DNA of 64,000 nt, taken from contig CAVWLW010000050.1 of assembly GCA_963755715.1 (NCBI GenBank), positions 128,001 to 192,000 on the forward strand. Direction: 5' to 3'. Origin of the DNA: an uncultured delta proteobacterium (GTDB taxonomy: Bacteria; Desulfobacterota; Binatia; UBA9968). Numbering within the stretch: position 1 is the first letter of the stretch; each line of letters begins with the position of its first letter. The notes under the pieces are model-generated. The model made no database searches. It saw only the letters and a program-made list of their open reading frames with translations, and was not told the origin of the DNA. A program made the translations under genes and the position numbers. This document shows positions 1 through 64,000 of this stretch, in pieces.

Positions 1-1201
1 TACGACAGCGGCGATTATCCCGGTTTGCTGTCGACGCTGCTGGAAAAAATCGACTACGACAAATTGCGCGAGGAGCAAAAGCAGGCGCGCGCCAAGGGCA
101 GACTCATGGGCATCGGCATCGTCATCGGCGTCGAGCCCGGCGGGCGCAACGCGGCGCGCGACATGGCGATCTTCCCGGAGATGAAAGAGCCGCCCGGCTC
201 CGGCGGCGTCAACGGCGCCAAGATCAAATTGGAGAAGAATGGCACCCTGTCGCTGCACCTCGGATCGCCCAACTGCGGCCAAGCGCACGAGACCACCACC
301 GCGCAAGTCGCCGCGGAGATTCTCGGCTCGACACCGGACAAGGTCAGCACCAGCATTCCCTTCGATAGCGACTTGTCGGCATGGGGCGTCGCCGCGGCGA
401 ACAGCGGCAACAACTTTCATCTCTACGACATTGGCGCGATCCACGGTGCCGCCACCCGGCTGCGCGAAAAGATTCTCAAGCTCGCGGCGTTCAATCTCAA
501 AGTGGCGCCGTCCGAGTTGACCATCGAAGACAGCGTCGTAAAGATCCCCGGGATAGCCGCGAAACAGATCACCTTCGCGGAACTTGGCCGCATCGCCTAC
601 AACAATCAACATCTCATCCCCGACGATATGGAAGCGGGACTGGAGGCGACGTTCTACTACATGTTTCCTCACGCCAAACCGAATATCGTGCCCGGCGCCG
701 ATCGCATGGTGCGCGCGCAGTTTACATTTTCGGCCGGGCGCCCACGCCGCCATCGTCGAAGTGGATAAGAACACCGGCGCGGTCCACGTGATTCGCTACC
801 TCATCGTCGGCGACAACGGCGTCGTGATCAATCCCGATGTGGTCAACGGCCAGGTTTACGGTTCCGCCGCCCACGGCATCGCCGTCGCGCTCGGCGAAGG
901 CTTCATGTATAGCCCTGAGGGACAGCCGTTGACGATCACCTATCTCGATTACGGCAAATGCTCGACGGCGGAGACGCCGCGGGTCGAAGTGATTCATCGC
1001 CCGTCACCGTCGCCTTATACGTCGCTCGGACAAAAAGCGGCGGGCGAAGGCGCGGCGATCCCCTCGCCCGCCGCCATCGCCAGCGCCGTCGAAGACGCGC
1101 TGCAACCTTTCGGCGTCAAAGTATGCGATCTGCCGCTCACGCCCGAAGCGGTTTGGCGCCTCGCCAATCACAACCCCGAAAGCGAGCGGAGGACTTTTTA
1201 A
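1..1201 (+). CDS. Xanthine dehydrogenase/CoxL-family molybdopterin-binding subunit, C-terminal part (5' end outside window; 1-bp frameshift near 737)
   Basis: ORFs 25..768 and 584..1201 join into one protein with family motifs GQAHETT, AIVEVDxxTG, INPDVVNGQVYG, DY, GQKAAGEG; extra G in CGGCCGGGCG near 737. Confidence 0.88.
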
Positions 1202-1203
1202 GC

Positions 1204-2061
1204 ATGATCCCGGGTGCTTTCGAATATTACGCGCCGCGCTCGCTCAGCGACGCGGTCAAATTTTTGTCCGAGCACAAAGACGACGTGAAGATTCTTTCCG
1301 GCGGCCAAAGCCTGCTGCCGCTGATGAAAATGCGCCTGTCCAAGCCCGGCTTTATAGTCGACATCGGGCGCATCCCGGGTCTCGACACGATTAGCGAAGA
1401 AGGCGGCAACTTGATCGTCGGCGGACTCGTGACCCACGCGCACATAGAATATTCCGACCTGCTCAAAACTAAATGTCCCCTGCTGCCGCAAACCGCAACG
1501 ACCATCGCCGACGTCCAGGTGCGCAACCGCGGCACCCTCGGCGGCAGCATCGCCCACGCCGACCCGGCCGGCGATTGGCCGGCAACCGTCATCGCGCTCG
1601 ACGCGGAAATCAAGATCGCCGGGCCGAACGGCGAGCGCTGGGTCAAATGTGATGAGTTCTTTCTCGGCTTGCTGATGAGCGTGCTCGAGCCTGACGAAAT
1701 CGTCACCGCGATCAAAGTTCCAGTGACCGGCGCTGACAAAACCGCCTACTTAAAGGCGGCGCCGCGTTCTTCCGGCTTCGCCGTCGTCGGTGTCGCCGTG
1801 CGCCTGACACTGGATGCGGCGGGAACTTGCAGCCGGGCCGCTGTCGGCATCACCGGCGTCACCGACAAGGCTTACCGACCGGATCGTCTCGAGCAAATGC
1901 TTACGGGGAAAAAATTGGATGCAGTGCTGATTCAGCAAGCGGCGGCCGAGGCCTGCCGCAACATCGAAGCGATCGAAGACATCAACGGCTCCGCCGAATA
2001 CCGCAAACAACTGACCGAGGTGTATGTCACCCGGGCAATCGAAGCCGCGCTGAAAGGATAA
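1204..2061 (+). CDS. CoxM/xanthine dehydrogenase family FAD-binding subunit
   Basis: MIPGAFEYYAP start, SGGQSLLPLMK, QVRNRGTLGGSIAHADPAGD, SAEYRKQL motifs. Confidence 0.92.
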   Translation: MIPGAFEYYAPRSLSDAVKFLSEHKDDVKILSGGQSLLPLMKMRLSKPGFIVDIGRIPGLDTISEEGGNLIVGGLVTHAHIEYSDLLKTKCPLLPQTATTIADVQVRNRGTLGGSIAHADPAGDWPATVIALDAEIKIAGPNGERWVKCDEFFLGLLMSVLEPDEIVTAIKVPVTGADKTAYLKAAPRSSGFAVVGVAVRLTLDAAGTCSRAAVGITGVTDKAYRPDRLEQMLTGKKLDAVLIQQAAAEACRNIEAIEDINGSAEYRKQLTEVYVTRAIEAALKG

Positions 2062-2087
2062 TCTTTTCGCTCACCGGCGAGAATCGC

Positions 2088-2109
2088 AGGGCACGGCATG
2101 CCGTGCCCT
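2088..2109. repeat. Perfect 22-bp palindrome, REP-like (GTAG-family type)
   Basis: AGGGCACGGCATGCCGTGCCCT between convergent genes, followed by a T-run. Confidence 0.6.
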
Positions 2110-2357
2110 TTTTCATTTCCGACGGATAAACCGCAATCGGATACTCGTTGCCGTAGTAACGATCATCCGAGAATTCTGCCGCTCGCGCGCTCCCGTCGTG
2201 TGCCCGATCCAGCCAGCTTTGGTCTTCCAAGTGGCGGAGTGAGAATCCAATCGTCATCAGCAACGTCAGCGATTTTCCGTTCTCTCCCGGCAAAAACGGC
2301 GAAGCCTCCAACTAAGTGGAGGCTTCGCCGTTTAATTTTATTTTGTTAGGTCCGGCT

Positions 2358-3453
2358 TTAGATTTCCTTCGATTTGATCGAATAGGTGAAACTTTTCGAA
2401 TCGAGGCTGTCCTTGCGGCCGTTTGCGGTTTCAGCCTGAGGATACATGAGATAGGCAATCTCCGCCCCGCGCGATTGCGGCAGCTTTACATCGTGGGAAT
2501 AGTTGTAGGGCAGCCAATTCATTTCCCATGCGCCGAAAAGTTTGGCGCGGGCTTTTTTGACTTTTGGGTCGTCGATGGGCAGTGGCTCGCCCGGCAGATT
2601 TTCTTCGAGCACGACCTTGCGCACATCGGCCGGATCGACCGGCACCCAGCCGTAGCCATTTAGAAAAACTTCGGCGCGACAGTGCTGCGCTCCGGTAATA
2701 TCATCGGCTCTGCCGAGACTCTTGAACTCCGCCGAGTTCGCCACCCGGATGCCGTAAAGATCGCGCGCCGGCAAGTCCGGCCGCGCGCGCCAAGCCGACG
2801 TAGAGCGCGTTCAGGTCGGCGCATTTGCCGCCGAGATAGCCGCTCTCGAGCATGGTCGTGATATCGCCGATGCCGCAACCTTTGACCTTCGGATCGCGGA
2901 AAGTGTTGTCGACGATCCATTCGTAAATCGCGCGTGCTTTGTCGACATCGTTTTTATAGCCCATGACGATGCCTTTGGATGTCGTCGCGACGATGCCGTC
3001 GGTCCTGATGTACTTGGAGGGCTTGCGAAAATAATCGAGCACGGCTTTGTTCTCTTTGATCGCAGGATTGGGTTTCTGGCTCAGATCGACCCAGCGATCT
3101 TGCGTCATGAAGCGGCTTTTGACTTCCACCGTTGGCGACTTTTCACCCGCAGGCCATTCCGCAAAGACTAATCCGGTGCCAACCTTGTCGGTCTGCTCTG
3201 CACGGACGTTTTTATAGTTGCCGCTCCAGCTATCGGGTTCCCGTTTGAAATAGTCCGTGTTGGTCATGAGCGGCACCGGCACCCAGGCGCGCACGGCGCC
3301 GACCGGATCCGCTATGTCGATCCGAGTCGTGACCTCGAAAGTGCGCCACTTGGCGTCATTGGCGTTGGCGAACGGCGCAAACTTCGGCAGGCCACCGAGC
3401 GCCAGCCCGGCGGAAACGGTCAGTCCTTGTTTAAGAAAATCGCGACGATTCAT
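2358..3453 (-). CDS. Tat-exported transglutaminase-like protein (frameshift near 2773)
   Basis: MNRRDFLK twin-arginine signal; triad motifs GGKCADLN, QHCRAE, WVPVDPAD split over ORFs 2701..3453 and 2358..2774. Confidence 0.85.
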
Positions 3454-3669
3454 AGGGTCCCCCTCTACATCACATAGGCTTTAACGATGGAGGAAAATAT
3501 AACTGTTGAGCCATTATTGTCAATTGCTGGCAACGATAATGAATTACGCCAGCAGCCTGGCGCGCCGGTCGAGCCGCCGATAGAAGCGTTCGGGACGCCA
3601 AGAAGGCTGGAAAGCTCTTTACAAACTGGCTGCGACCCGCCGTGATCGAGAGCCGCCTGTGAACTTTGC

Positions 3670-4134
3670 TCAAAGACTTTTCAAAAAAGCCAAAACTTCT
3701 TCGGGATGGGCTTCGGCTTTCCTGACGGTCGGCCAATGTTTGACCACATCGCCTTTTGGGCCGATCACCACGGTGGAGCGGATGGTTCCCTGCACCTCTT
3801 TGCCGTACATCATCTTCTTGCCGTAGGCGCCGTACTTTTTCATCACCTCGAGGTTCGGATCCGACAGCAAGACGAACGGCAGTTTGTATTTCGCCGTAAA
3901 CTTCTTGTGCGATTCGGCGCCGTCTTTGCTCACGCCCAACACCACCGCGCCGGTTTTTTTGATGTTGGCGTTGAGATCGCGAAAGCCGCAGGCCTCTTTA
4001 GTGCAGCCGGGCGTGTCATCCTTGGGATAAAAGTAGAGCACGACCGTTTTGTTTTTGTAGTCCTCCAGCCCATGCGCTTTGCCGTCGCTGCCTTCCAAGC
4101 TGAAGGCCGGCGCTTTTTTTCCTTCGAGATTCAT
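3670..4134 (-). CDS. bcp: Peroxiredoxin Bcp/PrxQ, cysteine form
   Basis: [16 protein letters not shown] active-site motif; IRSTVVI. Confidence 0.95.
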   Translation of the reverse strand: MNLEGKKAPAFSLEGSDGKAHGLEDYKNKTVVLYFYPKDDTPGCTKEACGFRDLNANIKKTGAVVLGVSKDGAESHKKFTAKYKLPFVLLSDPNLEVMKKYGAYGKKMMYGKEVQGTIRSTVVIGPKGDVVKHWPTVRKAEAHPEEVLAFLKSL

Positions 4135-4188
4135 GTTTTCACCTAGCTCCTTATAAAAAGTTTTCTTCTCTGCCTAGTCAGGATTCGT

Positions 4189-4987
4189 TCACAATGCGAC
4201 GCGCTCGGCCGTCTTTGCCATGCGTCGAATCGGATCGTAATCACTGTCGAGGGACTCGGTAAAGCGCTCGATGCGTCCGCGCGCGAGGATCGCAAGCGCC
4301 ACGCGGGCTTTGCCGCATGCCGAGCAGCAAAGCGCGCAAGTCACGCCGCAAGGTCTCAGACACGCTCTGGGAAATCACCCACGGCGGAATCGGACTCGGA
4401 CCGAGAGTGTCGATCACCCTAATCCGTTCGGCAATTTTGTCGCTCTCGGCGAGAAGCCATTCCAATACCGTGCTGTCGATGGCCGCGCCATCCACGGCGC
4501 CGCGCAAAAGCATTTCGAACGACGCGGTATGTGCCCCGCTCTCGAATGCTTCGCCGAAAAAACCTTCGTTTTGACCGAACTCGGCGAGATAGGCGCGCAC
4601 GACGTTGTAGCCCGAATGCGACCGTGGTTCGTTATAGGCCCAAGCTGCGCCGCGGAGGTCGAATAGAGATCGATAAGGACTATCGCGCCGCACTACCACG
4701 TCGGAAAAATAAACCGGCCTGCCGAGATAACGCGCGCCGGTAGGAATCGGCGCGGCGAGAAGCTCGATCATCGGGTCCGATCGATCGGCTTTTTGAACGT
4801 AGGGCAACCCGCAAAGCCACAAGATTTGGATCTCACCCGCGTCAAATAGCCTTTCCCGTTCTTGCCAGGGAATACCGCTCACATATTCGATTGAGATACC
4901 GAGCGCATCGCCTAAATAGGCCGTGACGGCGCCGCAGAAACTTTCCGTGTTCTCGGCCATGCACGACGCGAGCTTCAAACTCGGCAT
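4189..4987 (-). CDS. PhnD/phosphonate-binding-fold protein without signal peptide (frameshift near 4295; restored C-terminus ...DSDYDPIRRMAKTAERVAL)
   Basis: WLCGLPY, YFSDVVVR, AYNEPRSHSGY, SGAH, DGAAID, P-x-PPWV motifs typical of PhnD-like proteins. Confidence 0.75.
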
Positions 4988-4999
4988 GAAAGCTCAGGG

Positions 5000-5281
5000 T
5001 TATTCGCCGACTTTGACGCCGCGCCAAAAAGCGACGTAGCTCTTGATCGAATTGGCGGCTTCCTTGGGCTCGGGATAGTACCAGGCGGCGTCTTGATTCG
5101 TCTGCTCACCGACTTGAACGTGGTAATAACTTGCCAGCCCTTTCCACGGGCAGGTCGAGTGGGTATCGCTCGCTCGGAAGAATTCTTTTTTGATCGAGTC
5201 GGGGGGAAAATAATGATTGCCCTCGACGACGATGGTGCGATCGGATTCCGCCAGAACCGTATCTTGCCACGTGGCTTTCAT
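5000..5281 (-). CDS. DUF427 (NTP_transf_9) family protein
   Basis: MKATWQDTVLAES, VEGNHYFP, STCPWKGLASYY, AAWYYPEP; GGAGGA RBS at 5294-5289. Confidence 0.9.
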   Translation of the reverse strand: MKATWQDTVLAESDRTIVVEGNHYFPPDSIKKEFFRASDTHSTCPWKGLASYYHVQVGEQTNQDAAWYYPEPKEAANSIKSYVAFWRGVKVGE

Positions 5282-5309
5282 GCGCATGTCCTCCATCGAT
5301 CTTGCTTGG

Positions 5310-6662
5310 TTATTTCTCGACGCAGCGAAACTTGGCAAACACATAAGGATAATGGGCTTGATACCAGTTGCGGAAACTGGGTCGGACCAGATCGGCATCG
5401 GTGGCCCAAGACCCGCCTTTCAGCACGAAGTGCTTGCCGTCGAAAAAATCCGCGGAGTATTCCTGATAATGGGTCATATACGGAGTAAAACCCGGAAAGG
5501 CGTGAAATTCGCTCTGGGTCCACTCCCAGCCGTTGCCGATCAGCTCGCGCACGCCCCAGAAATTCGCGCTCTCGGAATAAAAACCCACCGGTACCGGCGA
5601 CCAGTTTCGAAACCCGATGTTTCGGTTCGTGATCCTCGGGAAATAATCTCGGCCGGTCGAACCGTCCTTTGCCGGATTGGCGTAAGCGGCACGCTGAAAC
5701 TCGGCCTCGGTTGGAAGCCGCGCGCCGCGCCAATTGGCAAACGCCCTGGCTTCGGCCAAGCTGACGTAAACCGGCCATGAGCCCACTTGCTTGAGAGGCA
5801 AGAGATCAAAGACGGTGCGGTAAAACCATTCGCCGTCTTGCTTCAGCCAAAAATGGGGATGACGGATTCCGCCGTCGCGGCGCCAGATCCAATCAGCCGG
5901 CTCCCAGAAGCGCGCTTGGTCGTAGCCGCCGGCCAGCACGAACTCGAAAAACTCCTGATTCGTCACCGGTACGGAATCGATGGCAAATTCCGCGACATCT
6001 ATCGACACGGCGGGAAACTCGTTGTCCCAACCGAAAGCCAACTCGTCGAAGCTGGCTCCCAGTTGAGCGCGGCCGCCCGGCACGGTAATTTTTTTGCGCG
6101 CTGCGGCCTCGTTAAAATAATAACCGCGGAACTCTCGGGATCGAGTCTTCAGCTCTTCGGCCAGCGCATGAATCATGTAGAGCAAGGTTTCTTGATGCAT
6201 GTATTCGTGCTCGAGCACCATGGTGAAGACACGGCCGTTCTCCGCCATCACGTCTGCCGACCCGCTCGCGTAAACGGCGTCGAAAGAATTCAAAACTGCC
6301 GAGCGCACTTGATCGCGATATCTCAAAACCGCGTCGAGGCTCGGCCAATTCTCAGGCACCTCGGGATGGGCGTGGCAGGAACCGGAGTCGACGTCCGGAT
6401 CGATGCCCCGGCTAAAAATTTCATCGAAGCGGGGGTTCGGAGAGGTCCATTTCAATACCCCGGCGCATATTTGGTTCCAGGCGAATGCCGGCAGATGGCC
6501 GACATAAAAAATGAACGGGTGACGAAAAGCGATCGGCTTCGACAACATCGCCTGCCGTTTGACGATACCGAAGAGCTGATCGGACCGCGCCCACGCCGCC
6601 TGGAGTTTTTCCGAGAGACCAGAAACTTCGCTGAGAGGCTTGTAATTTTCCGCGAATGCCAT
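5310..6662 (-). CDS. Non-heme iron sulfoxide synthase (DinB_2 + FGE-sulfatase), EgtB/Egt1-like
   Basis: RHPFIFYVGH, RGIDPDVD-x3-CHAH, EHEYMHQETLLY (His triad), RLPTEAE, GNGWEWT, KGGSWAT, RPSFRNWY. Confidence 0.88.
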   Translation of the reverse strand: MAFAENYKPLSEVSGLSEKLQAAWARSDQLFGIVKRQAMLSKPIAFRHPFIFYVGHLPAFAWNQICAGVLKWTSPNPRFDEIFSRGIDPDVDSGSCHAHPEVPENWPSLDAVLRYRDQVRSAVLNSFDAVYASGSADVMAENGRVFTMVLEHEYMHQETLLYMIHALAEELKTRSREFRGYYFNEAAARKKITVPGGRAQLGASFDELAFGWDNEFPAVSIDVAEFAIDSVPVTNQEFFEFVLAGGYDQARFWEPADWIWRRDGGIRHPHFWLKQDGEWFYRTVFDLLPLKQVGSWPVYVSLAEARAFANWRGARLPTEAEFQRAAYANPAKDGSTGRDYFPRITNRNIGFRNWSPVPVGFYSESANFWGVRELIGNGWEWTQSEFHAFPGFTPYMTHYQEYSADFFDGKHFVLKGGSWATDADLVRPSFRNWYQAHYPYVFAKFRCVEK

Positions 6663-6686
6663 AATTTTCGCTCCATCGGGTAATTT

Positions 6687-6713
6687 ACTATATCCTAAAT
6701 AGAAAATTCCTAT
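6687..6713 (-). promoter_or_regulatory. LysR-type operator (ATAG-N7-CTAT-N7-ATAG) overlapping a TATAGT -10 candidate upstream of the sulfoxide synthase
   Basis: Minus strand ATAG gaatttt CTAT ttaggat ATAG T; T-N11-A dyad at 6699-6713; -10-like TATAGT at 6692-6687. Confidence 0.65.
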
Positions 6714-6753
6714 GGAACAAGGTGGGGCGGATTATTTATTGAGATTTACAGAA

Positions 6754-7665
6754 CTACGGCAGTTGCAGGAATTGGCGAAACGCTTGGGCCGCGGGGGATA
6801 ACGGCCGCTGGCGATAGAGGACCTCGTAGAAGTCCCGCTCCATTTTGAACCCCTCGATCGGCATCTCGATCAAAACGCCTTCGGCGAGCTCACGGCTGAT
6901 GGAGGTGCGGGAAAGAATCGAGACGCCGAATCCACCCAAGAGCGCTTGTTTGACCGCCTCGGTGCTGCCGAGCTGCATGGCGACATTGAGCACCTTATCG
7001 GCGGCTTCTCCCCTGCCGGCAAGCAACTCCCGAAACGAGTCCAGAGTGCCGGAGCCCGTCTCGCGGGAAATAAACCTTTCGGACTGAAGCGCACTTAACT
7101 CGATGGTTCGGCGCGCCGCCCAATGATGATTTTTCGGGATCGCGAGAACCATCTCGTCCTTCCAAATTGTTTCAAATGCCAGGCGGGCGTCGACAGCTTT
7201 GAAGCCGACATACCCGACCTCCACCTTGCCATCGACCACATCTTCGATCACTCCGGCCGAGTCGCCGATCCGCAGGATCGGTCTTACTGCCGGATATTTT
7301 TGGATGAACGCGCCGAGCTTTTGCGGCAACAAGTACTCGCCGGGAATATTGCTGCCACCGATCCAGAGTTCGCCGCTGAGCGTGCCGTGAAATTGTTCCA
7401 CGGCGGACAATGTCTCTCGCTTAAACGCAAGAAGACTGCTCGCTTTGATCGCGATCATCTCGCCCAGCGGAGTCAAACTAACCTTACCCGGAGTTCGGTA
7501 AAATAGTTTTCCGCCGATGCCTTTTTCCAGATCTTGAATATGCGCGCTGACGGTCGGTTGGCGCAACGACAGCCGCTGCGCCGCTTCGGAAAAACTGCCG
7601 AGCTCGGCGACCCAGTAGAAGACCTCGAGTTTGTGGAGATCGAGGTCTTTCTGTGGCCGAGCCAT
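6754..7665 (-). CDS. LysR-family regulator, CysL-like / selenium-metabolism-associated type
   Basis: N-terminal HTH (GSFSEAAQRLSLRQPTVSAHI); GGSNIPGEYLLP, IGDS, RETGSGT, LGSTEAVKQA motifs. Confidence 0.88.
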   Translation of the reverse strand: MARPQKDLDLHKLEVFYWVAELGSFSEAAQRLSLRQPTVSAHIQDLEKGIGGKLFYRTPGKVSLTPLGEMIAIKASSLLAFKRETLSAVEQFHGTLSGELWIGGSNIPGEYLLPQKLGAFIQKYPAVRPILRIGDSAGVIEDVVDGKVEVGYVGFKAVDARLAFETIWKDEMVLAIPKNHHWAARRTIELSALQSERFISRETGSGTLDSFRELLAGRGEAADKVLNVAMQLGSTEAVKQALLGGFGVSILSRTSISRELAEGVLIEMPIEGFKMERDFYEVLYRQRPLSPAAQAFRQFLQLP

Positions 7666-7681
7666 TTATTTCCTTGAAAGC

Positions 7682-7715
7682 GAAGCCAGGCTGGGATTCC
7701 TCTCAGCCTGGCCTC
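7682..7715 (-). terminator. GC-rich hairpin between Sec-bcp and lysR (possible weak terminator/attenuator)
   Basis: GAAGCCAGGCTGGGA-TTCC-TCTCAGCCTGGCCTC; only a short T-run on the minus strand. Confidence 0.45.
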
Positions 7716-7760
7716 CGACAAAAGCAGATCCGGCGCTGCGCCGGTAACTGGGTGGACGAT

Positions 7761-8228
7761 TTACTTCTTTAAAAATTCTAATACTTCAGCCGGGTGCGCT
7801 TCCGCGTTCCCCACTGGAATCCAGTGTTTCTTCACAGTGCCGTCGGGTCCGATCAGCGCCGTCGAGCGAATCGGTCCCTCGACCGTCTCGCCCTGGGCAT
7901 TTTGCCTCGGCCCCCAGGCGCCGTAAGCTTTCATAACCTCCACCTGCGGGTCAGAGAGCAAGGTGAACGGCAAGTTGAACTTGGCGACGAATTGATTGTG
8001 TGATTCGATACTGTCTCGGCTGACACCTAAGACCACGGCATTGGCTTGCGCTACCGGTTGACTAGCGTCGCGGAACCCGCACGCTTCTTTGGTTCAACCG
8101 GGTGTATCGTCCTTCGGGTAAAACCAGAGAATGACGTTTTTTCCGGCGTAATCGGCGAGCGAGTGCTTCTTACCATCGCTGCCCGGCAGCGTAAACGCCG
8201 GCGCCTTTTGTCCTTCTAAATTTGCCAT
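7761..8228 (-). CDS. bcp: Selenocysteine-containing peroxiredoxin Bcp/PrxQ (Sec45, 155 aa)
   Basis: ATG at 8228 with AGGAGG RBS; reads [12 protein letters not shown]...[13 protein letters not shown](8096-8094)-TKEACGFRD and continues in frame into ORF 7761..8036; TGA aligns exactly with the peroxidatic Cys of the paralog at 3670-4134. Confidence 0.85.
8064..8085 (-). promoter_or_regulatory. Bacterial SECIS-like hairpin
   Basis: AGCGU-GCGG-[GUU]-CCGC-G-ACGCU; apical loop starts 17 nt after the UGA and begins with G; not formed by the equivalent codons of the Cys paralog. Confidence 0.7.
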
Positions 8229-8360
8229 GCAAACCTCCTGTAGAGTTTGGATTGTAGCTCTTGTTTATCACACCGCTAAACCTTTGTTCAAACTTGAAAG
8301 CAAAAGTTCGCGCCCTTTCGCGTTGTCAACGGCGCAGCCAGACGGTATATTTTCGGAGAG

Positions 8361-9447
8361 ATGGCCAAACAATCTTTATTGATGGATTTGCACCGATTAA
8401 ACGGCGCCGTTTTCGCCGAGCGCGACGGCTGGGTGTTGCCGGCCCATTTTGGCGATCCAGCTGGTGAATATAGCGCCGTGCGCTCCAGCGCCGGCTTGGT
8501 CGATCTGTCGCGCCGCGGATTGTTGCAATTCACCGGCCCTGACCGCCTCTCTTTTCTCCAGGGAATGTTGTCCAACGACCTGCGCGCTTTGCAACCTTTC
8601 ACCGGTCAATACGCGACGATTTTAACCCAGCAAGGAAAAGTCGTTGCCGACGTCCGAGTTCTTTGCGCGATGAATTCTTTTTACCTCGATTTTTGGGAGA
8701 ACCTGAAAGCTAAGATCACCGACCATCTCAATCGCTATCTGGTCGCCGACGAAGTCGAAATCGCCGATCGCTCGGCGGAATACGACATTTATTTCCGTGC
8801 AGGGCCCGCGCGCCGAAAGTCTGTTAAAAACCCTCGCGGAAAATGCCGCATTGCCGGCGCAGGAGAAGCAGCACGCCATGATCGCCATCGAAGACGCGGC
8901 GGTCTGTGTGGTTCGGGATGATCACGGCATGGCGGCTTTCGACCTGATTGTGCCGGTCGCGAGCGCCGTCGGAATCGCGGAAAGACTAACTAAGGCCGGC
9001 AAGCAATTCTCGGCGGCCTGGGTCGGCGAGGATGCGCAGAACATTCTCCGCATCGAAGCTGGTATCCCGCGTTACGGCGTGGACTTTAACGAGGACAATC
9101 TACTGCTCGAAGTCGGTATCGATCACGCGGTGAGCTTCACCAAGGGCTGCTACTTGGGTCAGGAAGTCGTCGAGCGCATTCGCTCGCGCGGCCACGTCAA
9201 CAAACGACTCTGCGGCTTGTTGCTCGACAGCGCGGTAGCCGCCGATGCCGGCGATCAACTCCAAGCTGACGGCAAAGAGACCGGTAGGATCACCAGCTCG
9301 GTAATTTCGCCTCGATTGGGCCGGCCGATCGCCTTGGGTTACGTGATGAAGGAGCATTGGGAGGCGGGAACCGAACTATCGCTCCGGCACAGCGGCGCCA
9401 ATATCCACACCACGGTGGTAAAGCTCCCCTTCCCAGCCTCCCCTTGA
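8361..9447 (+). CDS. ygfZ: Folate-binding YgfZ/GcvT-family protein (frameshift near 8790)
   Basis: KGCYLGQE signature; GPDRLSFLQGMLSND; LRIEAGIP; split ORFs 8361..8921 and 8797..9447. Confidence 0.88.
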
Positions 9448-9509
9448 ATAGCCTCATCAAGTTCGTATATTTATCGGAACTTTCAAGCGGATAAGAAAGG
9501 GATGTGAGA

Positions 9510-9818
9510 ATGGCCAATTTCGTAAAGGTTTGTACAACGGGCGAAGTCAAAGCCGGCTGCGGCAAGAGCGTCGATATCAACGGCAAAGCCGTCGGCGTAT
9601 TCAACGTCGATGGAAAATTCTACGCCATCAACGACGTTTGCGGTCACCGGGGCGGCCCACTGGGCGAAGGCGAACTGGACGGTACGACGGTGATCTGCCC
9701 CTGGCATGGCTGGCGCTACAACGTCACCACCGGGGAAAACGAACTGATTCCCAGCCTGCCCACCGAAAAGTTCGAAGTGAAAGTCGAAGAGGACGACGTG
9801 CTGGTGGATCTGGCCTAA
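9510..9818 (+). CDS. Rieske [2Fe-2S] ferredoxin
   Basis: CGHRGGPL and CPWHGW motifs. Confidence 0.92.
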   Translation: MANFVKVCTTGEVKAGCGKSVDINGKAVGVFNVDGKFYAINDVCGHRGGPLGEGELDGTTVICPWHGWRYNVTTGENELIPSLPTEKFEVKVEEDDVLVDLA

Positions 9819-9841
9819 CGCGAATTTGAAGCGTGGATAAG

Positions 9842-9880
9842 AGGCCCACGGTCTTTCTTAAACCGCGGGCCTTTTTATTT
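9842..9880 (+). terminator. Rho-independent terminator
   Basis: AGGCCCACGGT / ACCGCGGGCCT stem followed by TTTTATTT. Confidence 0.7.
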
Positions 9881-10053
9881 TAAACGATATATGAGGCTGG
9901 TCGCTGGTAATGGCACCGCATGATCGAGATTACTTGCGCGTTCTATGACCAATGGCGATCCTTTCCGAGGCGGTTTTTCTGATCGAAACATGGCATGGGC
10001 GCGCAAAGTATAGATCCAACAGCACGGTTTACCCGGCGATCCTTTAACGCGAG

Positions 10054-10272
10054 TCAGCGTTCATTTAAAAACTGATTGAATTCCCTCTCCTTGATTCCCA
10101 AACTTTTGAGCGCGTTACTTTTGGCCTCCGGATCGATGCCCGACTTTCCAAAGAAGTGCGAGCGCTGCTCAACAATTCGGCAAATTAAAGCACACAGTTG
10201 GCGCGACAATTCGTTTTCGGCCCGTCGCGGAAAGTTTTCGGCCCAAATCTTGGCGATCTCCTGATCTTCCAC
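10054..10272 (-). CDS. Small hypothetical protein (72 aa), paralog of 10404..10622
   Basis: GTG start with GGAG upstream; shares W-x2-N-[FY]-P-x-R and RQ-x-C-x-LIC with its neighbour. Confidence 0.6.
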   Translation of the reverse strand: MEDQEIAKIWAENFPRRAENELSRQLCALICRIVEQRSHFFGKSGIDPEAKSNALKSLGIKEREFNQFLNER

Positions 10273-10367
10273 CCTGACTCCTGTACCTCCTGTACTTTAC
10301 TCTCCCGACACCACGCAAGACGCGCATATGAAGAAAACGAAGAATTTATGATAGTAATGGACAAGTC

Positions 10368-10396
10368 TTGCCAATTTTTTCTAAATTTTTTAAGAT
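10368..10396 (+). promoter_or_regulatory. Sigma70-like promoter, probably giving a leaderless mRNA
   Basis: TTGCCA-N17-TAAGAT, with ATG 7 nt after the -10 box and no RBS. Confidence 0.55.
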
Positions 10397-10403
10397 ATCC
10401 GGG

Positions 10404-10622
10404 ATGGACGATGCACAAATCCGGGAACTTTGGGAAAAAAACTACCCCAACCGTTTCTCCGATCCCATGGCTCGACAGGTGTGCCGGCTAATTTGTCATT
10501 TGATCCACACAATCGTCCAGAACGATGATAGTAGTGCGACGCCACTGCAGAAGCTTCGCAAGGTCCTCGCTGCGCTGAATATCCCAGAGTCACAATACGA
10601 CGAAGTGATACTGGGAAACTGA
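10404..10622 (+). CDS. Small hypothetical protein (72 aa), paralog of 10054..10272
   Basis: MDDAQIRELWEKNYPNR...RQVCRLIC aligns without gaps to MEDQEIAKIWAENFPRR...RQLCALIC. Confidence 0.6.
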   Translation: MDDAQIRELWEKNYPNRFSDPMARQVCRLICHLIHTIVQNDDSSATPLQKLRKVLAALNIPESQYDEVILGN

Positions 10623-10785
10623 ACAATCCAATTGGCTCTTCGAAGGATCCCAGTGCCAAGTTGTAATTTCCCCAAGCGCGATAGAAACAAAAAAACGCCT
10701 TCGCTTTAAGCAAAGCGAAAGCTGGCGGCCCCGCAGCAAGCCCAGAAAATTCTTGAGCATCGGCTCGACGCCGAGGGCCGCTCAG

Positions 10786-11337
10786 TTAAAGGTTTAGATA
10801 ACGATTGATGTAATCATTGAGCGCATCCTTGGTGCTGTCAAAAGCGAGATCGTGCCAGGGCAATTCTTTCGGCGCGAAGATTTGCGCTGCCAAAGACTCG
10901 TCCGCCGCTGCCAGCTCACCGCCGATCACGTCAGCGGTATAGACGATGATCACGTTGGGCGAACGAGGATAAGAGTAGACGTTGAGCAGCGGCCCAAGCT
11001 TGACGTCCAACTGCGATTCTTCTTTCGTTTCGCGAATCGCCGCCTCCGGCACGCTCTCGCCGCGATCGACGTAGCCGCCCGGAAAAACCCACTTGCCGAG
11101 CGCCGGTTCGACGCCGCGTTTCAACAAGACGATGCCGCCCTCCAAGGTAAAGACCGTGCCGGCGACGACTTTCGGATCCTGGTAAAAAATAAACGAGCAC
11201 GCCTGGCAGACCAGACGGCGCGGCTCGTTTGTCTTCACGATTTTTTTATCGAGCGTGCCGCCGCAGCGCGGGCAAAAACGAAACTCGATGTGGCCGTGGC
11301 CGTGCGCGTGATGGTGCTGGTCGTGGTCTGATGCCAT
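10786..11337 (-). CDS. NUDIX hydrolase with zinc ribbon and His-rich N-terminus
   Basis: CPRCG...CQAC; Nudix box GGYVDRGESVPEAAIRETKEES. Confidence 0.92.
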   Translation of the reverse strand: MASDHDQHHHAHGHGHIEFRFCPRCGGTLDKKIVKTNEPRRLVCQACSFIFYQDPKVVAGTVFTLEGGIVLLKRGVEPALGKWVFPGGYVDRGESVPEAAIRETKEESQLDVKLGPLLNVYSYPRSPNVIIVYTADVIGGELAAADESLAAQIFAPKELPWHDLAFDSTKDALNDYINRYLNL

Positions 11338-11396
11338 GCTTTTCTTCTAGCGTATATTCAGTTGAAACAAAAGAATATTTCTGTAATCGTACCGTG

Positions 11397-12080
11397 ATGC
11401 TTCGCGCCGTGATTTTTGATTTTAACGGCATCATCGTCGATGACGAGCCGATCCATTTTGAGCTGTTTCGCCGGGTGCTCGGTGAGGAAGGCATCACTCT
11501 GACAGAGGAAGCCTACTACGAGCGCTATCTGGGCTTTGACGATCGCGGCGCGTTCATCACGGGACTGCGGGAAAACAATCGGCCGATCAGCGATGCCAAA
11601 CTCGATGAGCTCATCCGGCGCAAAGCCGACTACTACCAAGACGCGATTCGCGATCACGTGGCTATTTTTCCGGGCGTAAAATCTTTGCTCGCCGAGCTAT
11701 CGCGGCTGCTACCGCTCGCCGTCGCTTCCGGCGCGCTGCGCCACGAGATCGAAACGATTTTGACCGCGGCCGGGCTGCATGATTATTTCCAAGCGATCGT
11801 CAGCGCTGAAGACGTAAAAAAAGGCAAGCCCGAGCCGGAAATTTTCTTAAAAGCATTGCTGGCGTTGAACGGGCGCGAAAAAACCGGCGGGTTCATTCAA
11901 GCAGGTGAATGCGTCGTGATAGAAGACTCGAAAGAGGGCATCCGCGGCGCGCGGCGCGCCGGCATGAAGTGCCTCGCAGTTACCAATTCGCATCCCGCGG
12001 AAGTCCTCCATGAAGCCCACGCCGTCGTTGACAGCCTGGAAGACGTTACACTCCCCTTCCTGCAACAGCTTTGCGCGTGA
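11397..12080 (+). CDS. HAD-superfamily phosphatase
   Basis: IFDFNGIIVD, ASG, KPEPEIF, IEDS..GI motifs. Confidence 0.9.
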   Translation: MLRAVIFDFNGIIVDDEPIHFELFRRVLGEEGITLTEEAYYERYLGFDDRGAFITGLRENNRPISDAKLDELIRRKADYYQDAIRDHVAIFPGVKSLLAELSRLLPLAVASGALRHEIETILTAAGLHDYFQAIVSAEDVKKGKPEPEIFLKALLALNGREKTGGFIQAGECVVIEDSKEGIRGARRAGMKCLAVTNSHPAEVLHEAHAVVDSLEDVTLPFLQQLCA

Positions 12081-12083
12081 GAG

Positions 12084-12803
12084 TTATCGGTACGGTGATT
12101 GCTGCGGCCGCACGGTGATCTCCACCGGGCAACAGGTGGCGGAAGATGTCAGCACATAGAGCACGGCTTGGGCGATATCGGCGGGCTGAATCATCTTGCT
12201 CCGATCCAACTGCCGGTTGGGAGGAATTAGCGGAGTATCGACGAAGCCCGGCAGGATCACCGACACTTTGACGCCATGCTGGCGCACTTCTTCATAGAGC
12301 GACTGCGTGAAGCCGATCAGGCCGAACTTCGAAGCTGAGTACGCGGCTCCGTTCGCCTCGCCGCTTTTGCCCGACACCGAGCCAATATTGATCACCGCGC
12401 CTTCGCCCTTCTCGATCATTGCCGGTAATAGTTTCTGCGCGAGAAGCATCGGCGCGCGCAGATTGACGCGTAGCGTTTGATCCCAGTCCTCGATTTTGGC
12501 TCGAACAACCGATGCTCGTTTACCCCATCCCGCATTGTTGATCAGGAAATCAACGGCACCGAATTGTCGCTCGCTTTCCCTGACGAGCGTGTCGATGTCC
12601 TCATCACGCGTAAGATCCGTGGGAACGGCGATGGCAAGACCCTTGTCATTTTGAATGTCGAGCTTAACTTTTTCGAGCTCGCCCGAGGTGCGCGCAGCCA
12701 AGACAACGCGGCAACCCAATTGCGCCAGGGAAAGAGCCACGGCTTTGCCGATGCCCCGCCCCGCGCCGGTGACGAGGGCGACCTTTCCATCGAAGCTTTG
12801 CAT
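12084..12803 (-). CDS. SDR family oxidoreductase
   Basis: TGAGRGIG, NNAG, YSASK. Confidence 0.93.
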   Translation of the reverse strand: MQSFDGKVALVTGAGRGIGKAVALSLAQLGCRVVLAARTSGELEKVKLDIQNDKGLAIAVPTDLTRDEDIDTLVRESERQFGAVDFLINNAGWGKRASVVRAKIEDWDQTLRVNLRAPMLLAQKLLPAMIEKGEGAVINIGSVSGKSGEANGAAYSASKFGLIGFTQSLYEEVRQHGVKVSVILPGFVDTPLIPPNRQLDRSKMIQPADIAQAVLYVLTSSATCCPVEITVRPQQSPYR

Positions 12804-12827
12804 GAAAATAGGTCGGGGCGATGGAGA

Positions 12828-13247
12828 TTAGTGGACGGTTGGCGTCTGATCCTGCGGCGGCTGCGCCACGGACGAGCCGTGGTGATGAATCATGCGCCAG
12901 CCGTCGGGGCCTTTGCGAAAAATATTCGTCGTGAGAATCATCGCGGCGACATTCTGCCCTTCCAATGAGCTATTTAGATTTTCATAGAGCGTCACCCACG
13001 CGAGCTCGCCGCGCACTTCGATCGACAGGTCGGTCAGCATGAACCTGATCTGCGGTGTATTCTCAAAAATTTGCCGCCAGCTTTCCATGACCAGCTTCCG
13101 GCCGCGCAGGATGCGCCAACCCGGATGGCCGCACTGGATTTCACCCTCGCTGGCCCACACCGATTCCATCTTCTTGATGTCGAGGCTTTCGAAGGCCCGA
13201 TAGAAGCCCTCGTTCGCTTGCGCGACGTCTTTTTCTTCCGGAGTCAT
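12828..13247 (-). CDS. SnoaL/NTF2-like protein
   Basis: ANEGFYRAFE, HPGW, WRMIHHHGS. Confidence 0.85.
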   Translation of the reverse strand: MTPEEKDVAQANEGFYRAFESLDIKKMESVWASEGEIQCGHPGWRILRGRKLVMESWRQIFENTPQIRFMLTDLSIEVRGELAWVTLYENLNSSLEGQNVAAMILTTNIFRKGPDGWRMIHHHGSSVAQPPQDQTPTVH

Positions 13248-13252
13248 GGCGA

Positions 13253-13579
13253 TTAATGGTGCGGCTTAGGCGTGACAAATACGAGAGTCACGAGCTTTTC
13301 CTGGCTACGGTTGGCGACGCCGTGATTCTGTCCAGCCGGCGCGAGCACGATTTCACCGGCCCCGAGCTCGCGTTGCTCATCCCCCACCGTGAACACACCC
13401 TTGCCCTCGAGAACGTAGTAGACCTTGTCCTGCCCGCCATGCGTGTGGGGACTCTGCTCTTGCCCCGGCTCGAAACAGTAGGTGTCGCAGAAAAATCTGT
13501 CGGTTTCGAACACGCCGTTCTTTTTCATCTTCTCGGGCGAAAACTGCCTCGCCTCTGAAAGCTTTTTAAAATTGCTCAT
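13253..13579 (-). CDS. Cupin domain protein
   Basis: HTH-x3-DKVYYVLEG and APAGQNHGV motifs; AGGAG RBS. Confidence 0.85.
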   Translation of the reverse strand: MSNFKKLSEARQFSPEKMKKNGVFETDRFFCDTYCFEPGQEQSPHTHGGQDKVYYVLEGKGVFTVGDEQRELGAGEIVLAPAGQNHGVANRSQEKLVTLVFVTPKPHH

Positions 13580-13630
13580 AGCTCGCTCCTGCCAGCGGTG
13601 ATGATGCGATACTACCATAGGGGTAGTTAC

Positions 13631-14830
13631 ATGCAAAAGCACAATGGATCTGTTATCAGTGACGGCATGGATTCGGTGCTCGTGCGCTACCATGAGATCG
13701 CGCTCAAGAAAGGCAACCGCGCCTATTTCACCGAGCTGCTCAAGAAAAATCTGCTCGCGGCCGTCAAAGATCTCGGCGCCAAAGAAATCCGCAGCCTGCC
13801 GGCGCGTCTGCTGCTCACCTTCAAAAACGAGGTGCCCGCCGCCACGCTCATCGAGCGTATGAGCACCGTGTTCGGCGTTGCAAATTTCTCGATTGTCGAG
13901 CGCACCGCGCGAGACATCGATGCGTTGCGCGGCCGTATACTGGAATCCTTGAACGGTGGCCGATTCCAATCCTTTCGCATCGAAACCCAGCGCGGCGACA
14001 AAACTTTTCCGCTGACTTCGCCCGAAATCAACCGGCAGCTGGGCGCCGCCGTCCAAGAAAAGTCCGGCGCGCGGGTCGATCTAGAGAATGCCGAATTCAC
14101 GGTGACGGTGGAAATCCTTCCGCGCGACGCTTTTTTCGGCTTCAACAAGATTGCCGGCGCCGGCGGTTTACCCGTCGGCTCAAGCGGGCGAGTGGCCGCG
14201 CTGATTTCCGGCGGTTTCGATTCGCCGGTTGCCGCATACCGGATGATGCAACGCGGCTGCCGGATTATCTTCGTGCATTTTCATAGCGTGCCTTATCAGG
14301 ACAAAACCTCGCAGGAAAAGGTGCGCCAGCTCGTTCAATTATTGACCCGTCACCAATTCACTTCCCGTCTTTACATGGTGCCCTTCGGTGAGATCCAGCG
14401 CCAGATTGTCGCCACGGTCGCGCGGCCCCTGCGCGTGGTCCTTTACCGGCGCATGATGCTGCGCATCGCCGAAGCGATCGCACGGCAAGAAAAAGCCAAA
14501 GCCTTGATTACAGGCGAAAGCCTGGGGCAAGTCGCCTCGCAAACGCTCGATAACATGGCGGTGATCCAACAAGCCGCACGCTTGCCGATTCTACGTCCCC
14601 TGGTGGGAATGGATAAACAGGAAATTATCGATCAATCGCGGCGCATCGGCACATTCGAAGTTTCCTCGATCCCGGATCAAGATTGCTGCCAGCTTTTCGT
14701 GCCGAAGCACCCGGCGACCAAGGCGCGCTTCATCGACGTGGAAGAGGATGAGACGAAGTTGGACGTGAAAGACCTGCTACGCTACGGCATGGAAAACACG
14801 ATCGAGGAGGATTTCCGTTTTCCACTCTGA
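13631..14830 (+). CDS. thiI: tRNA 4-thiouridine synthase ThiI (THUMP + PP-loop, no rhodanese domain)
   Basis: RYHEIALKKGNR, SGGFDSPVA, TGESLGQVASQTL, DCC; start could alternatively be 13667. Confidence 0.93.
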   Translation: MQKHNGSVISDGMDSVLVRYHEIALKKGNRAYFTELLKKNLLAAVKDLGAKEIRSLPARLLLTFKNEVPAATLIERMSTVFGVANFSIVERTARDIDALRGRILESLNGGRFQSFRIETQRGDKTFPLTSPEINRQLGAAVQEKSGARVDLENAEFTVTVEILPRDAFFGFNKIAGAGGLPVGSSGRVAALISGGFDSPVAAYRMMQRGCRIIFVHFHSVPYQDKTSQEKVRQLVQLLTRHQFTSRLYMVPFGEIQRQIVATVARPLRVVLYRRMMLRIAEAIARQEKAKALITGESLGQVASQTLDNMAVIQQAARLPILRPLVGMDKQEIIDQSRRIGTFEVSSIPDQDCCQLFVPKHPATKARFIDVEEDETKLDVKDLLRYGMENTIEEDFRFPL

Positions 14831-14976
14831 GCATGCCTTCGTCCAAGCGTTTGAAGTCGTTCAAGTCGCTCCCACCGATATGAACGGCGCGCACGAACAA
14901 CCTTTCCGCTCGTCAAGAGCCGACACCATTCCACGCACCCGTTTAAGAGAAAGACGACGACTCACGGGCCTGAGAT

Positions 14977-15804
14977 TCAACGCCGCAGTTCGGCCTTGTC
15001 GATAAAATCTTTCAGAGCTTTGAAATAGGCTTCGCCGCCGATGATATAGGTATCGTTGTGGCGCGAGCCCTGAATCGTGTAGAACTCTTTCGGCTCGGGA
15101 GCGGCGGCAAAGATTCTTTTTCCTTGATCAAAGGGAACGACATCGTCAAAGTCGCCATGAAGAACCAGGATCGGCGCTCGGATCTTTTTGATTTTCTCAA
15201 GGTTATCGTACTTGGTTCGAAGAAAGGAACCGATCGGAAGCCATGGAGCTGCGATTCGCGCCATGTCACGGATGGAGGTAAAGGGCGCTTCGAGAATCAG
15301 CGCCAGACCAGGGTGCCTCACGGCGATTTCCGTCGCCACCGCCGCGCCGAGGGATTGCCCAAACAGGACGATTCTTTTGGATTCGACGTCCTGCCTCGAA
15401 CGAAGATGCTCCAAAGCCGCCACACCGTCTTTGTAGGTGCCTTCTTCAGAAGGTTTACCCGCGCTTTTTCCATAACCTCTATAATCGAAAATGAAGATAT
15501 GGATTTTAAGTTTGTCGTGAAGGAGCTTAAGGTGTTCCGAGCGATGACCGATGTTTCCTCCATTACCATGAAACCAGAGAAGCGTCGTGGACGCGCCGGG
15601 ATAAGCGACAAACCAGCCGTTGAGCGTCACGCCGTCTTCGGTCTTGAAGTAGACGTCTTGGAACGAAAGGCCGTAATTGCGCGGCGTTTCCGAAACCTCG
15701 GCAAGCGGAAAAAAAATAAACTTTTCTTCCACGTCACAACCCTCGAATAATACCAGGCCCAGAATAACGAACCCGGCAGCGATGGTCCTAACCCTTGGGT
15801 GCAT
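14977..15804 (-). CDS. Alpha/beta hydrolase
   Basis: FHGNGGNI, DYRGYG, GQSLG, HGDFDDVVP, HND. Confidence 0.9.
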   Translation of the reverse strand: MHPRVRTIAAGFVILGLVLFEGCDVEEKFIFFPLAEVSETPRNYGLSFQDVYFKTEDGVTLNGWFVAYPGASTTLLWFHGNGGNIGHRSEHLKLLHDKLKIHIFIFDYRGYGKSAGKPSEEGTYKDGVAALEHLRSRQDVESKRIVLFGQSLGAAVATEIAVRHPGLALILEAPFTSIRDMARIAAPWLPIGSFLRTKYDNLEKIKKIRAPILVLHGDFDDVVPFDQGKRIFAAAPEPKEFYTIQGSRHNDTYIIGGEAYFKALKDFIDKAELRR

Positions 15805-16003
15805 GAAGCGCCAGCATAGCAAACAGTTCAGTGCGCGGGTCGGGCAGGCATATCGCAGAGCATGCCATCACGATTCTTGGACTACCAGCCATTGGAATCT
15901 GCAGCTGGAGGAGGAAGGGGTTGGTTGAGGAGCGCGAGTTTGGGATGAACTGCCTCCCTTTACAATTTGGATATTATCAATATCAACGCACCGATCCTAG
16001 CCG

Positions 16004-16976
16004 CTACACGTAGTGCTGAATTTTTTGAAGGCTCGGCGCAAAAAATAAATCTTCAACCGCGGGCTTTTTCTTGATCATCCCCTGCTCGTACTCGTAGCGA
16101 ATTACCGCTTCCAACGCTTTGCGATTGTCTTCTAGATTGTATGGCCAGGGATCGGGCCCGAAAATATCGCGCTGCTCGCTTTGCAAGTCCTGCACCCAAA
16201 CCAAGGCGAAACTGCGCGGGTCGCTGTTGCGCGCGTAGCAAATTTCTTTCGCCTGCTGAAACGCGCGCACCAAGCTGATGCCCACCCATGGGTGTTCGGC
16301 TAAAATCGGATTCTTGACGACCACCGTGTGCATGATCGGAAAGAAGCCGCCGTTTTTGTAAGTATTCGATCTCCGCTTTCTTCGGCTCGGGAAAAAGCAG
16401 CGCGACTTTCGGATTGCCGCTGCGGATCGACGGCAAGGTTTCCGGGTAGAGCGCCGCTTCCAGCTCGCCCTCGAGCAACATCTGGTCGACGTTCTTGCCG
16501 GGTGGCACGCGCTTGACGTTCATCCATTTGGCGGGCTCGAAAGGAATGTCCTCCTCTTCCTGGCACCACCACTCTATCGTCTTTAAATCGACGCCGTAAT
16601 GATCTTGCAGGATGCCGCGCATCCACAGCCCGGCGGAATTTTGCAGGGTATCCAATGCGACCCTTTTGCCGTTGAGATCGGACGGCTTCTCGATGCCGCA
16701 GCCGGTTCTTTTGACCATATACTGATGGCGAAAACGGCGATGGGGAAAGACTGGGATTGCGTTGTAGTCGCAGCCTTTGTCGCGCGAGACCAGATAGCCG
16801 ACCAAGGATAATTCACAAACATCGAATTCTTCATGACGCAGCATGCGTCCGTGGCGCTCGGGCGACGGCATCGTCAAAACATTGAGCTCGATCCCCTGCG
16901 GCTGAATCTCGCCGTTGATCAACGGCCGCAAAAAATCGTAATCGCCGCAGGCCAGAGTTAGTTTGAGCTTGGACAT
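16004..16976 (-). CDS. 4,5-dihydroxyphthalate decarboxylase-like / substrate-binding-fold protein (frameshift near 16360)
   Basis: LTLACGDYD, FDVCELSL, PVFPHRRFRH, FPIMHTVV, DPWPY motifs. Confidence 0.8.
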
Positions 16977-17568
16977 TCATTCTCCTTTGACGTGTTGACG
17001 GTAGAGTTCCGGCGTATCGATATCGACGGTAATGCCTTCTTCGTCGGTCTCCATCTCCAAGGTTGCATCGCCATGCGCATTGACCACGGCTTTGGCGCCT
17101 TGATCCATCGGCGCGTCGAGTAATTCGCCGAACAGCCGCCGCGAAAACAGCACCGGATGGCCGCGTTTGCCGCGGCAGCGGGGCACAACGATGTCTTTTT
17201 TCGACTCGTAAAATTGTCGGATCATCCGGTCGACCAGGCTCGCGTCAATGTAGGGATGGTCGACGAGATGAACGAGCATGCCGTCGCAGTCCGGGTCGGG
17301 CAGCAAGTTTCGCACCGCGACTTGCAGCGACGACAATTGTCCCAGCTGGTAATTTGGATTGATGAGAATTTCTACCGGCAGCGCGTCCAATCGCGGCGGC
17401 TAACTGGTCTGCATTGTGACCCAGAACGACGATGATCTTGCCGACCTGAGTGTGCTTCAGCGACGCGACGATGCGCCCAATGAATGTCTCGCCTTCGATC
17501 GGCAAGAGCGCCTTCGGCCGCCCCATGCGGCTCGACTCACCGGCGGAGAGAACAACGGCGGCAATCAT
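16977..17568 (-). CDS. MobA/MocA-like nucleotidyltransferase (frameshift near 17390)
   Basis: LSAGESSRMGRPKALL, GHPVLF, DIDTPE. Confidence 0.85.
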
Positions 17569-17599
17569 GGCTTGGTCCGCTCACGATTGCCGCAGTCAA

Positions 17600-17703
17600 A
17601 AATCTCCCCTAACCCCTCCTTTGAAGTAGGACATTTTAGAGAGGGGAAAAAGTCCTCGTAGGAAAACATCCCCCTTTAACAAAAGGGGGATCGAGGGGGA
17701 TTT
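17600..17703. repeat. Miniature palindromic element (REPIN/MITE-like)
   Basis: Ends AAATCTCCCCT...GGGGGATTT with internal CCCCCTTT-AAC-AAAAGGGGG hairpin; intergenic. Confidence 0.55.
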
Positions 17704-17756
17704 CTCCGAGAAACTGTCGAACATGACGACAAACTCTTTCAGCAGCGGCTCGACCA

Positions 17757-18749
17757 TCATTTATAGACCTTGTCGATGAAGCCGCTTTTTTCCAGCTCGC
17801 GCACAATGCTGTCGTCGACGATGTCTTCGACCCGCAGCGTGGCGCCGGGCTTGCGCGCCAGCGCTTCTTTGATCTGCACTTCGGTTCCTTCCCGCGTCAC
17901 CAGCGGCACGCGATCATGCAGCTTGACATTGGCGGCGTAGGAATCTTCCAAATATTGGGGATTATCCTGGCGCGTGTATTTGGCGATAAATTTTTTCGTG
18001 TCTTCCTTGTGCGTTTTGAGAAAATGCGTCGCTTCGACGAGCGCCATCGTGAGCCTCCGCATGGTTTCGCGATGGCTCGCCAGATAGGTTTTCGTCGTCG
18101 TGGAGCAAATGTACGGAAAGTCATAGCGCTTTTGAAAGTCGGCGGTGCTGATCATGACCCGATGCGGCATGCCTTTGGCGAGGTGAATGGTGCCCGGCGG
18201 TGAAGGAAAGCCGACGATCCTGCCCGTGCGAAACGCCGCCGCGCGCTCGGTCGGCCCGCCGACTTGAAGGATCGGCACGTCCCGAACCGGCTCCAAACCC
18301 AGGCCTTTGATCAGTACCCGCGCCGCGACATCCGACGCGCTGCCGACCCGGCTGATGCCGACGCTTTTGCCTTTCAGGTCTTCCACCGACTTGACCGATT
18401 CCTGAACGATCAATTCGTAGGGCAGCGTGTTGATGTAGCAGGCGGTCATCACCAAGTTGGCGCCGCCCACGGCCGCGCTCGCCACCGCGCCGCCCGAGCT
18501 GTTCGCCACTTGGATATCGCCCGAGACCACGGTGGACACGCTCATAGTCGAGCTCTGGATGAAAATAAGCTCTACGTCGAGACCGTATTTGCGATACATG
18601 CCGGTATCCAGCGCCGTGAACCAGACGGTGTTCGAAGCATCGGCCGAGCTGTAGGCGATCTTTACCCGCTCCTGCGCTCCGCCAGGCGCAGAAGTCGCAA
18701 TAAAGACGAGAAGCAAAAGCACCAAACGAACCTGGATGCGGTGTAACAT
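17757..18749 (-). CDS. NMT1/SsuA-family ABC substrate-binding protein
   Basis: Signal peptide; DLKGKSVGISRVGSASD; ELEKSGFIDKVYK C-terminus. Confidence 0.88.
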   Translation of the reverse strand: MLHRIQVRLVLLLLVFIATSAPGGAQERVKIAYSSADASNTVWFTALDTGMYRKYGLDVELIFIQSSTMSVSTVVSGDIQVANSSGGAVASAAVGGANLVMTACYINTLPYELIVQESVKSVEDLKGKSVGISRVGSASDVAARVLIKGLGLEPVRDVPILQVGGPTERAAAFRTGRIVGFPSPPGTIHLAKGMPHRVMISTADFQKRYDFPYICSTTTKTYLASHRETMRRLTMALVEATHFLKTHKEDTKKFIAKYTRQDNPQYLEDSYAANVKLHDRVPLVTREGTEVQIKEALARKPGATLRVEDIVDDSIVRELEKSGFIDKVYK

Positions 18750-18881
18750 GCCGTTCAAACCTCTCTTTCGAATCGAGTGCACGCGCCGAGGGCACCGCGA
18801 ATGCGGTTTTGATTTAACTCAACAACGATCAGGGAATCAACAGAGTGGAACAGCCCTTTTAGAGCGGCGGGCCTGCGATGA

Positions 18882-19985
18882 TCACTGTTCCGCGGGCAGC
18901 GCCATGCACTCGCCCGCCGGCAACTCGACCCAAACGGGATCGCCACGGCGCACTTGCAGAGTGTAACGCTGATGAGTCTGTAGAATATTCTTGCCGAGCT
19001 CGACGGTGCAGTCGACGTATTCACCCAAAAACATGGCGGCGCCGATCTTGCCCTCGATAACGTTCGAACCGATGGGCGGCTGTTGCGTGTGAAGGTTAAT
19101 GCTCTCAGGTCGCACGACGACAACCACCCTGCTGCCGGCAGTCAAACCGTCGAGGATACCGCAGGAGATCTCGCCGTCGTCGGTGTGAACCGTCGCGGTG
19201 CCATTTCCTTCCAGCTTGGTCACCTGACCGGTCATCTGGTTGGTCGAACCGATGAAATTAGCGACGAACTTGGTCTTCGGTTGTAAGTAGATATCCCGAG
19301 GGGCACCCTCTTGAACGATCACGCCGGAGTTCATGACGGCGATGATATTGGACATCGACAACGCCTCGACCTGATCGTGGGTCACGTAGAGAGTCGTGAT
19401 GCGCAGACGGCGCTGCAGCTCGCGTAATTCGAAGCGCATGCGTTCCCGCAGTTTGGCGTCGAGATTGCTCAACGGTTCGTCCAGCAGGAGGACCTGCGGT
19501 TCCCGCACCAGCGCACGGGCCAGCGCCAGCCGCTGCTGTTGACCGCCGGACAATTGCGTGGCCATGCGTTCGCCATAGTCGGACAACTCGACCTGTTCGA
19601 GCGCCGTAGAAACTTTTTTCTGAATCTCGGCATTGCTCAGCCGCTGCTTGCCGACCCGCAGCGGAAACGCGACGTTTTCGAACACCGTCATATGCGGCCA
19701 GATGGCATAGCTTTGAAAAACCATCCCGATGGGACGGCGGTAGGCGGGCACGAAGGTGCCGTCCAGCGCCGAAAAGACTTTCTTGCCGGCGACGAGGATC
19801 TCACCGCCGTTGGCCTTTTCCAATCCGGCGATGCAGCGCAAAGTGGTCGTCTTGCCGCAACCCGATGGGCCCAACAGCGTATAGAAGCGCCCTTCTTCGA
19901 CGTTAAAAGAAATATCGTTGACGGCTTTGACGCCGGCGTTAGCGCCGTCTTCGTAAATTTTTACTAGCGACTTAATTTCAATCAC
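18882..19985 (-). CDS. ABC transporter ATP-binding protein (PotA/AfuC type)
   Basis: GPSGCGKTT, LSGGQQQR, LLDEPLSNLD, TOBE C-terminus. Confidence 0.95.
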   Translation of the reverse strand: MIEIKSLVKIYEDGANAGVKAVNDISFNVEEGRFYTLLGPSGCGKTTTLRCIAGLEKANGGEILVAGKKVFSALDGTFVPAYRRPIGMVFQSYAIWPHMTVFENVAFPLRVGKQRLSNAEIQKKVSTALEQVELSDYGERMATQLSGGQQQRLALARALVREPQVLLLDEPLSNLDAKLRERMRFELRELQRRLRITTLYVTHDQVEALSMSNIIAVMNSGVIVQEGAPRDIYLQPKTKFVANFIGSTNQMTGQVTKLEGNGTATVHTDDGEISCGILDGLTAGSRVVVVVRPESINLHTQQPPIGSNVIEGKIGAAMFLGEYVDCTVELGKNILQTHQRYTLQVRRGDPVWVELPAGECMALPAEQ

Positions 19986-20006
19986 AAGGTTTGCCTTACC
20001 AGTCCT

Positions 20007-21731
20007 TCAGGTTTGAATGCCGATCTTGCCGGTGAGCTTATAGAATACCGCCACGATCGACAGCAAGGTAGCAATCATCAACACACCGATGGCGGCGACA
20101 ACGGTCACCTGCCCCTGCTCGAACATGGTGAAGAGCAGAATCGAGAGCACGCGGCTTTCGCCCGTGGCCAGCAAAACCGAAGTGGAAAATTCCCGAAACG
20201 ACACGATGCAGATATAAATCCATCCCGCCACCAACCCGGGCCGCAAAAGCGGCAGAGTCACGCGCTTGAAGGTTTCCCACCAAGAAGCGCCGGAAGCGGA
20301 AGCCGCCTCCTCCAACTCGCTGTGGATCTGCAAAATCGACCCTGACGCCGCCCGCATGCCGTATGGAATAAACCGGGTAACGTAGGCGATCAGCAAAACC
20401 CAGATCGTGCCGTAGATCGGAATCGGAAAGGCGACGTAGAGTAAAATCAGCGCCATCCCCATGACGATGCCGGGAATAGTGATCGGCACGAAAGCGAGAA
20501 AATCCAAGATCCAGGCACCGGGCAAACGGCTCTTATAAACGATCCACGCGACCAGCGAAGTCAGTATCATCGCCACCGTGGCTGTCAAGGTTGCCAGCAG
20601 GATACTGTTTTGCAAGGCATCCCAGAAGGGCCGAAAGCCGCCAAGATAACGGTAATTGTCGAGACTGAGCTTGCTCACCGCATCCAAACTCGGCGCGGCG
20701 AAAAACGGCAGAAACGACGCCCAGAACAACACCAAAAACGGCAGCAGCACGACGAAGATGAAATAACCCGTCAGAAAGCCGAAACCTACCCAGCGCCAGC
20801 CGCCGAGATCGAACTGGCGCGGCCGAAACGCCTTGCCAGTGACGGTTTGAAACTTCTTTCCTTCCTTGGTCGCACGCGTATACAGCCATACACCGATCGC
20901 GCTCAAAAGCAGCAAACCGACTGCTAAAGCACCGCCACGCCCGTAGTCCGGCGGATACTCATTGAAAGCGAGAAAGATTTCGCTGGTATATACGTAAATA
21001 CGCGCCGGGATGCCGATCAGCGCCGGGGCCTCGAAGGATTCCAGCGTGCGCACGAACAGGATCAGCACCACCGAACCCGCCGTCGGCATGAGCAAGCGCA
21101 AAGTTACGCGGCGAAACGTCTGCCAGGTATTGGCGCCGGACATCATCGCCGACTCTTCCAAAGATGGGTCCATGGATTTGAACGCCGCCACCATCAGCAG
21201 AAAAGCCAGAGGCACCTGTCCCACCGAGTGCACCCAGATCATGCCCGGCAAGGAAAAAACATTGAATGGCGGCGACTGGAGACCGAACAAACTCTTCAAC
21301 CAGACGTTGAGATAACCGAACTTCGGACTTAACAAAAATATCCACGCAATCGATTCCAGCACACCGGGAAGAATCAACGGCACCACGGCGAGTGGAACGA
21401 AGATAGCGCGTAGCGGCGTGTTGGTCCGCTCGGTCAGCCAGGCGAGCATGGTGCCGAAAATGAAACTGAGCCCGGCGGAGCCCGAGGCAAAGATCAACGA
21501 GTTGAGAAAAGTCGAATAGGTATATTCGCTGGCGTACGCAGCATGATAATTCTTGAGCGTGTAAACAAACTCCCGTGGCGCCACCTCCGCCTGAAAGCTG
21601 CCGACCAACAGCATCAGCAGCGGCAGAACTGCTAGATAAACCAGGACGCCGGCGCCGACCACGGGGATCAGCAGCGCCGGATCCAAGCTCATGGTCATTT
21701 TCCCGGTACGGGGAATTGCTGCAGTCGCCAT
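20007..21731 (-). CDS. ABC transporter permease (AfuB/FbpB type, duplicated module)
   Basis: Two EAA-type loops (LEESAMMSGA, LEEAASASGA); many TM segments. Confidence 0.92.
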   Translation of the reverse strand: MATAAIPRTGKMTMSLDPALLIPVVGAGVLVYLAVLPLLMLLVGSFQAEVAPREFVYTLKNYHAAYASEYTYSTFLNSLIFASGSAGLSFIFGTMLAWLTERTNTPLRAIFVPLAVVPLILPGVLESIAWIFLLSPKFGYLNVWLKSLFGLQSPPFNVFSLPGMIWVHSVGQVPLAFLLMVAAFKSMDPSLEESAMMSGANTWQTFRRVTLRLLMPTAGSVVLILFVRTLESFEAPALIGIPARIYVYTSEIFLAFNEYPPDYGRGGALAVGLLLLSAIGVWLYTRATKEGKKFQTVTGKAFRPRQFDLGGWRWVGFGFLTGYFIFVVLLPFLVLFWASFLPFFAAPSLDAVSKLSLDNYRYLGGFRPFWDALQNSILLATLTATVAMILTSLVAWIVYKSRLPGAWILDFLAFVPITIPGIVMGMALILLYVAFPIPIYGTIWVLLIAYVTRFIPYGMRAASGSILQIHSELEEAASASGASWWETFKRVTLPLLRPGLVAGWIYICIVSFREFSTSVLLATGESRVLSILLFTMFEQGQVTVVAAIGVLMIATLLSIVAVFYKLTGKIGIQT

Positions 21732-21772
21732 AAATGAGCCTCGAAAGATGGGCGCAGTGAGATATCACTGCG

Positions 21773-22799
21773 CTATCTCAGTTTGAAAATTTCCTTCCAG
21801 ATCTTTTCGTACTTCGGATATTCCTTAATATCCGCGACACTGATGGGATAGATCTTTTCGGTTCGGGTTTTGTCCATCGGTTCGACTTTAGGATGGGCCG
21901 GCGTGCGCCCTCCTTGCGCCATGGCCTTTTGGCCTTCCTGGCTGGCTACCCAGCGCGCATATAAGTAGTGCCGTATTCGGATGCGGCGCGTTTTTGAAAA
22001 CAGCCGTCGCATTGATCGAAGCCACGCCTTCGCTCAGCATGTAGTTGACGGGCGCGCCCTTCTTGATGCGGGCGGGATAGTGATGGGAGTAGCAGGTCAA
22101 ACAGACTGCCGCCTGACCGGCGACCAGCAGCTCCGCCAATTGAGAATGACCGGAATGAAACTCGACGTTATTGGCGGCGATCTTGCGCCACAATTCGATC
22201 GCCTTCTCGTCGCTCTTATATTTGTATTTTGCGAAGCCCATCAGCATTTCGAGATCGCGCGGTTCCGCGATCAAGCGGTTTTTCCAGCGGGGATCGGCAA
22301 AGTCCTCGTATTGCTTTGGCTCTTCTTCTTTCTTCACCAGGCCGGTGTTCCAAGCCGCAATGATAAATTGAAGATCCGAGGCCACCCAGAAGCTTCCCTT
22401 CATTCCCTGCGGATATTCCGCGGATTCAGGAAGGGTCACTTCCAGCAAGAGCTTTTGATCGTGCGCCTGACTCACATTCTCGAGCGGCACCTGCAAGACA
22501 TCGCCTAGCGTCTTTCCGCCCCGCGCCTCGGTCACCGCGCGAGCAACGAGTTTATCCGAGGTCGCATCGACGTGGTTGATCTTGATTCCCGGAAATCGTT
22601 TTTCGAACACAGGAATAATTTTTTCGGCATTGATCTGGGCCAAGGTCGCGTAGAAATTGAGCGTCCCGCCTTCCTTAACCGCCAGTTTATGGAGTTCGTC
22701 AAGACTCTGGCTTAGCCCGAGACCAGGTAAAAACAGGTTCGCTGCAAGCGCAACCCACAGGACAGCGAAGCTTTTATGAAACCAACGAAACACCGCCAT
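21773..22799 (-). CDS. Extracellular solute-binding protein (AfuA-like) 1 (frameshift near 21960)
   Basis: Paralog of the next two genes; ends KIWKEIFKLR. Confidence 0.85.
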
Positions 22800-22890
22800 T
22801 CGGAAAACCTCCGGAAATAAATATTTTGTTAAAGTCGGGTTACCTAATACTATAATTTCCTCGCGAGTCAATAATGTCCAATGGACGGCG

Positions 22891-23919
22891 TCAGCGCAGT
22901 TTAAAAATTTCCTTCCAAACCTTCTCGTATTTCGGCCACTGTTTAATCTCCGTAGTGCCGATCGGATAGAGCTTGGCAGGACGTATATTATCCACCGGTT
23001 CCACCTTGGGATGCGGCGGCAAGCGTCCTCCTGCGGCGTAAGCTTTTTGTCCCTCTTCACTGGCGGACCAGCGGTAAAACAGCTTGGCAGCGTTGGGATG
23101 AGGAGCGTCTTTGGCCAAGGCATCAGCGGTGATCGTGGCGATGCCTTCGGTGAGCATGTATCCGAGCGGCGCGCCCTTTTTAATTCGCGACGGATAGTGG
23201 TGCGCGTAACAGGTCACGCAGGCGGCTGCTTGGCCGGCGACGAGGAATTCGGCGAGCTCGGAATGGCCTTTGTGAAATTCGACATTGTTAGCGGCCAGCT
23301 TGCGAATATAATCGAACGCTTTCTCGTCGTTTTTGTATTTGTGCGTAGCGAGACCGATTAGCAATTCGACGTCCCGTGCTTCGGCGATCAATTTCCCTTT
23401 CCATTTGGGATCGGCAAGGTCGTCGAATTGCTTCGGCTCATCTTCTTTTTTTACCAGGTTCGTATTCCATGAGGCGGTTATGATCACCATGTCGGCGGCC
23501 AGCCAATTCGCCCCCTTGAGAGTGGCGGGATACGCTGCCGCTTCCGGTGGGAGCCAGTCAACCACCAGCTTTTGATCGATCACCTGAAGGACATTTTCCA
23601 GGGCCATTTGAAAGACATCGGAAAATACTCGGCCGCCGCGAGCTTCAGTGATCGCCCTGGCAGCAAGCTTGTCCGCCGTGGCATCGACGTGATTGACCTT
23701 GATTCCCGGAAAGCGCTTTTCAAATACCGGCAAAATTCTTTCCGCATTGATTTGCGCGAGGGTGCCGTAGAAATTAACCACCCCGCCTTCCTTAACCGCC
23801 GCCTTGTGCAGTTCGTCCATCGACTGCGCGCCCGCCGGCGCTGCCATCACGCAGAGAACATAGATAAGAATCACGCTGACGATCTTTAAGGAAGCCTTAC
23901 TAGTCTTCATTGACATCAT
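22891..23919 (-). CDS. Extracellular solute-binding protein (AfuA-like) 2
   Basis: Signal peptide, FEKRFPGIK, APHPNAAKLF. Confidence 0.9.
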   Translation of the reverse strand: MMSMKTSKASLKIVSVILIYVLCVMAAPAGAQSMDELHKAAVKEGGVVNFYGTLAQINAERILPVFEKRFPGIKVNHVDATADKLAARAITEARGGRVFSDVFQMALENVLQVIDQKLVVDWLPPEAAAYPATLKGANWLAADMVIITASWNTNLVKKEDEPKQFDDLADPKWKGKLIAEARDVELLIGLATHKYKNDEKAFDYIRKLAANNVEFHKGHSELAEFLVAGQAAACVTCYAHHYPSRIKKGAPLGYMLTEGIATITADALAKDAPHPNAAKLFYRWSASEEGQKAYAAGGRLPPHPKVEPVDNIRPAKLYPIGTTEIKQWPKYEKVWKEIFKLR

Positions 23920-23964
23920 TCCTCCTTGGTTAACGGCCCATTTGTCATCGCGCCGCTATGCGGC

Positions 23965-24978
23965 TCATCTTAGTTTGAATACTTCTTTCCAAACCTTTTC
24001 GTATTTCGAATACTGCTTCAGGTCTTCGACGCCGACGGGATAAATAACCGCCGGTCGAATCTTTTCGGTGGGCTCGACTTTCGGATGGGCCGGGGTTCGT
24101 CCGCCTTTGGAGTAAACGGTTTGTCCTTCTTCCGAGGCCGCCCAACGATTGAATAGCCAAGCAGTATTCGGATGGGGCGCATTTTTCATGACCGCCACGG
24201 CAATGATGCCGGCGGCGCCTTCGCTGAGCATGTAATCCACCGGCGCGCCTTTGCGTTTGCGTTCGGGATAATGGTGCGAATAGCAGGTGAAACAAGCCGC
24301 GGCCTGGCCCGCCACCAGCAATTCCGCGAGTTGCGAATGGCCTTTGTGAAACTCGACATTATTGGCCGCGATTCGGGCGAGCACGGCGCGAGCTTTTTCC
24401 AGGCTCTTGTGCTTGTGGTTTAGCGCAACGAGGAACTCGTAATCCCGCGGTTCGGCGATCAAGCGCCCTTTCCAACGCGGATCGCCGAAATCGTCCAAGA
24501 ATTTCGGCTCCTCGTCTTTCTTCACCTGTGCCGTGTTCCATGCTCCGACGAAAAAAATCAGGTTGTTGGCCGCCCAGTAAGAACCTCTCAAGTTAGCTGG
24601 ATAGGCGGCCACCTCCGGCGGAACCTTTTCCAAGATTAGTCCTTGCTCGTAAATCTTGTTGATGTCTTCCAACCCGAACTCGACGACGTCCGCGAACGTC
24701 TTACCGCCGCGCGCTTCAGTGATCGCGCGGGCCGATAGTTTGTCGGAAGTAGCGTCGACATGATTGATTTTGATGCCGGGAAAGCGCTTTTCAAAAACCG
24801 GATAGATTTTCTCCGCATTGATCTGGGCGAGCGAGCAATAACAGTTGAGCACGCCATCTTCTTTCAGCGCCTTCTTGTAGAGCTCGTCGATAGTTTCAGT
24901 TTGAGCCGAAACCGGTGCCGCTCCAACATTCAAAAGAACGATTAAGATTGAAGACAGCCAGACTACTCTTCTCAACAT
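23965..24978 (-). CDS. Extracellular solute-binding protein (AfuA-like) 3
   Basis: Signal peptide, FEKRFPGIK, APHPNTAWLF. Confidence 0.9.
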   Translation of the reverse strand: MLRRVVWLSSILIVLLNVGAAPVSAQTETIDELYKKALKEDGVLNCYCSLAQINAEKIYPVFEKRFPGIKINHVDATSDKLSARAITEARGGKTFADVVEFGLEDINKIYEQGLILEKVPPEVAAYPANLRGSYWAANNLIFFVGAWNTAQVKKDEEPKFLDDFGDPRWKGRLIAEPRDYEFLVALNHKHKSLEKARAVLARIAANNVEFHKGHSQLAELLVAGQAAACFTCYSHHYPERKRKGAPVDYMLSEGAAGIIAVAVMKNAPHPNTAWLFNRWAASEEGQTVYSKGGRTPAHPKVEPTEKIRPAVIYPVGVEDLKQYSKYEKVWKEVFKLR

Positions 24979-25025
24979 ATCGCGATCCTCCTTTTACGGT
25001 CGTAACATTACCTTCTACGCTTCGG

Positions 25026-26103
25026 TCATTTTTTCACCGGCGTTTTCAGCACGGTTTGGAGTTTATTTTTCACGTCCGCGCGGCATGCCCAAAAACTCGG
25101 TGACAAGCTTATGCACGGCATTGCCGATCAGCGGATCGAAGTCCAGATGGCCTTTCTCGGCTTCGGCCAAAAGGTCTTTGTCTTTCATCGCTCGTTCAAA
25201 CGCGACCTCGAGCGCCTGGGCACGATCAGCCGGCGTCCCCGTCGGCAATACGTAAACTTTGCCGAAATCATTCGGCGTGCTGGTGCCGTATTTGAGCAGC
25301 AACCGCTGCTCTTCGGATCTGGCGATCATCGGAATCGTCGGCACGTTAGGCACGATCAGATCCTTCATCGGCTTTTCGCAGAGCTGCGCCAATACGACCC
25401 ATTCTCCGCTCTTTATTTTGTCCAAGGAGGTTACTTTGGACGAAGTCCAGGTATTGAAAAAACCGTCGACCTCGCCGCTATCGAGGGCCAGCCGGACATC
25501 GGCCGTGCCTTTATAGCCGGAGACGATCTTAAGATTGGTGTTGAGCACCTCTTTAACCAGGACCGGCGCGTGCTCGACAGTCGAACCGGGGATCGCGCCC
25601 AGGGTCACTTGCTTTCCCTTCTCCCCGCGCAGCTCATCGAATTTGGTGATTCCAGTTCGCTTGGTGACAATCATCATGTAACTTTCGCTGACGGGGACCG
25701 CTAGATAGCGAAACTTTCCCATATCGAACTGGACCGACGGCGCCCCGAAAAGCTGCTCGAGCACGATGGGTCCCGAAATATTACCGACCACCGTGCCGTC
25801 TTTGGGCGCCGCATTGTAGACGTGATTGGCGGCGATAATGCTGCCGGCTCCCGGCATGTTGTCGACGATTACCGCCGGACTGCCGGGAATGTATTTGGCA
25901 AGATGGCGCGCGATCACCCGCGAATACTGGTCGTAACCGCCGCCGGCCGAAAAGCCGACGACGATGCGCACGGTCTTGCCGCGATAAAAACTCGCTACGG
26001 TTTTCTCGTCGAACGCCGGTTTGGCCGCCTGGGCCGCCCATCCCAAGCCAGGCGCCATCGATAATCCAAGTACCACTAAAACAAACAGCGGTCTCATTCG
26101 CAT
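25026..26103 (-). CDS. Tripartite tricarboxylate transporter (TctC/Bug) substrate-binding protein (frameshift near 25080)
   Basis: IVVGFSAGGGYD, NMPGAGS, YKGT..GEVD motifs. Confidence 0.88.
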
Positions 26104-26210
26104 ACGTTGCTTTGAACCTCCATGTAGCTGCTCCGCTCGGTCGCTCCTGCGGTAGCTTCTATTAGACGAATCAGTTTGGGGAAGACTTCAGTGCGTGCCC
26201 GGCCAAGCGC

Positions 26211-27182
26211 TCAAAGATTTTCCAGGCGCCTTAACGTCACCCCATAATCCACCACGGCTTTATCGATGGAGTAGTCGGGTTCATAGCCGAGTTGCTCCTT
26301 GGCACGGGAGAAGTCGCTGGCCAGGCGCGAGTCCGGGTACGGCATGGGATTGTTTCCTCGGATCAAATCGACGTTTGACCCGGGGTAGGCTTTGCGAACC
26401 GCCGCGGCGATGTCGTCACCGCTCAGCATGATACCGTTACCGATATGAAAAAGCGTGTCTTTGAATTTATCTTGGAGCGCCGCTAGGACGGTGCCTTTGG
26501 CGGCGTCTTTACCATAGAGAATTTCGGCAGGGCCGTAGGGCCAGTTGATTTTAGCAGTTTCTCCTTTGACCGCGGCGCGAATCATCTGTTGGATCGCGAT
26601 CTCGCGCGTCGCTTTGAGGCTTGCCGGCGACGGTCCGTAGAGCCCGCCGGTGTAACGCAGACAGATGAACTCGAAGCCATAGCGCTTTGCATAGGCGCGC
26701 CCCATGAATTCGCAGCTCGCTTTGGTCGCCGCATACACCGACGGCGGATTCATGGCGATGGACTCATCGATCTTGGCCAGCCCCTCGCCGAGCGAACCGA
26801 GATAAACCGTCCCCGAGCTCGGGAAAATCACGCGCGCAACTTTTTCCAACCGCGCCGCTTCGAATACGTTGACCGTGCCCATGAAATTCAGATGCACGCC
26901 GCTGTAGGGGCGGCGCTGAACTTCTTCGCCAAGGAAAGCTGCCAGGTGGATGATGCGATCGCAATCCTGCTCGCGGATCACCGAAATGATCGCCGGCAGA
27001 TCCATCATGTCGCCGCGAATCAGGGTCACTTTGCCGGTGTCGACGCCGACGGCGCTGAGCAAACGCTCATTGAGCGCCACGTCGAAAACCACGGGTCTTT
27101 CGCCGCGCTCGAGCAACATTGCAACCGCGTAAGCCCCGACCAAACCCGAGCCTCCGGTTACGAGGATTCCCTTTTTCGCCAT
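26211..27182 (-). CDS. NAD-dependent epimerase/dehydratase
   Basis: TGGSGLVG, HLAA, YAATK. Confidence 0.9.
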   Translation of the reverse strand: MAKKGILVTGGSGLVGAYAVAMLLERGERPVVFDVALNERLLSAVGVDTGKVTLIRGDMMDLPAIISVIREQDCDRIIHLAAFLGEEVQRRPYSGVHLNFMGTVNVFEAARLEKVARVIFPSSGTVYLGSLGEGLAKIDESIAMNPPSVYAATKASCEFMGRAYAKRYGFEFICLRYTGGLYGPSPASLKATREIAIQQMIRAAVKGETAKINWPYGPAEILYGKDAAKGTVLAALQDKFKDTLFHIGNGIMLSGDDIAAAVRKAYPGSNVDLIRGNNPMPYPDSRLASDFSRAKEQLGYEPDYSIDKAVVDYGVTLRRLENL

Positions 27183-27371
27183 GTCGATCTCCCTCCGACA
27201 GAACCGGTGCCTCTACTATATCAAACCTACCCTTGAGTCAACGCGGACCTCGTGGTTATTTGCTTTTCGCCGAGCGTCCAACGAGTGTAGGATCGTCGCC
27301 CATCTTGACCTGACTTTTTTTTCGAGCATTATGTCAGCCGGCGCGTCTAAGTTGACAAGGAGGCAATCCTG

Positions 27372-28361
27372 ATGTTGTACCGCTGGGCGTTTTCGCTCCT
27401 GACGCTGGTAGTTCTACTTTCCGTCGTCTCCGCAGCTATTGCGCAAGAAAAGCTGCGCCTTGCGTGGGCGGGCTTTAGCCCGACGAACAGCCCCATCTGG
27501 GTGATGGAAGATCGCAAGCTCCTGCAAAAACAAGGAGTCACACCGGAGATTATCGCGATCAACGCGAGCCCGACGGTGCTGCAAGCTTTGCTCGCTAACG
27601 AAATCGAAGCGGCCAGTATCTCCGTGACAACGCTGACGAGTTCCCGTCTGGCCGGTGCCGACACCGTGATGATCTTCGGCGTCGTGCCGACGTTTGTCGA
27701 TCATATCGTATCCTTGTCGAGCGTCACCGCAGTGGAGCAGCTCAAGGGAAAAACCGCCGGCGTCAATCGATTGGGGAGCACTTCGGACCTCGGTTTGCGC
27801 CTCGCCTTGAAGAAATTAGGAATCGACCCGGATAAGGATGTAAAAATCATTCCCACGGGGGGCACGGCCGAGCGCTTCGCGGCGTTGTCGAAAGGCATCA
27901 CGCAATTTACGATCATACCGGAACCGTTCTTAACCCAGGCGGAAAAGCTCGGCTTCCGCAATCTTTACAACATCAGCGACCTAAAAATTCCGTTTTGGTG
28001 GAACGGCATTCTTTCGCGCGAAAGCATCGTCAAAGCAAAGCGTCCGTTGATGTTGAAACTGGTCCGCGCCATGGTCGAAGCGATCCATATTATCAAGACC
28101 GAGAAAGAATACGCCAAAGGACTTTTTAAAAAGAATCTCGGCGTCAACGACCCCGAAGGACTCGAGCGAGCCTACAAAGATTATAATAACGCTTTCCCCG
28201 AGATTCCCTATCCGTATCCCGACGGCGTCAAAACGATGCTCGATGACTTGGCGCCCAAAAACCCCAAGGCAGCCGCGGCCGACCCCAAAACCTACGTTGA
28301 TATGAGCCTCGTCGCCGAGCTGGATAAGTCGGGTTTTATCAAGCAACTGTACAAGAAATAG
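27372..28361 (+). CDS. NMT1/SsuA-family ABC substrate-binding protein
   Basis: Signal peptide; QLKGKTAGVNRLGSTSD; ELDKSGFIKQLY. Confidence 0.88.
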   Translation: MLYRWAFSLLTLVVLLSVVSAAIAQEKLRLAWAGFSPTNSPIWVMEDRKLLQKQGVTPEIIAINASPTVLQALLANEIEAASISVTTLTSSRLAGADTVMIFGVVPTFVDHIVSLSSVTAVEQLKGKTAGVNRLGSTSDLGLRLALKKLGIDPDKDVKIIPTGGTAERFAALSKGITQFTIIPEPFLTQAEKLGFRNLYNISDLKIPFWWNGILSRESIVKAKRPLMLKLVRAMVEAIHIIKTEKEYAKGLFKKNLGVNDPEGLERAYKDYNNAFPEIPYPYPDGVKTMLDDLAPKNPKAAAADPKTYVDMSLVAELDKSGFIKQLYKK

Positions 28362-28548
28362 GCGAGAGGCATTAGGCAACAGGCAATAGCTCGGTCCACG
28401 TTAGTCCGCCGGGCCTGCATCACAACAGCGGCGCTAGCTTGTTGCGGTTTCTTTGCTAGCAACTCCGTTGTAGGTTCCACATCTTCAGTTGAATTATTTC
28501 ACCCGACTAGGATAAGTGAACGAAGAAACCTATCAGGAGGCGAAAATC

Positions 28549-29383
28549 ATGGCGGAAATAATCTTGAAAGACGAGCATGAAATGTTGCGGCCCAGCTTGG
28601 GCAGGCTCAAGAACAAAATCGCGGTCATCACCGGTGCTAATAGCGGCATCGGCCGGGCCACCGCGCGGCTTTTCGCCCGCGAAGGCGCCAAGGTGGTTTG
28701 CTGCGATATTCAGGAAACCATCTCGCCGCGGATCGACCAATTGATTAAAGAGAAAGAAGGCGGGCAAGCCGTTTTCGCAACCATCGACGTCACCAAACAG
28801 GAAGACTGCGACCGCATGATCAAAACGGCGCTCGATAGCTTCGGCGACGTCGATATTCTTTACAACAATGCCGGCGCCGGCATTCGAAAGAAACTGCACG
28901 AGCACAGCGATGAGGAGTGGAACTTCGTGCTGAATACGAATCTTCAACGCGATGTTCCGCGGCGCACGCGCTGTCTTGCCGCATTTCATCAAGAAGAAAA
29001 GCGGCAACATCGTCACCACGGCTTCGACCTTTGGTCTTTTGGCGTCACCGGAATATCCGGGCTACTGCGCCACCAAGGCGGCGATCATCAATCTCACCCG
29101 CGAGATGGCGCTGGACTACGGTCCGCTCGGCATCCGCATCAACTGTGTTTGTCCGGGCGCCATCGAGACCCCACGCTTCAGAGGATTTCCGCCGCGGCCG
29201 ACCTTGGGCGAAGGCATGACGGACGAGCAGCGCAAAACCATGGGTGCAAGCAACAAAGCACTGCTGCGCATGGGCCGTCCGGAAGAGATTGCTTACGGCG
29301 TGCTGTTTTTAGTTTCGGACGAAGCGTCCTTCGTTACCGGCCACGCGCTGGTCGTCGACGGTGGGCAAACGATCGACGCCTGA
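28549..29383 (+). CDS. SDR family oxidoreductase (frameshift near 28945)
   Basis: TGANSGIG, NNAG, YCATK, VDGG. Confidence 0.88.
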
Positions 29384-29389
29384 GCAAGC

Positions 29390-29460
29390 GGCGTGATGGA
29401 GTACCGGAGTGATGGAGTGATGGAGGATCGCGAGCCCGATATTCCAGTACTCCATCACTC
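29390..29460. repeat. Octamer-unit inverted repeat (GGAGTRAT)n ... (CCATCACT)n, REP-like
   Basis: GGCGTGAT GGAGTACC GGAGTGAT GGAGTGAT GGA ... CCGATATT CCAGTACT CCATCACT between convergent genes. Confidence 0.65.
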
Positions 29461-29469
29461 GACATCTTT

Positions 29470-30553
29470 TTACTTTCTGCACCACGTACCAATTGTTTTG
29501 AATATCGTGACTCAGTTCGTGCTTCTCAACTGAGCTGAAGCCCGCCTTGGCGAGATATTCGCGCGTCTTCTCTTCGCCCCACATGGCGCCTAAGCCTTCG
29601 CCGTTTTGGGCCAAGGACACGGTCATGCAGTGCATGCACGACACGGTATAAAGGAACGGACCTATTGGATGATCCTGGTTTTGATGAATGTGGCTCGAAC
29701 CCTTGATGTCCTGCATCAGATAAATACCATCGGATCGGAGCGTGCGGCGAATTCCGCGCAGCACGTTTAACGGCTTCGCCTGATCATGAATCGCATCGAA
29801 GGTCGCAACCAAGTCGAAGGACTCGGCTTCGGCTGTTTCATCGAATTGACTGAGATCGGCGACGATGAATTCTATATTTCTCAACTTTTTTTCCGCCGCA
29901 TCCTGCCACGCCGATAAAATCGCCTCGCTCGACAAATCCATTCCGGTGAAGCGGCTCTTCGGATAGAGCTCCGCGAGCCGGTTGATGATTCGGCCACGTC
30001 CGCAGCCGACATCGAGCATTTGAATCCCGCTCGTGAGTCTTTCGGCCAATCCCGATACGAGCGGCACAATGTGCGATTCCAACGACGATAACACGGATTG
30101 TCCGCTATCTTCGGCCATCACTTCGTGGAAACGCGGAAACTTAGCGTAAGGCACGCCGCCGCCTTTTTTGAAACATTCGACGATATCGTCCTCAACGCTG
30201 CCGAGCAGTGCGATGTACTGAGTGAACACACCGATGTTATCTGCGCCGGCGCTGCGGGTGAGAAACGCTGCGTGCTCTGCCGGCAATGAGAACCGGTTGG
30301 TCGCCGGATCGACGTCGACGATACGTCCGGTGACCATCGCGCCGAGCCATTCGCGCACGTAACGCTCATTCAGGCCTGCTTTAGCGGCGATCTCGGCCGA
30401 AGTTGCCGGCGCGGCGTCGCGCATGGCGTCGAGGAGGCCGGTGCGATGCCCGATCGAAATCATCAAGCACAATGCGCCGTCATTCAGTGTCGTTAACAAT
30501 CGCTCTGCAAAGCCGTTGGCTTTAGCCGAATCATAGGTTGGACCCAGAGCCAT
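29470..30553 (-). CDS. Class I SAM-dependent methyltransferase with N-terminal HTH (Rv2258c-like)
   Basis: GLNERYVREWL, LDVGCGRG, FDAIHD, SCMHCMTVSLA; true stop probably at 29470 (extra A extends the called ORF). Confidence 0.88.
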
Positions 30554-30665
30554 GCCAATTTCCTCCGGAGATTAGGTTCCAAAGACGCGGCATATTTCCG
30601 CCGCAACCTCGCCGAGAGCGCGATCGCGGCAAAGCCGACCGGCCGGACTTCGGAGGGCACGAAGT

Positions 30666-31518
30666 CTACGGTTGCAACGTCGGTCGTTCATCGCCGGCGA
30701 CTTTGGCGAGCGGCAAATACTCTTTAGCGAAGACTTCGATCGCCTGCGCCAGATCGTTTGCCGTTCGTTCGAGGTTTGCCTGCTTGCGCAAATTGGCGCC
30801 GAATTCCAACTGAATCGCATCGATCTCAGTGCCACGATGGCTACCGTAGGTCTGCGTCGTGTAGCCGCCGACATAGCGACGTTCCTGATCGTCGGGCGGA
30901 GCAATGCGATAACCTTTCACGGCCAGCTGCGCCAAAATGCTCTTCGGACCTGTCAAAGCTGCAGCGCCAAACCGTTGGCGCAACACTGCAACACTCTTGC
31001 CGTTGTTGGTGCCGCGAAAAATCGTGTCCGCTTCCGCCCCTTGGCCATGAATGTCGAGCAGCAGCCCGCTGCCCCACCGTTGCCGAACGCGCGCCGAAGC
31101 TTCCTGGAGCGCGCGATGATAGGCTTCGTAGTACGGTTTGGCGGCGGGAGATTCGAAAGCGCTGTCTTCAGCGCGATTGGCATCGACGAATTTTCTCTCG
31201 AAATGAGCGATCACGAGAAATGGCTTGGCGCCGAGTCTCACGCCCAGCTTGACCGCGAGCAACTCGGCAAGCTCGGCCGTGTTGCTATCTCGCTCGACAG
31301 TAAATTGTGCCACGCCGAGGCCGCGCCGAGGCGCGACTCCTGGAATCGCCAGCCGTCCACCGTGCGGCGCTGCCAATATGATGCGGCAGCATGCCGGCCC
31401 AGATGGTGAGGAAACGCGAAGGTTCTTTATCTGCTTGGGCCCACGCCTGCGCTGGCAAATATAGGCCCAGCGCCAAGAACAAAATTCGCGCCAGTGATTT
31501 GACTCGAAGCATCGCCAT
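30666..31518 (-). CDS. Secreted N-formylglutamate amidohydrolase-like protein (frameshift near 31380)
   Basis: Signal peptide; APHGG, DANR, YH, LLDIHG, YVGGYT, AIQLE motifs. Confidence 0.75.
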
Positions 31519-31676
31519 CGAAGGATTCCGAGTTACATACCGCAAGGCGCGCCGCTCGCGCAACGGTAGCGGCGGAAATTTATCGGCTCGATGCCCGCGG
31601 TGCTCTTGTAGTCCTGAGCGCCGACGATCATAGGTACGAGAGTTGCAGAAATAGGCGTCGATGGATGATGACGATT

Positions 31677-32427
31677 TTATTGTGGCTCGGGCATCTTCGC
31701 CGAGAGTTTTTTCAAAAATTCCGGCGGAAAGGGTTCGGCTTGGAACTCGCGGGCTTTTTTCACTCTGATCCACGCTTCGGAGTAACGTTCCTGATCGTAC
31801 GAGCGACATGGCCCATTCGCGCCAACTAGGGGCAAATTTGGGATCGTTGTCCAAACTCTCGGTGAACCGGGAATTGGCTAAAACAAACTGCTGAGCCCGT
31901 TCCAACTGCCGATCTGCTGGCAACCGTGCCGCGTACGCTGAATGAACCGCACCCAAATCGCAGAGCAGCGCCACCCGCTGGGTAGGATCCTCGACCAACT
32001 CACGGGCCGTTTCCAAATACTCCAGCGCCTCGGCGAGCTTGCCCTTTTCGCTCAGCACCGCGCCGAATCCCCAGAAGGCGCTATAGTTTTTCGGATTTAA
32101 CAGCCACGCCTGATTGAAGCGCAGCATCGCGAGATCAACTTGCCGCGATCGGACCGCGGCCCAACCCTGCGCCGCAAGCGTGTTGCTCCCCGCCTGCCGG
32201 TTGCCATAGCGTAGCGTCGAATCGCGGATGAATGCCTCATCGGCTTTTTTAAGATCCTCCGAGCGCGCGATATTCGGCTGACCGAACATCGGCAAGGTGT
32301 CCGTCGAACTGGTGTCGGCGCGCAGAAGCGAGGGCGCGGCGAAAACGAAAATCAGGCAGCATTCAATGATAGCAAGTTGCAAACTGCGCAGTGGGCGCGG
32401 CCAAAGAAATCGGGGTTCACCCTTCAT
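31677..32427 (-). CDS. Secreted TPR protein (frameshift near 31800)
   Basis: AMLRFNQAWLLNP, AFWGFG TPR-like helices. Confidence 0.7.
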
Positions 32428-32537
32428 TAATATTCCACCGTCGAGACAACTAATCTTCCCGTTCCGACCCGGGCTTTCTTGACACCTTAAAACTACTAGG
32501 GCTATTTTGAATACAAATCAAACCGAGGGAGAACGCA

Positions 32538-33308
32538 ATGATAGAAGGATTGAAAGAAAAAGTAGTTATTGTCACCGGCGGCGGCCACGGCATCGGCCGG
32601 GCCTACTGCCATGGCTTTGCCGAAGCCGGCGCGAAAGTCGTCGTCGCTGACATCGACGCCCCCGCCGCGGAAAAAGTTACCGGCGAAGTCATTCAGCAGT
32701 TCGACGGCAAAGCACTGGCGGCGAAAACCGACGTCGCCAACGAAACGTCGACGCAGGACATGGCCAAACTAGCGCTCGATAAATTCGGTCGCATCGACGT
32801 GCTGGTCAACAACGCAGCGATCTTCGCGACCATTCCGATGAACCGCGGCGGCATCGACACCATCGATCCGGCGGAATGGGACCGCATGATGCTGGTCAAC
32901 CTGAAAGGCTTGTTTTTCTGCTGCCGCGCCGTGCTGCCGACGATGCGTCAACAAAAGTCCGGCAAGATCATCAACATCTCTTCCGGCACCGTGCTCAACG
33001 GCAGCGCCGGACGGATTCACTACGTCACTTCGAAAGCCGGCGTGATCGGCTTCACGCGCACGCTCGCGCGCGAGGTCGGCGACGATAACATCAACGTCAA
33101 CGCCATCGCCCCAGGCTCGACGCTGTCGGAAGATAATCCGTCGGAGGAAATTTTGAAAATGCGCGGCGCCCGGGTCGGCGATCGCGCCTTGAAGCGCGTC
33201 CAACTGCCCAAGGATTTGGTTGGCACCATGCTGTTTCTCGCGTCTCCGTTGAGCGATTTCATGACCGGCCAAACTCTGGCCGTGGACGGCGGGGTGGCAT
33301 TTCTATAG
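32538..33308 (+). CDS. SDR family oxidoreductase
   Basis: TGGGHGIG, NNAA, YVTSK, VDGG. Confidence 0.93.
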   Translation: MIEGLKEKVVIVTGGGHGIGRAYCHGFAEAGAKVVVADIDAPAAEKVTGEVIQQFDGKALAAKTDVANETSTQDMAKLALDKFGRIDVLVNNAAIFATIPMNRGGIDTIDPAEWDRMMLVNLKGLFFCCRAVLPTMRQQKSGKIINISSGTVLNGSAGRIHYVTSKAGVIGFTRTLAREVGDDNINVNAIAPGSTLSEDNPSEEILKMRGARVGDRALKRVQLPKDLVGTMLFLASPLSDFMTGQTLAVDGGVAFL

Positions 33309-33322
33309 AAAGATTTGGCGCA

Positions 33323-34144
33323 ATGACCGGATACCAACATCGAACGATCGTCGCCGGCGATATCAAGACTCATTTCCTCGAAGCCGGCAGCGGCCCGGAC
33401 CTCGTGTTACTGCACGGCGGCGAGTACGGCGCTTCGGCGGAAATCACTTGGCGCGCGAATATCGAAGCCCTCGCTAAACGTTTCCATGTGATCGCTCCTG
33501 ACATCCTCGGCTGGGGCCAGACAGACAAAGTTTATAGCTTCTCAGACCCAGCAGGAATGCGCATCAAACATCTGCAACGATTTTTTGAAACCCTGGGTAT
33601 CGGTAAAGCGTATTTCGTCGGCAACTCGGCCGGCGGCGGCGTCATCCTCCGCGCCGTCGTGCGCCAGCCGGCGCCGTTTCAGGTCCAGAAAATGGTGACC
33701 ATCTGCGGCAACGCCAGCGTGTTCAAAACAACCTCCCAGGCCGACCTGGAAAACTACACGCCGTCATTGGACAACATGAAAAAGATCGTCGCCTTGCTTT
33801 ACCACGATGCCAAATGGCAAAGCGAACAAAATATCCGCGAGCGCTACGAATCCTCGATCATCCCCGGCGCCTGGGAAGCATTATCCGCCGCGCGATTGCG
33901 CAGCCCCGTGCATCAGGTGCGTTCGACCACGGAGGAATTCATCAAGCAGCTTTCACAGCTCAATATCCCGCTACTGATCATGTCCTGCGAGCATGATCCG
34001 CTCAATCAGCGTGACTGGGACGTCAACTTTCAAAAAATCGTCCCAGGCTCGAAGATTCACCGATTCATGCACTCCGCGCATGAGCCGCAGATCGAAGAGA
34101 CTGAAGAATTCAACCGGGTGCTGATAGAGTTTCTGCTTGGCTAA
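33323..34144 (+). CDS. Alpha/beta hydrolase (MhpC/BphD-like)
   Basis: LLHGG, PDILGWG, GNSAGG nucleophile elbow, HEPQIE. Confidence 0.85.
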   Translation: MTGYQHRTIVAGDIKTHFLEAGSGPDLVLLHGGEYGASAEITWRANIEALAKRFHVIAPDILGWGQTDKVYSFSDPAGMRIKHLQRFFETLGIGKAYFVGNSAGGGVILRAVVRQPAPFQVQKMVTICGNASVFKTTSQADLENYTPSLDNMKKIVALLYHDAKWQSEQNIRERYESSIIPGAWEALSAARLRSPVHQVRSTTEEFIKQLSQLNIPLLIMSCEHDPLNQRDWDVNFQKIVPGSKIHRFMHSAHEPQIEETEEFNRVLIEFLLG

Positions 34145-34165
34145 CGATCCGCTTCGGGGGAATCA

Positions 34166-35164
34166 ATGGCTCGGTTTCGCCTGAATTTAATCGCGATTCT
34201 CGCCTTCCTATTATTCCATCACTCTACTGCTCCAGCCTTTGCCCAACTGACCCGACTCAAAACCTCCTACAGCGCGCTCACCGCGAATATGGCCGCCTAT
34301 TGGCTGGCCAAAGACGCCAAGATTTTTGAAAAGCATGGATTGAGTGTCGACGTCGTGTTGATCGAAAGCGGCGTCACCACCGTCCAGGCATTAACCGCTG
34401 GCGAAACTCAGATCGCCATGGGCGGCGGCACGGTCGCCGTAAGCAGCAACCTCGCCGGCAGCGACATCGTGTCCATCGCTAGTATCGAGAGCCGGTTGCC
34501 CTACGCGCTGCTCGCGCAAAAGGAAATCAAAACCATCGATCAGCTGAAAGGCAAGCGCCTGGCGGTTTCCCGTTTCGGCAGCGCTTCGGATCTCGCCGCC
34601 CGCCTCATCTTGCAGCGTTACGGCTTGGTTCCCGACAAGGACGTTACAATCCTTCAAACCGGCGGCACGAGCACGCGCTTATCCGCACTGAGCAAACGCA
34701 GCATCGACAGCACTGTTCTCACGCCGGAATTTTTCAACATCGGCAAAAAGGCCGGCTTCACGATTCTCGCCGATCCGACGCAATACGATATTCCGTTCCC
34801 TCAACTCGAAGTGATCACCACCCGAGCCTTTCTCAAAGCCCAGCCGGACCTGGCGACCCGCTATCTGCGAGCGATCATCGAAGGCATTTACATGGTCAAG
34901 AATAATCCCGAGCCGAGCATTCGCGCGATGAGCAAATATCTGAGAATCGACGACCGCGAAGCATTGGAAGAAGTTTATCGCCTCTATCGCGAAATTTATC
35001 CACCAGTGCCGCATCCCTCGCCCGCTGCGATTCAAACCCAGCTCACCTGGATGGCGGAGAAAGATCCGCGAGCGAAAGCGGCCAAGCCAGAACAATTTAT
35101 CGACGGCTCTATTTTACGCGAGATCGAGAAAAGCGGGTTCGTCGCGAAGCTATATCAGAAATGA
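34166..35164 (+). CDS. NMT1/SsuA-family ABC substrate-binding protein
   Basis: Signal peptide; QLKGKRLAVSRFGSASD; EIEKSGFVAKLY. Confidence 0.88.
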   Translation: MARFRLNLIAILAFLLFHHSTAPAFAQLTRLKTSYSALTANMAAYWLAKDAKIFEKHGLSVDVVLIESGVTTVQALTAGETQIAMGGGTVAVSSNLAGSDIVSIASIESRLPYALLAQKEIKTIDQLKGKRLAVSRFGSASDLAARLILQRYGLVPDKDVTILQTGGTSTRLSALSKRSIDSTVLTPEFFNIGKKAGFTILADPTQYDIPFPQLEVITTRAFLKAQPDLATRYLRAIIEGIYMVKNNPEPSIRAMSKYLRIDDREALEEVYRLYREIYPPVPHPSPAAIQTQLTWMAEKDPRAKAAKPEQFIDGSILREIEKSGFVAKLYQK

Positions 35165-35199
35165 GCGAGGTGGAGTTGCTTAGGCTCCGCCTCGCTTAT
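35161..35199. terminator. Hairpin between convergent genes
   Basis: ATGAGCGAGGTGGAG...CTCCGCCTCGCTTAT. Confidence 0.45.
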
Positions 35200-35219
35200 C
35201 TATCACCCAAGACGCCGTA

Positions 35220-35820
35220 TCACTTCGCCTTCCGAAGCACTTTCACGAAACCGAACATTTGAAATTCTCCAGTGGAAGTAACAAAATGATTTTTGCGCGC
35301 ACAAATCACCAGATAGGTACCGGGCTTTGAGAACTGCACTACTTCGACGCCGTCGCGCCGAGACGCAGAAGCAACTGGAGGGTAGCCGCGCGTACTGAAG
35401 CATGGCCCCCGGTAAATTCGTCTAATAGAGTCATTAAGAACTCCACCGGCGTTAGTAGCACAACTTATTCACCGAGTGTGGCAGTTCCACTTCTATATTA
35501 GTTGTATTGATCTCCCAGGTTTGGTTCGGTCATCATATATGGCCAGGACGTGTTGACCGCTAATGATAAAATTGACCGCGTCGCCTGCCTTTATATGACA
35601 TTGTCGGGTATAAGTAGTCATTTACACCCACACCTCCAGTCAGGTCGCCAACTAGCCGATCCAGCGGCGCTGAGAGGTCAGGATCATTCGGGTCCCACTG
35701 GCCAAAGCTGACGGTTACATTCTTCCCGCGATCTTTGTCATCCGCCCTTGCCGAGGAAGCGCTCAAGGCGATTCCACAGAAAGTCAAAATCCCGATCATC
35801 GAGATTATCGAACGTTTCAT
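35220..35820 (-). pseudogene. Secreted cupredoxin (type-1 copper) gene, multiply disrupted
   Basis: Signal peptide MKRSIISM...; IKAGDAVNFIISGQHVLAIY in a second frame; C-terminal FSKPGTYLVICARKNHFVTSTGEFQMFGFVKV (Cys, His, Met ligands). Confidence 0.65.
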
Positions 35821-36016
35821 CTGTTTCTCCTCACCTTTTTCAAACCAATTTACGTTGTGTCGTCCATAACGAACTCCGTGCCGCGCGCCATTCGCCCCCT
35901 CGAAGGCCACGGAAAACCTTCGGGAGGCTACGTTCAAACAACTTGGCTCGGCTCCGAGAATCGCATTTCTCCATCGTTTAACTCCTTCCTTGCCAATGAA
36001 TGAGGGAAGCGACTAC

Positions 36017-36953
36017 CTACTGCGGACGGGTCGCCTCTCCTGTTAGAATCTGTTGCAGGGCACCCTCGATCTCCCGTGCGGTCACGAGCCCCTCGAACTT
36101 CGCTCGGATGATCCCTTTCCCATCGACCAGAAATACCCAAGGCTCGGTGTCAAGCCGCCACTCTTCCACCGTCGGAAACATTTTTTTCTCGGCAAAGTCC
36201 TGCCAAATTTCCTGATGAATAAAGGCCATCCGCTTGCCGTAGGTCGGGAGCAGCGACCGCACGATATCGACAACGGGACCGCACATGCGGCTGGTGCAGA
36301 ACTGCGGCGTGGCGAACACGATCAGTTGCGGCTTGCCCTGGGCGATAGCGTCGGCAATCCGAACTTGGTGAAGCCTAACATCCGGCTTCTGGCTGGTATC
36401 GATCTGACGTAAATTCTTGACATCGCGGGCAATGAGATTGCGGCTGCGCGGCGCGGCCGAGCCGACGGCCGGAGTCGCCGGCTTATCCAGCACCGTAACG
36501 GCGAACCGCGCTGTTTTCGGCGAATCACTTGGCTCGCCAATGAGTAGTTCAATCCCCCAATTACCGGAACGCGCAAAGTCGACTTGGGCGACGTATAAAC
36601 CTTGAACACCGGACTCGTCACCGTGCACATGGTCGGTGCCGTCTGCATGGCGATGCACGGAAGATTTCTGGTTTATTTTCTGGATAGCTTGATACGGCAC
36701 TTTTAATTCCGAAGTTGGTCGACCTTCCGCCCGCTCAAGGTCATAGGTCCGCAAAGTAACTTCTGCATTCTCGACCAGCTTGTTTTCATATAACAGCCCG
36801 AACGCAAAGCGATTCATACCGATAACCAATTCGGAAGTCGTAATCATAGGCTGAATCTCTGCACCGAGTGCCGCGCTCAGCGTTAACTGGTACAGACCGG
36901 AAAATGCTCCAGAGGCTTATAAGGAAAAAAATCGTTGCAGCGAATGGCTTCAT
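36017..36953 (-). CDS. Exported thioredoxin-fold protein with His-rich loop (frameshift near 36865)
   Basis: FATPQFCTSRMCGP, TEPWVFLVDGKGII, HRHADGTDHVH. Confidence 0.7.
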
Positions 36954-37235
36954 GCGCCTCCCGAGATTCCAAAAACAATCGCGATCCGACTTAATGAAAA
37001 AAGAAGGAGTTGGCAACGCTCCCGAAAGTTTCGAATTTGACAGACGAAACGGTAGGCCACAGTGCATGGGTCGAGCGGAAGTCGTCAACTGTAAAGTCGA
37101 TGCAACTTATCACTTTGTTGACACCCGTGTCACCAAAAAAATTACGCCCCAAGTGAGTTTAAGATTTGCGCCACGTTTGGGAATGACGAACGTGACGCCA
37201 AGTGGCTGGCAGCAACTGTCGTTTAACGGTCCGAA

Positions 37236-38670
37236 TCAGCCCAAGGCGATCTCCGGTCGTCGTCGACCGAAGCCTGTCGCCCGTTCGAAGGCATGGGCGA
37301 GTTGTAAGACTCCGCGATCATCACGATACCGGCCGACGATTTGCATTCCCACCGGCAAATCATCGGAGGTAAATCCGGCGGGGACGGAAATCGCAGGACA
37401 GAAAGTCGCGCTGATCCAATACGCAGATTTCATCCAGGAGAGATAGTTTTCCATCTTCACGCCGTCGATCTCGCGCGGCCATGTTATCGTCGCATCGAAG
37501 GGCGGCACCTGATTGACCGCGCAGAGAAGAAATTCGTACTTTTCCTGGAACACGTGCATGCGCTGCATCAGCTCACCGTGGCGAGCCATCGCGTTGGCAA
37601 CGTCAGCGCCGCTGAGTGATTTGCCCAATTCAATTTGCCAGACCGCTTCCGGCTTCATTTCGTGCCGATGGTGATCTAACAGCGGGCCGAGCGTGTGCCA
37701 GTAATTCCATGCGCGCAAGGTCAGAAAGACTTCCTCCGCGCCGCTTAGATCGGGACAAGCGTTCTCAACGATGCAGCCAAGATCGATAAATGTCTTCCGC
37801 TGCGCTTCCAACACTGAGCGAACACGCCGGTCGAGTGGCAAACCGCCCAAATCGGGGCACCAGGCAACTCGCACGTTTTTAAACTCGCGATCCAAAGGCT
37901 TGCTAAAAATACTTGGCTCCGACGGATAAGTAGCCGGGTCGCGCGGATCGGCTCCCGCCATGACACTGAGCAGAAAAGCGACGTCGGCCACTGACCGCGC
38001 CATCGGCCCTTTCACGGAAAATCCGAAAAACGGCAGCGCCGTCGGCGCGGAGGACACGAGACCGACGGTCGGCCGAAGCGCGACGATATTGTTGAAGTTG
38101 GCGGGATTTCTCAGCGAGCCGCCGAGATCGCTGCCGCTTGCAAGCGGCAGCAAGCCTGCGGCCAGCGCTGCGCCAGCGCCGCCGCTCGAACCGCCGGCGC
38201 TTTTCGTTAAATCGTACGGATTCAATGTGACGCCGTAAACGTCGTTGTAAGTGTGCGAGCCCATGCCGAACTCGGAGACATTGGTCTTGCCGATAGGAAT
38301 GACACCGCGCTTTACGCAAGCGCTCGACAACAGACGAGTCTTCGCCCGGCATAAAATCTTTAAAGATCTTCGAACCGCGCGTCATCGGAAAACCGACTGC
38401 AGGGTCTAAATCTTTGAAAGCGAATGGCAAACCGTGCAGCGGCCCCACTTCGTCGCCGCGCGCCAGACGCCGATCGGCGTCATCGGCGAGCGCGAGACAC
38501 TTGTCGTCATCGAGTTTCGCAACGATCGCGTTTATTCTTGGATTGAGTCGTTCGATCTGCCGTAGGAATGCGTCCATGACCTCGTGCGCAGAAATTCTTT
38601 TGTGACGGATCGAGTCCGCCAGGTCGCGGGCGCCCATGAAGCATATTTCGTTTTCCGTAAGAACGGTCAT
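37236..38670 (-). CDS. Amidase signature family enzyme (frameshift near 38310)
   Basis: GPLHGLPFAFKD, GKTN, GGSSGG, GSDLGGSLRNPA. Confidence 0.9.
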
Positions 38671-38764
38671 GAGTCACCCGCCGACAAAGACGAGACGCTA
38701 ATTCCGCGCAACGTTTGACGGTAGATACTTCGGTTAATTAGACTGACGATGTCCGGAACCGATG

Positions 38765-38790
38765 TGTCATTTCGACCGAAGGGAGAAATC
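38765..38790. repeat. REP-like half element
   Basis: TGTCATTTCGACCGAAGGGAGAAATC, matching a TGTCAT-type intergenic repeat arm. Confidence 0.5.
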
Positions 38791-38838
38791 CTTCTTGTTT
38801 TGCCGAACTTGTCGAACGCGATATTCCGACAGTTAACG

Positions 38839-39384
38839 CTAAATCCCCGGTTCCTTCACACCGACGGGAGGCTGGGCCATATTCTTGGAAATCACCTCGA
38901 TGTCCCACAGCCTGGAAAACTTGAGCGCGCGCGGGCAGTGACTGTAGGACTCGTCGACATCGAGCAGCAAGCCTTGCAACACTTCCGCTTTTTCATCAGG
39001 GTCGAAAACTTCAAGGCTGGTGCCGTTCAAATCCGCTCTTTCGATAACCTTGACTTTGCCGTTGATCCTGACCGTATTGTTGTGCCCTGGAATAAAAAAT
39101 ATCAGCCCGACTTGAGGATTGGATTCGATATTCCCATAGCCGTGGAAGAGCTTGTTGCCCGCGACATCGGGGATGAACAATTGCTTGTCGTTGAGGACCT
39201 TCACGAATCCCGGCATGCCGCCCTTGGGCGACGCGTCGCAATCGCCTTTGGCGTTGCTCGTCGCCATCACACAAAACGGCGAGTGCCTGATAAAATCTTG
39301 AATCCACGCTGCCATGTGCGGCCGCACTTTTCCCTTCGTTCGTTCCACTGGATAACCAAACTTATCTTGATATTTAGTGCTCAT
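38839..39384 (-). CDS. Pyridoxamine 5'-phosphate oxidase-like FMN-binding protein
   Basis: CDASPKGG, PDVAGN, NPQVGLIF, RING, HCPRAL. Confidence 0.85.
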   Translation of the reverse strand: MSTKYQDKFGYPVERTKGKVRPHMAAWIQDFIRHSPFCVMATSNAKGDCDASPKGGMPGFVKVLNDKQLFIPDVAGNKLFHGYGNIESNPQVGLIFFIPGHNNTVRINGKVKVIERADLNGTSLEVFDPDEKAEVLQGLLLDVDESYSHCPRALKFSRLWDIEVISKNMAQPPVGVKEPGI

Positions 39385-39406
39385 GGCCGTTCCTTTTAAA
39401 GTAGCT

Positions 39407-40108
39407 TCACCGTTTTCTGCTGAGCTCCGAAAGCAACTCTAGTTGGATTTCTTGGATTTGCGCAAGCCGCTCCCACTGATGGGACAAGAGATGGTCTACT
39501 TTTTCGTGCAGATGGCGGATTTCCAGCTCGGCTTTTAAGTTCACCTGGTAATCGTGTTGAGAACGCAAGCGGTCTTTGGCCTCCTGGCGATTTTGGCTCA
39601 TCATAATTACCGGAGCTTGAATCGCCGCCAAGCAGGAAAGAATCAAGTTCAGCAATATGTACGGATAGGGATCAGGCGGCCGGACATACAAAACGAATGA
39701 GTTAAATCCGATCCAGAGCACTAAAAATCCGGCAAAGCAGATGAGAAAGGTCCAACTGCCTCCGAACGTGGCGATCCTATCTGCCAAACGCTCGCCCAGA
39801 GTCCAATCTCCCTCGAACTCCGTATCGACGTTCTTTGACAACGTTTCATGGTCGCGCAAGCTGTGCACGACCTCCTGTTCCAAAGTACTCAGCTCACCCT
39901 TCTCGGACGCTAATAGGGAATGAACATACTGTGCCCGGTAGCGGTTGAGATCCGGTCGGCAAATGAACTTTTCCTGGGACCAGTCCGGGTGCTCGCGCGC
40001 GATCTCATTCGCGATCAGGTCGCGAACGGCGATCCCCGGGACTAAGTCGCGCAAGGCAAAGCTCTTGCCGCAGACAGAACAGACTTTGGATTCTTTGGCG
40101 TTGGCCAT
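39407..40108 (-). CDS. DUF1003 domain membrane protein
   Basis: ADRIATFGGSWTF, DPYPYILLNL, APVIMMSQNRQ, NLKAELEI. Confidence 0.9.
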   Translation of the reverse strand: MANAKESKVCSVCGKSFALRDLVPGIAVRDLIANEIAREHPDWSQEKFICRPDLNRYRAQYVHSLLASEKGELSTLEQEVVHSLRDHETLSKNVDTEFEGDWTLGERLADRIATFGGSWTFLICFAGFLVLWIGFNSFVLYVRPPDPYPYILLNLILSCLAAIQAPVIMMSQNRQEAKDRLRSQHDYQVNLKAELEIRHLHEKVDHLLSHQWERLAQIQEIQLELLSELSRKR

Positions 40109-40143
40109 AGGGCGGCGAGATCCAGGCAGCAATCGAACAACTG

Positions 40144-40698
40144 TTATTTCTTCTCCAGGAACGTTAACCGCTCCGCCATCGGTGTTTCGGGGAAAACGTA
40201 ACCGCAGGCGCGGCAAGTGCGAAGCTTCGGGTCAGCGTTGAATTCAGCGTAGACGGCCGATACTTGCGACGGAATATTTCCTTGATTGACCACGCGCGAC
40301 AACACCGGCTCGTCACAATTTTCGCAAAACCAAACGAACTCTTCCTGCTCTTCGTCGCGCCGTTTGCGCTCGATAACCAAACCCCAGGTATTTTCAAAGC
40401 GCCGCGGCGAATGCGGCAACCCGCCCGGACAGACGAAGATCTCCCCTTCTTTGATCTGGATGACCTGCCGGCGCTCCCCTTCCGGCTTGAGCACCAACTC
40501 CATCTCGCCTTCGACTTGGTAAAAGAATTCATCCCCGGGGTCGATATGAAAATCGAGCCGCGTGTTCGGCCCGCGCAGAATCATGACTAGAAATCTTTGT
40601 GATGAACTAGCAGTTTGTTCGTGCGAAACGGAGGATTGAACAAGCTGCGCGTTGTCTTTAACCCACTTCCTCAAATGAAATGTCGAGAGAATGTCCAT
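40144..40698 (-). CDS. nbaC: 3-hydroxyanthranilate 3,4-dioxygenase (two compensating indels at ~40590-40645)
   Basis: GPNTRLDFHIDPGDEFFYQ, HSPRR, GLVIERKR, CENC/CRAC rubredoxin site; alternate frame restores FNPPFRTNKLL. Confidence 0.85.
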   Translation of the reverse strand: MDILSTFHLRKWVKDNAQLVQSSVSHEQTASSSQRFLVMILRGPNTRLDFHIDPGDEFFYQVEGEMELVLKPEGERRQVIQIKEGEIFVCPGGLPHSPRRFENTWGLVIERKRRDEEQEEFVWFCENCDEPVLSRVVNQGNIPSQVSAVYAEFNADPKLRTCRACGYVFPETPMAERLTFLEKK

Positions 40699-40831
40699 GA
40701 CGATACCTCGATCGAGCTACCTGAATGCAACCGATCTCCTTTGCGTTCTTTGCGCGACGATTTTTTCTCTTCCGCTTCTTTCGCCCAGGCACGATAAATC
40801 GCCTGCCTTGTGCCCTTTGCGGTTGATACTC

Positions 40832-41605
40832 TTACTTCAGCTTCCCGCACTCCCGAGCCACCCCATCGGTCAGGGCCCACCAGATCGACAGGCCTTTGCG
40901 CAGGGCTTTGAGCACGCGGACCTGCAACTCGTTGGTTGTGGCGAACTGCTCCACTAGCTCATAGCCGATATTGCTATGCTCCGTATCGGCTTCGCCGTGC
41001 TCGGCGAAAAATTCGATATCGTGCGGCTTTAAACCGTAATGATCGCGGAACGCTCTGAAGAATTTGCCGCCGGTGAGCTGGTTCGAGAACTCATTGCAGC
41101 AATTCGTCGACGCGACTTGTTCCAAAATGTGGTTACTGCGCAGCGCGATGTCGAGCCAACCGATGCGAGCAAGAACCGTGGTCGGCAAGAAGTCTTCTTC
41201 CACCTCGCAGCGTTCCAACTCTGCGCCTGGGATACCGATGCTCTCGCCGAAGCGAAGAAATAGCGCGCGATGGCCTAGCACTGGGCGCGGCGAGCCTTCG
41301 AAATAGGTATAGCCGACTTCAGAATGAATGATATCGACGAATTTCTTATGGATTTCCGGATCGTGGATGCCGGATAACTGACAACGCACCAATTTGGCGG
41401 TGTTGATTGCAACGTTGTAAGCGAAGATTCCCCAGGCTTCCTTGGCCCAGATCCTAACCGCCTCCAACGGCAACTTACCGTCATAGAGATCCATGTAGAA
41501 CGGATGATGCAGGCGCGCGTGGCCGTTCTTCACTTCATTTACCAACACGTCGCAAAATTCTTTCGCTCCTAAGGTTTTTCCGTTCAATACCGCTTCAGCC
41601 GACAT
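40832..41605 (-). CDS. Heme-oxygenase-like diiron (PqqC/CADD/TenA) family protein
   Basis: HHPFY, SE-x13-H, NE, FFAEHGEADTEHS metal-ligand pattern. Confidence 0.75.
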   Translation of the reverse strand: MSAEAVLNGKTLGAKEFCDVLVNEVKNGHARLHHPFYMDLYDGKLPLEAVRIWAKEAWGIFAYNVAINTAKLVRCQLSGIHDPEIHKKFVDIIHSEVGYTYFEGSPRPVLGHRALFLRFGESIGIPGAELERCEVEEDFLPTTVLARIGWLDIALRSNHILEQVASTNCCNEFSNQLTGGKFFRAFRDHYGLKPHDIEFFAEHGEADTEHSNIGYELVEQFATTNELQVRVLKALRKGLSIWWALTDGVARECGKLK

Positions 41606-41627
41606 GCATCACCTCTGGATCATAATC

Positions 41628-42065
41628 TCACGACTTGCGTCGTTTTCGGTGGTCGAATTTAAACTTATTCGCGTTGCACGCGATCTCGACCCGATTGCCA
41701 TCAGGATCGAGAAAACTGATCGAGCGATTACCGGCCACGACTAATGTCTCCGGCCCGCTGACAACGGGAATCTTACGGCGCTTCAAAACAGGATGGAGTT
41801 TATCGATGATGTCGTTCCTATCGACGTAAATGCAGAAATGGTGCACCTTCGCCGCTCCCTTGCCAGACACGTGTCGCACACCCTTCGGCAGCGCCTGCAG
41901 CGCGATGTCGTGATGCTCTCTGCCGTAGCTCATGAAAGTCATCTTCGTGTCGAGATTGCGCGCAGAAACTCTGAGACCGAGGATCGAGCGATAAAATTGT
42001 TCCGACTTCTTGAGATCGGCGACGTTGAGCACGATGTGGCCGAGCGCACCGTTTTGGATTTTCAT
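41628..42065 (-). CDS. VOC/glyoxalase family protein
   Basis: LGHIVLNV, EHHDIAL, HHF, FLDPDGNRVE. Confidence 0.88.
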   Translation of the reverse strand: MKIQNGALGHIVLNVADLKKSEQFYRSILGLRVSARNLDTKMTFMSYGREHHDIALQALPKGVRHVSGKGAAKVHHFCIYVDRNDIIDKLHPVLKRRKIPVVSGPETLVVAGNRSISFLDPDGNRVEIACNANKFKFDHRKRRKS

Positions 42066-42193
42066 AGGAGGCACTACTAAATAACGACGCCCGATTTCTG
42101 TCAAGGCGCGACCGCCGCTTTGACTAATCGATTGACAATCTTTTCGCGAATACGACATAGTTTGGCCGGATCCAACGAAAAGGAAATAAGCTG

Positions 42194-42901
42194 ATGAAGA
42201 TCATGGTTGTGATGGGCGAATATCCGCCTGAAGAAGCAGAGCGGCGCCGGCAGGCCGTGCTCAAATGCGCATCACCGGGCACAGAGGTCGGCTTCGCCGT
42301 CATCAGAGCAACTTTTTTTCGCCGCTCCAACTCGCAAGTCAATTCGCTTTCCGCCGGACCGCTTGTCGCCGAAGTGGCCGTCAAGGCCGAAGCCGACGGT
42401 TACGATGCGGTCGTGCCGTTTGGAACTCTCGACGCCGGCGTCGAGCTAGCGCGAAATTTGGTTCGCCTTCCGATAATCGGCGCCGGACAATCGGTATTGC
42501 ACCTCGGCGCCCAGTTGAGTAATCGCTTGGGCGTTATCGCCTATGAAGAAAAAAGCATCCCTTTCATGCGCAAGCAGATGCACGTATGGCGAGTGGCCGA
42601 TTCGGTCGTCGGCATCCGCAGCGTCGAGATCCCCTTGCCGGAAAGCACCAAGAACCGTGATGCGATGCGCGAACGGTTCATTCAGGTCGCCCGCGAGCTG
42701 ATCGACAATCACGATGCCGAGATTATCGTGCCCATGGGCGTAACGATGGTGCCGGTGCAATATTCACCGCAGGAATTTGAAAAGGAGCTCGGAGTGCCGG
42801 TCATGGATGCGTTGAAGACCAGCATCCAAACCGCCGAAATGATGGTGCGCATGAATCTGACTCACAGCACAAAGACGTATCCGCGACCACCGGCGAGTTA
42901 A
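42194..42901 (+). CDS. Asp/Glu/hydantoin racemase superfamily protein lacking the canonical catalytic cysteines
   Basis: AEADGYDAVV, LPIIGAG, LGVPVMD, TAEMMV..HS family motifs; FGT and MGV where IAC/LGC are usual. Confidence 0.75.
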   Translation: MKIMVVMGEYPPEEAERRRQAVLKCASPGTEVGFAVIRATFFRRSNSQVNSLSAGPLVAEVAVKAEADGYDAVVPFGTLDAGVELARNLVRLPIIGAGQSVLHLGAQLSNRLGVIAYEEKSIPFMRKQMHVWRVADSVVGIRSVEIPLPESTKNRDAMRERFIQVARELIDNHDAEIIVPMGVTMVPVQYSPQEFEKELGVPVMDALKTSIQTAEMMVRMNLTHSTKTYPRPPAS

Positions 42902-42976
42902 TTCATCAGATGCGATGACGCTAGGATCCGCATCGCCGGCGATATCCACACAGAGAATAGTATTTGCGTTACTCCC

Positions 42977-43765
42977 ATGCCTACCGACATCTGCTACTGG
43001 AAACACGAAATCCAAAGCAGTGAATCGTTCCGCTGCTACGACGGCAAGAGCACCGTGTGCAGCCACTGTTGCGTGGAAGAGTGCGCCAAAGACACGCCGC
43101 AATGGTTCGCAGCGTGCGCTCGCGCTGGCCATCCTACTTGGCCGGGTGTCGATCGTGGGCGACGCGTTCCTTCCAAGCTTGTGGTTCTCGAATCCTACTG
43201 GGACAACCGTCTGTTTCAGACCATGACCGTTAAAGGCTTCTTTGAATCGATGGGACCACTGCACGATCCACCGCTGCAACTCGCTCACCGCTTTGTCGAG
43301 TCTCAACGTGGACTCGCCCACTACACCGCCGCTCCTGACGGACTCTTATGGCGCGATCCCGGCGCCGCCGACGCGCCGATCTTTTATCTTGCCTTTCACG
43401 GTGCGCCGAGCCAAGTGAAATCGGTCCTCGAATCGATCGGCGAACAGCAACTATGCGACGCGTTCAAAGGCTACGGCAGCAGGCCCAATCTCGTCTACTT
43501 CGCCGCGTGCAACGTTCTCAAAGGCCGCACGGGCAGGCAGTTCGCCAAGAAATTTCTCACAGCCTCCGGTTGCCGCGCTCTTCTGGGTTACACGACCAAC
43601 GTCAACTGGATGCTCAGCCTGCTCACAGACATGCTGTTCTTGCACCGTTTCTATCGCGACGAAAATCCGTGGAAGAATCTTAGAAGCATCTACGACTCGG
43701 TTATCGCCGATTTCAGACCAGCGAGCGAAATAGGATGGACGCTGATTGAAAGGGAAGAGAAGTAG
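42977..43765 (+). CDS. DUF6642/caspase-CHAT-like protein with Cys-rich N-terminus
   Basis: LES-x-W, YLAFHG, VYFAAC, GYTTNVNW motifs. Confidence 0.6.
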   Translation: MPTDICYWKHEIQSSESFRCYDGKSTVCSHCCVEECAKDTPQWFAACARAGHPTWPGVDRGRRVPSKLVVLESYWDNRLFQTMTVKGFFESMGPLHDPPLQLAHRFVESQRGLAHYTAAPDGLLWRDPGAADAPIFYLAFHGAPSQVKSVLESIGEQQLCDAFKGYGSRPNLVYFAACNVLKGRTGRQFAKKFLTASGCRALLGYTTNVNWMLSLLTDMLFLHRFYRDENPWKNLRSIYDSVIADFRPASEIGWTLIEREEK

Positions 43766-43925
43766 ACTTTCACAATTGCCCGCGGGTATGTCGGAAACAT
43801 ATTGGTCAGCACATCACTCGAGTAGCTTTGACATCACTGCAATCTTGCTAAAATGGCGTCCGGGGGCTGCCTATTTTAGTGGACAACATGAACCGTAATC
43901 CACGTTAGCCCCAAAGGAACCGCTC

Positions 43926-44499
43926 GTGCCCGCGCTCTACCGCCATTTTTTCCAGGCTATGTGGCTGAGTTGGACAGCTTACTGGTGGGTCTCCGCACGT
44001 AACGTCAAGCGCACGGTGCGGCATGAATCCTTGCCGTCGCGCCTTTCACACGTCGGCCCGCTGGCAGGTGCTGCGCTGCTTTTTTCGATTCCAAACTCAC
44101 CGGCTTCGTTCCTTAGAGCTCGTTTTCTCTCATCGGCCGACATGGTCATTTAATGTTGCGGTGGCTCTGACCGCCGCAGGCTTACTCTTCGCTGTATGGG
44201 CACGGCAGTACCTCGGCTCAAATTGGAGCGGTACGGTGACCATCAAGAAAGGTCACGAGCTCATCATCAGCGGACCCTACGCCTGGGTTCGTCACCCCAT
44301 CTACACTGGGCTTCTGCTCGCATTTGTAGGTTCCGCGATGGCTATAGGTGAATGGCGAGCAGTTCTCGCCTTCGCGCTTGCGTCGCTGGCTTTGTGGCGC
44401 AAACTTCGGCTGGAGGAACGTTTGATGCATCAGCAGTTCGGAGCGGCATACCAAGCCTACTGTCGGCGTGTTCCGGCGCTTATTCCTTTCGTTTTGTGA
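43926..44499 (+). CDS. Isoprenylcysteine carboxylmethyltransferase family membrane protein (frameshift near 44145)
   Basis: LGSNWS, HELIISGPYAWVRHPIYTG, EE..FG..Y..Y. Confidence 0.85.
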
Positions 44500-44642
44500 G
44501 CCTAATTGGAACCTCACGTTGAGTTTGCCAAAGTTCTGCTTTGCAGCGCACTCAAGGGCCGGGAGGTTGATAGAATTTTTCTCTGGAATGATATCGAGAC
44601 CTGCAATAGTATAGCTTCGACCGATTTCAGTCTGGAGGTCTT

Positions 44643-45053
44643 ATGCGCTTCTTAGTCGTATTTCTGATGTTGTCCCTCGTTGCTTGTGCAACGACACCGC
44701 TGACGATCAATCAAGCGGCCGTAGTGCCAGAGACTCGGATCTTGGCGCCACAGTGGTTAGCTCAAGCGTCGAATACAGGAAGCCTCGTCGTGAAGCGCGA
44801 CAGCGGTTTCATGGGATCGGCCTGTACGATTCGCGTTTTCGTGGATGCTCTACCAGTCGCTGATCTTAAGCCTGCGGAGAAAATTGAGCTCTTCGTCGCT
44901 CTCGGGGAACACAGTGTTGTCGCTACCTCGAACGGCATTTGCGGCGGCGGTACTTCTGAAGCGGCAGTTGTGATCATGCCTGAGCGTCAGCGAATTCTCC
45001 GGATTGCCAGCGGTCAGAGCGGAGACATTTTTCTTCAGCCGAGTGCGTTCTGA
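44643..45053 (+). CDS. Lipoprotein, unknown function
   Basis: Lipobox LVAC; VKRDSGFMGSAC. Confidence 0.75.
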   Translation: MRFLVVFLMLSLVACATTPLTINQAAVVPETRILAPQWLAQASNTGSLVVKRDSGFMGSACTIRVFVDALPVADLKPAEKIELFVALGEHSVVATSNGICGGGTSEAAVVIMPERQRILRIASGQSGDIFLQPSAF

Positions 45054-45799
45054 ATTTGTCGTCGACTGAAATATAAAAATTCTCGTTTCGCGTCCAATGC
45101 GCGGTAACAAGATTGGGCTGCCTGCGAAGCTTTATTTGAGTGACATGTAAGATGCGGTGTGACCATTGAGTAAACTGTTTTTAGAGCGCGTCGGGTTCAG
45201 AAGCGGATGGTTAGCTGTTATCCCCGCTGCTCACGGACACCACATAACGGCCATTGGCCGACTCTATGCGAGGGAAATTCGATCTTTCCTGCTCTTCGAG
45301 GCTGCGGCTTTTCTCCCTGCCCTCATCCACTCCGGGGTGTTCGATCGCCGGATACGACATCAAAAGACCCGCATCGCCGAAGGCGTGATCGCACTCGTGC
45401 TTCTTACGGCCCCGATATCAACTTGGATCCGGCCGGCGTCGACACGTACGGCCGGATTGGCCGGCCAAGCATTCGCGCTTCTCGGCACGCTAACGGCGTA
45501 TTCACGATGCCGTCGGCGTTGGTCCACGCACGACACCCAACATTGCTTACCATATTGCCATCGTTGTCGTATTGATTTGGGGGTTGGTCATTACAAAGTA
45601 TACGTAGAGAGCTTGAACTTCGCTGTCTTTGTCTTGGCTAATCTTTCCTTCCTGGTATAACCGCGCCACCGCACTAGCGATAGTCTTATAGTCCATCCTC
45701 GGAAATTACTTCAGGAGATCGGCGAAAGAACAATGTGACTTTTCGATAATGCAACGATCTTTTCAGCTAACACCTCGACAAGCGCTGCGGTCTCCGTGC

Positions 45800-46108
45800 C
45801 TAAGGCGTGTAGGGAATATCGATTGCGCCGATTTCCGCGAGAGGACGACCATAGTGAGCTGTCAAAAGGTCAGAGACTTGACGGCAAAAGTTTGGATCAT
45901 CGAAGTTGAGCCGGCCGATATAAAAATCGCCACCGTGGGAAATCATAAGGAAGCATGTAGCTGGATTCACAGAGGAGCGTTTTACTTGCTCGAGCACTCC
46001 AATTTCTCGGCTCGGATGAATAGTTGGTTTTCCGGACGTGGATGTCCATTTCGGTGGCCAATTTGAAGAACCCTGAAACAACATGAGTGGATGACTCCGA
46101 AGCTCCAT
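45800..46108 (-). CDS. Hypothetical protein
   Basis: Clean 102-aa ORF MELRSHPLM...NWPPKW; no recognisable family. Confidence 0.55.
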   Translation of the reverse strand: MELRSHPLMLFQGSSNWPPKWTSTSGKPTIHPSREIGVLEQVKRSSVNPATCFLMISHGGDFYIGRLNFDDPNFCRQVSDLLTAHYGRPLAEIGAIDIPYTP

Positions 46109-46383
46109 AAAGTGACCAAAGGTGACAAAATAGGCAAAAAGGTTTCATTTTACAATGACCTGCAATCGCTGTGGAGATAGCAAAAACAGGGCTTACAGCT
46201 CGGATCTATTAAATTAAATAGATAGAGTCTCTGCGCTCGCTCGAAGGTGAAACGCGGAGATAAAGTGCCGGAGGCCGCACGGCTTTATTGCGCGAATAAA
46301 AAGATGAAGTCGAGTTTGAATAAGAAGGAGCCGCCCAGGGGGATGATTCCCCAAAATAGACTCACACGGGTGCCACGTATAGC

Positions 46384-46803
46384 TTATCGCTGGAGGTCGC
46401 GGGGTGTCATGGGGATGCCAGGCGGTTGGTCGTCGAGTGATAGATGTCGCTGCATCGCGGCACGAAGCAATTTCAATGCGAAAGGCTTGTGCATTATTTC
46501 GTCCGCCCCGGCGGTGATAGCTCGATCGACAAGCGATCCGTAGGAAAAGGCGGTGGTTACGATCACGGGTATGTTGCGCGTCGACGGATCCGCTTTGAGC
46601 CGCGCTGTTGCTTGATCTCCCGTCATCGCAGGCATGTCGAGATCCATGAGAATTAGATTGGGACGGGTTACGCGTGCTCGACTTACGGCCTCAAGCCCCG
46701 TCACCGCTTCAACAGCTCTGTAGCCTGATCGTCGTAGAAAGAGCATAACCATTTCTCGATAATCGGCATCGTCTTCAACAACAAGGATATTGTTATTGCC
46801 CAT
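46384..46803 (-). CDS. Single-domain response regulator (DivK-like)
   Basis: ILVVEDD, ILMDLDMP, VTTA, KPF. Confidence 0.85.
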   Translation of the reverse strand: MGNNNILVVEDDADYREMVMLFLRRSGYRAVEAVTGLEAVSRARVTRPNLILMDLDMPAMTGDQATARLKADPSTRNIPVIVTTAFSYGSLVDRAITAGADEIMHKPFALKLLRAAMQRHLSLDDQPPGIPMTPRDLQR

Positions 46804-47300
46804 GCCCGTTCTACCGAGCACAAACGGTGCCGCTCGAGTTTGCTACAATTTGTGCAGGTCTGAGGGAGATATTTGGCAATGCCGGGACATTCTTTGCCTT
46901 CAGGGGAGCGGGAGCGAGTTTGACCAAGAATTCCTATGGCTGCAAAAACGTACATTTTTGGTAAGTGCGGGCTCACCCGCGGCGATTAACCAACCTCGAA
47001 GTTAGTCTTCACACAGCCGACCCAGGCACGCCGGCGGATCGACGAGACACCGGCAGCGCCGAAAAAGCGCATTACGCTGCCCTATTGGCGGCATGATCGG
47101 CGGCGCCATTGGCGGAATCATCGGCGGGCTGATCTTTCCGGAGGGGCCGGGGCATCGACCGCGGCGTCGGCAGGATCTTCAAGCGGCAGTCGCTCAGTTT
47201 AAAAATGAACTCCCTCCTGCGCCCTCGGAGGTGATCAGTTCGGGAGCCGGTGCAAATCGGCGGGTTGCTTTTTCTGGTAACGCTGGGATAAAAACCGGCA

Positions 47301-47777
47301 GTGGACTCCGAATTGATAAACACAGGCTCGATCGCGCTCGCTCTGGCAATTTTCGGCGCCATGCTCAGTATCCTCAATACCTGGCATGCTCTAGACCGGT
47401 CGCGACTCAACTTGAAGATTACTCCGGCTCATGCGTTCCCGCTGGGCGCTGTAGACCCAAGCATTAATTTTTCTATTGAAGTGACGAACCTCAGTGAATT
47501 TGCTGTGACGATACAAGAGGTAGGTATTTTATACGAGGGTACAAAAAAACCAGGCACCTTGTTGAGTCCTATCCTCTTGGATGGCGGCAGTTGGCCACGG
47601 CGCCTTGAGCCGCGAACGGCCGTAAGTGTTTACGCACAGGCACCGCTACCCAATGGCGGGCCTAGAATCAGGTGCGCGTATGCACGAACCGCCTGCGGTC
47701 AAATAATAACCGGCAACAGTCCCGCTCTTCAGCAAATAGCAGGTAGACGCGCTAAGGGAGTCTTTTGGGTCATTTAA
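47301..47777 (+). CDS. Hypothetical membrane-anchored protein
   Basis: 158-aa ORF with an N-terminal hydrophobic helix. Confidence 0.55.
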   Translation: MDSELINTGSIALALAIFGAMLSILNTWHALDRSRLNLKITPAHAFPLGAVDPSINFSIEVTNLSEFAVTIQEVGILYEGTKKPGTLLSPILLDGGSWPRRLEPRTAVSVYAQAPLPNGGPRIRCAYARTACGQIITGNSPALQQIAGRRAKGVFWVI

Positions 47778-48843
47778 TGTCTGGCCAGTAAGATCCCCAG
47801 TTCCGGTGCCTTCTCCAGGGTGCGGGGTATGTCGTACTCCTTCGGGCACCTCATCGTACCAAACCGCGTGGAAGGTCATATCGAGCGCATGATTCAAATT
47901 TCTTGCGCCGCCTCTGCTGGGCGGCGGTTTCGAGGCTTTTCTTTAACGCGGAAGATGTCGACGACCTGGCCGCTGCGGCGTGGCGCCGGCGGGCTTTGAT
48001 TTCCTGGCCTTCCACTTTTCGCTCGATCATGGCGAGCGCTCGCTCGCGGTTGAGCCCTTTTGAAGATCAATGGCCTCCACTGTCCTCCGCTGCAGATCAG
48101 CCAATGCGACGGCGTGTTTGACAGTCCGGGGATCCCAACCAAAAATAAAAAAAGGGCCAGCCGTTCCGACTGACCCAAAGACGCGCGAACCCACGCGACT
48201 CCCGCGCGGGAAGAAAAAAACCCAACCGTGGCCCTCATAGCACGGCGTTGGTGCCATCTAATTGCTACGACAATTGTTGGGAAGATGACGAGTGCTGGAA
48301 TGCTTTAATTTATTTTCCAGAACCGGTGCCGGCACTCTCCGCAGCGGTATGGGCTAATAAAAAGTGAGCTCAACGCTTTGTCTATCGGATTCCTCAGATG
48401 AGATGGGCGGACGGCGCTGCTATCGCAATATGGACAGACAATTAGGCGTTTACTTTTTGTTGCCACGTTTTGATGTTGCGCGATTGTCGGCCGTGCTCCA
48501 TCGCCTGGCCGATCGCTCACGCTACGCTTTCCTTTAGGTCCCGATGACGATCTCGTCATGGTGGCTTCTTTGATTTGAATAGAGAGTCAGCGAGAAAGCT
48601 AAATCTCCAAACCTAGATGACGATCTCAGGCCTACGGAGCGACGGGCAGCCGCCCGGGATCAATTCGGCCGCTGTGGGGAATTCTCCAGAACGATTCAAC
48701 CGCACTTCCGCGGCATGCTTGGGTCAACCTGGGTCCACCGTCGTATGTCCTCGTTATTCACATCCTAAGTCAGAACTGATCCGAAACATTTTGGACACAT
48801 GACTTGGAAACGACTAGAGTAATCACCGTCAATTATTGAAATT

Positions 48844-48920
48844 TGGCGCGCCCGGAGGGATTTGAACCCCCAACCCCCAGATCCGTAGTCTGGTGCTCTG
48901 TCCAATTGAGCTACGGGCGC
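48844..48920 (-). tRNA. tRNA-Arg (anticodon ACG)
   Basis: GCGCCCGTAGCTCAATTGGACAGAGCACCAGACTACGGATCTGGGGGTTGGGGGTTCAAATCCCTCCGGGCGCGCCA; cloverleaf with encoded CCA. Confidence 0.97.
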
Positions 48921-49148
48921 GCAATGAAGCTGAAATCTCAGATGCGGGGCGGCTTTGGAAAGCAAAATCAGCAACGGACAACTCGTGCGGTGCCGATCTA
49001 AATCTCCCAATGCGCCCAAGGCCTAGATAAAATAGCAAAGACCAACGGCAATTTCTACGAACCGCGTCGGTTTTCTCTACCGAAATAATGCCCTTGTGAA
49101 GCGAATTGACGATGGTTGCGCCGCTGTCCTCGTCTGAATGTTATAATT

Positions 49149-52100
49149 TTAATGAAAATCCCGGCTGGGCGCGCTCGCCGGTTTCAGTTCCACTCTCGGT
49201 TCCCACAATTCGTCCGCAACCAGATGCACCACGCCGTCTTCGACTTGGAGTTTGCCGGTAATACCGAGAAAGCTCACCGTCTTCGCCAGGACCGAATAGC
49301 GCTGAAAGACGCTTTCCCACACGACGATGTTGACGAAACCGGTTTCGTCTTCGAGAGTCATGAATACGACGCCGCCTGCGGTGCCGGGCCGTTGGCGGCA
49401 AATCACTAGACCGGCATAGCGAATCTTCGCGCCATCTTTCATCGCTGCTACGGCGCGCGCGTCGGGCAGGCCATAGCGCATCAAGCTTGGCCGCATCGGC
49501 TCGAGCGGGTGGCGCCGCGGACTATGAGCAGTCCGGCGATAATCCCAACCCACTTCTTCGAAGTCGCTCAACGGCGCGAAACCCGGCTGCCTTTCACGCC
49601 CCGGCAATGATAGGGATTCCTTCTGTGTGCGCGCCAGGCGGCGGGCATCCCAGAGCGCCGTACGACGATCGATGTGAAAGCTATCGAACGCTCCCGCTTC
49701 AGCCAAAGCACAAAGAGCGCCCTCATCTAAACCGGTGCGGCGAGCAAAATCTTCCAGCGAGACAAAAGTTTTTTGCTCGCACGCTAGCGCAATCCGCTCC
49801 CCCTCTCGCTCGCCTAAACCTTTCACGTAGCGCAGCCCCATACGCACAGCCAAGCCGCCGGCGCTCTCGACGCATCTCTCGAGCACGCAATCCCATGCGC
49901 TCACCTGTGCGTCGAGGGGCCGCACGATCACCTGATGGCGCTTGGCATCTTCGACAATCGTCGCGGGTGTGTAAAAGCCCATCGGTTGGGCGTTTAGCAA
50001 CGAGCAAGCAAACTCCGCCGGATAGTGACATTTGAGCCAGGCCGTAGCATAAGCGATCAGCGCAAAACTCGCCGCATGGCTTTCGGGAAAACCGTACTCG
50101 CCGAAGCCGCGGATCTGCTGGAAAATCCGCTCGGCGAACTCTGCGGCTATCCCCTTCGCCTGCATGCGTGTGATCAACTTCTCGTGATGGCGCTCCATCC
50201 GCCCGGAGCGATGCCACGCTGCCATGTCGCGGCGAAGTTGGTCTGCCTCTCCGGGTGTGTAATCAGCCACGACCATCGCAAGCTTCATCACCTGTTCTTG
50301 AAACAGCGGTACACCTAAGGTTTTCTCCAATACAGTGTCCAATAACGGATGGGGCGATTTCGCTTCTTCTTTGCCCTGGCGCCGGCGTAGATACGGATGC
50401 ACCATGCCGCCCGTAATCGGCCCGGGACGAACGATGCTGATCTCGATCACTAGGTCGTAAAAATTTTTCGGCTTCAAGCCGCGGCAGCATCGCCATCTGC
50501 GCGCGGCTCTCGATCTGAAACACGCCCACCGTGTCGCTTTTGCAGATCATTTCATAAGTCGCACGGTCGTCCGGTTCAATCGTCGCCATAGAGAGATCCA
50601 TGCCACGATGCTCGCGCAAGAGCTTGAAGCAAAGGTCGAGTTGAGTCAGCCCGCCGAGTCCGAGCAGATCGACTTTGAACAAGCCGAGATCTTCCACATC
50701 CTGTTTATCCCACTGAACCACCGTGCGCTCAGGCATCGTTGCGTTCTCGATCGGCACCATATCGTGTACCGGTTCATGGCCGAGCAGAAAGCCGCCGGGG
50801 TGAATCGATAGGTGACGCGGGAAATCCAGAATTTCATTGGAAAGCTGAAGTAAATGCTCGTGCAAGCCGCCCGCTGAATCAATCCCTATCTGCGCCAATG
50901 CTTCGGCGCGAACTGGTTCATAGGAAGAAAGCAACTTGGCCATTCGATCGAGAGCGGTTTCGGAAAGCCCCAGAGTCTTACCGACGTCGCGCAACGCTGA
51001 GCGCGAGCGATAGCGCACCACGTTGGCGACCATCGCGGCGCGGTCCCGGCCATATTTTTGATAAACGTGCTGGATCACTTCTTCGCGCCGGTCATGCTCG
51101 ATATCGAGATCGATATCCGGCGGCTCGGCGCGCTCTTTTGAGATAAAGCGTTCGAAGAGCAACCCAATATGTGCCGGGTCGACAGCGGTGATACCCAGGC
51201 AATAACAAACCACGGAGTTTGCCGCCGAGCCGCGCCCTTGGCAGAGGATATTATTGGCCCGGCAGAACTCGATAATCTCCCACATCGTCAAGAAGTATCC
51301 CGGATAGTCGAGAGCTTCGATGATCTCCAGCTCTTTTTCTATTTGCACGACAATCCAATCGGGAATCCCATTTTCGTAGCGCCGCTGCGCCCCGTTCAAT
51401 GTTTGTCGGCGCAGCCACTGCGCCGATGTCATGCCATTCGGCAACTCTTCCGATGGATAACGATAGCGAATTTCGTCCAGAGAAAAATTGCAGCGTTCGG
51501 CGACTTCGACCGTGCGATTGATAATAGTGGGATCGTCGTTAAAAAGATCCGCGAAAGCACGGGGTGGCTTCAGCGCATATTCGGCATTGGGCTTCAACTT
51601 CCTGCCGCAAGAAGCGACGGGAATGCCGTGGCGAATCGCCGTCAGCACATCCTGCAGCCGGCGCCGCGCCGGCGTGTGGTAAAGCACTTCGTTGGCGGCG
51701 ACTAATGGAAAGCCAAAGCGCCGCGCGCGCTCGCGCACTCGAGATTCTTGAATGACTTCTTCTTCGCAACGGTGCCGCGTGAGCATGCCATAAAGGCGGT
51801 CGGCGAAAGCGTCGCGGAGCTTGCCCCCAACGTCATGGGAGTCGGCTTCGCCGACGATCAAACTTCGAGCGCCGCCCCAGAGCGCAATTAATCCCGGCGC
51901 ATGGGCGCAAACTTCATCCCAACTGACAGCGCTCTCCCCTTTCTCCGAGCGCAACCGGCCTTTGGTGATCAACCGACACAGGTTGGCATAACCGCCGCGA
52001 TCCTGCGCCAACAGAACTATCGTCGAACCGTCGTCGATTGTGATCTCGGAACCAATGATGAGCTTGAGCCCGACTTCCCGCGCTTTCACGTGCGCGCGCA

Positions 52101-52245
52101 CGACGCCATAGACGCCGTCTCGATCCGTCAAAGCCAAAGCCCGCAATCCGAATCGATGGGCCTCCTCGACCAGCTCATCCGGATGGCTCGCGCCTTCAAG
52201 GAAAGAAAAATTACTCTTGCACCAGAGGGGTGCGTAGCTGGACAT
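49149..52245 (-). CDS. dnaE2: Error-prone DNA polymerase DnaE2/ImuC (frameshift near 50478)
   Basis: [47 protein letters not shown]-terminal SRDFH motif. Confidence 0.95.
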
Positions 52246-52306
52246 AAGGGACTGAGACAAAAATAACCGATGGTGGCCTTCAGGACGGGTTCATCGAGCT
52301 GCTGAG

Positions 52307-52368
52307 AAATAAGGATCGTCGCGTGGCCATGCGCAACATGGACTCCCGCGTGCAACGATCAGTTAGGC
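52307..52368 (-). repeat. Terminal degenerate attC
   Basis: Top strand GCCTAAC TGATC GTTGCACG plus CCATG/CATGG stem, but no GTT R' box (CTTATTT). Confidence 0.55.
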
Positions 52369-52384
52369 GCACGATCCAGACGGC

Positions 52385-53032
52385 TTATGCCCGTCTGCCC
52401 AGAAAGACATGGGTCGCGCGTTCGCCCGCGACATAGTTGGTGCATTCATAGCCCAAGGCATGCATATCGATGCCATTCCAGAGGTGCTCGCCCGATCCGA
52501 GTAAGACAGGCCTGATGGCCATATGCAGTTCGTCAATCAAGGCAGCGCGCAGATACTGCCGAATAGTGGATACGCCGCCACCGAGGCGAACGTCGCGGCC
52601 GCCCGCTGCTGCCTTCGCTTGCTCCAGAGCAGCGTGAATGCCTTCAGTGACAAAGCGGAACTCTGTGCCTCCCGCCATTTTGAGCGGCGCCCGCGGGTGA
52701 TGCGTCAGTACGAAGACAGGCGTGTGATACGGCGGCTCGTCGCCCCACCAACCTTTCCAGCTGTCGTCCGGCCATGGACCTCGGACAGGACCAAACATGT
52801 TGCGCCCAAGAATCCAGGCGCCGATTCCGGCAAAGCTTTGCTCCGCAATTTCGTTATCCACTCCCGTCTCGCCATCCTCATGGCCGTGCATTTTCCGCCA
52901 TACGCGGGTGTGGAAGAACCACTCCATCAACTCTGGTCCCCTGATGCCGAGCGGATTTTGGAGATCTTGGCTCGGTCCAGCGCCGTAACCATCGATGGAA
53001 ATCGCGAAGCTTTGGACTCGTAGTTTCGACAT
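52385..53032 (-). CDS. Cassette: dihydrofolate reductase/RibD C-terminal family protein
   Basis: ISIDGYGAG, ILGRNMF, PVFVLTH, GGVSTIRQYL, PVLLGSG. Confidence 0.9.
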   Translation of the reverse strand: MSKLRVQSFAISIDGYGAGPSQDLQNPLGIRGPELMEWFFHTRVWRKMHGHEDGETGVDNEIAEQSFAGIGAWILGRNMFGPVRGPWPDDSWKGWWGDEPPYHTPVFVLTHHPRAPLKMAGGTEFRFVTEGIHAALEQAKAAAGGRDVRLGGGVSTIRQYLRAALIDELHMAIRPVLLGSGEHLWNGIDMHALGYECTNYVAGERATHVFLGRRA

Positions 53033-53078
53033 TGCTTTTCTCACCCATTAGTAAGTGAACTGGTTCAATTCGTGGGAT

Positions 53079-53160
53079 GACTAACGACCAAGGCTGAGGA
53101 GCCCGGGCTCGCGAGCGAAGCGAGCAGGCACGAAGGTCTTTCTCAAGCCGCTGGTTAGGG
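53079..53160 (-). repeat. attC site (82 bp)
   Basis: GACTAAC...GGCTGAG...CTCAAGCC...GTTAGGG. Confidence 0.85.
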
Positions 53161-53172
53161 CTGCAAGTTGGT

Positions 53173-53373
53173 TCAGGTTAGTTCTTCAAGAAACTTTACG
53201 TCTTTCCGCAGTAACTGATTGACCATCTCGGTGACATCCTTGCCTTTCCTGCGAGCAATGCGCTCCAGTTTACTCTGCAGTTTAGGGTCGAGATAAATGG
53301 GTAGCCGTAGTTCGGCGCCTTTCCGATAAAATTTTCCTCGAACGGCTTTCGAAAAATCATATTCTCGTCTCAT
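53173..53373 (-). CDS. Cassette: BrnA/CopG-like antitoxin
   Basis: MRREYDFSKAVRGKFY, IYLDP, VNQLLR. Confidence 0.8.
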   Translation of the reverse strand: MRREYDFSKAVRGKFYRKGAELRLPIYLDPKLQSKLERIARRKGKDVTEMVNQLLRKDVKFLEELT

Positions 53374-53660
53374 ATTTTATTTCCTCTGGTATTGCTCTTT
53401 TCATTCTTTGTTGCTTTTCGCGCTGATATCAGCCGTACTCGCGCACTCTGTTCCGCTTCTTCATGATACGTATGGGAAATAACCAACAATACACCCGTCT
53501 CATCCAACCCCAGGGTTATCCACCTTTCTTCCTCTTCACTATGTTGATCATCGAACAGCGACAAGGCGTTCGGATCCAAGAACACTGCGCGCAGCCACGT
53601 TCAAACGTACTCGCCTGATTCTCTCGGATTCTGGTCCGAGGTAATCATCGAAGCTCGCAT
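53370..53660 (-). pseudogene. brnT: Cassette: BrnT-family toxin with degraded N-terminus
   Basis: FLDP...HSEEEERWITLG...RLISARKATKNE intact; upstream lacks the FEWD..K..N..KH segment and has stops. Confidence 0.7.
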
Positions 53661-53742
53661 AAATGCCTTCATTGAAATTTCATCCACAAGTTCCCCAAAG
53701 GCGAGACAAAAGCACGTTGGCAGCAGTCGCTGATCAGGGCGC

Positions 53743-53792
53743 CGCTAACGCTAGGCCGCTGACCCGGCATCGGGTCAAGCGGCGAGTTATCT
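53743..53792 (-). repeat. attC site, very short (50 bp)
   Basis: Top strand AGATAAC TCGCC GCTTGACC CGATGCCG GGTCAGC GGCCTAGC GTTAGCG. Confidence 0.8.
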
Positions 53793-53804
53793 CCCGAGAT
53801 AATT

Positions 53805-54161
53805 TCAGAGCAACACGCTTAAATCAGCAGCCACCCTGCGCAGCGGCTTGTCCAAGGTCCAAAGCGCGCACCCTGTGAGAAGCGTTGAAGCTAAAAGATG
53901 AGCGTCCACCCAACCGATGCCGCTTCCGTATAGGCGCCGGGACTCAAGAAAGTTAAGAACTTCCTCATGTTCGAGCAAATGAGGTTCGGGCAAGGCTTTC
54001 AACATACTCAGAATCTCGGTACGTTTTTGCAATGTGCCGCATGCCAACTCACCGACAACAAACGGATGGCAAAGGACTTGCTCATCAAGGAGCAGAGCTT
54101 TCAAACGTTCGCTACCCGCTCGGAGATGCTCAATCCAAACCAAAGTGTCGACCAGAATCAT
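53805..54161 (-). CDS. vapC: Cassette: VapC PIN-domain toxin
   Basis: ILVDT, GELACG, VDAHLL, WTLDK. Confidence 0.92.
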   Translation of the reverse strand: MILVDTLVWIEHLRAGSERLKALLLDEQVLCHPFVVGELACGTLQKRTEILSMLKALPEPHLLEHEEVLNFLESRRLYGSGIGWVDAHLLASTLLTGCALWTLDKPLRRVAADLSVLL

Positions 54162-54358
54162 GCAAGGCTGCGAGGGCGCCGTCTTCGAATCCGGCGAAGC
54201 TGCTTCTCGGTTCCTCCGAGATTTGCCAAACGGCGGGCGCTCTCCTTAGCGATCAGAGCCTCAAGTCCGAGACGTACCAACGAGGTTTTCTCTTTCACGC
54301 CCGTTAGCTTAGCAGCATCGTGTAGCAGAGAATCATCAATATTAAGCGTCGTTCTCAT
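54158..54358 (-). CDS. vapB: Cassette: VapB antitoxin
   Basis: MRTTLNIDD; ATGA overlap with vapC. Confidence 0.9.
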   Translation of the reverse strand: MRTTLNIDDSLLHDAAKLTGVKEKTSLVRLGLEALIAKESARRLANLGGTEKQLRRIRRRRPRSLA

Positions 54359-54401
54359 ATGCATCAAGATGCCCTAATTATGCAGATGGGGTCAACAAGA
54401 A

Positions 54402-54488
54402 AGATAACGCGATGCGGCTAAGCCGTGGCGAATAAGCAAGCCTGAAAGGCGAGCATTTTTGACATCAGTCTTAAGCCACGGGTTAGGT
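54402..54488 (-). repeat. attC site (87 bp)
   Basis: AGATAAC...GGCTAAG...CTTAAGCC...GTTAGGT. Confidence 0.85.
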
Positions 54489-55018
54489 TGCTTTGACCTC
54501 ACCGAGTTCAGGAAACAACGGCGCCAGCTCTAGATCAGAAGCCCACACTGTAAAGCCTTCGCGAACCCGCTTCTGAGAGAAAAGATGGTCGGTGAGTGCA
54601 GTAGCTAAAAGTTCCCGATATTGTGGAAAGTCCAACAACACGGACCGAAGCTACGACATCAGACGAGCACATCCCTTGCTAGAACGGTCTTGCTGTTTCC
54701 AAAAGTCACTCGCCCAATATGCGATCGCATGCGTAAGGTCGAAACTTCCGAGAACCCATTTCGACTCATCCGCCAATTCTGCCGGTGCTGCTAGGCAATC
54801 GTGGAAGTATTTGGTGACAAACACAAAAAGTTCTTCTCCCCCGAAAGGATCGACACGGGACGTGTCGGCTCGCTCGAGAAGAAAATGGAAAAGCGCACCC
54901 CTGACTTCAAGCGAAGGATCGGTCATCCAGACAGAGCATTGAGAGCGGGAAACAGGAATGCGCCTGGGCCAACCGGACTCATCCACGAACGCTTCATTAA
55001 CTCTCGCGCTGTCACCAT
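54483..55018 (-). pseudogene. Cassette: hypothetical protein with a frameshift and an in-frame TAG (54653-54651)
   Basis: Frame continues past the TAG (LRSVLLDFPQ...EVKAT) to a TAA inside the attC R'' box. Confidence 0.55.
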
Positions 55019-55031
55019 GATTCGCTCAGCA

Positions 55032-55121
55032 ACCTAACGGTCCCGGCAACCGGCGCACGTCCGGCGACGTTTGCAAGGCGCGGCGTTTCCGCGCGCGTCC
55101 GGGTTGGCCGGGCGGTTAGGC
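55032..55121 (-). repeat. attC site (90 bp)
   Basis: ACCTAAC...CCCGGCAACC...GGTTGGCCGGG...GTTAGGC. Confidence 0.9.
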
Positions 55122-55700
55122 GCGATCGCCATGCAGTGACTTCTCAATTCGTCGATCAGGCACCAACCACAGGATCGCTGCCACCACGTACAGCGCCTGA
55201 GCCACCCACAGCCACAGGAACGTGGAGATGATTGCACACAAATACAGGACAGGCGAGAGCTTCCCCTTCCAATCGCCGCCGATCGCCGCCTTGAGTGGCG
55301 ACTCCGAGCCCTGCGAAGCAATGATTGTTTGCTGAAGAATCAAATACGCGAAGGCCGCTGCAAGGAGGACGCCGCCATAAAGCGCGGACGGTACAGGCGC
55401 GAAATGATTCTCACCCATCCAGCCCGTAACGAACGGAAAGAGCGACAGCCAGAAAAGAAGATGCAGATTGGCCCAAAGGATGCCACCGGTCACCCGAGTG
55501 CAGGCGTGCAGCATATGGTGATGATTGTTCCAGTAGATGCCGACGTAGACGAAGCTGAGAACGTAGCTCATGAATACCGGAAGGAGGGGTGCCAGCGTTC
55601 CGACGCTGTCACCATGCGGAATCTTCATCTCCAGCACCATGATCGTAATGATGATCGCGATGACACCGTCGCTGAAGGCCTCGAGTCGGTTCTTGCCCAT
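55116..55700 (-). CDS. Cassette: TMEM175/DUF1211 family membrane protein (K+ channel-like)
   Basis: RLEAFSDGVIAIIITIMVLE, YWNNHHH; stop inside attC R''. Confidence 0.92.
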   Translation of the reverse strand: MGKNRLEAFSDGVIAIIITIMVLEMKIPHGDSVGTLAPLLPVFMSYVLSFVYVGIYWNNHHHMLHACTRVTGGILWANLHLLFWLSLFPFVTGWMGENHFAPVPSALYGGVLLAAAFAYLILQQTIIASQGSESPLKAAIGGDWKGKLSPVLYLCAIISTFLWLWVAQALYVVAAILWLVPDRRIEKSLHGDRA

Positions 55701-55720
55701 TCGTGTGCCCTTGAGGCAGC

Positions 55721-55987
55721 CTAGAGGAAACGCCAACGCACCAGCACCACCGCAGCAGCGGGAACCGCGAACAGCAGGAGCAATATGGGCAATTCGTCGG
55801 CCACCGAGTAGCCTGCCTTTGAAACCCCTATCCACATGTTGGTGGCAGTGATCATCAGCCACAGACTTAGTCCAAGGGCGACTGCCCAGTTCGGAGCCGA
55901 AGGAAAATGCTCGGAGAACATCTTCGCCACGATGAGAAGTGAAGCCATTAGGAACAAGCCAGCGACTAGGAACAGGATCGTACGCAT
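55721..55987 (-). CDS. Cassette: small membrane protein (same cassette as TMEM175)
   Basis: 88 aa, three hydrophobic segments, NMWIGVSKAGYS..ELP. Confidence 0.75.
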   Translation of the reverse strand: MRTILFLVAGLFLMASLLIVAKMFSEHFPSAPNWAVALGLSLWLMITATNMWIGVSKAGYSVADELPILLLLFAVPAAAVVLVRWRFL

Positions 55988-56029
55988 GAGGCCAATTCTC
56001 CGTACTGAGGTTGATGGGACCTGCGGCGC

Positions 56030-56110
56030 GCCTAACGTCCCGGTTTTGCCGCGCCCGACGAAGCGCGCAGCGCTGAGGCATAGGCGTCGGGCAACAACCG
56101 GCTGTTAGGT
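56030..56110 (-). repeat. attC site (81 bp)
   Basis: GCCTAAC...CGGTT..GCCCGACG...CGTCGGGC..AACCG...GTTAGGT. Confidence 0.88.
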
Positions 56111-56680
56111 GCCAAGGCCATGCTCGCGCGGGATTGACGCTGGCGGTCCCTGGGGTCGAGCGAGAAGCTGCTGCTCTGATACCCCTTTCTTGAATTGCTC
56201 GACGAGTTCATCTGGATCGAAGTTCACACCGATAGGATTGGCGGAAAAGGCGTCACCTCGCATGTATGCGTTGGCTTCCTCTGCCGTCGCAAAGCAATCG
56301 ACCTGAAACTCGATTCGGTTTCCATCGGGATCCTTGTAGTAGAGCGACAGCGTTGGACCGTGGCGTATAGGCCAGTAAGGTCTGATGTTTAGTTTCTTCA
56401 GCCGTATATACGTTTCGATTAGATCTCGGAGGCTCGCATATGTATAGGCCACGTGGTCCACGCCCGCATCCGACTTGCCTCCGGAGCCCTTCCCGGCCGG
56501 ATCGAGCACATCCAAATTGCCGAAAGCGAAACGGTGATGCTCATCGTCGTATGTAAGGAATGCAAGAGCGGGATTCTTGTATTGCACCTTAGCCTCGAAC
56601 ACGCTTTCGTACCAACTAATCATCTCTTCGAAGCGTCTAGTGCGATAGACGATGTGAGCAAATTTTGAGGGCTTTGCCAT
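56105..56680 (-). CDS. Cassette: VOC/glyoxalase family protein
   Basis: FAHIV, EHHR, VDHVAY, YYKDPDGNRIE; stop inside attC. Confidence 0.9.
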   Translation of the reverse strand: MAKPSKFAHIVYRTRRFEEMISWYESVFEAKVQYKNPALAFLTYDDEHHRFAFGNLDVLDPAGKGSGGKSDAGVDHVAYTYASLRDLIETYIRLKKLNIRPYWPIRHGPTLSLYYKDPDGNRIEFQVDCFATAEEANAYMRGDAFSANPIGVNFDPDELVEQFKKGVSEQQLLARPQGPPASIPREHGLGT

Positions 56681-56724
56681 GGCGTTCACTCCTTACTTAT
56701 GGCGTCGTTTTCCCGGTCAATGGC

Positions 56725-56790
56725 GCTTAACGGATCAGCGATAAGCTCCGGGCTCCGAAAGCGACCGTCAGCTTCATCGCCTGGTTATGC
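56725..56790 (-). repeat. attC site (66 bp)
   Basis: GCTTAAC...GCGATAAGCT...AGCTTCATCGC...GTTATGC. Confidence 0.85.
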
Positions 56791-56851
56791 GACTCATCTC
56801 ACCATCTCGAACCCAGCACGATAGCGAGTTCTCGATGCATGCCACCGAGCA

Positions 56852-57371
56852 CTAGGAATCGCGGAAATCGGTGATACGGGAGGGTCGGCGCATGGTGGCC
56901 GTAATGCGTCGGCCCGCGCTCACGTGGGGGTCGGCGGGTACGCGAGTCTGCGCGGCGTACTCGAGCAGCAGGCCGTTGGGATCCTTGAAGTAGATCGACA
57001 GGATCCAATCGTGATCGACGATCGGCGTGACCTTGACGCCCTTGGCGATCAGCTCCGCCCGCTTCGCGTGCAACTCTTCGATCGAGCCAGCGTTGAAAGC
57101 GAAATGGTAGAACCATTCGGGCAAGCCGAGGCTTTGATTGATGCCGGTGTCGTATTGGGCTGGTAGTCCTTTGATCCCGCGAGGCTCCATGAATCCGAGG
57201 AGTTGGCCATCGCCACAGTCGAAGAACGCGTGGCGGATACTCCCCCCTTCTTCGAAATCGATCTGCTCAATGGTCACGAGGCGGAAGCCGAGCACATCCT
57301 CGTAGAAGGTGCGGGTAGCTTCGAAGGTCGAGCGTCGAGAGGCCGATGTGTGAAACGCCGTGTAGCGACAT
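56852..57371 (-). CDS. Cassette: VOC/glyoxalase family protein (frameshift near 57325)
   Basis: MSLHGVSHIGLS joins TRTFYEDVLGF, YHFAF, SIYFKDPNGLLLE. Confidence 0.8.
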
Positions 57372-57479
57372 GTTCTCCTCCGTTCACCTAGGGTTCCCTC
57401 AATGGCGGTAGCCCAGCTGGAGCTGCTTTGCAAGACAACGACGATCCGGCGCGACTGGGGACCTCGAAACCCTCCATCC

Positions 57480-57527
57480 GCATAACCTCAAGGCTGCCCG
57501 CTTGTCGGGTCAATCCGATTGTTATGC
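57480..57527 (-). repeat. attC site, very short (48 bp, imperfect)
   Basis: Top strand GCATAAC AATCG GATTGACC CGACAAGC GGGCAGC CTTGAG GTTATGC. Confidence 0.7.
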
Positions 57528-57548
57528 CGTTTGCAGGTCAGTATTTGA

Positions 57549-58256
57549 TCACATCTCGAACCCGTCTGATGGTGTCAAGGGATTCACCAGGATTATTTTG
57601 CTCCAAGGGACGTCAAGCTGAACCAGCTTCCGTAACTGGTTCCGATCCGCTTTATCCAAATCTCCGTACCCAATACGGTCGTCAAAGGCGAGCCACCACT
57701 CCGAATACTTGCTCCTCACCTTGGAGACCTTCAGGGCTTTTTCAGCCATGCAGATTCGAATGTTTTGCACCATGTCTGAAATGACGAAGCCACCCGAATC
57801 GTGATCCGACCAGCTACCGAGGACGAGCAAATTCGGATGGAGTTCGGTTGCACGAGTGAAGCTGAGTCGCAATGTATCTGCAACACATACTCTACGCGTC
57901 CCGAGTTCTGGTTGCTCCCTGATCTCTCGCAGTACGTTCCGAAGAGCTATATCGAGTTTTCGCCAAGGCGGTAGTGGACGGCGATAGGAATACCAAACGA
58001 ACCAACTTACCCCAAACGTGGGGGGACCTGTTGCAACGAGTGCCTTTTCGATCAGGGCAGTCAGAGGCTTTGACACTTCCTCAAGACCACGATGCCCGGT
58101 TGTAGTTTTTTCGTTCTCGTTCAGTCGACGCACTTCAACCGCAATTCGGCCGTCGATTGTAAAGTCAGGCGGAATATTGCCATCGGGCTCGTATACGATG
58201 TTGATAAAGCCGCGGCTCTTGAGGTACTGGAAAACAACCTTCTCGGAATGATCCAT
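57549..58256 (-). CDS. Cassette: hypothetical protein, possible PD-(D/E)xK nuclease fold
   Basis: SE helix, EPDGNIPPDFTIDGRIAVEVRRL, K..KY.EWWL..DD. Confidence 0.6.
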   Translation of the reverse strand: MDHSEKVVFQYLKSRGFINIVYEPDGNIPPDFTIDGRIAVEVRRLNENEKTTTGHRGLEEVSKPLTALIEKALVATGPPTFGVSWFVWYSYRRPLPPWRKLDIALRNVLREIREQPELGTRRVCVADTLRLSFTRATELHPNLLVLGSWSDHDSGGFVISDMVQNIRICMAEKALKVSKVRSKYSEWWLAFDDRIGYGDLDKADRNQLRKLVQLDVPWSKIILVNPLTPSDGFEM

Positions 58257-58274
58257 TTAAATCGAGGCTTAGCG

Positions 58275-58383
58275 GCATAACGACCGAATTAACCGGGCCC
58301 GCGCGAGCAGCATCCAAGTTTATGGCAAAGAGCAATCATGAAAAGAGAGCTATCGCGGGCTCCGGTTGAATGAGTTGTTAAGC
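58275..58383 (-). repeat. attC site (109 bp)
   Basis: GCATAAC...AACCGGGCCCGCG...CGCGGGCTCCGGTT...GTTAAGC. Confidence 0.9.
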
Positions 58384-58417
58384 CGCTAACCGAACTGTCC
58401 GAACATCGGACACGGCT

Positions 58418-59566
58418 TTAAGTTTTTGGCCCAATATTGCCCGGTCCAGTCTCTTCGTTTTGTGACACTGCCGGATCCGAGTTTGGACTGGTGGCGATCC
58501 AACCCATGAAGATTTGATACCCAAGCGCCAACAACGTCGCGCCGACAAACATTCCTAAAATTCCGCCGCTCGCCATACCGCCCAATGCGCCGAGCAGGAT
58601 CACCGGCATGGGTGCGTCGACGCCGCGACCCAGCATCAGCGGTTTCAAAACGTTGTCAGCCATGCCGGTCAGCAGCAGGATGATGGTATGTGTGATCGCC
58701 GCCGCGGTGCGGTAATCACCACTCGACCAGATGTAAATGATGGCTGGAACCGTGACGATTAGGGCTGGCACTTGGGCAATACCCAATACGAGCGCGATGG
58801 CCGACAACACGCCCGCCGCCGGTACGCCGGCGAGCAGCAGCGCCAACCCGATGAGGATTGCCTGAATGAAGGCGACGCCGATGACGCCTAGCGCGACGGC
58901 GCGGATGGTTGCCGTGGAGAGTTTGGCGAGGGCCTCGCCTCTCGCGGCGCCAGCGACACGAACGAAAATCGCCCGGCTGCCGCGCGCGCCTGATTCACCG
59001 TATGCCATCAGGATGCTGGCGACGAGGAATGAGACTAGAAACAGCAACAGGCCGCTGCCAATGCTTGCGACCATAGCAACTGCTTTCTGGGCCAATTCGC
59101 CGATCTTCGGTTGCATGCTCTGCACGAATCCGGGCAGGTCGGTATGAGCTTTCGACCAGACATCGTGGATCTGCTTGCCAACTAGCGGCCATTTCTCAAC
59201 GCCCTCTCGCGGGGCGGGTATTGCCAGCGTGTTTTGTTGCACAGCGCCGATAAAATGACGAACGGAGTCGGCAAACGAATTCATCAGCAACGCCATCGGA
59301 GTGATGATCAACAAAAGGCCGACGATCACCAGAATAGTCGAGGCGAGCCATTGCTTCCCGCCAACCTTGTGGGCGAGCCATTGGTGCAACGGATACAACG
59401 TGACCGCCAAGATGATTGACCAGACCATCAGCGTCAGAAATGGCGAAAAGACTTGGTAGCACAGCACCGCCAGCACGCCAATCAAACTGGCGCGAATCAA
59501 CACATCCATCAGAGAGGACGACGCTCGCTGTTCCAATTCGGAATCTGCCTGTGGAAGGGGATTCAT
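58418..59566 (-). CDS. Cassette: AI-2E family transporter
   Basis: DNVLKPLMLG, GALGGM..GILGMFVG; multi-TM. Confidence 0.9.
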   Translation of the reverse strand: MNPLPQADSELEQRASSSLMDVLIRASLIGVLAVLCYQVFSPFLTLMVWSIILAVTLYPLHQWLAHKVGGKQWLASTILVIVGLLLIITPMALLMNSFADSVRHFIGAVQQNTLAIPAPREGVEKWPLVGKQIHDVWSKAHTDLPGFVQSMQPKIGELAQKAVAMVASIGSGLLLFLVSFLVASILMAYGESGARGSRAIFVRVAGAARGEALAKLSTATIRAVALGVIGVAFIQAILIGLALLLAGVPAAGVLSAIALVLGIAQVPALIVTVPAIIYIWSSGDYRTAAAITHTIILLLTGMADNVLKPLMLGRGVDAPMPVILLGALGGMASGGILGMFVGATLLALGYQIFMGWIATSPNSDPAVSQNEETGPGNIGPKT

Positions 59567-59671
59567 TGGTTTTATCCTCTTGCGAGGTTGAATCGGCCGC
59601 CCTCAGTGTACTACGTAAGAATGGCGAGTAAACAGTCGTATGAGTCATCGCCACCTGTTTTGCCTCAGGCG

Positions 59672-59730
59672 GCCTAACGCCGCGGATCAGGCGCGGCTAT
59701 TTGCCGTCGCCTGCATCCGGATTGTTGGCT
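59672..59730 (-). repeat. attC site (59 bp)
   Basis: GCCTAAC...CGGATCAGGCG...CGCCTGCATCCG...GTTGGCT. Confidence 0.9.
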
Positions 59731-60119
59731 GGTTCTATTCCGAGCCATCGGAGAGCGTCGTTGAGATGGTCGAATGTCGTGACACGCATGCCCCGGTTCC
59801 GGGCGACGGCTTCGCCGAACCTGCTGGGGTCACGCATCGGGACTTCCAGAACGTACGCAAACTCTGTGTCAGGGGAGACACCGCTCGCTCCGAATTGGGC
59901 GACGGTCTCGGCCGCAAATTTGCCGTAGTAGAACCGTTCCATGAAATCAGGACTTCCCTCGAGTCCTCGGCCATCGAAAAGTACCTTCCCAACCTTGTTT
60001 TGCGCAACAGCCTCGAGCATTTCTATAAATGTTCTTTTCGCCTCCGCCAACGAAAACTTTCCCGTCGCGCCTACGTGAAGGCACCCTGATTTAGCAGAGA
60101 TTTTCAGCATCATACTCAT
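59697..60119 (-). CDS. Cassette: hypothetical SpoIIAA/STAS-SEC14-like protein (reads into attC)
   Basis: VLFDGR, FGEAVARNRG, F..LNDALRWL. Confidence 0.7.
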   Translation of the reverse strand: MSMMLKISAKSGCLHVGATGKFSLAEAKRTFIEMLEAVAQNKVGKVLFDGRGLEGSPDFMERFYYGKFAAETVAQFGASGVSPDTEFAYVLEVPMRDPSRFGEAVARNRGMRVTTFDHLNDALRWLGIEPANNPDAGDGK

Positions 60120-60137
60120 CTTGTCACCAACCTCTCC

Positions 60138-60218
60138 AGCCAACGATCAAGGTGAACGGACGAGACCAGCGAGCGAAGCGAGCAGGTTCGAAGATCCGTT
60201 TCAAGCCTATTGTTAGGT
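60138..60218 (-). repeat. attC site (81 bp), same family as 53079-53160
   Basis: AGCCAAC...GCGAGCGAAGCGAGCAGG...GTTAGGT. Confidence 0.85.
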
Positions 60219-60740
60219 CGCTCGCAGATTAAGCCGGTAACGAATCTCACGTATCGTAAAGTTTTTCCAATGGTCGTCATCCTTTACGGCACCGTCCTGG
60301 ATAAATCCAAACGATTCGTAAAAAGTGCGTGCTCGTTGGTTTGCTTCTAATACCCACAAAGTAAGTTGGTCAAATCCGCGCTTTCGAACTTCGCCGAGTG
60401 ACGCGGAGAGCAATGCGCGACCAATTCCTTTTCCCCATTTCTCCGGATGAACATAAATTGCGCTAACCTCTGCCGTGCTCGAATTAGCATCTGGGTCGCG
60501 TGAAGAGCCGAGCGCAGAGAACCCCACTATGTTGTCTTCGGTATATTCACCGATGAAAATGATCTTGTCCGGATCCTGGGTCAATTCACGCCACATATTT
60601 GTTCGTTTTTCCACGTCAAGGCCGTCGAGAAAGTCATCGGGCATGTACCCTCGATAAGCGACCTGCCATGAGCGCACGTGAACTGATGCAATCCCGGAAG
60701 CATCATCAACTGTGGCTTTCCGGATTGCGGCAGTTTGCAT
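60213..60740 (-). CDS. Cassette: GNAT N-acetyltransferase
   Basis: IYVHPEKWGKGIG, LWVLEANQRARTFYE; stop inside attC. Confidence 0.93.
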   Translation of the reverse strand: MQTAAIRKATVDDASGIASVHVRSWQVAYRGYMPDDFLDGLDVEKRTNMWRELTQDPDKIIFIGEYTEDNIVGFSALGSSRDPDANSSTAEVSAIYVHPEKWGKGIGRALLSASLGEVRKRGFDQLTLWVLEANQRARTFYESFGFIQDGAVKDDDHWKNFTIREIRYRLNLRAT

Positions 60741-60746
60741 CTGTCG

Positions 60747-60836
60747 GCCTAATGTTCCGGTTCAGCGGCGGCGCGCTGAACTTCGTGCCCTGGCACTTTA
60801 TCCATCACCACCGTCCGCTGCAACCGTTTGTTAGAC
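60747..60836 (-). repeat. attC site (90 bp) with ATT at the crossover
   Basis: GCCTAAT...CGGTTCAGCGG...CCGCTGCAACCG...GTTAGAC. Confidence 0.85.
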
Positions 60837-60887
60837 CATCCAATGCTTTCATTACAGCCTCGCAGCACGCTATCTGCTCGTTCTCTG

Positions 60888-62210
60888 TTAGTGACCGGTA
60901 GAGCGCATCTCGACGCCGATGGCGGCGCTTACTTGATTCTCCTGGTGGGGTCGGATCGTAAGAGAGGCGACGAACGTGACTGCGGCAACCACGAGCAGAT
61001 ACCAAGCGGGCGCGGCGAGATTGCCCGATGTCTTAATCATCCAAGTGACGACGAGCGGAGCTGTGCCACCGAAGAGAGCGAGCGTGATGTTGTAGCCAAT
61101 CGCCATGGCGCTGTACCGCAGACGGGCAGGAAATAGTTCCGCCATTGCGACGGGCATCGCTCCCTGGATGTGGCCGTTGATGAGAGCAAAGATTGCGAGC
61201 GAAACCGCTGTGCCCACTGTTGTACCGGAATCGATCCACCTAAAGAGCGGATAAACCAGAATGCCTGTCGCGAGCGCCCCGATCGCAAGAATGCTCTTGT
61301 ACCCGAACCGATCTGCGAGCAATCCCGCGATCGGCATCGTTGCAATCAGCAGGACCATGCAAAGCGTGTTGATGAGCAAGGCATGGGGCACCGGCGGCTT
61401 TACGAAATGCGTAAGATACGTCGGCATCCAGACGAATAACGTATAAATACCGACTCCGAAAAGCAGCACGATGCCTGCAACTTGCAGTACACGGAGCGGC
61501 ATCTCCCGCAGCGCCTCGAGCGCCGGGCGTTGTTCAATCTGTCCGGCGTCCTGCAACCGAACAAATTCCGGCGTCTCTTGCGTACCGCGGCGCATCTGCC
61601 ATCCGACGACGCCAACCAGTAGCCCGCCGAGGAACGGCAGACGCCAACCCCATGCGTGAAGCTGCTCCGTTGAAAGCACGTCCTGGAGTAGTGTCGCCAC
61701 CGCCGAGCCGAGCAGCATCCCGCCGATGGTGCCGAACGTCGACCAGCTTCCGAAGAATCCCCGTCGACCAGAAGGCGCGGCTTCGACGAGATAGCAGCAT
61801 GATCCGATGAACTCTCCCCCGACTGAAATGCCTTGCGCAAGGCGCAGGATCACGAGGAGCACCGGAGCCAGAACGCCAACCGTCGCATGAGTGGGAACGA
61901 ACGTGATAAGCGTCGTCGGCACAGCCATTAGAAAGATGGAAAGCTGAAGCGCGCGCGTACGACCCAACCGATCTCCGATCTGGCCGAACAACACGCCCCC
62001 AATGGGACGTGCAAGATAGCCGGCAGCGAAAACGCCGAACGTGTTGATAAGCGCCGACATCGGATCATCCGTCGGAAAGAACTGCGCGCCGATAAAAGGT
62101 GCGAAGTAGCCGAAAACGGCGAAGTCGTACCACTCGAGGAGATTGCCAATACTACCCGCAAACGATGTCCGAAACTTCAGCGCCTCCATTTGACCTTTCC
62201 GAGCGGCCAC
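60888..62210 (-). CDS. Cassette: MFS transporter (ProP/MHS family)
   Basis: GNLLEWYDF, RPIGG..GDRLGR, QGISVGGE, WGWRLPF. Confidence 0.93.
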   Translation of the reverse strand: MAARKGQMEALKFRTSFAGSIGNLLEWYDFAVFGYFAPFIGAQFFPTDDPMSALINTFGVFAAGYLARPIGGVLFGQIGDRLGRTRALQLSIFLMAVPTTLITFVPTHATVGVLAPVLLVILRLAQGISVGGEFIGSCCYLVEAAPSGRRGFFGSWSTFGTIGGMLLGSAVATLLQDVLSTEQLHAWGWRLPFLGGLLVGVVGWQMRRGTQETPEFVRLQDAGQIEQRPALEALREMPLRVLQVAGIVLLFGVGIYTLFVWMPTYLTHFVKPPVPHALLINTLCMVLLIATMPIAGLLADRFGYKSILAIGALATGILVYPLFRWIDSGTTVGTAVSLAIFALINGHIQGAMPVAMAELFPARLRYSAMAIGYNITLALFGGTAPLVVTWMIKTSGNLAAPAWYLLVVAAVTFVASLTIRPHQENQVSAAIGVEMRSTGH

Positions 62211-62233
62211 GACGATGGCCGATCTTCCCTGCC

Positions 62234-62323
62234 GTCTAATCGCTCGCGTTCACCGCACGGCGGTGAACGACTCTGATTCGCAATTAAACGTTGCCGCCGC
62301 TCTTATGCAGCCTGTTGTTAGGC
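62234..62323 (-). repeat. attC site (90 bp), degenerate, ATT at the crossover
   Basis: GTCTAAT...CGGCGG...CCGCCG...GTTAGGC. Confidence 0.7.
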
Positions 62324-62666
62324 GGGGATTATTTCCAGAATTGCCACCATGTTTTCGGCTGCGGCTGGCTTTCAAACTCTGCATCGCATCTTGCGCAACC
62401 TGAACTCCACCGCATAACCCATAAATTGTTGCGGTGGGTTCAGCACACGACCGCCGAACACGTTGTCGCATAGCACCCAGTGACGGTAACCCAAACAGAT
62501 TCGGGTGAGCGATCGGCCACTCGTCATGATTTGTTCCTTGCACGAAGATTTCCTTTCGGATTCTTCCACGTCCGTAGCTCACTCGTGCACCGCACATTGG
62601 ACATGTGTCACCATCCATATTGCGTCCCGTGCCTCCGCACATATGGCAAATCTTATCGGGATGCAT
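62250..62666 (-). CDS. Cassette: hypothetical Cys-rich protein (probably frameshifted)
   Basis: CHMCGGTG...CPMCG DnaJ-like zinc knuckles after a GAGGA RBS. Confidence 0.4.
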   Translation of the reverse strand: MHPDKICHMCGGTGRNMDGDTCPMCGARVSYGRGRIRKEIFVQGTNHDEWPIAHPNLFGLPSLGAMRQRVRRSCAEPTATIYGLCGGVQVAQDAMQSLKASRSRKHGGNSGNNPRLTTGCIRAAATFNCESESFTAVR

Positions 62667-62682
62667 CGTGTATCCTCGTGAA

Positions 62683-62777
62683 GTCTAAACATTACGGCTG
62701 AGCGGCGATCCCTATTACGAGCGGGCGTGGTCCCGCCCGCGCGTTATAGGGTCGTCCGATTCAGCGCTTTGTTAGGC
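62683..62777 (-). repeat. attC site (~95 bp)
   Basis: GTCTAAAC...GCTGA..CCCTAT..GCGGGCG/CGCCCGC..ATAGGG..TCAGC...GTTAGGC. Confidence 0.85.
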
Positions 62778-62861
62778 GGCCCGGGACCCTCCCTACACGC
62801 GCCGAGCAGCGTCCGGAGCGTCTTCCGCTCGACCTAGCTCGCCGCGCTTCATTGGACTCGG

Positions 62862-63224
62862 CTAGGCGGGCTGAAATAGCTCCACGACGTTTCCGCATGG
62901 GTCCTCCACTAAGATCTGCTGCCCGCCAGGGCCCGATAAGATCTCGTTGCGGAATCGTACGCCCGCCGTCTTCAGTTTCGCGACCATAGCGGCCAGATCG
63001 TGAGTTTCCACCACGAACCGATTCCAGCCCCCCGGCTCAGGCTTGCGCCCGTCCGGCATCGGCCGCGAAGCCGAAGCATGGGGCCCAGCAAGCCAGAGCG
63101 TTAGATCGCCACGCGTCAGAATCGCCATGGCGGGGAATTGCTGCTTGACCGTGAAACCGAGGTGAGTGCTATAGAAGTCGACAGCCTTCTGCACGTCGGT
63201 CACGAGATATCGCACATATGTCAT
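62862..63224 (-). CDS. Cassette: VOC/glyoxalase family protein
   Basis: VRYLVTDV, PGGWNRF, EDPCGNVVELFQP. Confidence 0.9.
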   Translation of the reverse strand: MTYVRYLVTDVQKAVDFYSTHLGFTVKQQFPAMAILTRGDLTLWLAGPHASASRPMPDGRKPEPGGWNRFVVETHDLAAMVAKLKTAGVRFRNEILSGPGGQQILVEDPCGNVVELFQPA

Positions 63225-63404
63225 TGTTCACCTCTCTAGCGGAGCTTCTTGCCAGTTCGGATAGCGAGAGACGGCCAGCCGATGCCTAGCCTCACAGATA
63301 CCATCTCATTGAATACGACCATTGGCGCGATTCAGAGCGCACATACTACGGCCTGCATTCTAGGGCACGGCGACAGCGCACGAGAACACCAGAGGTGGGG
63401 GTCC

Positions 63405-63496
63405 GCCGAACGTCGAGCATCACCCGGCGCGCGCGACGGGCGAAGGGTCATCGACAAACCCAGCTGCGCGCGCTCGGGTGCATGCGATTGTTCGGC
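63405..63496 (-). repeat. attC site (92 bp)
   Basis: GCCGAAC...GCATCACCCG.GCGCGCGC/GCGCGCGCTCGGGTGCATGC...GTTCGGC. Confidence 0.9.
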
Positions 63497-63519
63497 GGCG
63501 GCCCCGTAGGAAACCCTCC

Positions 63520-63903
63520 TTAGACCCAGCGTTTTACCGCAGCAGCCGTATCGTTCGGCATTGTATTGAAGCAGATCTTCGCTTGGGGCGCGTGTTTATG
63601 CACAACATTGATGAGCTTCTCAAAGAGTAGGAAGTTGCTTGGGTTCGTTCGTACACCCGCACCGATCAGGATGCAGTCGAATTGCTCTTGCTCCAGGCGG
63701 TTTCGGACCGCTTCCTCCGCTGTTTCGCCGAAGTCCGTCAAACACATCTGCACGCTGTAGCCGAGGCGAGTCAATTCGTCGTCGGACGCTTTGAGGCCGG
63801 CCAGTACCTTCTCTGCATCCATACCCGGCGCGTACCCGGGCTGCGAGAAATCGATCAGCGTCGGATCCAAACCGATCACCAGGATACTCCTCTCACCTGC
63901 CAT
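63520..63903 (-). CDS. Cassette: conserved hypothetical protein
   Basis: DCILIGAGVR, FEKLINVVH..AP..ICFNT.P.DT..AVKRW; GGAGG RBS. Confidence 0.75.
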   Translation of the reverse strand: MAGERSILVIGLDPTLIDFSQPGYAPGMDAEKVLAGLKASDDELTRLGYSVQMCLTDFGETAEEAVRNRLEQEQFDCILIGAGVRTNPSNFLLFEKLINVVHKHAPQAKICFNTMPNDTAAAVKRWV

Positions 63904-63975
63904 TGCTGCCTCCGGGGGGTGACCGCCTGCCTGAACGCAGGCACGCATTCCATTATGCTCCTAAACCCGCGAGCC

Positions 63976-64000
63976 GCCGAACGCAAGGCCGTTGAGCGGC
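63976..64000 (-). repeat. attC site cut by the window edge
   Basis: GCCGCCGAAC at 63973-63982 is the exact complement of GTTCGGCGGC at 63490-63499. Confidence 0.75.

Follow-up and report, generated by a model that had tools for sequence, protein, structure and literature searches.

The regulator most closely comparable to the one described here is archaeal HrsM (Methanococcus), with which Lin et al. (2015) equate the LysR_Se family; the same paper gives LysR_Se as restricted to SelD-containing organisms, most of them Sec-decoding. HrsM represses Cys isogenes under adequate selenium, as described in passages of PMC11097638 and PMC5322559. The LysR_Se/HrsM subfamily had already been put forward in print.

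Among nonheme-iron sulfoxide synthases (NHISS), the closest solved relative of the enzyme encoded at this locus is the cyanobacterial type IV EgtB (EgtB-IV; PDB 8vih/8vig), which has the same DinB plus FGE-like architecture. SenA/SenB/SenC and OvsA belong to the same superfamily and share a selenium-related context with the locus. A composite active-site motif, RxYH--DxHxHYxNWFx, is given in the ovoselenol preprint, and DUF427 and ‘ABC_peri_selen’ are tabulated at 5.7% and 3.1% of NHISS neighbourhoods, respectively (Table 1, PMC13674229). The remaining comparators are the PrxQ/BCP thiol peroxidases and PrxU, with an AhpC/TSA fold, a P-x-x-x-T-x-x-C/U context and a second Cys five residues on, and the binding proteins AioX/ArrX and PhnD/PtxB (Pfam Phosphonate-bd).

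Results

The window analysed is the whole 64-kb stretch of DNA, and all features below lie on its minus strand. Six co-directional genes between 3670 and 8228 are present where the sequence-only reading had placed them: a Sec-PrxQ/Bcp gene (7761..8228), a LysR-type regulator (6754..7665), a nonheme-iron sulfoxide synthase of the EgtB/OvoA family (5310..6662), a DUF427 protein (5000..5281), a leaderless PhnD/AioX-like binding-protein-fold gene (4189..4987) and a Cys-PrxQ/Bcp gene (3670..4134). Gaps of 28 nt and 12 nt are also as that reading gave them. The third, given as 54 nt, is 106 nt with the PhnD-like ORF as read (4241-4987) and 54 nt if reading continues past an assembly frameshift (near 4300) and ends with the stop at 4189, where relatives place the true C-terminus. 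The same reading had proposed a search for this gene order in relatives, and seven out of 80 related loci keep the neighbourhood, each of them from a Binatia-type MAG; LysR, Bcp and EgtB-like genes occur together in these seven, joined by the PhnD-like gene and a second Bcp in five and by DUF427 in two. Counts out of eight refer to the window plus these seven relatives (L001, L002, L003, L004 and L010 are those named here). The order of the genes is not constant, lysR and the first Bcp exchanging places in some loci, and DUF427 is carried by three of the eight.

The two Bcp paralogues are closely similar, as claimed (64% identity across 152 residues), one with Sec (PGUTKEAC) and the other with Cys (PGCTKEAC) at the peroxidatic position. 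Both match PF00578 (AhpC/TSA; 130.9 and 132.5 bits) and have a resolving Cys five residues past the peroxidatic residue (U/C-TKEA-C); scores are below the NCBIfam PrxQ equivalog cutoffs (161.8 and 180.9 vs 260; 119.2 and 128.2 vs 140) and below that of the PrxU model (47 bits vs 270). The Sec-Bcp ORF, whose codon 45 is an in-frame TGA (8096..8094), stays open through this codon and aligns over its full length with the Cys paralogue; the TGA stands where homologues have their catalytic Cys, and coding is conserved to both sides. A bacterial SECIS is a hairpin shortly 3′ of the UGA, with a G in the apical loop. Here, a SECIS-like hairpin (8064..8085; stem of 8-9 pairs, apical loop GUU) begins 11 nt past the UGA, and its core, GCGG-GUU-CCGC, is found in all 6 Bcp genes with TGA and in none of the 8 with TGC; the folding energy of the 61-nt stretch by itself is not significant (z-score -0.73). 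With the hairpin tracking the TGA, this codon is, on comparative evidence, a genuine Sec codon. No sel genes or tRNA-Sec were found within the 64-kb window; the hairpin that goes with TGA speaks indirectly for a SelD-containing, Sec-decoding host. Directly 3′ of Sec-Bcp, a consensus scan marks a terminator-like G+C hairpin plus T tract (7720..7744), with a similar hairpin, judged by eye, at the equivalent position in L001, which suggests that Sec-Bcp may form a separate transcription unit.

The regulator has HTH_1 (PF00126, residues 10-69) and LysR_substrate (PF03466, residues 94-301) domains, bearing out the LysR assigned between the Bcp copies; for its earlier CysL-like label, LysR_Se (NF040786) is the better name. 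NF040786, the selenium metabolism-associated LysR model, is the best match at 259.7 bits, only 9.7 bits over its curated cutoff of 250; the seven orthologues score 260.5-281.1 bits, placing 8/8 above the cutoff. The next best model, YeiE, gives 162.0-178.6 bits (cutoff 480) and the OxyR model 75.6-93.1 bits (cutoff 329). A scan of 66 window ORFs turned up none of the neighbouring genes that would mark LysR_Se membership. In 8/8 loci lysR lies near selenoprotein genes, one or more peroxiredoxin genes with a TGA codon being no further than ~3 kb away.

A LysR-type operator had been proposed within 6680-6720, and an exact tripartite element, ATAG-N7-CTAT-N7-ATAG (LysR T-N11-A type), does lie there (6688..6713), stopping 25 nt short of the EgtB-like start codon and conserved across loci. 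In the 64-kb window there is a single copy of the core ATAG-N7-CTAT (0.14 expected by chance). The motif is found in the spacer 3′ of lysR in 8/8 loci, with 0, 0, 0, 1, 1, 2, 2 and 2 mismatches, the three 2-mismatch loci being near-identical to one another and the pattern having been derived from the same sequences on which it was then scored, so that shuffle counts are optimistic; 21 other cluster spacers, taken as a control, each have at least 4 mismatches. Matches with ≤1 mismatch in the eight loci lie only in the lysR-downstream spacer or ahead of a transglutaminase-like gene, and there are none in 73 other loci (1,097,672 bases; 1.10 Mb), where a G+C content of 67%, vs 55%, lowers the expected count of this A+T-rich motif. 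As only 25-42 nt separate the element from the next start codon in 7/8 loci (95 nt in L002), it presumably overlaps the promoter of the following operon. Beyond the cluster, a sigma-70-like promoter (3523-3496) and then another operator-like site with 2 mismatches (3488-3463; both features within 3463..3523) precede the transglutaminase-like gene (2358..3453; two ORFs here, intact at 364 aa in relatives), and L001 and L002 have matching sites, also with 2 mismatches, before the same gene. On our reading its N-terminus looks like a twin-arginine signal, and the gene may also belong to the regulon.

All the genes that this operator would govern are redox-related (peroxiredoxins, the thiohistidine synthase and DUF427, with its thiol-redox fusions), as would be expected if the LysR were a peroxide or redox sensor with OxyR-like logic, its selenium label inherited by homology and its selenoprotein neighbours incidental. 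The absence of sel genes nearby, a score barely over the family cutoff and bacterial LysR_Se members that are not known to have been characterised all suit this explanation. However, the OxyR scores fall far short, every orthologue passes NF040786, and a TGA peroxiredoxin close to lysR at every locus fits a selenium-gene-linked family; a redox sensor of this kind is judged rather unlikely.

The distribution of Sec and Cys differs among the relatives. L001 has TGA in both Bcp copies, with no Cys copy; L002 has TGC in both, with no Sec copy among the two; and in L003, L004 and L010 the first Bcp copy is Cys and the last gene of the operon Sec. The operon-end Bcp is thus Sec in 4/6 clusters having one, the window counted (L001, L003, L004, L010). 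The first Bcp of L002 is 88% identical to the window Sec copy but carries Cys, and the last Bcp of L001 is 81% identical to the window Cys copy but carries Sec. A fixed layout, with the Sec copy kept out of the regulated operon and a Cys backup within it, had been read from the window; it is seen only there, all five of these relatives differing. Because the peroxidatic Sec or Cys varies from one PrxQ orthologue to another, the window pair would be a snapshot of labile Sec-Cys exchange rather than a designed primary/backup pair.

By position, the Bcp immediately 3′ of the operator is Cys in 6/6 loci with a Bcp there and the Bcp 5′ of lysR is Sec in 2/2, the sole copies so placed. This is what would be predicted for those positions by a selenium/sulfur switch, whereby Se-replete cells use Sec-PrxQ while LysR represses the operon, and Se-poor cells produce Cys-PrxQ and a thio- or seleno-histidine antioxidant. 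LysR_Se membership, the repression of Cys isogenes by HrsM, the window arrangement (Sec copy outside the operator-headed run, Cys copy inside) and an operator spacing compatible with repression would all accord with such a switch. Yet the operon-end Bcp is most often Sec, L001 and L002 each lack one of the two forms, and in L003, L004 and L010 Cys and Sec copies share one tight run (gaps of 12-62 nt), so that reciprocal regulation is not easy; its selenoneine branch, moreover, meets an enzyme unlike SenA (see below). The switch is accordingly improbable, and the proposed parallel with HrsM stands for membership of a selenium-associated LysR family (by NF040786 score) and is not supported for a conserved Cys-backup switch.

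The synthase is EgtB-IV-like. It consists of DinB_2 and FGE-sulfatase domains only, which is the EgtB architecture, and has no N-terminal methyltransferase domain, so that the earlier ‘Egt1-like’ label was dropped; fungal Egt1 was rejected, its EgtD-like methyltransferase fusion being absent. PDB matches rank EgtB-IV first (1.7e-59), followed by type I EgtB (2.6e-54), OvoA (1.3e-47), OvsA (3e-31) and SenA (~5e-27), and the protein is below all three NCBIfam cutoffs (EgtB TIGR03440, 257.1/360; OvoA N-terminal, 277/400 bits; SenA, 242.2/420 bits). OvoA identity was rejected on this score and on the end of the protein at residue 450, with no C-terminal methyltransferase domain. SenA identity was rejected on its score, on a PDB match far weaker than that to EgtB-IV and on the lack of senB/senC, an NCBIfam scan of 66 window ORFs having given no senB- or senC-like genes (glycosyltransferase and SelD types); the selenoneine branch of the sequence-only reading is not supported by these results.

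Residues H56, H152 and H156, the same in all 20 sequences compared, align with the 8vih histidines and are taken as the putative iron triad. EgtB-IV and the synthase have these histidines and the R..Y..H and N-W patterns in common; by our own mapping to 8vih, the positions of the composite motif would be R47, Y53, H56, D, H152, H156, N432 and W433, with Y434 for F (NWY replacing NWF). In addition to this Tyr for Phe, the synthase differs from EgtB-IV in a C-H-x-H insertion (residues 96-99) and in having no adjoining egtD. Across the related loci, egtD is adjacent in 69/80 (one scores as EgtD, 301 vs a curated cutoff of 290.9), and synthase relatives at 43-57% identity are directly followed by it, unlike the window; tblastn gave no egtD match in the 64-kb window or the seven cluster loci. 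EgtB-like proteins of the cluster loci form one clade (SH-aLRT 99; 80-row tree, with the partial L023 omitted).

The DUF427 protein (93 aa), which probably starts at the ATG at 5281 rather than 5398, has one invariant Cys, within C-x-W-K-G. Among 99 longer matches, clusters with DUF427 fused to ThiS (6), thioredoxin (5), EgtB (2), EgtD-type methyltransferase (2), cysteine desulfurase-type (2), FAD disulfide reductase-type (2), PhnD-like (1) and rhodanese (1) domains were identified, many of them single-member clusters that may be gene-calling artefacts.

The PhnD-like ORF opens 12 nt past the DUF427 stop, directly with the domain's first strand; no signal peptide was seen by inspection, and orthologues (257-276 aa) are likewise leaderless. 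Its neighbours are DUF427 and Bcp, with no ABC permease or ATPase beside it. All 18 rows of an alignment share Cys18, Cys59 and an S-H-S-G loop. The protein matches Phosphonate-bd, as AioX/ArrX and PhnD/PtxB do, with best PDB matches to AioX (6e-23) and ArrX (3.8e-17); the match to the putative selenate-binding model TIGR04553 is weak (43.9 bits, cutoff 250). Unlike these proteins, it has no signal peptide, adjoining ABC permease or ATPase, or sensor kinase, and unlike periplasmic oxyanion binders it is encoded within a thiohistidine operon.

With its closest matches among arsenic oxyanion binders, even a weak resemblance to TIGR04553, the reported ‘ABC_peri_selen’ neighbours of NHISS genes and a regulator from a selenium family, this protein might be thought to deliver a selenium species to the synthase, the operon then making a selenium-containing imidazole. 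This is very improbable, given a TIGR04553 score far under cutoff, the lack of senB-/senC-type genes and an enzyme in the OvoA/EgtB-IV branch rather than with SenA/OvsA, which by our 8vih mapping would have R..Y..H and D in place of the N-E and H-R of SenA.

Discussion

That the genes are adjacent by chance or for purely historical reasons, with no common regulation, is hardly credible: a single lineage, the variable order and DUF427 in only 3/8 loci fit this view, but the cluster is retained even where LysR and EgtB identity drops to 55-57%, the spacer element is conserved and the gaps between genes are short (8-28 nt). As all eight loci come from one lineage, conservation partly reflects shared ancestry.

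The best reading is an operon for peroxide defence and thiohistidine synthesis under LysR_Se control, with Sec and Cys having interchanged over evolution. Like HrsM and other LysR_Se members, its regulator is LysR-type, above the family cutoff and beside selenoprotein genes and Cys homologues, and in the window the operator adjoins a gene for a Cys isoform. Unlike HrsM, it belongs to a bacterial (Binatia-type) host with no sel biosynthesis genes alongside, its putative targets are peroxiredoxins and a thiohistidine synthase rather than hydrogenases, and relatives hold both Sec and Cys forms within the putative regulated unit. As in known bacterial selenoperoxiredoxins (e.g. PrxU), Sec takes the place of Cys in cluster Bcp; compared with PrxQ and PrxU, there are two paralogues per cluster here, with Sec and Cys exchanging among orthologues and scores under equivalog cutoffs. 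From SenA and OvsA the synthase is much more distant, with a different substrate-binding pattern, and the selenosugar synthase and selenophosphate synthetase genes of those pathways are not nearby.

Under this reading, LysR would bind the tripartite element and set expression of the operon by selenium status or a redox cue, a selenium cue being suggested at family level by HrsM and LysR_Se. The operon comprises the EgtB-IV-like sulfoxide synthase, DUF427 in some loci, the leaderless PhnD/AioX-like protein and a PrxQ/Bcp peroxidase. With cysteine and hercynine, possibly histidine, as its substrates, the synthase may form the C-S bond of a 2-thioimidazole of the ergothioneine type, EgtD being encoded elsewhere or dispensable, and DUF427 may act as a cysteine-based thiol or sulfur helper. 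Upstream stands the PrxQ paralogue with its Sec codon and SECIS hairpin, followed by the terminator-like hairpin, and a second, weaker operator-like copy lies ahead of the transglutaminase-like gene. Taken in full, this explanation, to which we give an even chance of being correct, would make the locus a lineage-conserved peroxide-defence cluster of Binatia-type (soil) bacteria under a LysR_Se-family regulator.

Organization and conservation of the cluster

All six genes proposed in the sequence-only reading are present at 3670–8228 of the window, every one on the minus strand. They encode a PrxQ/Bcp peroxiredoxin with TGA at codon 45, across which the frame is open (Sec-Bcp, 8228..7761; PGUTKEAC), an EgtB-like synthase (6662..5310; DinB_2 and FGE-sulfatase domains), a DUF427 protein (5281–5000, start placed by comparison with relatives), a PhnD-like protein (Phosphonate-bd; 4987..4241 as the ORF stands), a second, Cys-containing Bcp (Cys-Bcp, 4134..3670; PGCTKEAC) and, between the two Bcp copies, a LysR-type regulator (7665..6754). 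The Bcp paralogs are 64% identical over 152 residues and both carry an AhpC/TSA domain. Relatives show the PhnD-like gene to be frameshifted near 4300 in the assembly, with a predicted proper end at 4189. Of the short gaps originally described within the gene run, the first two (28 and 12 nt) were given correctly; the third measures 106 nt in the ORF as read and becomes the described 54 nt only after frame correction, i.e. with the PhnD-like gene ending at 4189.

Within 7 kb, three genes are broken when compared to intact orthologs (GcvT/YgfZ-like, 8361–9447, plus strand; transglutaminase-like, 2358–3453, minus strand; PhnD-like, ~4300, minus strand). Others, including those for an amidase (37236–38330), a MocA-like protein (16977–17390) and an error-prone polymerase (50263–52260), are shorter than their family models and seemingly truncated. 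The window assembly is probably indel-prone.

A genome search with the synthase alignment gave 80 loci (L001, L002, etc.), which were searched with the six window proteins (tblastn). LysR and Bcp genes lie beside the synthase in seven of these (L001, L002, L003, L004, L007, L010 and L023). All seven are from MAGs assigned to Binatia or carrying the legacy labels ‘delta proteobacterium’ or ‘Proteobacteria’. Gene order in L001 is the same as in the window, while L002 has LysR-Bcp-EgtB-DUF427-PhnD-Bcp, L003, L004 and L010 have LysR-Bcp-EgtB-PhnD-Bcp, L007 has LysR-Bcp-EgtB and L023 is truncated within the synthase gene. Conservation extends to the flanking genes (HAD hydrolase, Nudix, Rieske ferredoxin, GcvT/YgfZ-like, transglutaminase-like and a xanthine-dehydrogenase-family subunit). 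In a quick IQ-TREE analysis of 80 rows, the seven full-length cluster synthases (partial L023 excluded) group as a single clade (SH-aLRT 99); its sister clade, linked to egtD, comes from Methylomirabilota, Rokubacteria and Verrucomicrobia. The cluster features are real and conserved. No published account of this gene combination was found in a search of the literature outside supplementary files; for ergothioneine, egtB, peroxiredoxin and LysR together it returned one paper, on a thermophilic cyanobacterium genome, and for selenocysteine in Binatia it returned nothing.

Stops or frameshifts in the PhnD-like gene of L003 (9365–10153) and the last Bcp gene of L004 (10228–10708) reflect either pseudogenes or assembly errors. 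Three other loci come from MAGs labelled Enterobacteriaceae (L039), Bifidobacteriaceae (L045) and Bifidobacterium breve (L076), and their synthases branch among environmental lineages: those of L045 and L076 with Acidobacteriota, that of L039, on a long branch, close to rows from Planctomycetota and Myxococcota. These bins are probably mislabelled or contaminated.

A selenium-associated regulator and a genuine Sec codon

The best NCBIfam match of the LysR protein is NF040786 (LysR_Se, ‘selenium metabolism-associated LysR family transcriptional regulator’; 259.7 bits, with the curated cutoff at 250). All seven LysR orthologs also pass this cutoff (260.5–281.1 bits), and the OxyR model gives 75.6–93.1 bits against a cutoff of 329. 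Lin et al. 2015 (PMC5322559), who defined the LysR_Se subfamily, found it only in SelD-containing organisms, often beside selA/B/D, and equated it with archaeal HrsM, a regulator that represses Cys isogenes under adequate selenium according to PMC11097638. Family membership together with this mode of repression gives the analogy with HrsM drawn from the sequence a basis in the protein family; the broad concept that bacteria have a counterpart of HrsM has been published before.

The Sec codon in the upstream Bcp gene also proved genuine, on strong comparative evidence from a hairpin. The window and the seven related loci together supply 14 Bcp genes (six with TGA, eight with TGC). In all six TGA copies the Gly-Phe-Arg beyond the catalytic codon is spelled GGG-UUC-CG, which creates a GCGG-GUU-CCGC hairpin; none of the eight TGC copies has this spelling. 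In Sec-Bcp the hairpin (loop GUU) begins 11 nt past the UGA, in keeping with commonly used SECIS criteria, and its folding z-score alone is not significant (−0.73). Folding energy was rejected as a SECIS test: values for Sec copies (−13.2 to −14.7) overlap those for Cys copies (−6.8 to −15.8), some of which form a different hairpin, so the discriminating signal is the specific conserved hairpin and not energy. An Rfam scan of 3000–9000 (E up to 10) gave two chance-level matches and no SECIS family, and no tRNA-Sec or sel genes were found within the 64 kb window. A terminator-like hairpin lies 3′ of Sec-Bcp. Support is good both for the family assignment of the regulator and for the Sec codon.

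Candidate operator

The operator proposed at the head of the gene run corresponds to a conserved element in the spacer after lysR, and is a good candidate. The tripartite pattern ATAG-N7-CTAT-N7-ATAG is matched exactly in the window (6688–6713, minus strand), L001 and L002, with one mismatch in L007 and L023 and two in L003, L004 and L010, which are nearly identical to one another. The other 21 spacers of the clusters have at least four mismatches in either orientation. A single copy of the core ATAG-N7-CTAT lies in the 64-kb window (chance expectation 0.14). Among the 80 loci, the core was matched at the homologous position in L001 and L002, at one intragenic position in L004 and nowhere else; no match to the operator with up to one mismatch was found in the 73 other loci (1.10 Mb, richer in G+C). 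Shuffle counts for the operator are optimistic, as the pattern came from the same data. The element stops 25–42 nt short of the following start codon (in L002, 95 nt), and therefore presumably overlaps the promoter.

At 3523–3463 (minus strand) a near-consensus promoter is followed by a second, weaker operator-like site with two mismatches. The promoter and an AT(C/T)G-N7-CTAT-N7-AGAG site precede the transglutaminase-like gene in the window, L001 (~11040–11077) and L002 (~8215–8250), which suggests that this gene may belong to the same regulon. A conserved stretch of the divergent spacer between the gcvT-like gene and lysR, considered as another operator, is instead read as two overlapping, opposed promoters (TTGTCA-17-TATATT).

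Distribution of Sec and Cys copies

In the original model the LysR protein would switch on Cys-Bcp as a backup, together with a thio/seleno-histidine pathway, according to selenium status. This specific switch fails the comparative test. Catalytic codons, read in each copy, specify Sec then Cys (first, then last Bcp) in the window, Sec and Sec in L001, Cys and Cys in L002, and Cys then Sec in L003, L004 and L010; L007 and L023 have a first copy with Cys and no last copy. The last gene of the operon thus encodes Sec in four of the six clusters having one, window included. The first copy of L002 has Cys, though 88% identical to the Sec protein of the window, and the last copy of L001 has Sec, though 81% identical to the Cys protein. 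In favor of the original model, a Bcp gene immediately after the operator specifies Cys in 6/6 loci and both copies upstream of lysR specify Sec, but this pattern represents few independent events.

Six of the seven cluster loci encode, ~2 kb upstream of lysR, a third AhpC/TSA peroxiredoxin that is more distantly related and has TGA in frame (LDFTGG-U; L002:1421–1885; L003:~4190–4660; L007:~4350–4870; also L004, L010 and L023). It is absent from the window, where the search matched the two Bcp genes only.

Synthase, DUF427 and PhnD-like proteins

The synthase reaches none of the three curated cutoffs (OvoA N-terminal, 277/400; EgtB, 257/360; SenA, 242/420). Matches to solved relatives are best for EgtB-IV (E 1.7e-59), followed by type I EgtB (2.6e-54), OvoA (1.3e-47), OvsA (3e-31), SenA (about 5e-27) and type II EgtB (about 1e-24). 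Nothing supports the selenoneine branch of the original model. In our own mapping to composite motifs taken from the ovoselenol preprint, the synthase appears to have the EgtB-IV pattern, but with Tyr434 for Phe (NWY); the supplement of that preprint (Table 4 and Fig. 2) lists uncharacterized motif classes of the NHISS superfamily (which includes EgtB, OvoA and SenA), and may already include NWY.

By tblastn, egtD adjoins the synthase in 69 of the 80 loci, and was not found in the window, the seven cluster loci, L027, L039, L041 or L066. ORF clustering found it in only 38 loci, an undercount due to spurious opposite-strand ORFs in G+C-rich loci that also affected L039 and L041. One egtD neighbor exceeds the EgtD cutoff (301 vs 290.9). 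Tyr434 (5361–5363), which follows an N-W pair, is present in 9/11 rows without egtD versus 3/69 with egtD, in only two or three clades. A C-H-x-H insertion (residues 96–99) is common to the cluster and sister clades. In the histidine-using AshA, a Tyr binds the free amino group; we take this position to be equivalent to Tyr434, and by this analogy histidine is a possible substrate of the synthase.

In a Planctomycetota MAG (L041:7213–7794, minus strand) a PhnD-like homolog (39% identity) adjoins, in divergent orientation, a Tyr434-type synthase gene without egtD, which hints that the synthase/PhnD-like pairing is not confined to Binatia. In about 20 egtB-egtD loci (L011, L016, L024–L026, L032 and others) there is also a gene that fuses permease and binding protein, together with one for a ProV-like ATPase, of the betaine ABC type; we take these to resemble the ergothioneine importer EgtUV.

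DUF427 occurs in 5.7% of NHISS neighborhoods (Table 1 of PMC13674229), and in L055 and L065 it is encoded ~1 kb downstream of the synthase. Fusion partners among 99 longer homologs are EgtB, EgtD-type methyltransferase, ThiS, thioredoxin, cysteine-desulfurase-type, FAD disulfide-reductase-type, rhodanese, CcdA and PhnD-like proteins, although many of these fusions (proteins P0243–P0327) are single-member clusters and may be artefacts. They point to a putative role in thiol chemistry or sulfur transfer. The single invariant Cys of DUF427 lies in C-x-W-K-G, the closest structure is 3djm and the fold is a beta-tent, common to MsrB (PMC4287342).

The PhnD-like protein has no leader peptide and is nearest to AioX and ArrX. 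Its family is abundant (257–276 aa), with invariant Cys18 and Cys59 and an S-H-S-G loop. For several of its matches the longest contig has the length recorded for synthase matches, so the two may share contigs. In the ESM Atlas, which lacks the L010 PhnD-like sequence, a homolog led only to phosphonate-binding clusters of a generic kind and to no structure.

Implications

A joint reading, which we consider unlikely as a whole, is that a Binatia-type selenium-sensing LysR_Se regulon coordinates selenoperoxiredoxins with an EgtD-independent thiohistidine pathway. The EgtB-IV-derived NWY synthase would act on histidine or partly methylated histidine, its Tyr mirroring the Tyr of AshA that binds the free amino group; DUF427 would be the missing Cys-based sulfur/sulfoxide-processing partner of NHISS enzymes, and the leaderless AioX-like protein would bind an effector or intermediate. 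If true, this thiohistidine pathway would be previously uncharacterized.

Predictions of LysR_Se regulators in bacteria date back to 2015, and we know of no target, operator or ligand for them; with a 26-nt candidate operator and a compact target gene set, the cluster is a direct test case. Its EgtB-type neighbors and sulfur-carrier and thiol-redox fusions make the role of DUF427, a widespread domain, testable, and a thiohistidine synthase clade unlinked from egtD may indicate a product other than ergothioneine. The 14 PrxQ copies (six Sec, eight Cys) constitute a natural series for study of Sec gain and loss, in which the SECIS hairpin comes and goes with TGA via synonymous codon changes.
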